64,000 bases of DNA, taken from NCBI GenBank assembly GCA_038087875.1, contig CM075991.1, positions 7,876,001-7,940,000 on the forward strand. The letters are read 5' to 3'. Shown here piece by piece: positions 1 through 64,000 of the stretch. The notes under the pieces were generated by a model. The model had not been told where the DNA came from. It saw only the letters and a program-made list of their open reading frames with translations, and did not search any database. The number at the start of each line of letters is the position of its first letter. Position 1 is the stretch's first letter. Both the position numbers and the translations under genes were made by a program. Origin of the DNA: Malacoraja senta (Eukaryota).

Positions 1-344
1 GAAATGCTCTGTGCTTCAAACCAGGAGCCAGAAGGAGCCAGACTTGGGTGACAGGAGGCATGAGATATTTTTACCCGAGTGCTCCCGGCTAATGGAGTGT
101 AGACCATACAGTCTCCAGATGGCAATCTGATGCAGCATGTCAATTGGGTTTGGTTGTTACATTCCGCTATCAAGGGGAGGAGAGCAACACTCAGCCATTA
201 TCAAGACATGGGCCAAGTGCCAGAGGTTTGAAGTTCAAGTTCAAGAGAGTTTATTGTCATGTGTCCCTGATAGGACAATTAAATTCTTGCTTTGCTTCAG
301 CACAACAGAACATAGCAGGCATTGACTACAAAACAGATCAGTGT

Positions 345-477
345 GTCTAAGAAGGGTCTCGTCCCAAAACATCACCCATTCCTTCTCTCCAGAGATGCTG
401 CCTGTCCCCCTGAGTTACTCCAGCTTTTTGTATCGTTCTTTGGTTTAAACCAGCATCTGCAGTTCCTTCCTACACAT
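345..477 (+). mobile_element. Penelope-like element 3' end (pLTR) fragment with degenerate hammerhead core
   Basis: gaagggtctcgtcccaaaacatcacccattcc...ccagcatctgcagttccttcctacaca, same unit as many other copies. Confidence 0.7.
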
Positions 478-799
478 TTCGTCACCCTATAGAGACAGGG
501 GGAACAAAACTGAAGGAACTAATTATCCATTTTGCTTCAGATTTCAAAACAGACTTCACAATGTTTATTTGTAGTGACTTTTGTTAAGTTTAGAGATACA
601 GAGTGGGAAAAGGCCCTTCGTCTCAAAGAGTCCCGAGGGCAGCGTGCGCTGGTAGTGAGGTTCCGACGGTGCAGGAAGGATCTGACTGGGAGGGCCCCCC
701 CTCACCACCACCCAAGCCAGATCTTGGTGCCTGTTGGTCAGTTCTGGCGTTGGAACATGGTCTCCTTTTATTGATTACTTAAAGGGTCAGAATAGTTCA

Positions 800-920
800 G
801 CACAGGAACCTGACTAGGACCCGGGCTAAAGAATGGATGAAATGCTATATTTAGAAATGTACGAATATATCTCGAATGAAGTTTTCTATTTTAATAAATT
901 TTTCCATTCTTCTTTAACTA

Positions 921-959
<39 letters not shown>

Positions 960-1156
960 CTTCTCTTTCTTTTCTTTCTTTACTTCATCTTTCTCTTTAG
1001 TTCTATTTAGTTTAAAAAAAAAAAGGCAAAAGGTATTGGAGACAATGTAATAATAATTGACAATATTATCAATTTAAAAATGTAAGACTGTAATGATGTA
1101 ACTAGGCTGTGTACATATCTCCAATAAAAAAATATTAAAAAAAAAAAAAAAAAAAG
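800..1156 (+). mobile_element. L1/Tx1-like LINE 3' end with poly(A)
   Basis: T-rich 3' UTR, AATAAA near 1123 followed by an A-run. Confidence 0.45.
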
Positions 1157-1710
1157 TTCTGGCAATGAGCATTTTGCCAGACAAGCTGAGTTTCTCCAGC
1201 ATTTTTGTCTACGAATGATTGGAGATGGATCGACTGGAGATATGAACGATCAGTGAGCCACACCGTAGGATCCATTGAGTCTTTGTCTGCAGTACCTGTT
1301 CCATGCTGACCACTGCCCGATGGTCTTGTCAAAGGTGTTGGGCCTGAAAAACCTTTCAGTGAAGGGCAGAAGGTGCCCTGATCTATGAAGGCAAGCATAC
1401 CATATAGGACTGACTTTGGTGCCTTCCCTCACAGTGGGAAACTTTTGATTCTGCTGTGTGGGGATGTTTTTATGTTGAACTCTATCGTGTGTGGTGTTCT
1501 TTATTGTTATTGTATGGCTGTATGGTGAACACACATTTCACTGTACCAACCGGCTCATGTGACAAATCAATGTATCTTGTATCTCTTGTATCATATGCCA
1601 TCTTCATCTACCTTCCCTGCACGTCTCATGGTTCCCGCCCCACTTGAAGTCCGGTTGTTGCACCTCTATCAGGCTCTCATTGTCTATGGTACCACCTCAC
1701 CCTACAGAAT

Positions 1711-2358
1711 GACGGCGCAGCGGTAGAGTCACTGCCTTACAGTGCCAGCGACCCAGGTTCGATCCTGACTATGGGTGCTGTCTTTGCGGAGTTTGTACGT
1801 TCCCCCCGTGACCGCATGGGTTTTCTCCGGGATCTCCCGTTTCCTGCCACACTCCAAAGACGCACAGGTTTGTGGGCTAATTAGATACATAGAAAATAGG
1901 TGCAGGAGTAGGCCATTCGGCCCTTCGAGCCTGCACCGCCATTCAATGTGATCATGGCTGATCATCCAACTCAGTATCCCGTACCGGCCTTCTCTCCATA
2001 CCCCCTGATCCCCTTAGCCACAAGGGCCACATCTAACTCCCTCTTAAATATAGCCAATGAACTGGCCTCAACTACCCTCTGTGGCAGAGAGTTCCACAGA
2101 TTCACCACTCTCTGTGTGAAAACGTTTTTCCTCATCTCGGTCTTAAAGGATTTCCCCCTTCTCCTTAAGCTGTGACCCCTTGTCCTGGACTTGGCTTGTA
2201 AAGATTGGCTTGTAATTGGCTTGTAAAGATTTCAAATTGTCCCTAGTGTGTGTTGGAGAGTGGTAATGTGCGGGGGGGGATCGCCGGTCGGCGCGCACTC
2301 GATGGGCCGAAGGGCCTGTTTCCTCCCTGTATCTCTAAACTAAGCCAAACTAAGCTAA
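1711..2358 (+). mobile_element. HE1/V-SINE-like tRNA-derived SINE, split by a CR1 insertion
   Basis: A-box-like ggcgcagcggtag, B-box ggttcgatcc, tail gggccgaagggcctgtttcc...ctaaactaa. Confidence 0.85.
1883..2190 (-). mobile_element. CR1 LINE 3' fragment (young subfamily) inserted in SINE
   Basis: reverse complement nearly identical to the 49170 and 53812 copies. Confidence 0.85.
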
Positions 2359-3329
2359 AAAGAATGATCTGTCTTCTCATTATGAACATTCTCTCTGCGT
2401 GCAATAGAACTGGCAATTAGGAGACTACATAAAATAAAATCACAATAACATTTCCCCCGAAACCTACGAATATTTTGAAACCATTTAATGTACATGATAA
2501 TTATCAAAATGGTCACCAGGAGAATTTCCCCTGTGGGTGTGTGTTACTAATGGCAATGGTTTTGCAAAAGGCTTATTTCTTTTCACGAAATGATGGTTCC
2601 CATTGAAAAGGCTTCATGGTTCCCAAGTACGTTTCTTAATGTGGTGTTTGTGCCTCATTAGCATAATCTTATTTGCATTATATTTGCCTATGCCGGCAAT
2701 GCAAGATGAGTGATATCCGCGATGTTCATTCTGTAAATCAGATGAGATATGGACGATTCTCTTGCTGTAACTGTGTGAGTTACCTGTGTCATTTGCGGAG
2801 TTTAGCTGCAAACACAGATCAGCTATCGCGGCCCTTGATTAGCCCGTCATATTAATCACTGCCCCAGTGCTACCGACAGGCAGATATCTTAAACCTGCTC
2901 AGAGCTATTTGTCACAGGGCTATTTGAAAGTCTGATTTTTTTTTTTTTTCTTTTTGCGAATTTCGCCTGACGCGAGACTTGATTTGTGTAACCAATTTTA
3001 GTTCTCAAGGTTTCCCGTGCAAACGTTTGCCTGCAATCTATCTCCAGGTCCAAGTGATTATGAATCTTCCAACTTGGGGATGCCTTCAAGTCCGTTTCAC
3101 TTCACCCTTCCAGGACGTCAATGCCAGGTTTTTTTTCCCCTCAATCTATTGCAGTACAAATCGGTTCAAGATCAATTAAGTGGTTCCAGCCAGCACTGTT
3201 GATTTACAGAATCTTGTCAGCTAAGTTCCCATAGGAAAGGATTTGCCTTTGCTTCTGTCAAGCTGCACGGTGACAAGAATGCGTATGAATATGTAATATG
3301 GTGAGGCACAAATTGATAAACTATCTGCA

Positions 3330-3330
3330 T

Positions 3331-3376
<46 letters not shown>

Positions 3377-3537
3377 TGTGTTTATACATATGTGTGTGTA
3401 GGTATATATATATATGTGTGTGTGTGTATATATATATATGTGTGTGTGTGTATATATATGTATGTGCGTGTTGCGTGTATGTATGTATGTGTGTATATAT
3501 ACACACACACACACGCACACACACACACACACACAAC

Positions 3538-3575
<38 letters not shown>

Positions 3576-3586
3576 ACACACACATA
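3330..3586. repeat. compound (TA)n/(TG)n/(CA)n microsatellite
   Basis: directly visible. Confidence 0.95.
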
Positions 3587-3592
3587 AAATAT

Positions 3593-4025
3593 GGGCAGTG
3601 GGCAGGTGCTATAGACCTGCACGGGAAGGTAGACGCTCCCGCCCCCACGTGTCTCGGGCAGATGGGGCTCGTCAGCCTGGGAAGGCAGTCCATCTAGGAG
3701 AGAGAAAACTGATTTAAAACCTCCACTGCCTTGTGGCCATATCCAGTCATGGAAAAGGCTCCAGGAGTAAACCTCAAGAAAATCCGGAGTCGGAGCCCCT
3801 AAGGCAGTTCATCGTTGTCTACAACCTCGCTCTGGCAGCTCCTGCGACGGCGCTGGTGCCAAACTGTAATGGCCCTGCTGTTCCTTTGGATCGATCAGCG
3901 ACATGGAGAGGGGGGTCGTGCTGCATGGGCAACAGCCTGTCCTCCATATGACATCGCCCAGGCTTGCATCCGACCAGGATGCATCACCCATGTCAGTCAT
4001 GACCGAGGAGGGCCTACTACTACTA
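3593..4025 (+). mobile_element. non-autonomous RTE-like retroposon (~430 bp)
   Basis: near-identical inverted copy at 33587-34020; RTE-5'UTR-like motif ggaaggcagtccatctaggagag..aaaactgatt; (CTA)n tail. Confidence 0.65.
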
Positions 4026-4058
4026 TATATAGACGGGGATGTAGAGAGATTTAGAACA

Positions 4059-4705
4059 AACTAGATCCAGTGGGACCCGTTTGGACCCGTTTGGACCTCG
4101 TTCCCCCAACACAATAATCCACCACTCACCTATAGCCCCTAACTGCACAGGCGCAGCTCATTTCCCCTCATCCCCCAGCACTCCCTCCCCTTCCTCGTCA
4201 CCCTCCGTCTTCTTTCCCCTCTCCTCCTCTCCTCCACCACTCCCTCCCTCACCTCTCCCACCCGCACCTCTCCCCCCCTCTCCTTTCCCCTACCCTCAGT
4301 CACTCCCTCCCTCCTTCCATAACACCTCTCCCTTACCTACCCCCCTCCTCTACCTCTATCTGTTTAAATAACATTAAACAACTATCCTCTCCTCTTCCCA
4401 TCCCCCACTCCCTCCCTCTCCTTACAACAATGTAACAAATCTCTCATTGCACTGTCAGTCCTTTCTTTGTTAACATTGTAACAGTGGAGCATTGCTGCCA
4501 GGCAGTTTATGTAAATGAGATCCCATTGTGACGTCATAGCTGTAACTGCCAGTGCAGATGGAAGACATTTTTCTCAAAGTAGGCTTTTGTAAAGTAAAAA
4601 ATGTGAATAACTTGTAAAATATAACATCAATCTGAACGAAACTTAATACATTACACCACAGGACAATGGTGAATAAGGTGGTCCAAAAATTGTAGCGCTA
4701 TTGTG
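4059..4705 (+). mobile_element. probable non-autonomous Helitron/Helentron-like element with internal C/T-rich tract
   Basis: starts aactagatccagtgggacccgttt; pyrimidine low-complexity core; family assignment is tentative. Confidence 0.3.
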
Positions 4706-4945
4706 TAATCTCCCCAAGCGAAATATGAGATGCTGTTCCTCCAATTTGCGATTGGCCTCTCTCTGACAATGGAGGAGGCCTCGGACAGAAAGGTCAGTGT
4801 GGGAATGGGAAGGAGAATTGAAGTGTTTGGCAACTGGGAGATCAGATAGGCCCAGGCGCACTGAGCGAAGGTGTTCAGCAAATATTTCGCCCAGACTACG
4901 TTTGGTCTCGCCAATGTATAAGAGTCCACATCTTGATCAACGGTT
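4706..4945 (-). mobile_element. Penelope-like GIY-YIG endonuclease fragment
   Basis: minus translation CGLLYIGETKRSL...EHLRSV...VAKHFNSPSH...RKLEEQHLIFRLG. Confidence 0.85.
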
Positions 4946-5305
4946 ACAGTCTGTTTATCCTTCCACTGATCTTCATGATCATCGTTAGGATCATCATTGT
5001 TCCGTCAGCCTATTTACAGTGCTCGAGGAGCAAGAGCAAAACCTGTGGATCGCCCTGCGTGATTCAAATGTTTTATTAATGCACCCTCACTGTTTCAGAG
5101 TCTGAGGTTGCACAGAGTTAAGATTCAAGCAATGATGCATTCAGATATTCTACCACCTTGGGTGCCTCAGAGACTGCATCTCCCAGCAATGGATTGGGGA
5201 GCTCAGTACTGCTTACAGCATGGATCCTGGCACTGCTAATTGCTCCCCGTGACAGATTCCCATTGCACACTCAGCAAGCTTTGAGGGAGAACCACGGTGG
5301 CTAAC

Positions 5306-5618
5306 AGGGCGGCACGGTGGTGCATCGGTAGAGTGGCTGCCGTACTGCGCCAGAGACCCGGGTTCGACCCTAACCACCGGTGCTCTCTGTGTACACCTTC
5401 TCCCCGTGACCTGCGCGGGTTTTTTCGTGGGTGCTCTGGTTTCCTCCCACACTCCAAAGATGTGCGGGTTTGTAGGTTAATTGGTCCGGTGAAATTGTAA
5501 ATTGTCTCTCGTGTGTGTGCAGCAGGATAGCGTTCATGTGCGGGGATTGCTGGATGGCGCGGTCTCGTTGGGCCGAAGGGCCTGTTTCCCTGCTGTATCC
5601 CTAAACTAAACTAAACTA
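5306..5618 (+). mobile_element. HE1/V-SINE-like SINE, full length
   Basis: ggcggcacggtgg...ggttcgaccc...ctaaactaaactaaactaa. Confidence 0.85.
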
Positions 5619-5914
5619 ATGTCAGCCCCTTTGCACTAAAACTTTATCTGCCACTGTGGGTGGCTTGATTGTAATTATGTATAGTCTTTTCTTTGATAGA
5701 CATAACGTGCGCGAGTAACTCAGCGGGTCTACTCAACTTCTCTGGTTTTCTCCCGCACTCGAAAGGTACAGGTTAGCAGGTTCATTGACTTTGGTAAAAT
5801 TGTAAATCGTCCCTAGTGTGTGCAGGATAATGTTGGTGTGTGGGGACTGCTGGTCAGCACGGTCTCAGTGGGCTGAAGGACCCGCTTCCACGCTGTATCT
5901 CTAAAGTCTGAAAG

Positions 5915-6038
5915 TCAGTCAGCAACTCTGGAGAAAAAGGATGGGTGACATTGAAAAGACTGTGGAAGGGTCCTGACCCGAAACATCACCCATCCTTTTT
6001 CTCCAGAGATGCTACCTGACCCACTGAGTTACTCCATC
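5915..6038. mobile_element. inverted pair of Penelope pLTR fragments (continues at 6938-6985)
   Basis: ctctggagaaaaaggatgggtgac / atcacccatcctttttctccagag. Confidence 0.65.
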
Positions 6039-6040
6039 TT

Positions 6041-6937
6041 GGAGGAACGGCTGCTAAACAGCAGCCGTCCGTCAAATTCACTTTTTCTTTAGTTTTAGCT
6101 TTTTTTATTTCTTTGTTTGTTTGGGGAATTTTGACTTTTAATGTGGGGGGTAAGGGGGAAACGATTTCTGGGTCCCTACCTGGTCGGTGAGGCAGCTTTT
6201 TCTCCAGGCTGCCTCGTCGACCCGTCCTCGTGGCCTACCAGCGGGCCTGGAGTGCCGTTTCCTGACGGGGACCGCCCAGCACCTTCAGCTTCGATTGGCG
6301 GCACAGCGCTGGAGCGCTATCGTGGAGCGTAGCGGGCGATGCCTTGCCTGGGTCGCCGTGCTGGATCGACGCGCTGGAGCTCCGGTATGCGGTGACCGCC
6401 GAGATCAACACCGGGACTTTAACATCGGGAGCCTCATGGCTCCAAATCGGCGCGGCCCTGTCGGCTTCAGGTGCCATCGACTCTGCTGGGAAACCAGCCG
6501 TTCCAGCCGCTGCGAGGACTCTCCCGACGGCCAGGAACATCGGGCCTCCGTAGAGGCAACTGTGGAGGCCCCGATGGGCCTGACTCTGGGGAGAACTGGG
6601 GTTGGGGACTGGACATTGTGCCTTCCCCCACAGTGGTGGTCATTGTGGGGGGATGATTTTTGTGTGCTGTGCCTGTTAGTCTGTGTGCAAGATGGCGGTC
6701 GGAGGGGAGAGTGGACGCTGGCGCGGTTTGGCTGCCGCTGCTCTCTCCTCAAATTGTGTTTCTTATTTTCTTTTTGTGCTTTTGTACTTGAATTCTGTCC
6801 TTGATTTGTGTATTGTGGTGGTTTTATATTTAATTTATTCCGATTATGTGTTTTGTATTTTTGTGATTCTATGCCTTGTAAGGTGTCCTTGGGTTTTAGA
6901 AAGGCGCCAGTAAATAAAATGAATTATTATTATTATT
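6041..6937 (+). mobile_element. GC-rich non-autonomous element with L2-type 3' tail
   Basis: ends gtaaggtgtccttggg..aaaggcgcc..aataaaatgaa(tta)n; interrupts a Penelope unit; truncated copy at 8340-8657. Confidence 0.6.
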
Positions 6938-7404
6938 GTGTCTACCTTTGGTATAAACCAGCGTCTGCAGTTCCTTGTTTCCACATGTGGCCTTTTCTTG
7001 GACTGGATAACACACAACAATACCTCTGTACACATGACAATACACTAAACTATAACTCAACTAGACTTGCAAGGAATGCTTTTTTCCCACAATAAAGTGA
7101 GGAGGTTTTCATAAGAGAAAAACCATGGATGGAGGAAATTTAGTGGAAAGAATGAAACTTAAATGGGTTTTTTTATACACAAAATGTTGGAAACACTCAG
7201 CAGGTCAGGCAGCATCTGTGGAAGGAGAAACATAATTTACTGGTGTGGGACTCCATGTCAGACCTGGATGACTCTCATTTAAGGATGAAAGGTGATTGAA
7301 TCTATCCTTGTCTCGTCAGATGTTACATAATCCGTTGACCATTTTGGAAATTTGTTGTTCCTTCTCTTTCGTGAGACCCAGGGCCGGGTGGGAGGGATGG
7401 GAAG

Positions 7405-7655
7405 TTTAATTTAGTTTAATTCAGAGAAACAGCGCGGAAACAGGCCCTTCCGCCCACCGACCAGCGATCCCAGCACACGGACACTATCCTACACACACTG
7501 GGGACAATTTACACTTACACCAAGCCGATTAACCTTCAAACCTGTACGTCTTTGGAGTGTGGGAGGAAACCGAAGATCTCGGAGAAAACCGACGCTATCA
7601 CGGGGAGAACGTACAAACTCCCCACAGACAGCACTACCGCTGCACCACCATGCTG
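7405..7655 (-). mobile_element. HE1/V-SINE-like SINE
   Basis: reverse complement of the SINE consensus seen in this window. Confidence 0.8.
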
Positions 7656-8339
7656 CCCCACATGCTCCACATTAATAATAATAATAATAGATTTTATTTA
7701 TATAGCGCTTTTCAGGACTCAAAGTCGCTTAACTCCATTATTAGCTAGAAACCTCTATAAACAGTTTTATATAGCTCATGAGAAAATAACAGTTTTCACC
7801 AAGATTAGAAACCCAATTCATAAGGAATAGGGGTAGAATTAGGCCATTCGGCCCATCAATGATCTATCTATCCCTCCTAACTCCATTTTCCTGCCTTCTC
7901 CCCATAACCTCGTGTCATTGGAACAGAATTAGGCCATTCGGCCCATCGGCCCCCTCAATACCTAATGGATTTCCTGCACGACTAGCAAAATCGAACCTAC
8001 TTGGACACAGAAAGGATTAGCTCTCATTCGAGCAAAACCATGAAAAGATTTGCCAGCAATCCATGAAATTAAACCGGGAAGGCTCTGAACCAGGAAAGTG
8101 GTCTGACCGGTGAACTTTATCAGAATCATGTAACTGCATCACAACTGCCAAACCTCGGTGAAATGAGGTTTGCATTTTTATAGTGTAGGAACAATGAATT
8201 GCAGGTGCAGGTTAATGCATGTCAACAAGTCGGGTCGGGCAGCATCTCTGGAAAACTGGATTGTTTGCTAAGAGATACTCTGGCATTTTGTGTCTTTCTT
8301 TGGTGTAAACCAGCATCTGCAGTTCTTCCTACACATAGA

Positions 8340-8657
8340 TAATAATAATAATAATAATAAATTTTATTTGTGGGCGCCTATACAAAAGTCTCAAGGACAC
8401 CTTACAGAACTTAACAAAGAAACATATAATCGGAGTAAAATAAGTTATAAAGACATCACCAATACACAAATTAAAGACAGAATTCGATCCAAAGACAAAA
8501 AAAAATCAGAAACACAATGTGAAGAGAGAGCAGCGGCAGCTAAACCGCGCCAGCGTCCACTCTCCCTTCCGACCGCCATTTTGGACACAGACTAAAATAG
8601 ACAGTACACACAAAAAATCATCCCCCCACAATGGTTACCACTGTGGGGAAAGGCACA
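8340..8657 (-). mobile_element. 5'-truncated copy of the L2-tailed element at 6041-6937
   Basis: reverse complement aligns to 6620-6937; (AAT)n tail. Confidence 0.7.
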
Positions 8658-8904
8658 TGATAGTTCACATTTCAGGTTGGAACCCTTCTTCAGACTGATT
8701 ATGTGGCGGGGGGGGGGGGAGGGGGGTGGGGAGATGCATGCTGGGGGAGATGAGGTGCAGGACAAACTGCGGCATGTGTTGGGTAGACCCAGGTGAGGGG
8801 GGTTTCAAGATGCAGAGGGTTGGAATGAAGGCCAGAGATTAAAACCGAAGACAGAAGGATGGAAGAGGATTGTGCTCTGGTTGACCACTCTGAGTTGTTG
8901 CTGA

Positions 8905-9365
8905 GTCATAGAGTGTGGAATCCTTCAGCCCAACTTGCCCACACTGGCCAACCTGTCTCAGCTACACTAGTCCCACGTACCTGCGTTTGGTCCATATTCC
9001 TCCAAACTTGTGCTATCTGTCTAACTGCTTCTTAAACGTTGGAATAGTCTCAGCCTCAACAACCTCCTCTGGCAGCTCGTTCCATACACCCACCACCCTT
9101 ATTGTGTGAAATAGTTACCCTTCAGATTCCTATTAAATCTTTTCCCCTTCACCTTAAACCTATTTCCACTGGTCCTCGATTCACCTACTCTGGGCAAGAG
9201 ACTCTGTGCATGTGATAGATAGATTCTTGGTTAGTACAGGTGTCATAGGTTATGGGGAGAAGGCAGGAGAATGGGGTTAGGAGGGAGAGATAGATCAGCC
9301 ATGATTGAATGGCGGAGTAGACTTGATGGGCCGAATGGCCTAATTCTACTGACCTTACGATCTTA
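8905..9365. mobile_element. two adjacent CR1/HER1 LINE 3' fragments in opposite orientation
   Basis: 8905-9210 minus HER1-type tail; 9215-9365 plus ggggagaaggcaggagaatgggg...gggccgaatggcct. Confidence 0.75.
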
Positions 9366-9864
9366 TCATATTTATCAGCTTGACATCGTAACTCTGCTTC
9401 TGCCTCTGCAGATGCTGCCTGACTTGCTCAGCATCTCCAGCCATTTCTGTTTCTAATTTCTTAATCGCAGTTAGCCGTCTTGGCAGACTGCGGTCCGATC
9501 TTCTTTCCATTACAACCATCAGCCTCAGCTGCTTGGGAATGCTGCAGCAATCTCGCTGGTCAGTCAATCTGTAAATAAAATGCTCGCTCGTCTGAAATGA
9601 CCACAATACTCTTTCCTGCAGCGATCTTTCCCTTCGTATTAATCAGTTCGAAGCAGTCACGCGCGCAGTGCCCCAGCAGAGTAAGATTAGCGTTCATTAA
9701 AATCTATCTGTATTGGGGAGCAGATCCTCTCTAACAGCTGCACCATTTTAGTATTGGGCTCAAAGCTTGCACAGAAGTGAGTTCCTGAGTATACCAGTCC
9801 CTCCACTGGACACACTGTCCTTTTCCCATCCAATCAATAACTTGGTCACAATGAACCACCACCA

Positions 9865-10045
9865 TTCAGTGGGACAGGCAGCATCTCTGGAGGGAAGGAA
9901 TGGGTGCCATTTCGGGTCGAGACCCTTCTTCAGTCTCCAGAAGGGTCACCCATTCCTTCTCTCCAGAGATGCTGCCTGTCCCGCTGTTACTCCAGCTTTT
10001 GTTGTGTCTATCTTCGGTTTAAACCGGCACCTGCAGTTCCTTCCC
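9865..10045. mobile_element. inverted Penelope pLTR pair
   Basis: gggacaggcagcatctctggag... / ...ctccagagatgctgcctgtccc. Confidence 0.75.
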
Positions 10046-10482
10046 AAACTAAACTAGATGCTGCATTCAGTTCAGCGTTTTTAATTATTACTGGGGCAGA
10101 AATAGATTGCTCATCCCGTTGTGCCGTTTGCAATGCTATCTCTGGAAGCCAGGCTCACTGCTCTCCCGTTGTGCTGAGAGTCGCTCATTGATGCAGACAT
10201 TTCCTTCTCCGCTCCTTGGACATGAATCAGAAATACAACCAGAGGCCGCTGGAAATAATCGGCACTTAATGCAGCATCTGTGGAGAGGAAAATAGAATTT
10301 GCATTTCACATCGACGTGAAGATCGTTCATCTGAAGCATTAGTTTTGTTTCCTCTCTTCTGGGGCTGCCCCCAGATTACCCACTATTGTTTCCTGTCTTT
10401 CCCCGTCTTTATTTCAGATATATTGCAAGCATTATGATAAAGCAAGTCACAAAGACTCAATGGCTTTTATCTCCAGTTAACT

Positions 10483-10960
10483 GGGGCGGCACGGTGGCGT
10501 AACGGTCGAGTTGCTGCCTTGCAGCACCAGGGACCCGGGGTCGATTCTGTCCACGGGTGCTGCTGTCTGTGCGGAGTTTGTACGGTCCTCCCAGTGTATG
10601 CGTGTGCTTTCTCCGGGTGCTCCGATTGCCTCTGATATTCCAAAGACAATAGACAATAGGTGCAGGAGTAGGCCATTCGGCCCTTCGAACAAGCACCGCC
10701 ATTCACTGTGATCATGGCTGATCATCCCCAATCAGATCCTGCCTTCTCCCCATATCCCTTGACTCCGCTATCTTTAAGAGCTCTATCTAACTCTCCCTTT
10801 ATCCAACTCTCCAATCCAGAGAATTGGCCTCCACTGCCTTCTGAGGCAGAGAATTCCACAGATTCACAACTCTCTGGGTGAAAAGGTTTTTCCTCATCTC
10901 CGTTCTAAATGGCCTACCCCTTATTCTTAAACTGTGGCAGGTTTGTAGGTTAATTGGCCT
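10483..10960 (+). mobile_element. SINE interrupted by minus-strand CR1 tail (10646-10937)
   Basis: SINE head to ccaaagac, CR1 (aatagac)n tail, SINE resumes caggtttgtaggttaattgg. Confidence 0.8.
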
Positions 10961-10974
10961 CTCTAAGTTGTTCC

Positions 10975-11105
10975 GAGTGTGTTCGATAGGCTTAGGAAGT
11001 TCAGCATGTCCCCAACAACTCTCACCAACCTCAGCAAATGCGCCGTGGAAAGCATTTTATCGGGATGCATCACCGCATGGCTTGGGAACAGCTCCATCCA
11101 AGTCC
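10975..11105 (+). mobile_element. Rex1/Babar-type LINE ORF fragment
   Basis: RLRKFSMSPTTLTNLSKCAVESILSGCITAWLGN. Confidence 0.75.
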
Positions 11106-11269
11106 GGCGAGGGCCCATTTCTGTGCCGTGTGGCTCTATCAAAGGCTCCATGAAGGAAAGGTTGGCGTTTGGATTGTGTTTGGTTTTGGGCTCTCCAAGT
11201 CCCAGTTCAGCCTCGAGCTGTTCTTCCATCCCCTGCGCTTCTGGGGAATATCATTCAGATTAACAACCA

Positions 11270-11428
11270 CGTTTCCCTTTCCCCTGACTTTCAGTCTGAA
11301 GAAGGGTCTCGGCCAGTAACGTCACCCATTCCTCCTCTCAACAGATGCTGCCTGTCCCACTGAGTTACTCCAGCTCTTTGTGCATAACTTTGGTTTAAAC
11401 CAGCATCTGCAATTCCTTCTGACACATA
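11270..11428 (+). mobile_element. Penelope pLTR unit
   Basis: cagtctgaagaagggtctc...cagcatctgcaattccttc. Confidence 0.75.
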
Positions 11429-11494
11429 CTGCAATCTTAGTTTCGATTATTGCATTGTATTTATTTTTGTAAAGTTTATAAGAGAAAATCAGAG

Positions 11495-11690
11495 GGTGAT
11501 GGAGGCAGGTTTTCTGGATGCTTTCAAGAGAGAGCTAGATAGGGCTCTTAAAAATAGCGGAGTCAGGGGATATGGGGAAAAGGCAGGAACGGGGTACTGA
11601 TTGGGGATGATCAGCCATGATCACATTGAATGGCGGTGCTGGCTCGAAGGGCCGAATGGCCTACTCCTGCACCTATTGTCTATTGTCTAT
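11495..11690 (+). mobile_element. CR1 LINE 3' end
   Basis: gatcagccatgatcacattgaatggcgg...(ctattgt)n tail. Confidence 0.85.
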
Positions 11691-12384
11691 AAAATATCAG
11701 TTTAGCATTTTAGGCTCACTTGCGGTCACGAAAGGCCATTTCAGTGCAAGTTAATCCAGTCTTTCTTTTCTTCCTGTTGCACTTTCTGTGTTTTTTAAGA
11801 CTATTAATGGGAAGGTTATAATTTTGACCTTTTGTGGATGCCTGCAGGGTTTCGTTGGAACATGGTCTATGACGACAGAAAGGGTGGATGTACTTGCCCT
11901 GGGGTAGTAATGTTATTAATGTGGCGATATTGCAATATCAAATGGAGTTGGCAGTGGACACTTTTGTCAGACGCTTTCATGTTGCTTCGAACCGCAAAGC
12001 AACAGTTATGTCTGAAGAATCTGAATTGGTCCACTGCTTATGCAAATTTCCCTCCAATCTTAAGCAGCAGTCAAACCGGCTTCTTGTCTCATGGATCAGT
12101 TCTGCAGCAGTAATTCAGTCAATGCCCTTAAATCATGGAAGCAAGATAGAATTGCTGAATTAAAACTTAAACAAAACTCTGTTCTTATGTTCATTTTCTT
12201 GAGTTGGTTATTGGAGCAGAGCTAGGCTATTCATCCCATTGCTCATGTGACAATGTTAGCTCTTCATCTGGGGCAGCCTGCCCAGCCAATATATTTAGCA
12301 TCATTCACTGTGTGCAGATTTCCTTCCCAGTAAATCAGAATTTGAGCTATCCAAGTCTGGTGGTACTTCTGTTGCCATTTTTCA

Positions 12385-12705
12385 GTTTAGTTTGGCGTGG
12401 CTTAGTTTATAGATACAGTGTGGAAACAGGCCATTCGGCCCACCGTGTCCACGCCGACCATACACCAGTTCAGTGTTATCCCACTTTCGCATCCTACGCA
12501 CTAGGGGGCAATTTACAGAGGGCCAATTAACCTACAAACCTGCACGCCTTTGGGTTGGGGGAGGAAACCGGAGCACCCGGAGGAAGCCCACACGATCATT
12601 GGGAGGATGTACAAACTCTGCACAAACAGCACCTGCAGTCAGAATTGAATTGAACCTAAGGCCCTGGCACTGTGCGGGCATCAATTTTACCGCTGCGCCA
12701 CTGTA
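12385..12705 (-). mobile_element. HE1/V-SINE-like SINE
   Basis: reverse complement of SINE consensus. Confidence 0.75.
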
Positions 12706-12713
12706 TACCCTAA

Positions 12714-13021
12714 AGGGCCTGTCCCACGTGGCTGTCATTTGCACGTCATGCAGATGGCGCGCGAAGATTTTGTACATCACAAAATCCTGCAACGTGGAGA
12801 CCGTGCGTCGCTGCCTATGTCATCGCGCACCATGCGCGCATCACATACGTGTGACAATGATAAATATATACCTAAACTTAAGGGCCTGTCCCACTTGGCC
12901 GTCATTTGCGCGTAATTTACGCGACATCATTTACGCGTCACGACGCGCGTCGCACGCGTCATGACGCGTAAATGATGTTGCGTAAATTATGCGCAAATGA
13001 CGGGCAAGTGCGACAGGCCCT
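12714..13021. mobile_element. Harbinger-like MITE (CpG-rich subfamily) with internal foldback duplication
   Basis: TIR agggcctgtcccac; TAA on both sides; third TIR at 12881. Confidence 0.75.
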
Positions 13022-13539
13022 TAAGTTTAGGTATATGTGTATTATTGTCATATGTACCGAGCTAGAGTGAAAAGCCTTGTTTTGCATGGCTTCCAATCGA
13101 ATCAGATATACTGTACATAACGACACTCGAGCTAAACTCAAGTACAATAGATAGAGCAAAGGGAAAGGTACTTTGTGCAGAATATAGTTCTCAGCATTGT
13201 AACACACCACCCCTGGGCCTTCTAAACCACCCATCATTAGCTCTCTGAGGTAATATTGGTGTTCTGTTTTAGTTTGTTCTGAGCAGCCCATTCTTCTGCA
13301 AGTTAGAGGAAGCAAGTTCAGATGATGGTATAAAAATGTGGGCCCAATATTCCAGGCTGAAGCCCCAGCTCCGAATGTGTAAGGTTAGATGTATATTGGG
13401 TGTGAACTGTGTGGAATAATACACTGAATGAAATGTGCCATGTATAGAGTCATACAGCATGGAAACGGGCCCTTCGCCCGAACTTGCCCACACCGACCAA
13501 TCCCACCTGGCCGCGTGCGTTTGGCCCGTATAGGGTTAT

Positions 13540-13740
13540 TCATAGGAAGGAACTGCAGATGCCGGTTTACACCGAAGATAGACACGGAATGCTGGAGTAA
13601 CTCAGCGGGGCAGGCGGCATCTCTGGAGAGAAGGAATGGGCGATGTTTCAGGTCGAGACCCTTCTTCAGTCTCACGTCACCCTTCCTTCCCTCCAGAGAC
13701 GCTGACAGTCCCGCTGAGTTACTCCTACATTTTGTGTCTA
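13540..13740. mobile_element. inverted Penelope pLTR pair
   Basis: aggaaggaactgcagatgc...cccttcttcagtc, then the forward arm. Confidence 0.75.
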
Positions 13741-14834
13741 ACGCTAGGGTCATGCGTGTGGTGGTCTGTGCCAGTGTCGGGTGTGGCGTGAATTGGGATG
13801 TGCCGTGGGCGAGATCGGCACATGGTGGGCGTGCTTTGTGAGGTTGGACTCAAAATGCTGGAGTAACTCAGCGGGACATCTGGTAGGATGCTTCAATCGT
13901 GGGGTAATGGGCAAGATGGCATTGCCATGTGTAGGCTAATGAACACTATTAATCATTCGTGTGTTAGGTGCTGAGCTTGGAAACTGAACGTCCTTGAGAA
14001 GAGTTACAACAACATTTATCTTTCAAACTTGGAGATAGAGTCAGTCTCTGCAGCGGATGGCAGTTGTCGATGTGGACAGCTGGCGGCAATGGCGGAGATA
14101 TTCTTCTGAATTAATCACGTTGATTTGTGTGCGTGGATCCTGTGCATAGATGGGGAATAGCACACATCAATAATGTCCTGGCTTTAACGCAAGTTTAACG
14201 TCCACCCTGAGCCTTGCTCCCATCTTCCCAATGACTGAAGTCTATGTTTCACGGCTGTCTTTGTCGACGAGAGAGCACGTATCAGCAGAGGGACTGTCCT
14301 AAACCGAGCGATGGATGCAGGGAAGCGGAGATAAATACCGAGCCAAAGCAAGTGCCATCTTGTTGCAAGACCTACCTGAATGGAGCTGCTCTAAATGCCG
14401 TCCAAGGTCACTTGTTAAAGCTGGCAGTGAACCGGTTAAATGGGAGGTTGTTGAATATTTGCAGCACAATGCGGACGACTTTTTTTTGTTGCTAAATACT
14501 AAACTTTGCTTTAGTGAGATTACGGATTCAATAAGCGAGCAGCTTGGCTCTACCTCCAGCAGTGACTCATCTTCTGAGTTTGTCAAATGGTGCATTTAAT
14601 TTGTATTCTGTACCTGCTGGGTCAATGGGCACAGGTGCCCCCTACCGGTCACCGAAGTGGGAGTGGAGAGAGAACCATCTGTTCTCCATGTTCTGCGTCC
14701 CCTTTGTCCAAGTATTTCTTTGTCAGTTGTAGGTTGGTCTAGCTCTCGAAGGCAACCAGCACGTAATCCAGATGGATGTAGAGTGTGTCTGCATCGTCCA
14801 GGAATCCAGTGCTGAATCAGATGGTCAACGCTTG

Positions 14835-15545
14835 GTTGGCGCAGCGGTAGAGTTGCTGCCTTACAGCGCCAGAGACCTGGGTTCGATCCTGACTACGGGT
14901 GCTGTCTGTATGGAGTTTGTACGTTCTCCCCGTGACCTGCGTGGGTTTGCTCTGGGATCTCCGGTTTCCTCCCACACTCCAAAGACATACAGGTTTGTAG
15001 GCTAATTGGCTTGGTATAATTGTAAATTGTCCCTAGCCTAGTGTGTGTAGGACAGCGTTAGTGTGCAGGGATCGCTGGCCGGCGCGGATACGGTGGGCCG
15101 AAGGGGCTGGGTCCGTGCTGTATCTCTAATCTAAACTAACCTGCATTTAGTTAGGGAGTTGGCCAGGTGCATAAATAGGGAGCGTTTCTAGTTAATGAAA
15201 GTCAAACGTCTCAGCCATATCTGGGCAATCATTATCAGAGGTTTAGTTTAGAGATATCAGGCCCTTCAGCCCACCGAGTTCGCCCTGACCAGTTAACACC
15301 CGCACGTTAACACTACCAGGGACAATTTACAATTTTTCCAAGGCAACTAACTCTATGTTTCTATGTTAACTCATAAACCTGTACGTCTTTGGTGTGTGGG
15401 AGGAAACTGGACCTCCTGAGGAAAACACATGTAGGTCACAGGGAGAACATACAAACTTTGTACAGACAGCACCCGTAGTCAGGATTGAACCCGGGTCTCT
15501 GGCGCTGTAAGGCAGCAACTCTACCACTGCACCACCATACCGCCT
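14835..15545. mobile_element. two SINEs tail-to-tail (14835-15140 +, 15240-15545 -)
   Basis: both show the tRNA head, core and (ctaaa)n tail. Confidence 0.85.
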
Positions 15546-15676
15546 GCGGTGTGAGGACTGAGGTTGGACTGGTGATGGACTGTTTATTATGGATTATTCA
15601 AATGTGCATTTGAGGTCTGTTCCGTGTTGGGGAACAGACCTCATCCCGTTTTCAAGCACAACAGCCGGGAAACTAT

Positions 15677-16078
15677 TTAAGAAGGAACTGCAGATGCTGG
15701 AAAATCAAAGGTAGACAAAAATACTGGAGAAACTCAGCGGGTGCGGCAGCATCTGTGGAGCGAAGGAAATAGGCAACGTTTCGGGCCGAAACCCTTCTTC
15801 AGACTGATGCAGGGTTGGGGGAGGGAAGCAGAAAGGAAGAGGTGGAGCCAGAGGGCTGAGGGAGAGCTGAGAAGGGGAGGAGAAAGTAAGGATTACCTGA
15901 AATTAGAGAAGTTAATGTTCATACTGCTGGGGGGGGGGGGAACTGCCCAAGAGGAATATGAGGTGCTGCTCCTCCAGTTTCTGGTGGTCCTCACTCTGGC
16001 CGTGGAGGAGGCCCAGGACAGAAAGGTCGGATTCGGAATGGGAGGGGGAGTTGAAGTGCTGAGTCACCGGGAGATCAC
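15677..16078 (-). mobile_element. Penelope-like element 3' end: GIY-YIG C-terminus, 3' UTR and hammerhead
   Basis: DLPVTQHFNSPSHSESDLSVLGLLHGQSEDHQKLEEQHLIF; minus ctgaagaagggtttcggcccgaaacgtt. Confidence 0.85.
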
Positions 16079-16084
16079 AATGAG

Positions 16085-16420
16085 AATGTTCAGTTCCGTT
16101 TCTTGTCACGTGTGCTGGGGTGCGGTGAAAAAGCTTTGCTACATGCTAACCAGTCAGCGGAAAGACTGTAGACATGATTACAATCGACCCATCCACTGTG
16201 TGCAGATGCATGACAAAAGGAATAACATTTAGTGCAAGATAAAGTCCAGTGAAGTCTGCTTAAAGATAGTCCGAGGGACGCCAATGAGGTAGATAGTTGC
16301 TCAGGACCGCTCTCTTGTTCTTGAAAGGATGATACAGTAGCCTGATAACAGCTGGGAGGAAACTGTCCCTGAATCTGGAGGTGTGCGCTTTCACACTTCT
16401 GTACCTCTTGCCCGATGGGA
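16085..16420 (-). mobile_element. Rex1/Babar-like LINE 3' end
   Basis: ctgataacagctgggaggaaactgtccctgaatctggaggtg matches the reverse of the 18650 region. Confidence 0.6.
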
Positions 16421-16434
16421 GAGGGGTCACAAAG

Positions 16435-16795
16435 AATAGTAGAATTAGACCATTTGGCCCATCAAGTCTACTCCACCATTCAATCGTGGCTGATCAGTCT
16501 CTCCCTCCTAACCCCATTCTCCTGCCTTCTCCCCATAACCTCTGACACCTGTACTAATCAAGAATCTGTCTGTCTCTGCCTGAAAAATATCCACTGGCCT
16601 CTGGGCAAAGAATTCCACAGATTCACCACCCCCTGGCTAAATAAATTCCTCCTCATCTCCTTCCTAAAAGAACGTCCTTCAATTCTGAGGCTATGACCTC
16701 TAGTCCTAGACTCTCCCACTAGTGGAAACATCCTCTCCACATCCACTCTATCCAAGCCTTTCACTATTCTGTATGTTTCAATGAGGTCCCCCCTC
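16435..16795 (-). mobile_element. CR1 LINE 3' end
   Basis: MKGLDRVDVERMFPLVGESRTRGHSLRIEGRSFRKEMRRNLFSQGVVNLWNSLP. Confidence 0.85.
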
Positions 16796-17134
16796 TACAC
16801 TGGTCGAGATACATCTACAAGTCTCTGCAGTTGCTTGTTGTCTGGGATTCGCTGTTTCCAACGCACGTTAATTTGCATCCCAACACTAGGCTTTGAACGC
16901 TGTGTCTGTCGAAGTTTAACTTCCGTCTTTAACCTCCCTTCATTCATCCTTGAACTGCATGACTCTGCCTGCAGCTAATCTCCATGGCAACCATGATCTC
17001 TCCCCAACATAGATATGCACTTCATCCCATTCTCTCTGTCCATCCATCCCCTGGTCTCTCCACAACTTAAAACTAACCTGTTTCCGTTCTATCCTGGTTC
17101 TGATGAGTGTTTAATGGACCTGAAGCATTTAGTC

Positions 17135-17405
17135 TTTAGATGTTAGAGATACGGCGTGCAAAGAGGCCTTTTGGTCTGCACCCGTACACTAGCACCATCT
17201 TACGCACTGGGGACAATTTACAAATTTACCTAAGCCAATTAACGTACAAACCTGCACGTCTTCGGAGTGTGGGAGGAAACCGGAGCACCTGGAGAAAACC
17301 CACGTGGTCACACGGAGAACGTACAGACTCCGTACAGCCAGCATCCGTAGTCAGGATCGAAGCCGGGTCTCTGGTGCTCTAAGGCAGCAATTCTACTACT
17401 GTGCC
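17135..17405 (-). mobile_element. HE1/V-SINE-like SINE
   Basis: reverse complement of SINE consensus. Confidence 0.75.
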
Positions 17406-17464
17406 ATCTGTAAAGTCTGTATCTCTCCTCTCAGATGCTGCCTGTCTTGCTGCCTGCTTTATTT

Positions 17465-17700
17465 CCAGGGCAGTATTGAATGTGTGCTGACTGTTGAAGG
17501 TGCCACCTTTGGAATGAGAAATTAAACACCATCTGCCATGCCGTGGCAGGGAGCCAAAGTAGCGGTCTTTTGGGTCGGACATTCAGCCAAGCTCTACTTT
17601 CCTCTCTCAGTGGGTTACAAGCAAGTCCGTGCCACAGTGTTTCACCGTCCTGGCCAATATTTATCTTTTATTCCACATCAATAAAACTGAATATCAAGGC
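17465..17700 (+). mobile_element. ancient DeuSINE (SacSINE/AmnSINE-like) remnant
   Basis: actgttgaaggtgccacctttggaatgagaaattaaac...gtcctggccaatatttatc. Confidence 0.5.
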
Positions 17701-17729
17701 ACCATCACCTAGCTGCATCTCCGGCATTA

Positions 17730-18200
17730 GTTTTCGAGGTGCAGCATGGAAACAGGCCCTTCAGCCCACCAGGTCCACGCTGACCACCGATCACCAGTTC
17801 ACACAAGTTCTAAGTTATCCCACCTTCACATCCACTCCCACCACACACGGGGGACAATTGATGTTTTTTTGGGGTGATGTTTAGGTCAATTGTTTTAATT
17901 TCAAAGGTGCAGCATAGAAACAGGACCTCCGGCACACCGAGTCCATGCAGACTCCATGTAGTTCTCCCGCACGCACCAGTTCTATGTCATCCCACTTTTG
18001 CGTCTGCTCCCTACACACCAGGGGCAATTTACAGCAGCCAATTAACCGGAAAACCAACATATCTTTGGGATGTGGGAGGAAACCCCACCCAGTCACAGGA
18101 AGAAGACACACACTTCACACAGACAGCGTCCAAGGTCAGGATCGAACCTGGGTCTCTGGTGCTGTGAGGCAACAGCTCTACCGGCTGTGTCATGGTGCCT
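17730..18200 (-). mobile_element. two tandem diverged SINE copies
   Basis: ggaaacaggcccttc / gtcaggatcgaacctgggtctctgg motifs. Confidence 0.7.
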
Positions 18201-18409
18201 CCCTCAATGTGTCATGGAAATGCAACTCTTATTTCTTCCTCCTTATCTCTTCCCTCCTTTACAACAATCGCAGATATCTTGATGGGGTGAAGACGGATCG
18301 CAGAGGCTAGATAGAAACAGCATTTTCTAGAGCACCACTGAGCAAAATTTGTATTATTATTTTTTAATTCTGAAAATTATACTCCCAGGGTAGCAGCATT
18401 TTAAGTTGG

Positions 18410-19140
18410 GTAGAAAGCAATTTATCGGGATGCATCACAGCACGGTTTGGGAACAGCTCCTTCCAAGACAGCCAGAAATTGCATAGAATTGTGGGCATAG
18501 CCCAGACCATCACACAAACCAACCTCCCTTCCATTGACTCAGTCTACACTGCCTCGGCAAGGCCAACGGCATCATCAAGGACCAGTCGCACTCCAGTGAC
18601 TCCCTCTTCTCCCCTCTTCCATCAGGCAAGAGGAACAGAAGTGTGAAAACGCACACACCTCCAGAATCAGCGTCAGTGTCTTCCCAGCTGCTATCAGGCA
18701 ACTGAACCATCATATCAACAACTAGAGATCGGTCCTGATCTACTATCTACCTCATTGGAGACCCTTGGGCTATCTTTGATCCAACTCTATCTTGCACTAT
18801 TCCCTTTATCCTGCATCTGTACACTCTGGATGACTCAATTATAATCATGTAGAATTTTTCTGCTTACTGCTTCGCATGCAACAAAAGCTTTTCATAAGGT
18901 CATAAGTGATAGGAGCAGAATTAGGCCATTCGGCCCATCAAGTCTACTCCGCCATTCAATCATGGCTGATCTATCTCTCCCTCCTATCCCCATTCTCCTG
19001 CCTTCTCACCATAACCCCTGACACCCGTACTAATCAAGAATCTATCCATCTCTGCCTTGAAAATATCCATTGACTCGGCCTCCACAGCCTTCCACGGGCA
19101 AACATTCACCACAGATTCACCAGCTCGGTGCAGGTGACAA
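18410..19140 (+). mobile_element. Rex1/Babar LINE 3' end with minus-strand CR1 tail inserted (18894-19100)
   Basis: ESNLSGCITARFGNSS motif; ataaggtcataag CR1 tail. Confidence 0.7.
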
Positions 19141-20079
19141 TAGACTAAACTAACGAAATTTAAACCATCACCAGACGAGACCAAAAGATGCAAAAGGCCC
19201 ATCTCCTTCTCTGGGAACCGCGCTGATTGACGGTGGTTAAATGGCAAAAGATCCGCGTGCTAAAATGTCAAGCCAGTTTCGTCAGCGCTTCCTGATGTGT
19301 TGGCGTTGCTCTAATAATTCACCACAATAAATCCAAAGAGACCTTAATGTGCCCGATGAACAAAAGGTCACCCTTTTGGCTGAATCTGGTGATTCCCCGA
19401 CTCCCTGTGGCTTCCTCCCAATCCAACGGCTGACTTATGTCTGACTAGTTGTCGCTGTTAACATGATGAAAGAGGATAGACGGCAAAACTGCAAAGCTTT
19501 CAAAAATGCATCTGACCAAAAGTGTCACATTTTTGTCTGCAGCCATTAACGAGATGAAGTGAGGCAGTTTTGCTCTTTGAAACGGTGGCCTGGAGCTATT
19601 AGTTCCATCCACACTCTCGCACTGTGGGCAAAATACACACACACACACACACACAGAGTCTAATAGAGAAGAGAACAACTTTAAAGACGGCTTCTAGTGG
19701 CAACGCTTCCCGACATGTTTAATTCAAGCCTGCAATGAGGCCGCTGCCAGATTCACATAATGATCACTTCACTCAAGTTTATAGTCGCACAGGGACGTTG
19801 ATTCAGGGGTTTTTGAATCTAAGAATTTACGGCGTTATAAACCAAGCTTGACAACCCAGATAACTTCTTGAACCCATGTCCATAGAATACCACTGGCTTG
19901 CGGTGACACGCACACGCCATTCTTTGCTCCAGTAAAACAATGGCCCTGGAGTTCTTCTGCAGCTTAAATGAGCGTTAAACTGCATGGGGACGAGAGCGGG
20001 AGCTCCAGCTTGTTTTCAGCCCTGTCGCCATTCACGTTTGCTTTAGACTTCACTTTAGAGATACGGCTTCAGGGATAAG

Positions 20080-20465
20080 GGCTTGGACACGCTAGAGGCA
20101 GGGAAACATGTTCCCGATGTTTGGGGGAGTCCAGAACCAGGGGCCACACACAGTTTAAGAATAAGGAGTAAGCCATTTAGAACGGTGACGAGGAAACACT
20201 TTTTCTCACAGAGAGTGGTGAGTCTGTGGAATTCTCTGCCTCAGAGGGCGGTGGAGGCAGGTTCTCTGGATGCTTTCAAGAGAGGTTCTCTGGATGCTTT
20301 CAAGAGAGAGCTAGATAGGGCTCTTAAAAATAGTAGAGTCGGGATATGGGGAGAAGGCAGGAATGGGGTACTGATTGGGGATGATCAGCCATGATCACAT
20401 TGAATGGTGGTGCTGGCTCGAAGGGCCGAATGGCCTACTCCTGCACCTATTGTCTATTGTCTATT
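20080..20465 (+). mobile_element. CR1 LINE 3' end
   Basis: HSLRIRSKPFRTVTRKHFFSQRVVSLWNSLPQRAVEAGSLDAFK; (ctattgt)n tail. Confidence 0.85.
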
Positions 20466-21052
20466 GGCATGGAAACAGGCCCTTCGGCCCACCGAGTCCA
20501 TGCCGACCAGCCATCTCTAACCTGCGTACACTAGGGACAATTTTACACCTTATCGAAGCCAATTAACCCACAAATCTGCACGTCTTTGGAATGTGGGAGC
20601 ACCCGAACAGATCACCTCCAGATCCAGCGACCATTTCTTCCCAGCTGTTGTCAGGCTATGGAACTGGAGACCTGTCCTGAGCTACTATCAACATAATAGG
20701 AGACCATCGGACTATCGTTGATCCAACTTTATCTTGCACTATTCCCTTTATCCTGCATCTGTACACTGTGAACGGCTCGATTGTAATCATGTACGGTCTT
20801 TCTGCTGAATGCTTCGCATGCAACACAAGCTTTTCATAAGGTCATAAGTGATTGGAGCAAAATTAGGCCATTCGGCTCACCAAGTCTACTCCGCCATTCA
20901 ATCATGGCTGATCTATCTCTCCCTCCCAACCCCATTCTCCCGTAAACCCACGCGGCTATTAGGAAGAACATACAAACTCCTAATTGCTCGATTTGCTGAC
21001 GGGATCAGTGATTGACTATACCGCATGGGGCAATTGTCACTGCTGGGATGCT

Positions 21053-21184
21053 TCTTCTTGCGTATGGCGTGCACAGCCTAAAGTTGTAAGACAACTTGTT
21101 CTGTTTGATCTTGCTTGTGCACGCCAGGTTGATTGCAGTCGTCGAAATAGGGTGGACCACGTGAAGGTTGCAATCTCCCACCCC
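21053..21184 (-). mobile_element. ribozyme-headed mini-SINE, copy 1 (core partly mutated)
   Basis: TSD tgctgggatgct/tgctgtgatgct; (AAG)n tail; HDV-like head at 21131-21184. Confidence 0.8.
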
Positions 21185-21299
21185 TGCTGTGATGCTGAGT
21201 TCCTTGCATGTACCTCAGCATGACACGGTTCATCAAGTCCCTGACTCACGACTCCAAAGACCAGAGTTCAACCTTGATCTCAACTGCTCCTCTCCCCTA

Positions 21300-22290
21300 A
21301 TGTTTCCACTAGTGGGAGAGTCTAGAACTAGAGGTCATAGCCTCAGAATTAAAGGACGTTCTTTTAGGAAGGAGATGAGGAGGAATTTATTTCGTCGGAG
21401 GCAGGTGAATCTGTGGAATTCTTTGCCACAGAAGGTTGTGGAGACCAAGTCAGTGGATATTTTGAAGGCAGGAGAATGGGGTTAGGATATTATATAGATG
21501 GATTCTTGATCAGTACGGGTGTCAGGGGTTACGGGGAGAAGGGCAGGAGAATGGGGTTAGGAGGGAGAGATAGTTCAGCCATGATTGAATGGCAGAGTAG
21601 ACTTGACAAGCTAAATGGCCCAATTCTGCTCCTATCACTTAAGATCTTATGATCTCAGTCCATCAGACAGACCAGACTCCCCACCATCTACTTCATCTAC
21701 ACTTCAAACTGCTTTGACAAAACAGGCAGCATAATCAAGTTGTATGTTGACGTGGTCATTCCCTCTTCTCCCCTCTCGTTAGGTATTTTTAAGGCGGAGT
21801 TTGACAGATACTAGGTGTCAGGGGTTATGGGGAGAAGGCAGGAGAATGGGGTTGAGAGGGAAAAGATAGATCAGCCATGATAGAATGGCGGAGTAGACGA
21901 TGGGCCGAATGGCCTAATTCTGCTCCTATCACTTGTGAACCTTTTTGCTAAATGAAACAATTAAATACTAGAGGGCAGAGCTTTAAGGTGAGGGGTGAAA
22001 AAATTAAAGATGTGCGTGGCAACTTTTTTACACAGAGGCTGGTGATCGCATGAAAAGCGCTGGAAGGGTTGGTAATTGATGCAGATAATATAGTGGCATT
22101 TAAGAGACTTTTAGATAGGCATATTGATATCTGGTTTCCTCCCACACTCTACAAATGTATGGAGACATCCAGAGGGGATAGAGGGATGGATATGAATTAT
22201 GTGCCGATAGATAATTGATGCTCTTGGCATCATGTGCAGCAAAGACCTTGTGGGCCGAAGGGCCTGTTCTTGTGCTGTACTGTTCTGTGT
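21300..22290 (+). mobile_element. cluster of CR1/HER1 3' fragments with a Rex1 fragment
   Basis: MFPLVGESRTRGHSLRIKGRSF...; repeated gggccgaatggcct tails. Confidence 0.75.
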
Positions 22291-22949
22291 TCTAAATGTA
22301 GTAGGTAGAGCGAAGAGAATCATACTGAGCGCAGATAACAGTTCTCAGCGTTGAGGCGAATCAGTCCCGGAGACAACATCCATGATGACAACGTTTGTCG
22401 TTCGCAGTAGGTTGGGGAATCGCGACTGTGCCCGAGCTGATTGGAAGGAGTGTCCAGAAGCCTGATAACAGAGGGGAAGAAGCTGTTTCTGAATGTGGGG
22501 ACGCACCGTGGGAGGTGGAGGAGAAGGTGGTCCTGCTGTCTGCAAGCTGAGAGTGTGTTCACACAAAGGAGAATGGGGCTCACAAAATGATACAGTACTG
22601 TGCACAAGTTCATCGTGTGGGAACAAGCATTTATTCAGGAAGTGAGTGTTTGCTGCATTCAACTTGTCAATGATCAGAGAAACTGTCTCTCCTGCTTTTA
22701 AACCTCACACAATTTTGATCTTGCAGAGTCTAAAGTTGGTGCCGTATACAGGCGAGATGCTCCACAGAAAATAATTGCTAAATAAATAAAGCAACAAATA
22801 TTAACGAGTCCACTAATCTGTGTTTAGTTTATACAGCGTGGCAACAGACTCTTCGCCCATCATGTCCATGCTGATATCATCAGCCATTCATGCTAGTTCT
22901 ATGTTAACCCACTTTCTCATCCACTCCTTACACACCAGGGACAATTAAT

Positions 22950-23175
22950 CTCTGACGAAGGGTCTGGACATGAGATGTCACCTCCCCATGTTCTCCAGAG
23001 ATGCTGCCTGACCTGCTGAGTTACATCAGCACTTTGTGAAGTCGGAAGAAGGGTCTCGACCCAAAACGTCAACCTACCCATATTCTCCAGAGATGCTGCC
23101 TGACCTGCTGAGTTCTCCCCCAGCACTTTGTGTCCTTTTTTGCATCAAACGGCATCTGCAGTTATTTGTTTCAAC
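22950..23175 (+). mobile_element. tandem Penelope pLTR units
   Basis: two direct copies of gaagggtctc...gagatgctgcctgacctgctgagtt. Confidence 0.75.
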
Positions 23176-23180
23176 GCTTA

Positions 23181-23500
23181 AGGGCCTGTCCCACTGTACG
23201 AGCTAATTCAAGAACTCTCCCGAGTTTTAAAAAAAAATCAAACTCATGGTTAGCACGTAGAATGTACGTAGCGGGTACGTCGGAGCTCGGGGACGTCTCT
23301 TAGCGGCTCGTAACGCTAACGGCAGGTACTCGGGAAACGCGGTAAGCTCGTGAAGACTCGTGAAGATTTTTTCAACATGTTGAAAAATGTCCACGAAAGC
23401 CCCGAGTACCTACGAGCGGCCATTACCGTAATTCTCCGAATTCGAATCAGGGCAAACTTGGGAGAACTCTTGAATTAGTTCGTACAGTGGGACAGCCCCT
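23181..23500. mobile_element. Harbinger-like MITE, subfamily II
   Basis: ~40-bp TIR agggcctgtcccactgtacgagctaattcaagaactctcc; TTA TSD. Confidence 0.85.
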
Positions 23501-25152
23501 TTATGAGAAGTATACTGAAGCCGAAAGCAGGCACGACTAAACAGTAAGAAGTTGCCACTTCTAAACATAGCCACCAGTAAATCTAGCAGCCTGTTCCCAG
23601 GCTCCAGGGAGCTTTCCTGATGCTTTATAATCAAAAGTTTTGCAAACATCAATAAATATTCTCCCTCGGGTAACAGGCTGTGTGAAAGCCATCAGATTTG
23701 TTCCTTCATAATTATTTTTGGCGTGATTAAATCGTAATATAAAAGCAATTAAGCTGAGAGAAGCGATCATTGTTAATGGCCACCAGGTGTTTAACTTTGG
23801 TATTATTTATGTTTTGCCCATGAGAAGAATAGGTTTTCATTCTCTGCTCTTTCCTGGTGGCCGATCAAATGCCCCTGGGATCAGTCCTAAAAACTTTAAG
23901 TTTTAGCTCATAAGGTCATGAGTGATAGGAGTGGAATTAGGCCATTCGGCCCATCAAGTCTACTCTGCCATTCAATCATGGCTGATCTATCTCTCCCTCC
24001 TAACCCCAATCTCCCGCCTTCTCCCCATCACCTCTGACTCCTGTACTAATCAAGAACCTGTCTATTTCTACCTTAAAAATATAATGTTTTAAAATATGAT
24101 GGAGAACCAGAAGGATTTGATGCAGGTAGGAACATCTGTTTAGCTCCTATTATTTTCTAAATAGGTGGAAGATTTATAACCCACGGGCTTCTGTCAGTAT
24201 AATGGTCACCTTTGTGGGAATGTTAAGCAATTCTGTCCTTACGTCCACTCCACCATTCAATTAGATCGCAGTTGAGTTGGCCAAAAGTCAGATTGTCCCC
24301 TTAGACTCTAATTCCTTGGCACATTTCAAGACGTGGACAGGCGACATTTCCAGTCGGGACCTTCCTTTTGGAAATTAAACCTTGCTCACTTGCACTCGCG
24401 GCAACCATAGCAGTGATTAGTATGGGTGTCAAGGGTTATGGGGAGAAGGCAGTAGATTGGGGTTAGGAGGGAGAGATAGATTAGCTATTATTGAATGGTG
24501 GACTAGACCTGATGGGCCAAATGGTCTAATTCTGCTCCTATCACTTATGACCTTATGACCAAACCAGGTAGAAATTAGAAACAAGGAATTGCCAATGCTG
24601 GTTTACGAAAAAAGACACAAAGTGCTGGAGTAACTCACTGGGTCAGGCAGCATCTCTGGAGAACATGGATAGGCAATATTTCAGATTGAGACCCACTCAA
24701 CTGGTCAGGGGGCATCTCTGGAGAACATGGATAGGCGATATTTTGGGTTGGGACTCATTCACCATATATCTGGAGAAGTTCAGTAGAAGACACGTCGGCT
24801 TATCAAATCTCCTCATCCTTCTAAGGAAGTAGAGGCATTGTTGAAACAGGACATCTGTTGAACTGCAGATGCTGGTTTATACAAAAGGGCGCAGAGTGCT
24901 GGAGCAAATCAGCGGGTCAGGCAGCATCTCTGGAGAACATGGATGGGCAATGTTTCAGGTTGGGACCCTTCTTCTAGAAATGAATTGTTGCTCGCTTGCA
25001 CTCATGGCTACGGCAGCAGTGGTCTATACCATGGCCCAACCTTCTCCCTTCCTGCCCCCACTATCATTATCTTGCAAGGGTCACCATTGACTAGAAAATG
25101 ACCTGAACCAACCACTACAATACTATGGTTAGAAGACTAATTAAGAGCTGGC

Positions 25153-25285
25153 TGTGTAGGTTGGAGCTGCAGATGCTGGTTTAAACCGAAGATAGACACA
25201 AAAAGCTGGAGTAACAGCGGGGCAGGCAGCATCTCTGGAGAGAAGGAATGGGTGACGTTTCGGGTCGAGACCCTTCTTCAGACTG
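25153..25285 (-). mobile_element. Penelope pLTR with intact hammerhead core
   Basis: minus gtctgaagaagggtctcgacccgaaacgtcaccc. Confidence 0.8.
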
Positions 25286-25726
25286 CTTATCCAAGATATG
25301 CTATTAAGAGCTGGTTATTCTTTCATCAGTGACTCATCCTGTGATCTCCAAAGTCTTTCCATCGCGTACAAAGCCCAGGAGCTAGATGAAACGCTCTCCA
25401 GTTGTCTGAATGAGTGCAGTTGACAAGAACACTGGGAATTAGACGTAGGATCTGACTGTTCATCCCCGAAAGCCTGCACTGCTTGTCAATATGATTGCGG
25501 CTTATCAAACAATTCTCAAGAAGTTTGCTGCTGTTCTAGACAAAGTAGCCTTCTATGTGGCACCCATCGACTGCTCTAACCAATCACGCTTACACTGGTA
25601 TGCAGTGAGTGCAACGTACTGTATACCGTTTGCAGGCATTGCAGTGACTGCAATGTATACCAGGCCTATGACTAGTGGTGTGACTCAGGGAACGATGCTA
25701 GGTTCCGTGGTGTTTGGTATCTACAT

Positions 25727-26560
25727 CAAGGGTTGGCAACCTTGTTCTGCGCAGGGGCCAGGACCCATGTCTGTGAGCGGATGGCGGGCCACGTCTATCG
25801 CCATCGTGTGACACTTGGTGTTCTTTTTTGCGTTAGTTTTCACGTGTTTTTCCAATTTGTTTCCTGCCGTTCCCAGGCTCCTCGCGCGCCCCGGGACCGG
25901 CTGCAGTTCCCAGGTCGGCTCGCCTGCTTGTCCCCGGGACTGGCTGTAGCGCCCAGGTCACCTGCGTGCCCCGGGACGAGCCGCAGTTCGCAGATCAGCT
26001 CGCGTGCCCCGGGACTGGCTGTGGATCCTTAGGCTTGTCTTGGCAGAAAAAACAGATCAATTTTTCAAGACATGGACACCCTTTACCGAATTCTTACAAG
26101 AATAGTATGGCGCAAATTTGGATTTAAATCCAACTATGGGTTGGGTGAGGTGGGCGGGGGAGGACGGGGGGACGAGGGGCAGGTATATCTCCACTTTTTT
26201 TCTTTTTTTCTCTTTTTTTTTCCTTTTCCTCTCTTATATCTTTATACACTACTTTGGCAGTCTAGGAGTCCTATCTTTTCACTTTTTACTTTTTCTATCT
26301 CTTGTTCTTTCTCTCTCATTTTCCCTCATTTTCAGGTAAAAAGGTCAAAATTGAAGCTGTACAGTAATTGTATAATTTTACATGCCGAATGTTTTATTCC
26401 TGTACAATTGCTTCTAATAAAAAAATAAAACATTTTAAAAAAGGACTGGCTGCGGTTCCCAGGTGGCGAAAACGAATTGAAAATAAATGCGTCTGCGTGC
26501 CGGATGGTTTCGGGTTACGGGCCGGATCCTGGCCCATGGGCCCTAGGTTGCCGACCCCTG
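25727..26560. mobile_element. non-autonomous hAT DNA transposon
   Basis: TIR caagggttggcaacc / ggttgccgacccctg; 8-bp TSD atctacat/atctatat; internal ~40-bp GC tandem repeats. Confidence 0.8.
26028..26442 (+). mobile_element. L1-like 3' end inserted in the hAT element
   Basis: ORF end RLVLAEKTDQFFKTWTPFTEFLQE*; AATAAA and poly(A); flanks ggactggctgYgg. Confidence 0.65.
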
Positions 26561-26847
26561 ATCTATATGAACGATTCGGATGATAATGCTGTGAGGATGG
26601 GGAGTGCGTTTACAGACGACACCGCAGCGGATGGAACAGCAGACAGTGTGAAGGTTATCTACGATTTACAGCGGGATCGATGCGTACTGAGGAATGATGA
26701 TCGGCCAAGGAAATGGCCGATGGAATTTAACTCTGACAAGTGTGAGGTGTTGTTAAAGCAGGGTGGGAATAAAGCAGTACACGACTGGGCCTTGGTGAGT
26801 GTCATAGAACAGAGAATCCAAGGGGTACTCCCTGAAAGTGTCGACAC

Positions 26848-27160
26848 AGGGACGGTGGCGCAGCGGTAGAGTTGCTGCCTCACAGCACCAGAGACCCAGG
26901 TTCGATCCCGACTATGAGTACTGTCTGTACGGAGTTTGTACCTCCTTCCTGTGACCCGCGTGGGTTTTCTCCGAGATCTTCGGTTTTCTCCCACACTCCA
27001 AAGACGTACAGGCTTGTAAGTTAATTGGCTTGGTAAATGTAAAAAAATTGTCCCTAATGTGTGTAGGATAGTGTTAATATGCGGGGATTGCTGGTCGGCA
27101 CGGACTCGGTGGGTCGAAGGGCCTGTTTCCGCGCTGTATCTCTAAAGTAAACGAAACTAA
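26848..27160 (+). mobile_element. HE1/V-SINE-like SINE, full length
   Basis: close to consensus. Confidence 0.85.
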
Positions 27161-27814
27161 GATAGATAGGGTGGTGAAGAAGGCGTTTGGCATGTTTTGC
27201 CTTTATCGGTCAGGGCAATAAGGTACAGGAGTTAGGATGTCACAGTACAACTGGATGGCTGCCCCACATCTTAACATTGTGAATGGAACCCACCACCTGC
27301 CTCCTTGTTAAAACTTGCCAAACTACGAAGTGAATCCAGTTTTGTGCCGTGTGTGAGGTGAGAGCTTCTGACTGCTCATTATCTAAGAACTGAAGTTAAT
27401 AATAACCAAGAGTACTGTTGATGGAATAACCCCAAGGCCTCTGAAGCATCTATCAAGTGAGTGGCAGTATCTGTTGTGACAGGGTGTCACATCCAAAAAT
27501 CTAATGAACCGTCTCCGACCAAACCATCAGAATTATAATTACTGTTGAGTCTATTGCCGGGTTGTTAAAGAATGTAGTGGCAGCCCACTTAACGATTTAC
27601 GCGGAGTGTGGTCTCCCTCTGATGTGCCGATGATTCCTTCACTCCTCGATGTGGTGGACGGCAGCCTCTTCCTCCTCTCTATTCCCTGGAATTCTGTGGC
27701 ATTAGTTTTTAGTGGGATTCGTCAAGGAAGTGGGATTTGCTTTTCTTGTCTCGAAGAAGGAGTCAACTTATTGGAAGATGTAAGATCTTGAGGGAGGATT
27801 GCAGGGTGGATGAT

Positions 27815-28160
27815 GTAGGAAGGAACTGCAGATGCTGGTTTCAACCGAAGATACCGTGGACGCAACATGCTGGAGTAAAGGGCCTGTCCTACGTGGGCGT
27901 CATTTGCGCGTCATTTACGCGTCACGATGCACGACACGCGCGTGATGCGTGCATGGCACGTGGTGGCGTAGGCAGTGACGCCACCTGCGTGACGCGCAAA
28001 GGACAGGCCCTTTACTCAGCGGGACGGGCAGCATCTCTGGAGAGAAGGGATGGGTGATGTTTCTGTGACGAAGGGTCTCGACCCCAAACATCGCCCATCC
28101 CTTCTCTCCAGAGATGCTGCCCGTCCCCCTGAGTTACTCCAGTATTCTGTATCTATCTAC
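27815..28160. mobile_element. inverted Penelope pLTR pair containing a MITE
   Basis: gctggagtaa[MITE]ttactcagcggg. Confidence 0.75.
27879..28011. mobile_element. Harbinger-like MITE (CpG-rich, internally deleted)
   Basis: agggcctgtcc...ggacaggccct; TAA/TTA flanks. Confidence 0.75.
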
Positions 28161-28622
28161 AGGGTGGATGGTGACAGGTCACCCCATATGGGAAGAGTCT
28201 CCAGTAGAACTATAGAAGGTGGTGACATAATAATAGGGCGGTCATTAACAACTGAGGTACGTTGGAAGTCCTTCACACAAACATCAGCGAATCTCTGAAA
28301 TTTCCTGCCCCGAAGCGATGTAGAGACCAGATCATTGGGGGTATTTAAAGAGGGGATAGGGAAATTTTTCAACAAGATCATTTGTTGCGAACATTGATTT
28401 CTCTAATTTCAAGTAACTCCTGCATTCTCCTTCTCTTCTGCTTTCACCTCAGCTTTCCAGTGTATGAAAAGAAATTGAGACAGGTACATGGATAGGAATG
28501 GTTCAGAAGGGTAGGGAGCCAAACACAGGCAGGTTCGACTAGCGTAGATGGGACACCAATCGAGATCGATAGGTTCATCTCGGGTAAGGAAATTGGGAAA
28601 ACACATGTGGTCAGAGTTGAGG

Positions 28623-28741
28623 GTACACAAAAATGCTGGAGAAACTCAGCGGGTGCAGCAGCATCTATGGAGCGAAGGAAATAGGCAACGTTTCGGGCCG
28701 AAACTCTTCTTCAGACTGAATTGAGTTGAGTTGAATTGAAT
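28623..28741 (-). mobile_element. short Penelope pLTR insertion
   Basis: 15-bp TSD tggtcagagttgagg (28608-28622 / 28742-28756). Confidence 0.75.
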
Positions 28742-28802
28742 TGGTCAGAGTTGAGGTGCAGGTCATTTGGAATCTGCTGGAGGGCCTGGATGGTGGACTC
28801 AC

Positions 28803-28883
28803 CTCCTGGGTATTGAACCCCAGGCAAAGGTCCAGAGATGCATAAATAGAAGAAGGTGTACAACATGAGGCCGTTAAAGCGAG
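28803..28883 (-). other. candidate 81-nt internal exon of an unidentified host gene
   Basis: acceptor ccactatttgcAG, donor gag|GTGAGT, length divisible by 3, two stop-free frames. Confidence 0.35.
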
Positions 28884-29234
28884 CTGCAAATAGTGGCAGG
28901 AGATTACAGTTGTTAGGAAGCCTCTGCTGATTTCTTAAGACTGCTAATGCTTTAAGCTGCTGCTGGAGTTCACAAGAAGTATGCGCTTGGCTCCTCTTTG
29001 CAGATGGTGGTTGAATAATGTTTAAGCTGGCTGGAGAATTCAATTCCTTTGATTGTTTCTTGATGCTACTCCGCAGTTTTCCAGTGCAGCAAGTTGTAAG
29101 TATCGAACAGAACATACAGCCATTGTAATGGCCATCGTTTTGTAGAAGCATCGGTTCAGACCACAGCTGGAGACCACAGCTGGTGTCGTGACTTGGATAC
29201 AGTGGCAATTCACCGTGCTGATACCAGCAGCTAG

Positions 29235-29553
29235 AGATTAGTTTAGAGATGCAGCGCAGAAACTGGCCCTTTGGCCCACCGAGTCCGCACCGCACCAACC
29301 AGTGATCCCCGCACATTAGCACTATCTACACACACTAGGGACAATTTTATATTTAAACCAAGCCAATTAAACTACAAACCTGTACGTCTTTGGAGTTTGG
29401 GAGGAAACAGAAGATCTCGGAGAAAACCCACGCAGGTCACGGGGAGAACGTACAAACTCCGTACAGACAACGCACCCGCAGTCAGGATTGAATCCGGGCC
29501 CTGGGTCTCTGGCGCTGTAAGGCAGCAACTCTACCGCTGCACCACCATGCCAC
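29235..29553 (-). mobile_element. HE1/V-SINE-like SINE
   Basis: reverse complement of consensus. Confidence 0.85.
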
Positions 29554-30164
29554 CCTTCCTTTCTTCTTCTTCTTGCGAATGAAACATGAATAAACCAAAG
29601 GAATAGTTAGATCTCAAGCCGGGTGTTGAGCAGCCAGGCCCTGAGCTCCATTTGGTGGGTGGTAGAACGGGCACCCAGAGATGACGTGGTTGGCTGTCCT
29701 TTAGGAAGATAAGTAAGTAAGTAAGTTTATTGGCCAAGTATTCACATACAAGGAATTTGCCTTGGTGCTCCGCCCACAAGTAACAACATGACATACAGTG
29801 ACAGTTACGAATGACTCAGAAAACACTAAACATTAATAATAATAAAACATTAATGATAAACCATCAAGCATGTGAACCAACAAAACATGTGAACAAACAA
29901 GATATGAACCTTCCTTTAGGAAGAAATGAACATTAGGGATGGGGAGGGGGCGATTTAAACTCATAAAGTGAGAAATTACAATCATAGAGTCATTCAGCAC
30001 AGAAACAGGCCCTTCGGCCCAACTTGTCCATGTCAACAAAGATGCCCAACTATGCTAGTGCCACCTGCCTGCGTTTGGCCCACATCCCTCTGAACCTCTC
30101 CTGTCCACGTACCTGTCCAAATATCTTTGCATTTACACGAAATCCGAGGTAAAAGCAGAACATT

Positions 30165-30465
30165 TCGAGTTTAGAGAGATGTAGCGTGAAAACAGGCCCT
30201 TCGGCCCACCAAGTTCATGCCGACCATTGATCAGTTGTACTTCTATATTAACCCACTTTACCTACACACTAGGGGCAATTTACAGAAACCAATTAACCTA
30301 CAAACCTGCATTGTCATTGAGGAATGATGGAGGACACCGGAGCATCCAGAGAAAACCCACGCGGTCACAGGAAGAACGTACAAACTCCGTACACACAGCA
30401 CCCGTAGTCAGAATCGAACTCGGTTCTCTGGCGCTGTAAGGCAGCAACTCTACCGCTGTATCATG
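30165..30465 (-). mobile_element. HE1/V-SINE-like SINE
   Basis: reverse complement of consensus. Confidence 0.8.
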
Positions 30466-31191
30466 CCATGTTGCATTGCTACTTTCAAGGGGCTGTGGGC
30501 TTAGATTTCAGATTTCCAGCATCTCCAGTGGTTTTGTTGATTTTCCGCTATGGATCACAAGGCGGAAACGCCTCAAAGAGCTGAATGAGGTCCTTATTTG
30601 AGGCTGGCAAGAATCTCGCACGTTATTCCATCCGAGGTTTACTGTGAGTGAGAGCTGTTTGACTTCTTGTGAAGAAAGGCAAGTTCCTTATCAGCCCTGT
30701 CAAACATTCGCAAACCTTTCACAAGCAATTAATTAGCTCGCAAATGTAACAATGGCAAACAGTGGCACGGCCAGGAAACAAAACAGTGAGATGAGCAGCC
30801 GGTGAATCTGATAGTTACTGTATAAACCGATGAAGAAATGATCAGGGGGGATAGTTGGAGAAAGAGGGAATTCCATGTCTCGACCCAAAACGTCACCCAT
30901 TCCATCTCCCCAGTGATGCTGCCTGCCCCGCTGAGTTACTCCAGCATTTTGTGTCTATCTTTGGTGTAAACCCCCATCTACAGCTCCTTCCTACAGAGCA
31001 GCAGAGTGGTTCCACCAAGATGCAGGACAGAACGCCACAGGAGATCCTTCTTCCCTATGGCTATTAAACTGTACAACTCCTCCCCCTTCTGTCGTGAGGT
31101 AGACTGACTCCCCTCTCCCCAATCTTTGCACATCCCCAATCCTTTCCATTCGTCACTATAATTTCATGTTTCATGTATTTTGTGTTTTATG

Positions 31192-31287
31192 TCTGAAGAA
31201 GGGTTTCGGCCTGAAACGTTGCCTATTTCCTTCGCTTCTGAGATGCTGCTGCACCCGCTGAGTTTCTCCAGCACTTTTGTCCACCTT
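31192..31287 (+). mobile_element. 96-bp Penelope pLTR insertion starting at the hammerhead core
   Basis: 11-bp TSD tgtgttttatg; starts tctgaagaagggtttcggcctgaaacgtt. Confidence 0.75.
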
Positions 31288-31417
31288 GTGTTTTATGACT
31301 GTTGGCAGATCAATTTCCCTCCTGGGATAAATAACGTTCTATCATATCGTACCGTATTCCATCCTGTTGTTCATGGAAAGCCATAACGATTGCCTGGGCC
31401 CATTGGAGGGGTCAGTT

Positions 31418-32200
31418 TTAAGAGGAACTGCAGATGCTGGTTTAATCCGCATGCTGGAGTAATTCAGCGGGACAGGCAGCATCTCTTGAGAGAAGGAATG
31501 GGAGACGTTTTGGGTCGAGACCCTTCTTCAGACTAAGAGTCAGGGGAGAGCGAAATTGGAGATATGGAAGGGTACAAAGGGAATGTAAGGTGTGAAAATG
31601 ACTGACAGATCAAAGCAGGCGATGGACACAAAAAGCTGGAGTAACTCAGCTGGTCCAGCAGCATCTCTGGAGAAAGGGAATAGGTGGCATTTCAATAGAC
31701 AATAGGTGCAGGAGTAGGCCATTCGGCCCTTCGAGCCAGCACAGCCATTCAATGTGATCATAGATGATCATCCCCAATCAGTACTCCGTTCCTGCCTTCT
31801 CTCCATATCCCCTGACTCCGCTATCTTTAAGAGCCCTATCTAGCTCGCTCTTGAAAGTATCCAGAGAACCGCCCTCCACCGCCCTCTGAGGCAGAGAATT
31901 CCACAGACTTTCAGCTCGAGACACTTCTTCAGACTGGGAGTCAGGGGAAAGAGAAAAGAGAGATATGGATGGTAGAGAGATATGGAACAAATGAATGAAA
32001 GATATGCAAAAAAGTAACAATGATAAAGGAAACAGGCCATTGTTAGCTGTGGGCTAGGTGAAAACGAGTTACAGACAACGAAACTCAACAAGACGACTGA
32101 ACCTAGTACAACGACTTGAGTGGGGGAGGGACAGAGAGAGAGGGGATACAAGCATTACTTGAAGTTAGAGAAATCAATATTCATGCCACTGGGTTGTAAG
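31418..32200 (-). mobile_element. Penelope fragments with nested CR1 tail (31693-31908)
   Basis: pLTR motifs plus CR1 aatagacaataggtgcaggagtaggcc. Confidence 0.7.
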
Positions 32201-32789
32201 AGATCAAAGCAGATGATGGTCAAGGAAATGTAAACTGGTTCATTGTTTCAAAGACTGGTAGAATGGGTCAGTTTGCAAATGATGAGCCCGAGCAAGCTGT
32301 GTGAAACTTCCCGTCTCAAAAACTCCTCTCGTTTGTCACCTCTCCCATTTCACGGAGTGTGGCAGCTTCCCCGGGCCATCTGAGATGCACAGTGTGGATT
32401 TTCTGGCTGCGCTCACAGATAGACTTGCACTGAACACAGAGCGTGCGTGGGTGTCTAAGTAGCCAAGGAAGAAACGATTTGAAGAGGTTACAGCTTTCAC
32501 TGTTACAAAAGCCGTTAGTTAACAATCATTCTCGGATTACGGTGTACGTTGCCTTCGTTCTGTCGAAGCCTGGGTTGGAAACGAGGAGCCATTGATGTAA
32601 CGAAACTGCTGTTTTGTACCGTGTAGAAAACAGGATCAAATGCACTCACCTTCCCCCTCAAAATCTTGCATCCTCTTTGGAGCAAAATGCTGGAAATTCT
32701 ATGCAAACCAGACAGCACTTGTGGGGGAGAGAAGTGGAGCTAATGTTTGCAGCTTTAGGGTCAGAGTCGTACAGAATGGAAACAGGCCC

Positions 32790-33000
32790 CAAACCACCCC
32801 CTTCCCAGGTACCTTCCCGCAGGAGATGCAACACCTGTCCCTTTATCTCCCGCTTTGATTCCATCCAAGGACCCCGACAGTCTTTCCAGGTGAGGCAGTG
32901 AGAGGTTCACTTGCACCTCCTCCAACCTCATCTACTGCATCCACTGTTCCAGGTGTCAACTTCTCTACATCGGCGAGACCAAGCGCAGGCCCGGCGATGA
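32790..33000 (+). mobile_element. Penelope-like GIY-YIG endonuclease fragment
   Basis: RRRCNTCPFI...GPRQSFQVRQ / FTCTSSNLIYCIHCSRCQLLYIGETKRR. Confidence 0.85.
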
Positions 33001-33586
33001 GGATGTGCTTGGCCCTTATCCCTCCAAACCTGTCCTATCTATCTACCTGCTTAAATGTTTCTTAAACTTTGTGATAGTACCTGCCTCACCTACCTCCTCT
33101 GGCAGCTCGTTCCATTCACCTACTACCTCTTTGTGTGAAAAGGCTACCCCTCAGGTTCCTTCCCCCCATCACCTTATATCCTCTGGTTCTCGATTCCCCT
33201 ACTCTGGGCAAGAGACTCTGTGCAACTATCCGATCTAACCCTCTCATGGTTTTGAGAGTTAAGAACTGTTTTAACGTTGTCATGGGCTTTGCTTGCATTG
33301 AAGAATTTTGTGCAGGTGATGTCCAACAAGCAAGTGTTTGACATCACTGCGCATGACCAGCGATCTCTGGTATTCCAACAAACCACCCACACACACAACT
33401 CCTGAGACTTTAGTGGTAAGTGCAGAAACAGGCCCTTTGGCCCACCAGGTCTCCGCCGACCAGCGATCACCCCTGTACACTAAAAATATCCTTGATTTCA
33501 CCAAGTGCTGAGGACAGAATTCTTTACATAAGTCACCTAATGCATAAGTTGGGGAATGTCCGTACTTTGTTTTCTGAAGCTGTATG

Positions 33587-34020
33587 GTAGTAGGCCCCCC
33601 CCCTCGGTCATGACTGACCATGGGTGAGGCATCCTGGTCGGATGCAAGCCTGGGCGATGTCATATGGAGGACAGGCTGTTGCCCATGCAGCACGTCCCCC
33701 CTCTCCACGTCGCCGATCGATCCAAAGGAACAGCAGGGCCGTTACAGTTTGGCACCAGCGCCGTCGCAGGAGCTGCCAGAGCGAGGTTGTAGACAACGAC
33801 GAACTGCCTTAGGGGCTCCGACTCCGGATTTTCTTGGGGTTTACTCCTGGAGCCTTTTCCATGACTGGATATGGCCACAAGGCAGTGGAGGTTTGAAATC
33901 AGAGTTTTCCCTCTCCTAGATGGACTGCCTTCCCAGGCTGACGAGCCCCATCCGCCCGAGACTCGTGGGGGCGGGAGCGTCTACCTTCCCGTGCAGGTCT
34001 ATAGCACCTGCCCACTGCCC
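33587..34020 (-). mobile_element. non-autonomous RTE-like retroposon, copy 2
   Basis: reverse complement of 3593-4025 with few differences; identical 5' start. Confidence 0.7.
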
Positions 34021-34837
34021 AAAAGTGTATACACTTCAGCTTTTACGAATCCTATTGCCACTTCTTGTTGTAAAAATGTTCTAATAATGTAATCACTTTT
34101 GACTTTCTGCTCCTGTCAGGGGGCCTATTTTGTACCTCTGGTTCATTCAACAGCACCTTTAATCTGTTTCAATGGATTCCAAAGTTTTCTCCCAGATTTT
34201 TCCCTGTAGGTTTTGTATAATTGTTTTGTTTAGCTTCAGTTCAGTTTTAATTGGACCATCGATCATTTTGCTCACGGTTTGTTTAGCTTACATCTCTTTT
34301 CGTTGACCCGTGGGTTAAACCCTTTGTACCTTCATGTATTGTAGCCTTTATGCTATCATTTCCAGTTGCATTGATTGGATCTTTGCTGATCATTGTTCGT
34401 GCGTGTGTTTGTGTGTGTGCTGAGATGGGCAAAAGATATCCCAGGTGTCATTTTACCAAGAACAACGGGTTCACAGGTCAGGACAGCGAGGATTGAATTT
34501 CCTCCCCTTTGGATCTCACTACAAAAGATCGGTAAGTTTATTTGCGCTGTGGTTTTTCCCACAGAAGTATTACTCTGAAACATATATTGTTTGAAGAATG
34601 CAACGCCATTTGTCACCTTCTTGCAATGCTTGCACGCAGCAAGGTCCCAATGGACTCTGTGTGTGGGAAGGAACTGCAGATGTTGGTTTAAACCGAAGAT
34701 AGACACAAAATGCTGGATTAACTCAGCTGGTCTGGCAGCATCTCTGGAGAAAGGGGAATAGGTGATGTTTCAGGTCGAGACCCTTCTTCAATCTGCGGAT
34801 TTTAACTCAGTCTGAAAAAGGGTCTCGACTCGAAACT

Positions 34838-35253
34838 AGGATTTAGAAGATTGAGGGGGGATCTTATAGAAACGTACAAAATTCTTAAGGGGTTGGACAG
34901 GCTAGATGCAGGAAGATTGTTCCCGATGTTGGGGAAGTCCAGGACAAGGGGTCACAGTTTAAGGATAAGGGGAAAATCCTTTAGGACCGAGATGAGAAAA
35001 AAAAATATCACACAGAGAGTGGTGAATCTCTGGAATTCTCTGCCACAGAAGGTAGTTGAGGCCAGTTCATTGGCTATATTTAAGAGGGAGTTAGATGTGG
35101 CCCTTGTGGCTAAAGGGATCAGGGGGTATGGAGAGAAGGCAGGTACGGGATACTGAGGATGGATGATCAGCCATGATCATATTGAATGGCGGTGCAGGCT
35201 CGAAGGGCCGAATGGCCTACTCCTGCACATATTTTCTGTTTCTATGTTTCTAT
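34838..35253 (+). mobile_element. CR1 LINE 3' end (young)
   Basis: RGDLIETYKILKGLDRLDAGRLFPMLGKSRTRGHSLRIRGK...; interrupts an inverted Penelope pair (34658-35362). Confidence 0.9.
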
Positions 35254-35394
35254 GAAATGTCACCCATTCCTTCTATCCACAAATGCTGTCTGTCCCGCTG
35301 AGATACTCCAGCATTTTGTGCCTATCTTTGGTTTAAACCAGCATCTGCAGTTCCTTCCTACAACATATGCAAACTCCATACAGGCAGCACCAAA

Positions 35395-35702
35395 GTTTAG
35401 TTTAGAGTTAAAGCGCAGAAGCAGGCCCTTCGGCCCATTCGGCCCACCAAGTCCGTACTGACCAGCGATCTCCACACACTAACACTATCCTCCACACACT
35501 AGAGACAGTCGACAATTATACCAAGCCAATTAACCTACAAACCTGTACGCCTTTGGAGTGTGGAAGAAAGCCAGAGATCCTGGAGAAAACTCAGGCACCC
35601 AGGTCACAGGGAGAACGTGCAAACTCCGTACCGACAGCACCTGTAATCAGGATCAAATGCGGGTCTCTGGCGCTGTAAGGCAGCAACTCTACCACCATGC
35701 CG
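35395..35702 (-). mobile_element. HE1/V-SINE-like SINE
   Basis: reverse complement of consensus. Confidence 0.8.
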
Positions 35703-35769
35703 GATCAATATTTCACCATCAACGTAAAAAGTGGCATCAGTTTAATAATTTCTTCCAAACTATCCTTCT

Positions 35770-36440
35770 TTTCCAACTTGGTATTGGTTTATTATTGTCA
35801 TGTGTAACGAAATACGATGAAAAACTTGATTTTTCATGTAAATCATAAGGTACAAGAGCACATTAGTTCGTGTAAAAGAGAGAATAAGAAGAGAGCAGAA
35901 TATAGTGTCACATCTACAGAGAAAGTGCAGATGATTTAAAAAAAGTGCAAGGTTGATTGGAAGATCTGGAATTCTTCCCTGGACTATGAGAGATCCATTG
36001 AAAGAGTCTGATAACAGCATGGAAGAAGCTGTTCTTGAATGTGGTGGTGCTTGCTTTCAAGCCTTTAAACCTTCAATGAGGACTGTGAGTCATCTTTGAT
36101 AACGTTGGCTGCTTTCCCAAGGCAGCATGGAGTTAATGGAGTCAATGAGGGGGAAGGCTGTGTGATGAGCTGGAATTCACTGCAATTACTTTGCCGTCTT
36201 GGAGAGAGGAGTTGCCCAACCAAGGTGTGATTCATCCGGATAGGAAGCTTTCTATGGTGCATCCGGAGAAGTTGGCAAGAGTCATTGGAAACTTGCCGAA
36301 TTTCCTTAGCTTTCTCAGGAAGTAGAGGCATTGGTGTGCTTTCTTGGCCATCGTGCCAATGTGGAAGTAGGAACGAATTATAGGTGATATTTGCACCTAG
36401 GAAATTGATGCTCTCAAATATCTTCACTTCAGCACCATTG
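35770..36440 (-). mobile_element. Rex1/Babar LINE 3' fragment
   Basis: ESINFLGANIT; KKAHQCLYFLRKLRKFG-like segment. Confidence 0.7.
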
Positions 36441-36470
36441 ATACCGACTGGACCCCTACTTTAAAAACGT

Positions 36471-36774
36471 ACTTACTTACTTACTATTATGCCTCCTGGC
36501 ATGTAGGGCAGCAACGAAGGTCCTCCACTCAGTAGTGTTGATTCCTTCAGTTGCTGTTTCCGTAACATATGTGTTTTACGAGACAGGGTTGTTAGCCCTG
36601 TGCTCAACCTCCAACCTGGAGGACCAATGGATCGCTCTACGTCTCGCCTCTACCCTTCGACCTGTCCAGCATGGGAGACCCTAACAGGAGACGAATCTCC
36701 CGCTGGCATAGCTCTAGGGGTCACTGAGACGCACAAGCTCCCCGACCATGACAAGGTTGCAATCCAACGGGGAG
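36471..36774 (-). mobile_element. non-autonomous RTE-derived element with HDV-like 5' fold
   Basis: (TAAG)n tail; 5' ctccccgttggattgcaaccttgtcatggtcggggagc. Confidence 0.7.
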
Positions 36775-36784
36775 ACTTTATGGA

Positions 36785-36996
36785 AGATAGACACAAAATG
36801 CTGGAGTAACTCAGCGGGACAGGCAGCATCTCTGGAGAGAAGGAATGGGTGACGTTTCGGGTCGAGACCCTTCTTCAGACTGATAGGGTCTTTGTGATTT
36901 GACTGAATGAAGCTCGACTTCAGGCTGAGTTACTCCAGCTTTATGCGTCTATCCTCGATTCAAACCAGCATCTGCAGTTCCTTCCCACGCACCCTG
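36785..36996. mobile_element. inverted Penelope pLTR pair
   Basis: flanked by direct repeat ctttatgga; intact hammerhead core on minus strand at ~36850-36880. Confidence 0.75.
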
Positions 36997-37286
36997 CTTT
37001 ATGGAGTTGATGGCAGCTACTATAATCTGCTGACACTGAAAGAGAAGTTGTTGCCTTGCCTCAGTGAGGTCTGTGATCAAACCACAGCAAGGACTGTGGA
37101 GTCAAACGTTTTATAGCACTAGGAAGACTTAACTATAACTAACAATAATGAAGTAGATATGGAAACTAAAAAAATGCAGCAAACACTCAGCAGGTCAGGC
37201 AGCACCTGTGGAGAGATAAACAGTTAAAAAGCAAGTCAAGAATGTTTTACTGTCATATGTCCCAGAATGCAAAATTGAAATCCTTA

Positions 37287-37611
37287 TGGGCCTGTCCCAC
37301 TTACACGACTTTTTCGGCGACTGCCGGCACCCGTCATAGGTCGTTACAGGTTGCCGGAAATTTTCAACATGTTGAAAATCCAGCGGTGACCAGAACAAGG
37401 TGCGACTCTTTGGGCGACTACTCACGACCAGACAGACTTCACCCCGCGACATGTCGCCAGGGTGTCGCCTGTATGGTCATGAGTCGTCTCCTCAGTCGCC
37501 CCAAAGAGTCGTAGCTGGATTTTCAACATGTTGTAAATGTTCGGCGACCTGCAACGAACTATGACGGGTGCCGGCAGTCGCCGAAAAAGTTGCGTAAGTG
37601 GGACAGGCCCA
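37287..37611. mobile_element. Harbinger-like MITE, subfamily III
   Basis: long TIR tgggcctgtcccacttacacgactttttcggcgactgccggcacccgtcatag; TTA TSD. Confidence 0.85.
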
Positions 37612-37664
37612 TTACTTGCAGCAGCACAAAAGATATGTAAACATGGTATTCTGTATAAACCATC

Positions 37665-37981
37665 GGGACGGCATGGAAGCGCAGCGGTAGAGTTGCTGCC
37701 TTACAGAGGAAGAGACCTGGGTTCGACCCTGACTACGGGTGCTGTCTGTACGGAGTTTGTACATTCTCCCCGCGACCTGCGTGGGCTTTCTCCGGGTGCC
37801 CTGGTTTCCTCCCACACTCCAAAGACATACCGGCTTCTAGGTTAATTGGCTTTGGTAAAAATTGTAAATTGCCCCTAGTGTGTAGGATAGAACTAGTGTA
37901 TGGGGATCGCTGGTCGGCGCGGACTCAGTGGACCGAAGAACCTGTTTCCACGCTGTATCTCTAAGCTAAACTAAACTAAAC
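37665..37981 (+). mobile_element. HE1/V-SINE-like SINE
   Basis: consensus features. Confidence 0.85.
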
Positions 37982-38357
37982 AACAACAATTTTTTTGAAT
38001 CTAAATGTATAGATGTATATGTGTGTGGGTGTATATATATATATATATAAAATTTATATACACTTTTTTATTTATAACTATATTTATATATATATGTGTG
38101 TGTGGATATGCATGTACATATACATATATAAGTTGTGTTGGAAAAAAGAGGACAGATTTCTGGAGTAAATCAGTGGGGCAGGCTTCATCTCTGGAGAACA
38201 TGGATAGGTGACGTTTTGGATCAAGACCCTTCTTCAGACTCAAGTGAAGTTGGTTAGATCGCAGATCCATCTGCCCTGTCACACGTGAAGGATCCCATCA
38301 AGCGTTTAGAAAGTAGAACTGGGCCAACATTTATCTTAGCATAAAACAGCAACAACT

Positions 38358-39085
38358 CTGTCCTTGTGTGTGACAGTGTGTGCATGCATGTGTCCTTGTG
38401 TGTGTACAGTGTGTGCATGCATGTGTCCATGTGTGTACAGTGTGTGCATGCATGTGTCCTTGTGTGTACAGTGTGTGCATGCATGTGTCCTTGTGTGTGA
38501 CAGTGTGTGCATGCATGTGTCCTTGTGTGTGACAGTGTGTGCATGCATGTGTCCTTGTTGTACAGTGTGCATGCATGTGTCCTTGTGTGTACAGTGTGTG
38601 CATGCATGTGTTCATGTGTGTGACAGTGTGTGCATGCATGTGTCCTTGTGTGTACAGTGTGCATGCATGTGTCCTTGTGTGTACAGTGTGTGCATGCATG
38701 TGTCCATGTGTGTGACAGTGTGTGCATGCATGTGTCCTTGTGTGTGACAGTGTGTGCATGCATGTGTCCTTGTGTGTACAGTGTGTGCATGCATGTGTCC
38801 TTGTGTGTACAGTATGTGCATGCATGTGTCCTTGTGTGTGATAGTGTGTGCATGCATGTGTCCTTGTGTGTACAGTGTGTGCATGCATGTGTCCTTGTGT
38901 GTACAGTGTGTGCATGCATGTGCATCCTTGTGTGTGACAGTGTGTGCATGCATGTGTCCTTGTGTGTGTACAGTGTGTGCATGCATGTGTCCTTGTGTGT
39001 GACAGTGTGTGCATGCATGTGTCCTTGTGTGTGACCAGTGTGTGCATGCATGTGCAAGTGGGTGCACCTTGTGTGCATGTGTACA
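38358..39085. repeat. minisatellite, ~28-32-bp unit gtccttgtgtgt(g)acagtgtgtgcatgcatgt
   Basis: more than 20 visible tandem units. Confidence 0.95.
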
Positions 39086-39224
39086 CTCATCAAGGGGCAG
39101 CAAGCCTGGACTGTAATAGTCCTGAACCTCGTTGCCAATGGATCAGGACCTGGCACTGCCACGCCTGTATGGTAACCCCATGCGCCATGTTCACTTGGGT
39201 AAAAATAATCCATGGACAGACACC

Positions 39225-39555
39225 AGCGCACAATGGTGTGGCGGTAGAGTTGCTGCCTCACTGCGCCAGAGACACGGGTTCGATGCTGACTAATGGTGCT
39301 GTCTGTATGGAGTTTGTACGTTCTCCCCGTGACCGCATGGGCTTTCTCCGGCTTTCTCCGGGCTTTCTCCGGGTGCTCCGGTTTCCTCCCACACCCCACA
39401 GACATGCAGGATTGCAGGTTGATTGGCTTCTGTGACATTGTCCTAGTGTGTAGGATAGAACTGGTGTACCGGTGATCGCTGGTTGGCATGGGACTCGGTG
39501 GGCTGAAGGGCCTGTTTCCCCGCAGTATTTCTAAACTAAAACTAAACTACACTAA
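39225..39555 (+). mobile_element. HE1/V-SINE-like SINE
   Basis: consensus features; internal triplicated ggctttctcc. Confidence 0.85.
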
Positions 39556-39607
39556 GCTTCCTGCTGGGGAAAGAGTCATCCATTAACTCTGAAGTCTGCC
39601 TAAGTAT

Positions 39608-39704
39608 CTTCTTCTTGCGTGTGACGTGCACAGCCTAAAGTTGTACGACAACTTGTTCTATTTGATCGTATTTGATTGTTTCGACGAATGCAATCAACCT
39701 GGCA
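39608..39704 (-). mobile_element. ribozyme-headed mini-SINE, copy 2 (5'-inverted and truncated)
   Basis: 3' part on minus strand plus inverted piece tttcgacgaatgcaatcaacctggc; TSD tgcctaagtat/tgcctaagaat. Confidence 0.75.
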
Positions 39705-39791
39705 TGCCTAAGAATGTAATCCATGTTGTTGTTGAGAAGAGGCAGCAAGGTTGTAAATTAAATGTAAACGAACATGGGTCAAGTACCAGAG

Positions 39792-39826
39792 GTCTGAAGA
39801 AGGGTCTCGACCCGAAACGTCACCCA
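39792..39826 (+). ncRNA. minimal type I hammerhead ribozyme motif in Penelope pLTR (unit 39792-39923)
   Basis: CTGAAGA-A-GGGT(CTCG)ACCC-GAAACGTC. Confidence 0.65.
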
Positions 39827-40874
39827 TTCCTTCTCTCCAGAGATGCTGCCTGTCCCGCTGAGTTACTCCAGCATTTTGTGTCCGTCTTCGGTTTAAACCA
39901 ACATCTGCAGTTCCTTCCTCCACATGGTGAATGCCATGCTGTGGACACGGTGGTGGGTGGGGGTGGGGGGGGGGGGGGGAGGGATGGCTTCTCTTTCTGT
40001 GCCATCAATCTCTCTGGCTGTAGGTGTCTGGAACCTCCTTTCACATGGGACCGTCCTCATGGACAAAGTGGACAAGCAGGTCCAACAAGGCGCACCAGCT
40101 AACAAAATCCCCACCGATGTTGCCCTTTTTGTCGGCGAGCTGTCTCGCTGAGGATTCCACATCAGCATGTAGATGGCATGCTGGCAGATCATTAATCCAG
40201 CCAAGAAAGCCCTCCAAAGTCACCCAAGTGTGCATTCCATTTTGAATTTTCTCATTAGTTTCTTTTTATGGATTAAACACTGATGTTCACGTCTGACTGC
40301 ACACAGCCACGGCTGATGGATATAATCAGGCTGTAATGGATTTTGGTGCCGTTACACCAGCCCTGTCCAATTTCAAGCATAATATCAAAGTCTTCCCACT
40401 GCTCTGACCAAGAGCCAAAAAATTGCAAGCTACAAGATGAAATTCATCACCGGGCAAATTTCACCGCAGCCTCCCGGAGCAGCGGTGCTGTAAAGTTGCC
40501 GTCGAGCGCTAATGACTGGTTTTACTGCAGCACTAATGAATTGTAATGAATTTATACAGAACGGCATCCGATTCCGAGCTGTGATAATTACCCTGCCGCT
40601 GGTTATTGAACATAATCATACTGCAGCAAGCGTTACATGATGAGTTGTTACAACAAAGTATCATCGACGCGCTGGGACAGTTTTTCACTTTGGCCACAGA
40701 CGCAGGCTGGAGGATGCAAATGTGTTGGTTGGCTCAGGCTTTTACAATTCTGATTGGATTTTACGAGTTCATTAACTCATCCTTTCCGTCTGTGTGCGTC
40801 GGGGATGAATTGGTGCTTGTTCCGTGTTGGGGAACAGGGCTCGTCTGTTTTCAAACGCAACAGCGGGAAACTAT

Positions 40875-41124
40875 TTAAGAAGGAACTGCTGATGCTGGAA
40901 AATCGAAGGTAGACAAAAGTGCTGGAGAAACTGAGCGGGTGCAGCAGCATCTATGGAGCGAAGGAAATAGGAAACGTTTCGGGACGAAACCCTTCTTCAG
41001 ACTGATAGGGGGTGGGGAGAAGAAGGGTTTCGGGACGAAGAAGGGTTTCGGGACGAAACGTTGCCTATTTCCTTCGCTCCATAGATGCTGCTGCACCCGC
41101 TCAGTTTCTCCAGCACTTTTGTCT
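40875..41124. mobile_element. near-perfect inverted Penelope pLTR pair
   Basis: ~90-bp arms; TSD agc(c)gggaaactat. Confidence 0.85.
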
Positions 41125-41342
41125 AGCCGGGAAACTATGCTGTCCATACCTTCCCATGCATTTTCAAGTTCAAGTTCAAGTTCGCATTTATTGCCACTTA
41201 ACCAACTAAGGTACAGTGAAATTTGAGTTACCATACAGCCATACTAAGTGAAAAGAACACAATACTCACATAAAATAAATTTAACATAACATCCACCACA
41301 GTGGAATCAACATTCCTCACTGTGATGGAAGGCAATAAAGGG

Positions 41343-41464
41343 AGGGTTTCGGCCCGAAACGTTGCCTATTTCCTTCGCTCCATAGATGCTGTTGCACCCG
41401 CTGAGTTTCTCCAGCATTTTTGTCTACCTTCGATTTTCCAGCATCTGCAGTTCCTTCTTAAACA
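41343..41464 (+). mobile_element. Penelope pLTR unit
   Basis: agggtttcggcccgaaacgttgcc...cagttccttcttaaac. Confidence 0.8.
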
Positions 41465-41514
41465 AAAAATGTTCAGTCATCTTCCTTTTGCCTGCTCCAC
41501 TGCGAAATCTCCTC

Positions 41515-41661
41515 TTCTTCTTCTGTCTTCTTCTTCCGTGTGGCGTGCACAGCCTAAAGTTGTTGGGCAACTTGTTCTATTTGATCTTCGTTTGTGCATG
41601 TCGAGTTGATTGCATTAGTCGAAACAGGGCGGACCACGTGAAGGTTGCAATCATCCACCCC
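41515..41661 (-). mobile_element. ribozyme-headed mini-SINE, copy 3
   Basis: TSD gcgaaatctcctc/gcaaaatctcctc; (AAG)n tail. Confidence 0.8.
41607..41661 (-). ncRNA. minimal HDV/CPEB3-like ribozyme (predicted)
   Basis: GGGGTGG-A-TGATTGCA-ACC-TTCACGT-GGT-CCGCCCT-GT-TTCGA-CTAA-TGCAATCA. Confidence 0.7.
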
Positions 41662-42491
41662 GCAAAATCTCCTCAAGGTGTGCCTACTTTGAAGAAGTTC
41701 TCCCCCCCCCCCTCTCTCCGACAACACCCTTTCTCACTGCTCCCCCTCTGTGATTCCTCCTGCCCTCTCCCTCCACCACCATGTTTTAACCCAGAACTTC
41801 CTACAAACTCTATTCTGTGATCTGATCAGTTGGGGCCACAGGGGATATGAGCAAGTGGGGACCGGAGGAACTGTAGGTGGTGTCATAGACTCACACAGCA
41901 TGGAACCAGACCCTTCTGCCCACCTTTCCCATGCCGATTATGGTGCTGGAATAAATATGAGGCATCAAAACACACGCACTGGGCGGCACAGTGGCGCAAC
42001 GGTAGAGTTGTTGCCTTGCAGCGCCAGAGACCCGGGTTCAATCCTGACTACGGGTGCTGTCATTATGCAGTTTCTACATTCTCCCTGTGCCCACGTGGGT
42101 TATCTCCCTGTGCCCAGGTTTCCTCCTATGTTCCAAAGACATGCAAAGAAAGGCTTGTGGTCGCAAAACCCTGGCGCATGTATTTAATTTAGTTTAGTTT
42201 AGTCCAGAGCACCTGGAGAAAACCCAGGCGTTCACAGGAGAATGTACAAACTCAGACTGCACTGGTTGTGAGGATCGAACCCGGGTCTCTGGCGCTGTAA
42301 GGCGGCAGCTCCAGTACTTCACCGCCCAAGGCTGTCGTTGCTGTGGTACGCAGTGGGACTGCTGCAATTCTGAGAAAACAACTTTAAGTTGAGTTGAAAG
42401 AAAAGAACACAAAATGCTGGAGTAACTCATTGGGTCAGGCAGCATCTCTGGGGAACATTGGAACCCTTCAAGAACCCATTAAGAACCCTTA

Positions 42492-42822
42492 AATCCCTGT
42501 CCCACGGTACGAGTTCATTCCAAGAGCTCTCCCGAGTTTGCCCTGATTCGAACTCGGAGATTTACGGTAATGGCCACTCGTCGGTACTCGGGGCTCTCGT
42601 GGACATTTTTCAACATGTTGAAAAAATCTTCACGAGTCTTCCCGAGCTTACCTGCCGTTAGCGAGTCTTCCCGAGTTCCTGCCGTTAGCGTTACGAGCCG
42701 CTAAGAGACGTCCCCGAGCTCCGACGTACCCGCTACGTTCATTCTCCGTGCTTACCACGAGTTTGATTTTTTTAAAACTCGGGAGAGCTCTTGGAATGAA
42801 CTCGCACCGTGGAACAGGGCTA
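42492..42822. mobile_element. Harbinger-like MITE, subfamily II (opposite orientation to 23181 copy)
   Basis: TIR ccctgtcccacggtacgagttcattccaagagctctccc; TTA flanks. Confidence 0.8.
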
Positions 42823-43082
42823 TTAGTCATAGAGTGATACAGTGTGGAAACAGGCCCTTTGGCCCAACTTGGCCAAGTTATACTAGTCCCACCTGCCTGC
42901 GCTTGGTCCATATCCCTCCAAACTTGTCCTATCTATGTACCTATCTAACTGTTTCTTAAATGTTGGAATAGTCCCAACCTCAACTACCTCCTCTGACAGC
43001 TCGTTCCATACACCTACCACCCTTTGTGTGAAAAAGTTACCACTTAGATTCCTATGAAATCTTCAAGGGTGTTCTTGAAACC

Positions 43083-43345
43083 TAAGTTGATTTGGTTAGA
43101 TGGCAGACCCATCTGCCCTCTCGTGCAAGTGTAAATGATCCCATCAAGCTTTTAGAAAGTAAAACAAGGACACCGTTTATCGTGCATAAAACATCCCAAA
43201 TCAGATGAGTCGCCATTCATTTGAGAGATGTTGCTGCAAAACTGCTGCGATATTTCCTGTATCATCACAGATCATTGACTGTTAAGACATGCGGGACATC
43301 CAAAGATTGTGAAAGGTGTAATTTCAATGTAAGCTTTTCATCTTT
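43083..43345 (+). mobile_element. ancient DeuSINE remnant
   Basis: ccatctgccctctc...gatcccat...gggacatccaaagattgtgaaaggtg...aatgtaagcttt. Confidence 0.55.
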
Positions 43346-43714
43346 AATGGATATATTTGGGGAATCAATCAGTATGCAAAAGGACATACCTTTTCTTTTT
43401 ATTGATTTGGGCTTAATCTGAAATCTGCTTGCACGGAAGAAGGAACATTACCTCTAAATTCATCCTGTTGGTAATGCAAAATGCCCTGCGCTGAGTCAGT
43501 TTAATGCTCCATTTACTTCGAAGATGTGATTCTCGTCAGCACCGCAGACCAGCAATTGAACTCCGGAATGTTGAGCTGCCTGCTAGTTTGGAATAGGATT
43601 TTAAAAGAGATCTTTGTCAAAAATAACCTATTAGTAAATCTTGTACCTTGAAACATTAAGGGTGTTTGGGATTTTCTTTTTCCTCTGCTTTCTATCTCAA
43701 GTCTTCGTTAGACG

Positions 43715-44815
43715 TTAGACTTTGGAGATGCAGCGCAGAAACAGGCCCTTCCACTCACTGTGTAGGCTGGCAGGCAATCACCCCGCACACTTGCACTACC
43801 CTACACACCAGGGGCAATGTGCAATTTACAGAATCTTGTGTGTCTTTGGAGTGTCGGAGGAAACCCACGGGGAGAAGGTACAAACTCCATACAGACAGCA
43901 CCCGTAGTCAGGATCGAACCCGGGTCTCTGGCGCTCCAAGGCAGCAACTCTACCGTTGCGTCACCTCATCCCATCACATTCCACCTCATTCTCTAAAACG
44001 TGGACAGTATATTCTCATCTGTCCGTGTTGCTGCTCCTGGTGTCACACCAGGCATATGTGTTGTGAACAAAGAACCAGGTTTCATTGTTTGATCTTAAAT
44101 ATCAACATTCGTTCATGGGTGCAATGCAAATTATCAGACCTAAGTGTCTTGTATTCTTGATGGATCTTGGCATCACTGGCCAGATCTACAATAATTGCAT
44201 GACCTTATTGAGAGCGGCATGGTGGGCACAGCGGTAGAGTTGCTGCCTTACAGCGCTTGCATCGGGTTCAATCCCGATAACAGGTGCTGTCTGTACGGAG
44301 TTTGTACGTTCTCCCCGTGACCGCATGGGTTTTCTCCAAGATCTTTGGTTTCCAAAGACGTACAGGTGTATGCAGGTAAATTTGCTTGGTAAGTGTAAAA
44401 ATTGTCCCTATTGTGTGTATGATGGTGTTAATATGTGGGGTTTGCTGGTCGGCACGGACCCGGTGGGCCGAAGGGCCTGTTTCCGCACTGTATCTCTAAA
44501 CTCAAAATTGCTGGGTATAGTTTAGTTTGGTTTAGAAATACAGCGTGGAAACTGTATTCCCCTTGGCCCACCAAGTGCATGCAAGCCATCGATCACTTCA
44601 CTCATTCACTCCCTGCACACTGTGGTCAGTTTGCAGAGGGTAATTAATCTATAAACGCGCACGCCTCTGGGATGTGGGAAGAAACTGGAGCCCCCAGAGG
44701 GAACCACGCGGTTACAAGGAGAACTTGCAAATTCCACGCAGACAGCACCTGGGGTCAGGATCAAACCTGGGTCTCTGGTGTTGTGAGGTAATGACTCTAC
44801 CACTGTGCCGCCCAG
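43715..44815. mobile_element. three SINE copies (43715-43960 -, 44212-44505 +, 44518-44815 -)
   Basis: SINE consensus motifs. Confidence 0.8.
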
Positions 44816-45831
44816 TTGCTTATTATTTGCTTCTCTGGATAGAAGGAACGGGTGACATTTCGGGTCAAGACCCTTCCAATCCCTCCCACCCATGTCCATG
44901 GTTGAGACACCATTCGTCTCTTCAATGACTTCCGTTTTCCACTCCCTCATCTTTACCAGCTCAGACTGAAGAGGGTCTCGACCCGAAACGCCACCATTCC
45001 TTCTCTCCAGAGATGCTGCCTGTCCCGCTGAGTTACTCCAGCATTTTGTGTCTATTTACAGGAAAGAGGATGTCCGGGTGGGAAAGGGGGTGGGAAGTGT
45101 TGTTCATAAAATTAGAGAAATCAATGTCCATACTGTTAATTTGTAAGCTACTCAAATGGAATATGACTCTACTTGTTTTTAATTCCACAATAATGTCCAG
45201 GGTAGAGAAAGCTAAAATTAGAGGGCGTAGGATAAAGTTGAGGCAGGAGCAGGGGACATTTAAAAGTTGAGCGGCAACTATTTCACACTGATGAAGGTGC
45301 GTATCTGGAACAAACGGCCATAGCAAGTGGTAGAGGCGACTATATATACAACTTTCAAAAGAGATTTGGACAACAACATGGAAAGGAAGATTTGGAGGAT
45401 ATGGGCAAGATGCAGGCATGTCTGACTAGCCTGGTTAAGCAATTCAGTCAGCATGGATGAATAGGGATGAAGGGTCTGTGTCCATGCCATTTAGCTGCGT
45501 AACTCTGTGACTCTATAATTGAATAGCCAGCTGCCACAGTGGGGTTCAAGCATGCAACCAGATCGAGAAGTGACTGCAGTGCTGCTTTAAGCCGAAGGCA
45601 GACACAAAATGCTGGAGTAACTCGGCGGGACAGGCAGCATCTCTGGAGAGAAGGGAATGGGTGAGTATTCGGGTCGAGACCCTTCTTCAGACTAGTTAGG
45701 GAACCAGGTTGAGAATCCAGCTCTTTGATTATCAATCTAATGCTTTAACATTATGCTATAAGACCCCACAGCGAAATGGGCAAAATGCAGATGCCATTGT
45801 ATTTTCATTTTAGAATAGTGCGGCATGAAGT

Positions 45832-46140
45832 TGGGCAGCACGGTGGCACAATGGTAGAGTTGCTGCCTTACAGCCCCAGAGACCCGGGTTCGATCCTGAC
45901 TACGGGTGCTGTCTGTACGGAGTTTGTACGTTCTCCACGTGACCTGCGTGGGTTTTCTCAGGGATCTCCCACTCTCCAAAGAATTACAGATGTGTAGGTT
46001 AATTGGCTTGGTATAAGTGTAAATTGTCCCTGGTGTGTGTGAAGGATAGTGTAACTGTGTGGGGATCGCTGGTTGGTGCGGATTCGATGGGCCGAAGGGC
46101 CTGTTTGCACGCTGTATCTCTAAACTAAACCAAACTAAAG
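45832..46140 (+). mobile_element. HE1/V-SINE-like SINE
   Basis: consensus features. Confidence 0.85.
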
Positions 46141-46574
46141 TAGAGAATTTATCCTCAAAATAAACTCGGGAAATTTATGCAATCTCACATTTTCAATTTT
46201 GGTGTTTGTTTAATGAAGCAAAACATTCATGTAGCTCACCAGAAGGTTGGAGCATTCTTTTCTATCTCTGAACAATCTTTAACTGGGACTGAAAGGGAAA
46301 AACAATGAGAGCAATGAGCTCACCGTGCTGCGCCTCGGCCATTTAAACAATTAGCCACCTCCAGCGTGCAGAATATAATGTGCTTCAATCATGCAAGAAG
46401 TGCTCCAGTGAGGCAGACTACCTGCCAACGTCTGTGTTTGTTTGCACGTGAAGGACATGTTGATTGGTGTGGTCACAATGCCAATGCACACTGGCACTCC
46501 GTTAACGCACTGCAGGGGAGCAGCGGTGTTGGAGGTGAAGCTGTCAAGCGAGGTGTTAAACTAACGCATTACCT

Positions 46575-46892
46575 GGGAGCGGTACGGTGGCGCAGCGGTA
46601 GAGTTGCTGCCTCACAGCGCCAGAGACCCCGGTTCGATCCTGCCCACGGGTGCTATCTGTACTTAGCTTGTACGTTCTCCCTGTGACCTGGGTGGGTTTT
46701 CTCCGGGTGCTCCGGTTTCCTCCCACACTCCAAAGATGTGCAGGTTTGTCGGTTATTTGGCTTGGTATCATTGTAAAAAATATCCCCAGTGTGTGTGTGT
46801 GTGTGACAGTGTTAATTCGTAGGGATCGCTGGTCGGTGCGGACTAGGTGGTCCGTAGGGCCTGTTTCCGAGCCGTATCTCTAAACTAAACTA
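46575..46892 (+). mobile_element. HE1/V-SINE-like SINE
   Basis: consensus features. Confidence 0.85.
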
Positions 46893-47567
46893 TGGTCTGA
46901 CATCAAGGTCTCTGGTTTTATGTCCAGGTGCCATTATTTATGATTTTAGTAAGATTACCAAAGAGAGTTTGCATCCTCATCTATGGTTTGGAATATGAAT
47001 TAATCATCATAAAGTTGTTTTGAAAAGAACAAAAGCTTATATTTGCAAATTTACATTTTTTATATGTGTGATAGGTGGTTGCAAGACCCACTGGGACCTT
47101 AATATACTAATAAGTTTAAGCATTTAACTACTCATTTACATTGCTTATTGTGAGCTGTCTGTATTGTTCCCTGACAGCCCACTGCTTTACCTTGGCCAAC
47201 ATGAATAATGAAACACGTTGTATCTTGCATGTTAAATCACCACCTCAACTTTTTTCCCTGAACTTTCATTCCCCGAGTTCAGCTCCAGCGGTGATTACAC
47301 AGTAACAAATGGAATATTTTAACATTTGACACACACCTGTTTATCTTGATATAAAATTAATTTAAATTACATCTTTATAAAGCTGTCAAACATTTGTATT
47401 ACTTAAATAGCAGGCTCAGTCTACCTGTTTTTAATTAAATGCAAATAAATCGCAGGTGATGGGAAAATTGCAAAATGCAAGCCAGTGTCTTTCAAACTCT
47501 TACAAACTGTCCAGCACAGGAACAGGCCATTCGACCCACAATATCTGTGCTGAACATTCTTCTGTGG

Positions 47568-48140
47568 AGGAAGGAACTGCGGATACTGGTTTAAACCGAA
47601 GATAGACACAAAAAGCTGGAGCTACTCAACGGGAGAGGCAGCATCTCTGGGGAGAAGGAATGGGTGACGTTTTGGGTCGAGACTCTTCTTCAGCCTGACT
47701 ATGTTCAGTCTGAAGAAGGGTCTTGACCCGAAACGTCATCAATTCCTTCTCTCCAGAGATGCTGTCTGTCCCGCTGAGTTAAGGGCCTTTCCCACTGTAC
47801 GAGATAATTCAAGAGTTCTCCCGAGTTCTCCCCTGAATCGAGCTTGTGTAATGTACGTAGCGGGTACGTAGGAGCTCGTGGATGTCACGTAGTGGCTCGT
47901 ACGAGTAACGGTAGGTACTCGGGAAATCCGGTAAACTCGTGACGTTTTTTCAACACTGTGAAAAATGTCCACGAGTAAAAAAATACTCGCGATGAAAAAA
48001 TTTGTTACTTTTTACTCGTACGAGCCCCTACGTACCCGCTACGTACATGACACGAGCTTGAATCGGGGAGAACTCGGGAGAACACTTGAATTACCTCGTA
48101 CAGTGGGACAGGCCCTTTACTCCAGCTTTTTATGTGTATC
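47568..48140. mobile_element. inverted Penelope pLTR pair containing a MITE
   Basis: two divergent hammerhead-like cores around 47700. Confidence 0.75.
47782..48116. mobile_element. Harbinger-like MITE, subfamily II-related
   Basis: agggcctttcccactgtacgag / ctcgtacagtgggacaggccct; TTA TSD. Confidence 0.85.
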
Positions 48141-48327
48141 TTCTGAACATTATTCTGTTGGGACAGAAGGTGCCTGAGAAATTCCGGTACATTCTATTTT
48201 AAGTTTTGTTATACGTTCTGACATTGCCTCACCTTCCTTCCAAGATGTTCTTCAAGCACAGGTTTTTATACGGAACATGGAACAATTCAGCACAGGAATG
48301 GGTCCTTCAGCCCACAATGTTTGCTGA

Positions 48328-48620
48328 CTTTAGACTTTAGAAATACAGCGTGGAAACAGGCCCTTCGGCCCACCGAGCCCGCGCCGACCAGTGATCACCC
48401 CCGTACACTAGCACTATCCTACACGTCGGGGACAATTTACAATTTTTTACTGAAGCCAATTAACCCGCAAACCTGTACTTTTTTTGGAGTGTTGGAGGAA
48501 ACCGGATCACCCGGAGAAAACCAACGCAGTCACGCGGTGAACGTACAGACAGCACCCGTAGTCAGGATCGAACCCGGGTCTCTGGCGCTGTAAGGCAGCA
48601 ACTCTACCGCTGCGCCACCT
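48328..48620 (-). mobile_element. HE1/V-SINE-like SINE
   Basis: reverse complement of consensus. Confidence 0.85.
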
Positions 48621-49169
48621 TTTAATATGTGACATAATTTCGTTATTCATGTCGGCCAAGGCAAAGCAGTGGGTTGCCAGGGAGCTTAAGATAAGGAATG
48701 GAAATTAGTAGTTAAACGCTGAAACGTATATTCAGGTCTCAAAGTGCCTTGCCTTTATATGTCCTATCGCACCTATGAAAAATGTAAATTTGCAGCACCA
48801 TGCCTAGTTAAACTGATCTCATCTGTCCGTTCATGACCCAATCTCACTATTCATTGCACTTTCTTTCAGTGCCTGTGTCTCTTAAAATTCTCTTAAATGC
48901 CACGATCGTATCTTAATCTGACGTGTCAAATACTTTTAATATTTCCGCTCACTCAGTCAGCAAGCAGCTCGCCCGGAGAACAGTGTGAACAGCAGCGTCC
49001 ATTTATACGACACCTTTGAAAGCAACAAAAGCATTGTGATGCAAGGAACCGCAGATTCTGGTTTACAACAATGCTCACAGCGTCTTGAGGTATTCACGAG
49101 AGAGTTAGATGTGGCTCTCGGGCTAACGAAACCAAGGATAAGGGGAGAAAGCAGGAACAGGGGTACAAT

Positions 49170-49573
49170 TTAGGAGATTGAGAGGGGATTTTATAGAAAC
49201 TTACAAAATTCTTATGGGGTTGGACAGGCTAGATGCAGGAAGATTGTTCCCGATGTTGGGGAAGTCCAGGACAAGGGGTCACAGCTTAAGGATAAGGGGG
49301 AAATCCTTTAAGACCGAGATGAGGAAAAACTTTTTCACACAGAGAGTGGTGAATCTCTGGAACTCTCTGCCACAGAGGGTAGTTGAGGCCAGTTCATTGG
49401 CTATATTTAAGAGGGAGTTAGATGTGGCCCTTGTGGCTAAAGGGATCAGGGGGTATGGAGAGAAGGCAGGTACGGGATACTGAGTTGGATGATCAGCCAT
49501 GATCATATTGAATGGCGGTGCTGGCTCGAAGGGCCGAATGGCCTACTCTTGCACCTATTGTCTATTGTCTATT
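49170..49573 (+). mobile_element. CR1 LINE 3' end (young)
   Basis: ORF 49178-49483 is a CR1 ORF2 C-terminus; (ctattgt)n tail. Confidence 0.9.
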
Positions 49574-49574
49574 G

Positions 49575-49850
49575 TCACCTCCCACGGTGCCCAGCAGTCC
49601 CAGAAATCCTCCAGGGCGTCCGTGGACAGGTAGTCACTTTCTAAAACCACCCGGGCACGGACGTAACCCTGGAAAAGGGGCAGGCAGCCGGCTCGGGCAG
49701 AGCCCTCTTCCGCCTGGCACTGTGACTCGTGGATGGCCAGCTTGGCCAGGCCTAGGAGCAACCCAACCAGGACGTCTTCAGCCCCTACCCTCTCCCCTAC
49801 GCACAGGGTGTCCAAAGATGAGGACGGTGGGTGTGAAGTGCAGCCAGAAG
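49575..49850 (-). mobile_element. Tx1-clade LINE ORF2 C-terminal fragment
   Basis: DVLVGLLLGLAKLAIHES...CLPLFQGYVRARVVLE...LEDFWDCWAP. Confidence 0.7.
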
Positions 49851-49877
49851 GCAAGGAGCAAGCAGCCCACTTTAGGT

Positions 49878-50208
49878 GTTAAAGAAGGAACTGCAGATGC
49901 TGGAAAATCGAAGGTACACAAAAATGCTGGAGAAACTCAGCGGGTGCAGCAGCATCTATGGAGCGAAGGAAATAGGCAACGTTTCAGGCCGAAACCCTTC
50001 TTCAGACTGATAGGGGGTGGGGAGAAGAAAGGAAAAAAGGAAAAAAGGCGGAGGAGGTGCCCGAGGGCTGGGGTAGGGGAGGAGACAACCAGAGGGCTGA
50101 TGAAGGGGAGGGGACAGCAAGGGCTAGCAGAGTTGGGAGAATTCAATGTTCATGCCCCCAGGATGTAGACTGCCCAAGCGGAATATGAGGTGCATTTAGG
50201 TGCATTAG
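49878..50208 (-). mobile_element. Penelope-like 3' end
   Basis: 13-bp TSD gcccactttaggt; HLIFRLGSLHPGGMNIEF. Confidence 0.85.
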
Positions 50209-51149
50209 GCCCACTTTAGGTATTGTAACAGGGGCTGCGACCTCACATACTCCATGTAGACGTGGAACACAGACTCTTCCAGCCTGCAAGAGTTGATAGC
50301 GCCCCTGTTCTTGAGCCCGGTCTCAGAAAAGCGCTGCAATGCCTCGTCATCTGAACCCATCGTTTTCTGCAAACCAGCTATACCAGCCTGCACGCCTCCC
50401 TCCCGCGTGTAATTACTTATCCGCGTTGTTTATCTGTCTCTGTGGTGAATTAATGTCACTGATGCACCACGGCTCCAAAACCAATCAATTAACCTAATCG
50501 CTCATTTCCGTGAAGTGCAGAGTTAGAGCGAGTGCCGCAGACTTGTCATGGATAAGCATCTTCCCATTAGATTGCTCTCCCAATGTTTGATCATGCTTGC
50601 GGATAGTGAGGTTGAAAAGAAGCAGCAAGAGACAGGGCTGATTAATGGGTGTACACTCTCCATCAGAACTTGTCTTGTTCTGACAAGGAATCTATCGGCT
50701 TGCAAAGCTCGACACATTTTCTGTTTTCATTTCTCCATTGTCGGTGGAATGATGTTCATTTCATTATTGTTGGCATGTTTCAGCGTGGTAACTGCAACAA
50801 GCCTCAAAGAGCAGGAATTATTGACGATGTGCATGCACAGCATGTAATAGTTTAAAGTCGAGGCATTTATTTCACTTGTCTTTCACTCAGTGAATTAAAG
50901 TTGCTTTTAAAAAATATATATCTTCTGCCTTGTCACGGAATTTACATGTTTACTGAAGCTACGTTCTTGTTGCTTTCTGATTATCGAGCTGTCAGAGTTT
51001 CTATGCCAAATAGTTATATCCTGACCCCGCATCTTTCATGCGGGATCTGTACAGCGGTTGTGTTTGCAAAAGTCCTACTGGGTTTGAAGCACTTTCCAGA
51101 AAGATGTCTTTATTTATTTCCCTTGCCTTTATTTGTCAGTGTTGGCTAT

Positions 51150-51685
51150 AAGTTTAGTTTAGCTTGGAGTTACAGCGCAGAAACAGGCCCTTCGGCCCGA
51201 CGAGTCCGTGCCGATCAGCGATCCCTGCACACTTACACTACAGGGCCTGTCCCACTTGGGCGTCATTTGCGCATAATTTATGCGACATCATTTACGCGTC
51301 ACGGCACCCGCGTCATACATGGTGTGCATTAGACACGCATGGTGTATATTACGCGCGCATGGCGTGTGGTGATGTAGGCAGTGTCGCGCGCAGCGCCCCA
51401 GGATTTTGGGATGTACAAAATCTTCGCGCGCCATCTGCGTGACGTGCAAATGACGCACAAGTGGGACAGGCCCTTACCCTACACATCATGGACAATTTAC
51501 ATTTATACCATGCCAGTTAACCTACAAACCTGTACGTCTTTGGAGTGTGGGAGGAAACCAAAGATCTCGGAGAAAACCCACCTGGGTACAAACTCCGTAC
51601 AGACAGCACCCGAAGTCAGGATCGAACCCAGGTCTCTGGCACTGTAATCGCTGTAAGGCAGCAACTCTACCGCTGCACCACCCTG
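51150..51685 (-). mobile_element. SINE containing a MITE
   Basis: SINE is contiguous once 51242-51477 is removed. Confidence 0.8.
51242..51474. mobile_element. Harbinger-like MITE (CpG-rich subfamily I)
   Basis: TIR agggcctgtcccacttg..cgtcatttgc; 3-bp TSD TAC. Confidence 0.85.
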
Positions 51686-51897
51686 CAGCCCTGTTAATAA
51701 ATGTGTGAAGCATCTTACGTAGTGTCTAAACAGTGTCACACAACTGAAGAAAGGCTCCTCCATAACGGTAAATCTTTAAAGGAGTAATCAACTGTCGCAA
51801 GACATTTGGAGAGGAAAAAAATAAAAAATAAAAATATCGACCTCATATCAGTTTCAGATCTTGTGAAAAGAGAAAAAGAACCAAAGTCCGATCAATG

Positions 51898-52320
51898 AAG
51901 ACACAAAGTGCTGGAGTAACTCAGTGGGTCAGGCAGCATCTCTGGAGAACATGGGTAGGTGACGTTTTTGGGTTGAGACCCTTCTTCTGACTGGGAAAGC
52001 CCCCTACCCAAAAACCTCACACGTCCATGTTCTCCAGAGATGTTGAGTTGCGCCCATCATTTTGTGTCTTTCTTGTAAACCAGCAACTTCAGGTCCCTGT
52101 TTCTAAAGCCCTATAAATACCTGGCCCTAATGCCGAAGTTATCTTTACAACCAACTGGTATACTGAACATGTGTCGGAAGGAACTGCAGATGCTGGTCTA
52201 CACGGAAGATAGGCATAAAATGCTGGAGTAATTCAGCGGGTCAGGCAGCATCTCTGGAGAATAGGTGATGTTTCGGGTCGAGACCCTTCATCAGGCTGAG
52301 AGTCAGGGGAGGGAAACTGG
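51898..52320. mobile_element. Penelope pLTR cluster (inverted pair plus minus unit)
   Basis: pLTR motifs. Confidence 0.7.
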
Positions 52321-52511
52321 AGGTGTTATACTGAACAACAGTTTAAACTGTTTCTGGTTATAGTAAATGAGGGAAGAATGTTGGCCCAGACACTGGAGTT
52401 CACTTTCCCCATTCTTCCAACTCCATTTGATATTTTGTACGTGGCTAAACAAGCCTTCTTGGCTCAGAACGTTGTCCTTGGCAGTTTGTTTGCAGCATTA
52501 AAGCAGCAGTA

Positions 52512-52738
52512 AGCCCCTGTCCCACTTTCACGACCTAATTCACCACCTCTGCCGAGTTTGCCCCTGACTCATACTCGCAGCATGGTCGTCACGAGGTCGT
52601 AGGTACGTCGTAGCAGGCCGTGATGCTAGTCGTAGGTACTCGTGGCATCAAGTAGGTCGGAGCGTTTTTCTAGCCTGATGGAAAATGTCCACGAGTAAAA
52701 AAGGTCGTGAATTAGGTGGTGAAAGTGGGACAGGCCCT
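52512..52738. mobile_element. Harbinger-like MITE, subfamily IV
   Basis: cctgtcccactttcacgacctaattc / gaattaggtggtgaaagtgggacaggccct; TAA flank. Confidence 0.8.
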
Positions 52739-52831
52739 TAAATAATCTTCCTTGTAGACTATCAACTAAAGCTGCTGCCAATTGGGACAGGAATGCCAAA
52801 GTAGACAGAAGTGGGAATAACTATGTTTCTC

Positions 52832-53120
52832 TTAGTTTGGTTTAGTTTAGTTTAATTTAGTTTACAGATAAGGCGCGGAAACAGGCCCTTCGGCCCACCG
52901 AGTCCGCACCGACCAGTGATCCCTGCATATTAACGCTATCCTACACCCACTAGGGACATTTTTTACATTTATACCAAGCCAATTAACCTGCAAACCTGTA
53001 CGTCTTTGGAGTGTGGGAGGAAACCGAAGATCTCGGAGCAAACCCACGCAGGTCACGGGGAGGACGTACAAACTCTGCACAGACAGCACCCGTAGCCAGG
53101 ATCGAACCCGGGTCTCTGGT
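52832..53120 (-). mobile_element. HE1/V-SINE-like SINE
   Basis: reverse complement of consensus. Confidence 0.85.
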
Positions 53121-53811
53121 TTGGTCGGCATGAAGCTGAGTGAAAGTATCACTGACCTTTGCACAGTAACATCTATTGAAGGCGAATTGACTAAATCTGC
53201 AGGAGTTGGATTCCGCGCAACAGGTACTTTCGCCAGCATTCAGCGCAGGCGACCAGATACATTTTCCCCAGTACCTTCATTGTTGGGGATATTATTCTAG
53301 CCAGTGTGTAAACGCAACTGCTTTGTGAAACGTAGTCTTTGGAACAGCAGTCTAAGCCAGTGCATTGCTGAGACAGCCACCTGCATCTCAGGATTAAAAA
53401 TAGCTGCTAAACATGACAAATGTGAGAAAAATAACAGGAAGAAAGTTGCTTCAAACATCTTATTGAAGAGTTTCGGATTTATAAAGGGAGTGCATAACAA
53501 ACATAATGATATTTTGAGTCAGGGAGGGATACAGCATGGAAACAGGCCCTTCAGCCCATCAAGTCTGTGCCAACCACCTACCACCCATTTACACCAACCG
53601 CATTAATGGCGATTTTTATTCTCACCACTTCCTCATCAACTGCCCCGACTATCACCACTTATGCAACTTACTGAGGGCAATTAACAGATCAATCTGCATC
53701 TTTGGGATGTGGGAGGAAACCAGAGCACCCGGTAGGAAATCTACGTGGCCATAGGAAAAACATACAACTTCCACACAGAAAGCAGGCAGGGTCAGAGGCC
53801 AGCAGTGGTCA

Positions 53812-54247
53812 CTTTGGCTTATACTCGCTAGAATTTAGGAGATTGAGAGGGGATCTTATAGAAACGTACAAAATTCTTATGGGGTTGGACAGGCTAGATG
53901 CAGGAAGATTGTTCCCGATGTTGGGGAAGTCCAGGACAAGGGGTCACAGCTTAAGGATAAGGGGGAAATCCTTTAAGACCGAGATGAGGAAAAACTTTTT
54001 CACACAGAGAGTGGTGAATCTCTGGAACTCTCTGCCACAGAGGGTAGTCGAGGCCAGTTCATTGGCTATATTTAAGAGGGAGTTAGATGTGGCCCTTGTG
54101 GCTAAAGGGATCAGGGGGTATGGAGAGAAGGCAGGTACGGGATACTGAGTTGGATGATCAGCCATGATCATATTGAATGGCGGTGCAGGCTCGAAGGGCC
54201 GAATGGCCTACTCCTGCACCTATTTTCTATGTATCTATGTATCTATG
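53812..54247 (+). mobile_element. CR1 LINE 3' end (young)
   Basis: GLYSLEFRRLRGDLIETYKILMGLDRL...; nearly identical to the 49170 copy. Confidence 0.9.
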
Positions 54248-54306
54248 TCACTGTCTTAACTCTTTAAATGGCGTCCGATTATGTACACGTTGAAAGATCC
54301 TAATAT

Positions 54307-54444
54307 CTTCTTCTTGCGTATGGCGTGCACAGCCTAAAGTTGTAGGACAACCTGTTCTATTTGTTCTTATTTGATTGTGCACGCCAGGTTGATTGCATTC
54401 GTTGAAACAGGGTGGACCACGTGAAGGTTGCAATCTCCCACCCC
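54307..54444 (-). mobile_element. ribozyme-headed mini-SINE, copy 4 (best preserved)
   Basis: perfect 10-bp TSD atcctaatat (54297-54306 / 54445-54454); (AAG)n tail. Confidence 0.85.
54391..54444 (-). ncRNA. minimal HDV/CPEB3-like ribozyme (predicted)
   Basis: GGGGTGG-GA-GATTGCA-ACC-TTCACGT-GGT-CCACCCT-GT-TTCAA-CGAA-TGCAATC. Confidence 0.75.
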
Positions 54445-54499
54445 ATCCTAATATGACACATCATAAAGAATAATTTGTTTCATCAGAGTATCCAAATTA

Positions 54500-54790
54500 A
54501 GGCGTGCAGTGGCGCAGCGGTAAAGCTCCTGCCTTACAGGGCATGCGGCGCCAGAGACCCGGGTTCGATCCTGACTACGGGTGCTGTCTGTACATAGTTT
54601 GTACGTTCTCCCCGTGACCACGTGGGTTTTCTCCGAGATCTTCAGTTTCCTCCCACACTCCAAAGACGTACAGGTTTGTGTCAGGTTTAATTGGCTTGAT
54701 ATAAGTGTAATTTGTCCCTAGTGTGTGTAGGGTAGCATTAATGTGTGGGGATCGCTGGTCGGGAAGGACTCTAATCTACACTAAACTAAA
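54500..54790 (+). mobile_element. HE1/V-SINE-like SINE
   Basis: consensus features. Confidence 0.85.
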
Positions 54791-55014
54791 ATTGTATATC
54801 TAGCCCCAAATTTTCAGGTCCCAATTTGGAATCTGACTGCCGTACTAACCACATCATTGTGGGCGGAAGAGTGACATTGTAAAGAGCTGGTCTCCTGAAC
54901 TGTCTGTGTGAAGTTTGCAGGTTCATGCTGTCATGGCATGGTTTCTTCCAGGCGCTCCAGGTTTTTCCCACATCCCAGTGACGGGAAGTTGGTGGGATAA
55001 ATGGCTGGGTAGTA

Positions 55015-55312
55015 AATGGTTTCCACTGGTGGGAGAGTCTGCGACCAGTGGTGATAGCCTCGGAATTAAAGGGCGCTCTTTTAGAAAGGAGGTGAGGAGG
55101 AATTTCTTCCGTCAGAGGGTAGTTAATCTGTGGAACTCATTGCCACAGAGGGCTGTGGAGGCCAAGTCAGTGGATATTTTTAAGGCAGAGATAGACAGAT
55201 TCTTGATTAGAACGGGTGTCAAGGGTTATGGGGAGAATGAGAGAAAATGGGATCAGCCATGAGTGAATGGCAGAGTAGGCTCGATGGGCTGAATGGCCTA
55301 ATTCTACTTGTG
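55015..55312 (+). mobile_element. CR1 LINE 3' end
   Basis: FPLVGES...FRKEVRRNFFRQRVVNLWNSLPQRAVEAKSVDIFKAEIDRFL. Confidence 0.85.
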
Positions 55313-55741
55313 AAGGATCAGAAATGCATGAGAACGCTGCTTCAACAGTCCAGCACATCTTAAGTAGTGTCTGGTTAACAAGGAACTGTCGTCAAAGAAC
55401 TTCCCAGGGCACTGGCAATTAGCAATGACAGACCCTTATCAAGAGATTGTCAATTGTCTGCTGAAAATTCCAATTTACACAAGCTCTCTCATGAGAAGCC
55501 CGTTATTATTAGCTGCTTCAATTTCCCGTCAGATTCTGGTGTTCAGATGTGTTTCTGACAGATACACGTATTTCATGTTGAAACGCAGAGAAGGCCACAA
55601 GGTTTTCACCAGCTTCACTTTCATGCCTCGCCAGGGGACTGAGTCAGTGGAATTTTGCGAATTAGTGGCACAGTTGTTAAATTGCTGAACGCTGAGAGCT
55701 GGATGTGAAGAAAAAGGATCGGGCAGTTCTTCAGAAGAGGG

Positions 55742-56283
55742 GGAGCGGCAGGGTGGCGCAGTGGTAGAATTGTTGCCTTAAGGGCCTGTCCCACTTGGGC
55801 GTAATTTGCGCGTCATGCAGGTGGCGCGCGAAGATTTTGTGAATCCCCAAATCCTGGGGCGCCGCGCGCAACCGCGCGTCACTGCCTACGCCACCACGCC
55901 TCACCACGTGCCATGCGCAAGTAATGCACGCCGTGCGCGCATCACGTGCTCGTCGTGCAACGTAACGCGTAAATTATGTCGCGTAAATGACGCGCAAATG
56001 ACGCCCAAGTGGGACAGGCTCTTTACAGCTCTTACAGCACTTAAGACCCGGGTTCGATCCAGACTCCGAGTGCTGTCTCTACGAAGTTCGTACATTCTCT
56101 CCATGACCACGTGGGTTCTCTCCGGATGCTCAGGTTTCCTCCCACATTCCAAAGACCTACAGGTTTGTAGGTTAATAGGCTTCGGTAAATAAAATTGTGA
56201 AATTGTGTGAGATAGTGCTAGTGTCGCTGGTCGGTGTGGACTCGGTGGGCCGAAGGGCCAGTTTACACACTGTACCTCTAAGA
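55742..56283 (+). mobile_element. SINE containing CpG-rich Harbinger-like MITE (55781-56022)
   Basis: ttgcc-TTA-[agggcctgtccc...gggacaggctct]-TTA-cagc. Confidence 0.8.
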
Positions 56284-56997
56284 GGTCATGCCAGATGATG
56301 CAATTAACGGTGATGTGGTGTAGAAATAACATTGGAAGCAGGTCTGAAAAATGATTGTAGTTAATGTCCAAAATTTCACCGCTCAGCGCAATAAACCAGA
56401 CAAGAATAGAACGGATCAGTAGTTAATCTGCATTTATATAATTTGGACATTTTTCGACTGGAAACTAACTGCTGAACTATAACAACTTTTAAAAGACATT
56501 TGGACTGGTACATGGATACGAAAGGTTTTATAGGGATATTGGTCGAATGCAGGCAGGTGAGATCGGTGTAGATGGGCCAGCATAGACGTTGGGCCAAACG
56601 GCCTGTTTCCATCATGTACGACTTTATGACTCTGATCAATGGCAGCCTAGCCTTCATAGGCCAGGTCCCTGCTGTCTGAAATTCATTCAGCCTTCCTCCA
56701 CCTCTCTCCTTTCTTCTTGCAAGGAGCTTTTCAAAACTTACTTCTCTGACAAACCGAGGGTATTCTGATTAAGCTAGGTTACTGTCCGATTCACCTCTAC
56801 CCCATCCATGTCCATTAGTCATAGGAGCACAATTAGGCCATTCGGCCCATCAAGCCTACTCCACCATTCAATCATGGCTGATGTATCTTTCCCTCTTAAC
56901 CCCATTCTCCTGCCTTCTCCCCATAACGCCTGACACCCGTACTTATCAAGAATCTATCAATCTCAGCCTTAAAAATATCCATTGGCTTAGTCTCCAC

Positions 56998-57413
56998 CAA
57001 AGATCCTATAGCGGAGCAAGATAGACCACTCCTGCTAAATGCAATGGGCTGACATGTATTAAGCAACGGAGCGGAACGTGGGCCTTTTTTTCATCCATTT
57101 CAGTAACCGGACCCGACCCAACTCAACCCGCAGTGTAATCAACGTTGCGGGGGAACATGTGGGAGTTTGTGTTAATAAATTAAAATTCTGAAAATGAGGA
57201 GAAGATTTTTACCAAATAACTTTTATTTTTACGAGGATGTTTCCGTAACCGGCATCCGTCTCCGCACTAGTATCTTTGCTCCGCTATGGGATCTTTGGTG
57301 CGGAGACGGAAGCCGGTTACGGAAATGGGGCCGAAAATTACCCATGAATCTGCCCATGACCGTACTACGTCTTTTTCGTCGAGTGTTCTACCTTGCTTGC
57401 TATAGGATCTTTG
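56998..57413. mobile_element. non-autonomous DNA transposon with 8-bp TSD (hAT- or P-like), inserted in a CR1 tail
   Basis: TIR caaagatcctatagc / gctataggatctttg; TSD gtctccac on both sides. Confidence 0.85.
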
Positions 57414-57954
57414 GTCTCCACAGTCATTGTCTATGGAATCGGTGCGCTACAATGCTGAGAACTATATTCTATACTCTGTATCTTCCCTTTGCTTTGCCTG
57501 TGCTTGTGTTTGGCTTGATGGTATTTATGTATAGTATTACCTGATTTGACTGGAGAGAATGCAGAACAAAGCTTTACACTGTACCTCGATACATGTGACA
57601 ATTATAAACTTAAACCGTTGCCTGTCTGTTCCTGTGACTCGGTTTTTATTCCAAATAAAGTACCTTTGGGACATTTTTACGACTGAGAATGTGCAGTATA
57701 TATGCGAGTTTGTACTACAGTTCAGGTCATTGGAGTGAGCTGCAGTTGTCAGTGTGAAATCCCAGCAGACGTGACCCAGGGTGAGAGGTGAGGCTGCGAC
57801 AAGCTAGTCTTGTCCCTCTGGGTCTGTCCTCAGGCCTCCTCACCAACCACAACACAATGTGAAATCATACAAGGACCCACAAGCGCTGAACGTGATTGAA
57901 ACCCTCCGAGTCAGGGTCGACCGGTTAAATGTGAAGACAGAAAGACTAGCAATG

Positions 57955-58090
57955 TCAGAGCAATACATGACTTCAGGATGTCTTCAAACAATGAGGTGCT
58001 TACAACATATATCGTGGGAGTAAAATGGGATTTGCAGCTTCTGCTTTGGCGCCCACAAACAGCAATGTGATAAGGACCAGCTAGGTCTTC
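57955..58090 (-). mobile_element. DeuSINE 3' remnant
   Basis: cccacaaacagcaatgtgataaggaccag. Confidence 0.45.
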
Positions 58091-58355
58091 TGTCCTGATG
58101 ATATAAGGGAGGGATGAACATAGAACATAGAACAGCACAGGAACAGGCCCTTCGGCCCACAATGTCCATCCCATACAAGACGTCAAGTTTAACTAATCTC
58201 CTCTGCCTGCACGTGACCAATATCACGCCATTCTCTGCATATATGTGCCCATCTAAAAACCTCTTAAATGCCTCTATCACCATCCCTGGCAACATGTTCC
58301 GGGCACCCACCAGTCCTTTAAACATTGCCCCTCTCACCTGAAAGCTATGCCCTCT

Positions 58356-58768
58356 CTTAGGCCCCCTTCGGTCATGGCTGACCATGGGTGTCTCCAGGGT
58401 GCTATTCCCTATATGGAGGACGCCTGTGGGTGACTTTGTTTAACGTAGGGAGACTGGTGCACAGACAGCCACCCCACGGTCCTTGACAGATCTGGGTCAG
58501 GATCCAGTGGCGTGGAGTCCAAGATGACCGGGGACCCTTTTCTGCTGCAGCGTTCATCCGCCTTCCCAGCCGTTGTGACGCTCCACTAAGATCAACCATC
58601 ATCCTCCGCCTGTTCCACCATTGAGGTCTTGGTTGGATTGCACTTTGTCAGAGACCTCCCCCTCGACCTTACCGCCATGGGTGGCCCTACCAGGACCATA
58701 GCTCCAGACGGCATCGCTCTCAGGATCTCAGGACCACACAAGCTTCTCCACCACGACTAGGTGAGAAG
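58356..58768 (-). mobile_element. non-autonomous RTE-derived element inserted in a CR1/HER1 fragment (58115-58860)
   Basis: 3' end shared with the 3593/33587 family; 5' part similar to the 36471 element. Confidence 0.65.
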
Positions 58769-59324
58769 TAGGCCCGCTAGTCCTTGACAATTCCACCCTG
58801 GGATAAAGGTTCTGACCTATCTCTGCCTCTATAATTTTACACACGTTGCTCCGGTCTCCCCTCAATCGCTAGTTATCACATCGTGGGAAACCACTTTGAT
58901 TCTCCATTGGTTACAGTAACTTTTATGTTCTGCTGGGAGTTCAGACACGACCATCTATATCTCTCGTTTGTGAATTAATTGCCTTCTGCAAATTGCCCCT
59001 GATGTATAGGATGTGAAAGTGGGATAACATGGAACTAATGTCCCAGTGATCGAAAGTCAGCGTGGACTCTGCGATTACATCTTGCAATTATCTTGCACTC
59101 ATGCTTCTGTTTTGCTCGAGTTGTTGCATTTATTGTTGTATTGATCATGGTTGTTTCTGAGCTTCCTGTGAATGGAGACTTTCATTGCACTCCGGTGTAT
59201 AGGACAATAATCTAAACTAAATCTGAATCGAATCCAACCTCCGCAGAAGCTATAGACAGACACAAACTGCTGGAGTAACTCAGCGGGACAGGCAGCATCT
59301 CTGGAGAGAAGGAACGGGTCGGGT

Positions 59325-60363
59325 CATTGAGTGATGCAGCGTGGAAACAGGCCCTTCGGCCCAACTTGCCCACACTGGCCAACATGTCCCAGTTACACTA
59401 GACCCATCTGCCCGCATTAGGTCCATATCGCTCCAAACCTGTCCTCTCCTTGCTGTTTAACTGTTTCATAAATGTTGGGATAGTCCCTGCCTCAACTGCC
59501 TCCTCCGGCAGCTTGTTCTATACACCTACCGCCCTTTGTGTGAAAACGTTACCCCTCATATTCCGCGTCACCTTAAAACTATGCCCTCTGGTCCTCGATT
59601 CACCTACTCTGGGCAAGAGACTGTGCGTCTACCTGGTCTATTCCTCTTATGATTTTATACACCTCAATAAGATCACCCCTCATCCTCCTGCACTCCAAGG
59701 ATTAGAGTCCCAGCCTACTCAACCTCTCCCTATAGTTCAGACCCTCTAGCCCTGGCAACATGCTTGTAAATCTTCCCTGTACCCTTTCCAGCTTGACAAC
59801 ATCTTTCCTATAACATGGTACCCAGAACTGTACACAATACTCTAAATGCGGCCTCACCAACGTCTTATACAACTGCAACATGACCTCCCAATTTCTATAC
59901 TTAATACTCTGACTGATGAAGGATAATGTGCCAAATGCCTTTTTGACCACCCTATCTACATGTGACTCCAACCTCATGGAAACATGCACCTGCACTCCAA
60001 GATCCCTCTGCTCTACAACACTCCTACCATTCACTTTGTAGGTCCTGCCCATGTTAGACTTCCCAAAATGCAACACCTCACATTTTTCTGTATTAAATTG
60101 AATCAACTACTCCTCAGCCCACCTGGCCAATTGTTCAAGATCCTGCAGCAAGTTTTCACAACCATCTTCACTATCTGCAAAACCACCCGCTTTTGTATCT
60201 GCAAACTTGCTAATCTTGCCGCGTATGTTCTCATTCAAATCATTGATATAGATGACAAACAGTCACGGGCCCAGCTCCGAACCTTGAGGCACACAAGTCA
60301 CAGGCCTCCAATCTGAGAAGCAGCCTTCCACCATCACCCTCTGCTTCCTTTCATGAAGCCAAT
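59325..60363 (-). mobile_element. HER1/CR1 LINE ORF2 3' ~1 kb (decayed RT)
   Basis: QFNTEKCEVLHFG...EQRDLGVQV...MLQLYKTLVRPHLEYCVQFW...KLERVQGRFT; 3' tail shared with the SINE. Confidence 0.9.
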
Positions 60364-60665
60364 TTAGTTTGGAGCTAGAGTGGGGAAACCGGCCCTTCGG
60401 CCCATTGAGTCCGCACTGACCAGCGATCCCCACACACTAACACTATCCTACACACACTAGGGACAATTTACATTGATACCAAGCCAATTGGCCTACAAAC
60501 CCGTGCATCCGTGGAGTGTGGGAGGAAACCAAAGATCTCGGAGAAAACCCACGCAGGTCCCAGGGAGAACGTACAAACTCCATACAGACAAGCGCCCATA
60601 GTCAGGATCGAACCCGGGTCTCTGCCGCTGTAAGGCAGGAGCTCTGGCTTTGCCACCATGCCGCC
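60364..60665 (-). mobile_element. HE1/V-SINE-like SINE
   Basis: reverse complement of consensus. Confidence 0.85.
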
Positions 60666-61644
60666 TTAACTCTTTTGCCACTGACGTCATAGAGTTATAC
60701 AGTACGGAAACAGGCCCTTCAGCCCAACTTGCCCATGCTGAACAAAATGTCCCATCGACACCCTTCAGCCATGTCTCCTTGGATCCCATGCGATCTAAAC
60801 TTCTAGAGCAGCCTACCATGCGGAACCTTGCCGAATGCTTTGCTGAGGCCCATACTGATGTTTTGCTGACGGGTCGACTAGAGTCAGGGGAAAGGGAAAC
60901 GATAGATATAGATGATGATGTAGAGAGATATAGAACAAATGAATGAAAGATATGCAAAAAAGTAACGATGACAAAGGATACAGGCCATTGTTAGCTGTTT
61001 GCTAGGTGTGCAGAAGCTGTGGTACATTGTTCATCACTTTCTTCATCACCATCGAATAAAATTGACTTTGACTTTGACTGTGATCTTGTTTCTGTGCTGT
61101 GTTGCTGCTAAAGGAAGCTCTTGGTCCACTTTCACGATCGCCATGCATGTGTCTGACATCTATCATTACAGCTGCATGCTTTTGTCAAATTGCACAAATC
61201 TCCCGTTCTCCTCCTCAAAGATTTCCGTTAGGACCTGTTCAGTGAGCTGTGTGATCGCAACAGATGTCTTTCTGTACCCATTGTGTACGTGGTGCGGTTT
61301 ACGGGCGATATGTGGGTGTAGGCGGCTGGGATGGTGCAGATAAGCGGTGTGTCCTCTCGACCAGCCATCCCACCCATCCCCTTTGAAGAGTGATTTGCGG
61401 CAATGTGTTTTGCCCGTAGATAATAAATGCAATGGCCGTTGCCAAGAACGCGTGCCCATGTACAAGATTTTGAGGCAGTGATTGCAAACCAATTTGAAAA
61501 GCCTTGTTCATGGAGTGAGTGTTCCTTTGAGATATGGCCATGGATGTTGTGTTCCACGTACTCTCCACAGCCCTTACTGACAGGGGAAGGCACCCAGGAT
61601 AAGGAACTCATGTGTAAACGCCAGATCCTGTTGACAACGTTTGC

Positions 61645-61865
61645 TCATCCCCACACATTAATACTATCCTACGCGAGGGACAATTTTTACATTCACACCC
61701 AGTCAATTAACCTACAAACCAGTACGTCTTCGGAGTGTGGGGGGAAACCAAAGTCCTCAGAGAAAACCCATGCAGGTCACGGGGAGAACGTAGACAAACA
61801 CCAGTAGCCAGGATCAAACCCGGGTCTCTGGCACTAGAAGCGTTGTAAAGGGTCTGTCCCAATTT
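61645..61865 (-). mobile_element. SINE truncated at a solo MITE TIR
   Basis: cgttg-TAA-agggtctgtccca. Confidence 0.65.
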
Positions 61866-62319
61866 TGTGCCAGTTGACTTATCCTTGCTGAAGATTCAGA
61901 ATATGCTGAATGAGATTTAACGTTGTTTTGATGTTTAATTGAGCACAGTTCTCTCTCTTGTCGCATAAAGTGGATTATTAGATTTTATTAAAATTAATTA
62001 ATCATTTATTGCATTTCATTTCATGTTTGGTGACCCAGGGTGATTTAATGAATATGTTCCATTGCGTTTATTATTCCAAGGTTTGGGATTATTAAATCAT
62101 GCTTCTCAGTGTAGAATTTGTAAATGTCAGACTTACACACTTTTTTAATGGGAAAAATATATATCTTGTTTATTCGGCTAACTCGGGCACTTGGGCTGAA
62201 GCTCCAACTAAGGCAGTAAACCTCCTGCAAGCAATGATTCTGTAGAGATGGCCACTAACGCCCTGGATCCCCTGGGGCAGGGGATTGATTGCTGCTTCAG
62301 TGACAACCCTGTTGCTGAT

Positions 62320-63270
62320 ATTGACCCATATACCTCAGGATCAGTGTAAATCCTGGCAGTCACACAGGCCTCGGGATCTGTAAATACTGAAACACTGACC
62401 AAGAGATTGGTGCAAATATTGGCCCGCACAGGTGTCATTGGTTATGGGGGTAGAAGGCAGGAGTACGGGGTTCGGAGGGATAGATCGATCAGCCATGATT
62501 GAATGGCGGAGTAGACTTGATGGGCCGAATGGCCTGCCTCTGCTCCCATCCCTAATGACCGTATGACACGACAAGAGGTCAAGAGATAATGCAAATATTC
62601 TCACACACACACGCACGCACACACACACACGCACACGCACACAATGTTGGGATCATGGAAATATTGACACACGGCCCAAGAGATCAATGTAAATATTCAC
62701 ACAAACACGCACGCACACACATGCACGCACACACACACAGGCTTAGGGAAATTTTGCGCACACATTGAGATTATTGCAAATATTGGCGCACACACCACAG
62801 GTGGTGATTATTGACACGCATTCCTTTGGATCCGTGCAAATATTAACAAATTCGCATTGGGATCCATGCCAATATTGACACTCAGCTATGGATCAATGCA
62901 AATATTGACACACGCATACCTATGGATCAGAGCAACTATTGACCTAGTGATCAGTAAAAAAATATACGCAAATAGACTTCGAGATCAGTACAAATACTGA
63001 CACACTCGCCAAGGGATCAGTGTACATATTGACACACGCATACCTCGGGCTCAGAGCAAATACTGACACACTCACCTAGGGATCAGTACATGTATTAATG
63101 CACTCGTATAGGGATCAGTGCAAGTATTGACACACTTAGCTAGAGGTTGATGCATATATTGACACATGCATACCTAGGGATTAGTGTAAAATATTGATAC
63201 ACACGGGCAAATAGTGACACACTTAGCTCGGAGTCAGTACCAATATCGACACACTCATCTGGGGATCAGC
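62320..63270. repeat. degenerate minisatellite, ~35-bp unit gggatcagtgcaaatattgacacac.., with a CR1 tail inserted (62428-62565)
   Basis: recurring gatcagtg / aaatattgacac. Confidence 0.8.
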
Positions 63271-63279
63271 ACATATGTA

Positions 63280-63505
63280 TGTGGGGAGTTTGTACATTCT
63301 CCCTGTGACCACGTGGGTTTCCTCCAGGCGTACCAGTTTCTTCCCACAGCCCAAAGATGTGTGGGTGTGTAGTTTAATTGGCCTCTGCAAATTGCCCCCA
63401 GTGTGTAGGATGCAAAAGAGGGGCTAGTGTGCGGGTGATCAATAGTCGGAGTGGACCTGGTGGGCCGAAAGGTCCATACAGTGTTTCCATGCTGGATGTC
63501 TAAAC
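63280..63505 (+). mobile_element. diverged 5'-truncated SINE
   Basis: ggagtttgtacattctccctgtgacc...gtgggccgaaa. Confidence 0.7.
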
Positions 63506-63539
63506 GAAGAAAAATATTAAATTGGGTTTTAGTGATATT

Positions 63540-63745
63540 GATTGAAAGATAAATAAGGGCCAGGACACTATATGGAGATTCCTTGCTGCTCCATGCAGTA
63601 GTTCTTCCAGATGACTGAGCAGAGGCTTAGTTCGGAATCGCATCCAAAATGTTATTAAAAGGGCTTGACTCCTCCGCGTTAAAACCTCTCGAGTGGGACT
63701 TGAACCGTAAACCTGAGGACTTACAATCGAGCTCGACCCAGCGAG
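63540..63745 (-). mobile_element. DeuSINE (SacSINE-like) remnant
   Basis: gataaataagggccaggacac...gagtgggacttgaacc (B-box on minus strand). Confidence 0.5.
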
Positions 63746-64000
63746 TCGGGGCTGTGGAAAATTGATGTGATCCAGTGCCAGGTCTTCAGGGCTGCTCCTG
63801 CAATGGTGCATGCACAGACTCCGTGGATTAACCTAACCCGGCCACCTGTGTGAGGGATTAAGGAATTCCTGGACCCGGATCCTGAATCTGGGGGGATACT
63901 GGATATGTAGAGGGGGATTTACGTTTTAATGCAAGGTTGGTAGTCACTGATATCAATGCCTGATTTTTACATGACGTAAGCAAATGAATTAATACCTACT

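What the first reader, a model, noticed from the sequence alone, without database searches (positions are those of the whole stretch)
54307..54444. A ~135-bp retroposon whose 5' head is a minimal HDV/CPEB3-like self-cleaving ribozyme
Seen: the minus strand of 54444-54391 reads GGGGTGG GA GATTGCA ACC TTCACGT GGT CCACCCT GT TTCAA CGAA TGCAATC. This gives a 7-bp P1 with a G1-U wobble, a perfect 7-bp P2, a 3-bp P3 with L3 = UUCACGU, GU after P1, a vestigial P4 and J4/2 = CGAA carrying the catalytic C. Known: this is the HDV nested double pseudoknot, and L3, GU and CGAA match the mammalian CPEB3 ribozyme. HDV-like ribozymes process the 5' ends of R2 and RTE retrotransposons. Seen: in all three full copies (G1 at 21184, 41661, 54444) G1 directly abuts the TSD, so the element begins at the predicted cleavage site. 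The rest is an 11-bp stem (tggcgtgcaca/tgtgcacgcca) enclosing an aagttgt/acaactt-type hairpin, then an (AAG)n tail; no Pol III A/B boxes were seen. Inference: a promoter-less 'ribozyme SINE' that cuts itself out of host Pol II transcripts and is mobilised by an RTE-like LINE, analogous to R2-derived SIDEs. Four copies in 64 kb suggest very many genome-wide. I cannot tell from here whether this family is already described.
Basis: partly seen in the sequence, partly recalled or inferred. Interest (0 to 1): 0.92.

Follow-up and report, generated by a model that had tools for sequence, protein, structure and literature searches.

The report
Ribozyme-headed SINE with RTE-like LINE partner
A 138-base jumping element present in about 8,000-9,000 copies starts with a stripped-down version of the self-cutting RNA known from the mammalian CPEB3 gene, and the same genome holds a full-size jumping gene that starts with the complete version.

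Summary
Minus strand 54444-54307 is a 138-nt retroposon with a 10-bp TSD abutting G1. The window has two more full copies and one 5'-inverted copy. The genome holds 8,275 heads and 8,924 tails. Of 61 complete copies, 52 have a TSD ending exactly at G1.

The first 54 nt meet a published HDV-like descriptor, except that P4 is absent. L3, J1/4 and J4/2 are identical to CPEB3.

New evidence: Rfam's CPEB3 model gives 39 of 60 listed matches above its cut-off in this genome. The best matches head a ~3.14-kb LINE with an endonuclease plus reverse-transcriptase ORF and an RTE-like layout. It has an (AAG)n tail and an 11-bp TSD. A second P4-less family also exists.

Across 13 heads, 92.7% of cells pair and 18 of 26 pairs change on both sides.

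Cleavage, transcription mode and the LINE-SINE partnership remain inferred. No RNA data were available. I class it as a new variant of a known kind.

The parts
54307..54444 (-). Full 138-nt retroposon copy (the finding)
   Evidence: Matches 97-98% identical over its full length elsewhere in the genome.
54391..54444 (-). 54-nt P4-less HDV/CPEB3-type ribozyme head. G1 = 54444.
   Evidence: Descriptor hit. Covariation with related heads.
54438..54444 (-). P1 5' strand GGGGTGG, with the predicted cleavage site 5' of 54444
   Evidence: Pairs with 54409-54415. P1 pairs 5-7 covary.
54409..54415 (-). P1 3' strand CCACCCT. The family majority is CCGCCCT.
   Evidence: Both A and G at 54413 pair with U5.
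54429..54435 (-). P2 5' strand GATTGCA
   Evidence: Perfect complement of 54391-54397. Six of 7 P2 pairs change on both sides across families.
54391..54397 (-). P2 3' strand TGCAATC
54416..54428 (-). P3 (ACC/GGT) enclosing L3 TTCACGT
   Evidence: L3 is identical to CPEB3 U20-U26. Two of 3 P3 pairs covary.
54402..54408 (-). J1/4 GT (P1.1 partners of C22 and U21) plus the 5-nt linker TTCAA that replaces P4
   Evidence: The linker's end pair is U-A in the 6 P4-less heads and C-G in the 7 P4-bearing heads.
54398..54401 (-). J4/2 CGAA, with the putative catalytic C at 54401
   Evidence: Fits the published CRRA rule. Same as CPEB3 C57-A60. The C is invariant in the 13 aligned heads.
54321..54386 (-). 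3' domain: 11-bp stem TGGCGTGCACA/TGTGCACGCCA enclosing a 7-bp hairpin
   Evidence: Presumed reverse-transcriptase recognition module (inference).
54307..54315 (-). (AAG)3 tail
   Evidence: Tails have 1-7 AAG units in 61 copies.
54445..54454 (-). 5' target-site duplication ATATTAGGAT
54297..54306 (-). 3' target-site duplication ATATTAGGAT
21051..21184 (-). Second full copy. TSD CATC(A/C)CAGCA. J4/2 decayed to CGAC.
41515..41661 (-). Third full copy. TSD GAGGAGATTT(T/C)GC. J4/2 is CTAA.
39608..39704 (-). Fourth copy with a 5' inversion. 39704-39678 is the reverse complement of element nt ~37-63. TSD CTTAGGCA.
   Evidence: The outcome looks like twin priming (that mechanism is recalled from L1 literature, not tested).

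Best explanation
The element is a non-autonomous non-LTR retroposon. Its first 54 nt are a minimal, P4-less HDV-like ribozyme of the CPEB3 type.

Proposed cycle:
1. A copy lying inside any host transcript is co-transcribed.
2. The head folds into the P1/P2/P3/P1.1 double pseudoknot.
3. C44 (window 54401) catalyses cleavage 5' of G1. The released RNA therefore begins exactly at G1.
4. The 3' stem-loop and (AAG)n tail are used by a LINE reverse transcriptase for target-primed reverse transcription at T-rich/A-rich nick sites. This gives 7-16-bp TSDs.

The most likely source of the enzyme is the ~3.14-kb RTE-like LINE in the same genome. That LINE starts with a full CPEB3-type ribozyme and also ends in (AAG)n.

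Shown: the anatomy, the copy number, the exact 5' ends, the TSDs, the covariation of the fold, and the existence of the LINE.

Inferred: catalysis by the P4-less form, read-through transcription, and the LINE-SINE partnership. The partnership is the weakest step.
For: Census: 8,275 heads and 8,924 tails, each a 32-nt pattern with up to 2 mismatches.

5' ends: 52 of 61 complete copies have a TSD of at least 7 nt ending exactly at G1, 8 more are offset by 1-2 nt, and 1 is unclear.

Target site: T at positions -2 and -1 in 56-58% of 55 sites, and A at +1 and +2 in 44-45%. There is also a 5'-inverted copy.

Other organisms: contigs from runs of four differently labelled organisms stop at the same two boundaries.

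Fold: it fits the published descriptor of G1-Y, L3 U..CG, P1.1 and J4/2 CRRA (passages, PMC6326823). The descriptor gave 0 hits in 20 shuffles.

CPEB3 likeness: L3 UUCACGU, G37 U38 and CGAA are identical to CPEB3, with the same numbering up to U38 (passages of PMC4836649, and of bioRxiv 10.1101/2022.09.22.508989; Rfam consensus).

Relatives in this genome: RF00622 gives 39 of 60 listed matches over its cut-off, the best at 64.2 bits.

Covariation: the MAFFT alignment of 13 heads from 4-5 families pairs in 92.7% of cells against 73.0% when shuffled (0 of 500 shuffles reach it). Slid controls pair in 36-44%. Eighteen of 26 pairs change on both sides.

P4-less forms: two P4-less lineages differ in P1, P2 and P3 yet keep pairing. 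Natural P4-less HDV-like ribozymes self-cleave in vitro (abstract and passages, PMC10879173).

The LINE: the ribozyme is followed by an ORF with an endonuclease N-terminus. Its homologues are ~995 aa with PF03372, PF14529 and PF00078. Its C-terminus aligns to residues 948-987 of 995. It has an (AAG)n tail and an 11-bp TSD. I counted 212 tails and 19 heads.
Against: - No cleavage or expression data exist here.
- The SINE head itself is not found by any Rfam model, even at E up to 10.
- P4 is missing, so activity could be low.
- Nested-fold energies are unremarkable, with z-scores of -1.17 for the whole element and +0.29 for the head.
- Within the family there is no independent covariation. The common head variants lie at only three positions, and a P1-variant pair of copies was uncompensated.
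- SINE and LINE share only the (AAG)n tail and about 5 nt before it. Body similarity is at shuffle level.
- No repeat with a near-identical head or 3' end was found.
- How the RNA 3' end forms, and what drives transcription, are unexplained.
Confidence: 0.65

Rival explanations
1. The head is a real self-cleaving ribozyme, but the element is mobilised by a different LINE than the RTE-like one found here, or by an extinct one.
For: SINE and LINE share only (AAG)n and about 5 nt. No element shares the SINE's last 28 nt or its body under a different upstream sequence: 38 and 40 heterogeneous hits. The LINE has only 212 tails against 8,924 SINE tails.
Against: In 360 kb of held sequence, 65 of 74 (AAG)3+ runs are SINE tails and no other repeat family ends that way. 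That sample is biased towards SINE loci. The LINE has the same tail unit, a similar TSD length (11 nt against a mode of 12) and the same ribozyme class. At least 100 of its 32-nt tails are exact matches, which suggests recent activity.
Confidence: 0.18
2. The head is a catalytically dead relic or mimic of the LINE ribozyme, kept as a structural or protein-binding 5' module. On this view the uniform 5' end comes from a transcription start (Pol III or another promoter) at G1.
For: P4 is absent. No Rfam hit falls on the SINE head. Any SINE with a fixed start site would also show uniform 5' ends. R2 protein is reported to bind a pseudoknot within its 5' ribozyme region (passage, PMC6765202).
Against: The best box A match has 3 mismatches and the best box B match has 4. 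ARAGORN finds no tRNA, and Rfam finds no Pol III RNA. Every residue the published descriptor fixes is kept, including the catalytic C, G1.U and U20..C24 G25. Two P4-less lineages kept pairing while their helices diverged. P4-less HDV-like ribozymes are active in vitro.
Confidence: 0.14
3. The element is a SIDE-type internal-deletion derivative of the LINE found here.
For: Both have an HDV-like head and an (AAG)n tail, the layout described for R2 SIDEs (abstract, PMC3414825).
Against: All three head helices differ in sequence. The body has no similarity to the LINE's 5' or 3' regions beyond AAGAAGAAG. The observed alignment score was reached by 49 of 300 shuffles for the 3' region and 171 of 300 for the 5' region.
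Confidence: 0.03

Closest known systems
Mammalian CPEB3 ribozyme (Rfam RF00622)
   Same: The numbering matches from G1 to U38: G1.U36, L3 UUCACGU, and P1.1 formed by C22-G37 and U21.U38. J4/2 is CGAA with the catalytic C. P1 is 7 bp and starts GGGG.
   Different: There is no P4, only a 5-nt linker. The P2 and P3 sequences differ. The SINE head scores below E = 10 with RF00622. It is a multi-copy retroposon head, not a single intronic locus.
HDV-like ribozymes at the 5' ends of RTE, Baggins, R2 and L1Tc retrotransposons
   Same: The ribozyme sits at the extreme 5' end and homology starts at the cleavage site. The reported role is release from a co-transcript of a promoter-less element (passages, PMC6765202). 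The LINE found here fits this class.
   Different: Here the head is of the CPEB3 type (64 bits to RF00622). The commonest carrier is a 138-nt non-coding element, not the LINE.
R2 SIDEs and trypanosome NARTc (non-autonomous elements with an HDV-like head)
   Same: They are short non-autonomous elements that keep a 5' HDV-like ribozyme and a 3' end used by a LINE (abstracts, PMC3414825 and PMC3383444).
   Different: This element is not an internal deletion of the LINE found here. It is dispersed with variable TSDs rather than rDNA-specific, and its ribozyme lacks P4.
Minimal HDV-like ribozymes and theta ribozymes of gut phages
   Same: They lack the P4 domain and are about the same size. They self-cleave in vitro (PMC10879173).
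   Different: That paper reports its first database hits only in phage genomes, next to tRNAs. This element is in a 1.94-Gb eukaryotic genome at thousands of copies, with CPEB3-type core residues.
Schistosome Sm-alpha SINE-like elements with hammerhead ribozymes
   Same: They are SINE-like retroposons carrying a self-cleaving ribozyme (passage, PMC6765202).
   Different: They use a different ribozyme class, are reported as Pol III-transcribed, and occur in tandem arrays.

Membership tests
HDV-like (drz) self-cleaving ribozymes | Nested double pseudoknot P1/P2 with P3 and P1.1 | tested here: met
   P1 7 bp, P2 7 bp, P3 3 bp and C22-G37. 92.7% of cells pair, and 18 of 26 pairs change on both sides across 13 heads.
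HDV-like (drz) self-cleaving ribozymes | G1-Y pair at the cleavage site, L3 U..CG, and J4/2 C-R-R-A with a catalytic C (descriptor in PMC6326823) | tested here: met
   G1.U36, U20, C24, G25, and C44 G45 A46 A47. The descriptor scan hits 2 of the 3 full window copies and none of 20 shuffles.
HDV-like (drz) self-cleaving ribozymes | P4 helix | tested here: not met
   Only a 5-nt linker is present. Described minimal members of the family also lack P4, so this does not exclude membership.
HDV-like (drz) self-cleaving ribozymes | Site-specific self-cleavage 5' of G1 | not testable with these tools
   No RNA run was on record.
CPEB3 ribozyme family (Rfam RF00622) | Score at or above the 35-bit gathering threshold | tested here: not met
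   The SINE head gets no match even at E up to 10. The LINE heads (47-64 bits) and the second P4-less family (37-44 bits) pass.
Non-LTR retroposon inserted by target-primed reverse transcription | Variable TSDs, a simple-repeat 3' tail and dispersed copies | tested here: met
   TSDs of 6-16 nt with a mode of 12, 1-7 AAG units, copies on many contigs, and a T-rich/A-rich target site.
Classical Pol III SINE (tRNA, 7SL or 5S head) | Internal A and B boxes, or homology to a Pol III RNA | tested here: not met
   The best box A match has 3 mismatches and the best box B match has 4 (box consensus recalled). ARAGORN finds no tRNA. Rfam finds no such RNA.
SIDE (internally deleted LINE derivative) | 5' and 3' ends shared with a parent LINE | tested here: not met
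   The helices of the head differ, and body similarity is at shuffle level.
RTE-clade LINE (for the putative partner) | [quoted passage not shown] | tested here: met
   Head-to-tail spacing is ~3.1 kb at five loci. The ORF starts 30 nt after the ribozyme and reaches the (AAG)n tail. PF03372, PF14529 and PF00078 are present in homologues.
RTE-clade LINE (for the putative partner) | Placement within the RTE clade in a reverse-transcriptase phylogeny | not tested
   No tree was built. The full ORF could not be fetched.

The most novel reading that the evidence does not exclude
The mammalian CPEB3 intronic ribozyme may be a domesticated head of this RTE-type LINE/SINE ribozyme lineage, not an isolated invention. 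On the same reading, the 54-nt P4-less form is an active, naturally selected minimal HDV-like ribozyme that has driven thousands of insertions in a large eukaryotic genome.

The LINE heads match the Rfam CPEB3 model at 64 bits. They share primary sequence even inside P2, P3 and the base of P4.
Probability: 0.4. Interest if true: 0.88.

Novelty: new variant of a known kind. Interest (0 to 1): 0.74.

Why it matters
HDV-like ribozymes at retrotransposon 5' ends are known. Three things here go beyond what I found in print (searches; passages).

1. A P4-less minimal HDV-like ribozyme sits in a eukaryotic genome at about 8,000-9,000 copies. The theta-ribozyme paper reports its first database hits for minimal forms only in phage genomes.
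2. One genome holds a set of related heads with and without P4. This is a natural covariation series for the CPEB3 fold.
3. CPEB3-type sequence heads an RTE-like LINE. That makes the origin of the mammalian CPEB3 ribozyme directly testable.

Dfam and Repbase could not be consulted, so the SINE and the LINE may already be catalogued as repeats.

Tried and rejected
- RNA evidence: no RNA holder was listed. The four runs laid are contigs, so they show no starts or ends of RNA.
- Rfam on the SINE: 0 matches at gathering thresholds over the whole window, and no HDV or CPEB3 match at E up to 10 on 54200-54560.
- Search for a LINE sharing the SINE head, using a pattern that demands different bases right after the head: 61 hits. 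The 30 inspected were SINE copies with small internal deletions or interruptions.
- Search for a repeat sharing the SINE body: 40 hits. They were truncated or deleted SINE copies and a composite repeat.
- Search for a repeat sharing the last 28 nt: 38 hits with unrelated upstream sequence.
- Other repeats ending in (AAG)n within 360 kb of held sequence: none.
- Compensatory change in a P1 3'-strand variant (TTCCCCC): 2 copies, both with an unchanged 5' strand, so this is decay and not covariation.
- Apparent P2 covariation in the composite tandem unit (GATTGGA with TCCAATC): not consistent between units, and the unit fails the descriptor. Rejected as evidence.
- Large window ORFs: the 13 longest of the 80 ORFs of at least 110 aa have no Pfam family, so the window itself holds no LINE ORF.
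- Earlier findings of this scan: nothing.
- Papers PMC3256349 and PMC3308841 are not held. What they say about retrotransposon ribozymes was seen only through reviews.
- The full LINE ORF and more RF00622 loci could not be fetched.

Full report
**Observation**

The minus strand of 54444-54307 is a 138-nt element flanked by a perfect 10-bp direct repeat. ATATTAGGAT lies at 54454-54445 and at 54306-54297.

Its first 54 nt read GGGGTGG GA GATTGCA ACC TTCACGT GGT CCACCCT GT TTCAA CGAA TGCAATC. The rest is an 11-bp stem enclosing a 7-bp hairpin, followed by (AAG)3.

Nested folding recovers P1 and P3 and leaves both P2 strands unpaired. It also recovers the 3' stem with its inner hairpin.

The window holds two more full copies, with G1 at 21184 and at 41661. 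Each abuts its own TSD. A fourth copy at 39704-39608 starts with the reverse complement of element nt ~37-63. That is the outcome expected of twin priming, a mechanism I recall from L1 literature and did not test.

**Family census and insertion hallmarks**

The window lies in a 1.94-Gb assembly.
- A 32-nt head pattern matches 8,275 times with up to 2 mismatches. A 32-nt tail pattern matches 8,924 times. Reversed-pattern controls give 0. Most copies are therefore full length.
- In the 61 complete copies I held, 52 have a TSD of at least 7 nt ending exactly at G1. Eight more are offset by 1-2 nt and one is unclear. Thirty of the source loci were chosen as best full-length matches, and 60 were chosen for internal variants.
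- TSDs run 6-16 nt with a mode of 12. Tails have 1-7 AAG units.
- Target sites show T at -2 and -1 in 56-58% of 55 sites, and A at +1 and +2 in 44-45%. This pattern suggests an AP-type endonuclease nick followed by tail annealing (inference).
- Contigs of four runs labelled as four different organisms hold hundreds to thousands of pieces. They stop at the same two boundaries, 54305-54309 and 54444-54445.
- In run X19, the 15,034 pieces split as 2,382 at 99% or more likeness, 5,203 at 95-99%, 6,061 at 90-95%, and 1,388 below 90%.
- Common variants in the head lie at only three places. One is the G of CGAA. One is A to G in the linker, giving the majority TTCGA. One is A to G in the P1 3' strand, giving the majority CCGCCCT, which still pairs with U5.

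**Is the fold more than chance?**

I wrote a generic HDV-like descriptor. It requires G1.U, a 7-bp P1, a 5-8-bp P2, a 3-bp P3, a 7-nt L3 and J4/2 C-N-R-A.
- It hit only SINE copies in the window and nothing in 20 dinucleotide shuffles.
- All 40 hits in 295 kb of other loci were SINE heads.

The head also meets a published descriptor: G1-Y, conserved U..CG in L3, P1.1, and J4/2 CRRA (passages of PMC6326823).

Passages of two CPEB3 structure papers give these features: G1.U36, U20.G25, L3 U20 U21 C22 A23 C24 G25 U26, P1.1 formed by C22-G37 and U21.U38, and a 4-nt J4/2 of C57 G58 A59 A60 (PMC4836649; bioRxiv 10.1101/2022.09.22.508989). The SINE head carries every one of these residues, with the same numbering up to U38.

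A review states that only six nucleotides are invariant across HDV-like ribozymes (PMC8256844). The match to CPEB3 therefore exceeds the generic constraint.

P4 is absent and a 5-nt linker stands in its place. Natural P4-less "minimal" HDV-like ribozymes exist and self-cleave in vitro (PMC10879173, abstract and passages).

**The decisive new evidence**

No Rfam model hits the SINE head. Searching the whole genome with RF00622 gave 60 listed matches, 39 of them over the 35-bit cut-off. The best scored 64.2 bits (E = 2.7e-14). None of the 14 control genomes passed the cut-off.

The best matches are 73-nt ribozymes with a P4 of 7-8 bp. Their sequence is close to the Rfam consensus even inside the helices. 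Homology among copies begins at G1.

Thirty nucleotides after the ribozyme an ORF starts, with an endonuclease N-terminus (PF03372, E = 3.6e-5).
- Its database homologues are ~995 aa with PF03372, PF14529 and PF00078.
- At one copy, the sequence 3.1 kb downstream encodes a peptide that aligns to residues 948-987 of a 995-aa homologue (E = 8e-14).
- That frame runs into ...GACACGAAAAGAAGAAGAAGAGG.
- The 11-nt sequence ACAGAACAAAA flanks both ends of this copy.

I counted 212 tails and 19 heads of this LINE, each with up to 3 mismatches. Head-to-tail spacing is ~3.1 kb at five loci.

A single endonuclease plus reverse-transcriptase ORF with an extremely short simple-repeat 3' UTR is how the RTE clade is described (abstract of PMC2887409). 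I built no tree.

Further RF00622 hits define two more groups:
- A second P4-less family of ~165 nt with an AAG-type tail and 770 heads.
- Older P4-bearing copies.

**Covariation**

MAFFT aligned 13 heads: 3 SINE, 3 LINE, 1 LINE variant, 3 of the second P4-less family, and 3 older copies.

On the double pseudoknot written with P1, P2, P3, P1.1 and P4:
- 92.7% of 288 cells form standard pairs, against 73.0% in shuffles (0 of 500 shuffles reach it).
- Slid controls pair in only 36-44% of cells.
- Eighteen of 26 pairs change on both sides, including 6 of 7 in P2 and 2 of 3 in P3.
- The unpaired core does not vary. T20, T21, C22, C24, T26, T38, C44, A46 and T48 are invariant.

Caveats: the structure was derived from these sequences, and related rows inflate the shuffle control. 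The slid control does not have that weakness.

The two P4-less lineages differ in every helix yet keep pairing. This argues that the P4-less form was under selection in source elements (inference).

**Mechanism**

The best-supported mechanism is co-transcription within host transcripts, then self-cleavage 5' of G1, then target-primed reverse transcription of an RNA that starts at G1.

A review describes exactly this logic for promoter-less RTE and Baggins elements. It also notes that some SINEs use HDV-like ribozymes (PMC6765202).

Three steps are inferred and not shown: catalysis by the 54-nt form, the polymerase involved, and how the 3' end forms.

The LINE partnership rests on circumstantial evidence:
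- the same tail unit;
- a similar TSD length;
- the same ribozyme class;
- apparent recent activity of both.

The SINE body has no other similarity to the LINE, so it is not a SIDE of that LINE.

**Rivals**
- A promoter-defined 5' end with an inactive head. This is weakened by the lack of A/B boxes, tRNA or Pol III RNA homology and by conservation of every catalytic residue.
- A different LINE partner. This remains open.
- Chance. The descriptor and covariation results exclude it for practical purposes.

**Novelty and limits**

The kind is known: an HDV-like ribozyme at the 5' end of non-LTR elements and their non-autonomous derivatives. Three features look new:
- the P4-less form in a eukaryotic retroposon at thousands of copies;
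- the CPEB3-type identity of LINE and SINE heads;
- the coexistence of P4-bearing and P4-less relatives in one genome.

My searches and the passages I read found no description of this. Dfam and Repbase were not available, and two key papers were not held.

I do not know the organism. No RF00622 hit outscored the LINE heads. That is a weak hint that this is not a mammal with its own CPEB3 ribozyme.

Noticed in passing
L097, L098, L099 (G000 C13:8595960-8596175, C2:95332758-95332975, C6:36061464-36061680): A second P4-less CPEB3-type family of ~165 nt with an AAG-type tail and 770 heads at up to 3 mismatches. It passes RF00622 at 37-44 bits. All three copies have T, not G, at the position aligned to G1. 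P1 reads as 6 bp (GGGGYC/GGCCCC), so its cleavage site is unclear.
   Followed up: partly
L062-L086 and L091 (for example L063:1200-1560 and L066:1480-1790): About 20 loci hold a composite repeat. Its ~125-nt tandem unit ends in a partial SINE-like head (through GGTC). The last unit is fused to a truncated SINE body and then runs into a C/T-rich satellite. In L091 it is part of a 2.6-kb repeat with 89% identity between its two copies. Its origin is unexplained.
   Followed up: partly
window 21051-54444: The window holds four SINE copies in 64 kb, against about one per 218 kb genome-wide (8,924 tails in 1.94 Gb). All four are on the minus strand. This may reflect local enrichment or an orientation effect within a host gene.
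   Followed up: no
L100-L102, L104 (G000 C10:9303858-9304080, C9:29403192-29403420, C470:16259-16485, C1:380487050-380487147): Older, decayed CPEB3-type ribozymes with a 5-7-bp P4 (46-51 bits). Their downstream sequences differ from the LINE, so further ribozyme-headed families probably exist.
   Followed up: no
window 54499-54560: Immediately upstream of the SINE on the minus strand lies a G+C-rich stretch (gggtctctggcgcc...gccactgcacgcc). It looks like part of another interspersed repeat. Its only Rfam match is at chance level (ybhL, 14 bits).
   Followed up: no
window 38254-39546 (-): A 430-codon stop-free frame lies next to the 5'-inverted SINE copy. Several overlapping long frames occur on both strands, and none has a Pfam family. 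Low-complexity or repeat sequence is a possibility.
   Followed up: no
L103 (G000 C19:3349240-3349345): A LINE-head variant has P3 GCA/UGC and J4/2 CUAA. The same CUAA variant occurs in a SINE subfamily (window copy 41661). The second J4/2 position therefore appears free in both families.
   Followed up: partly
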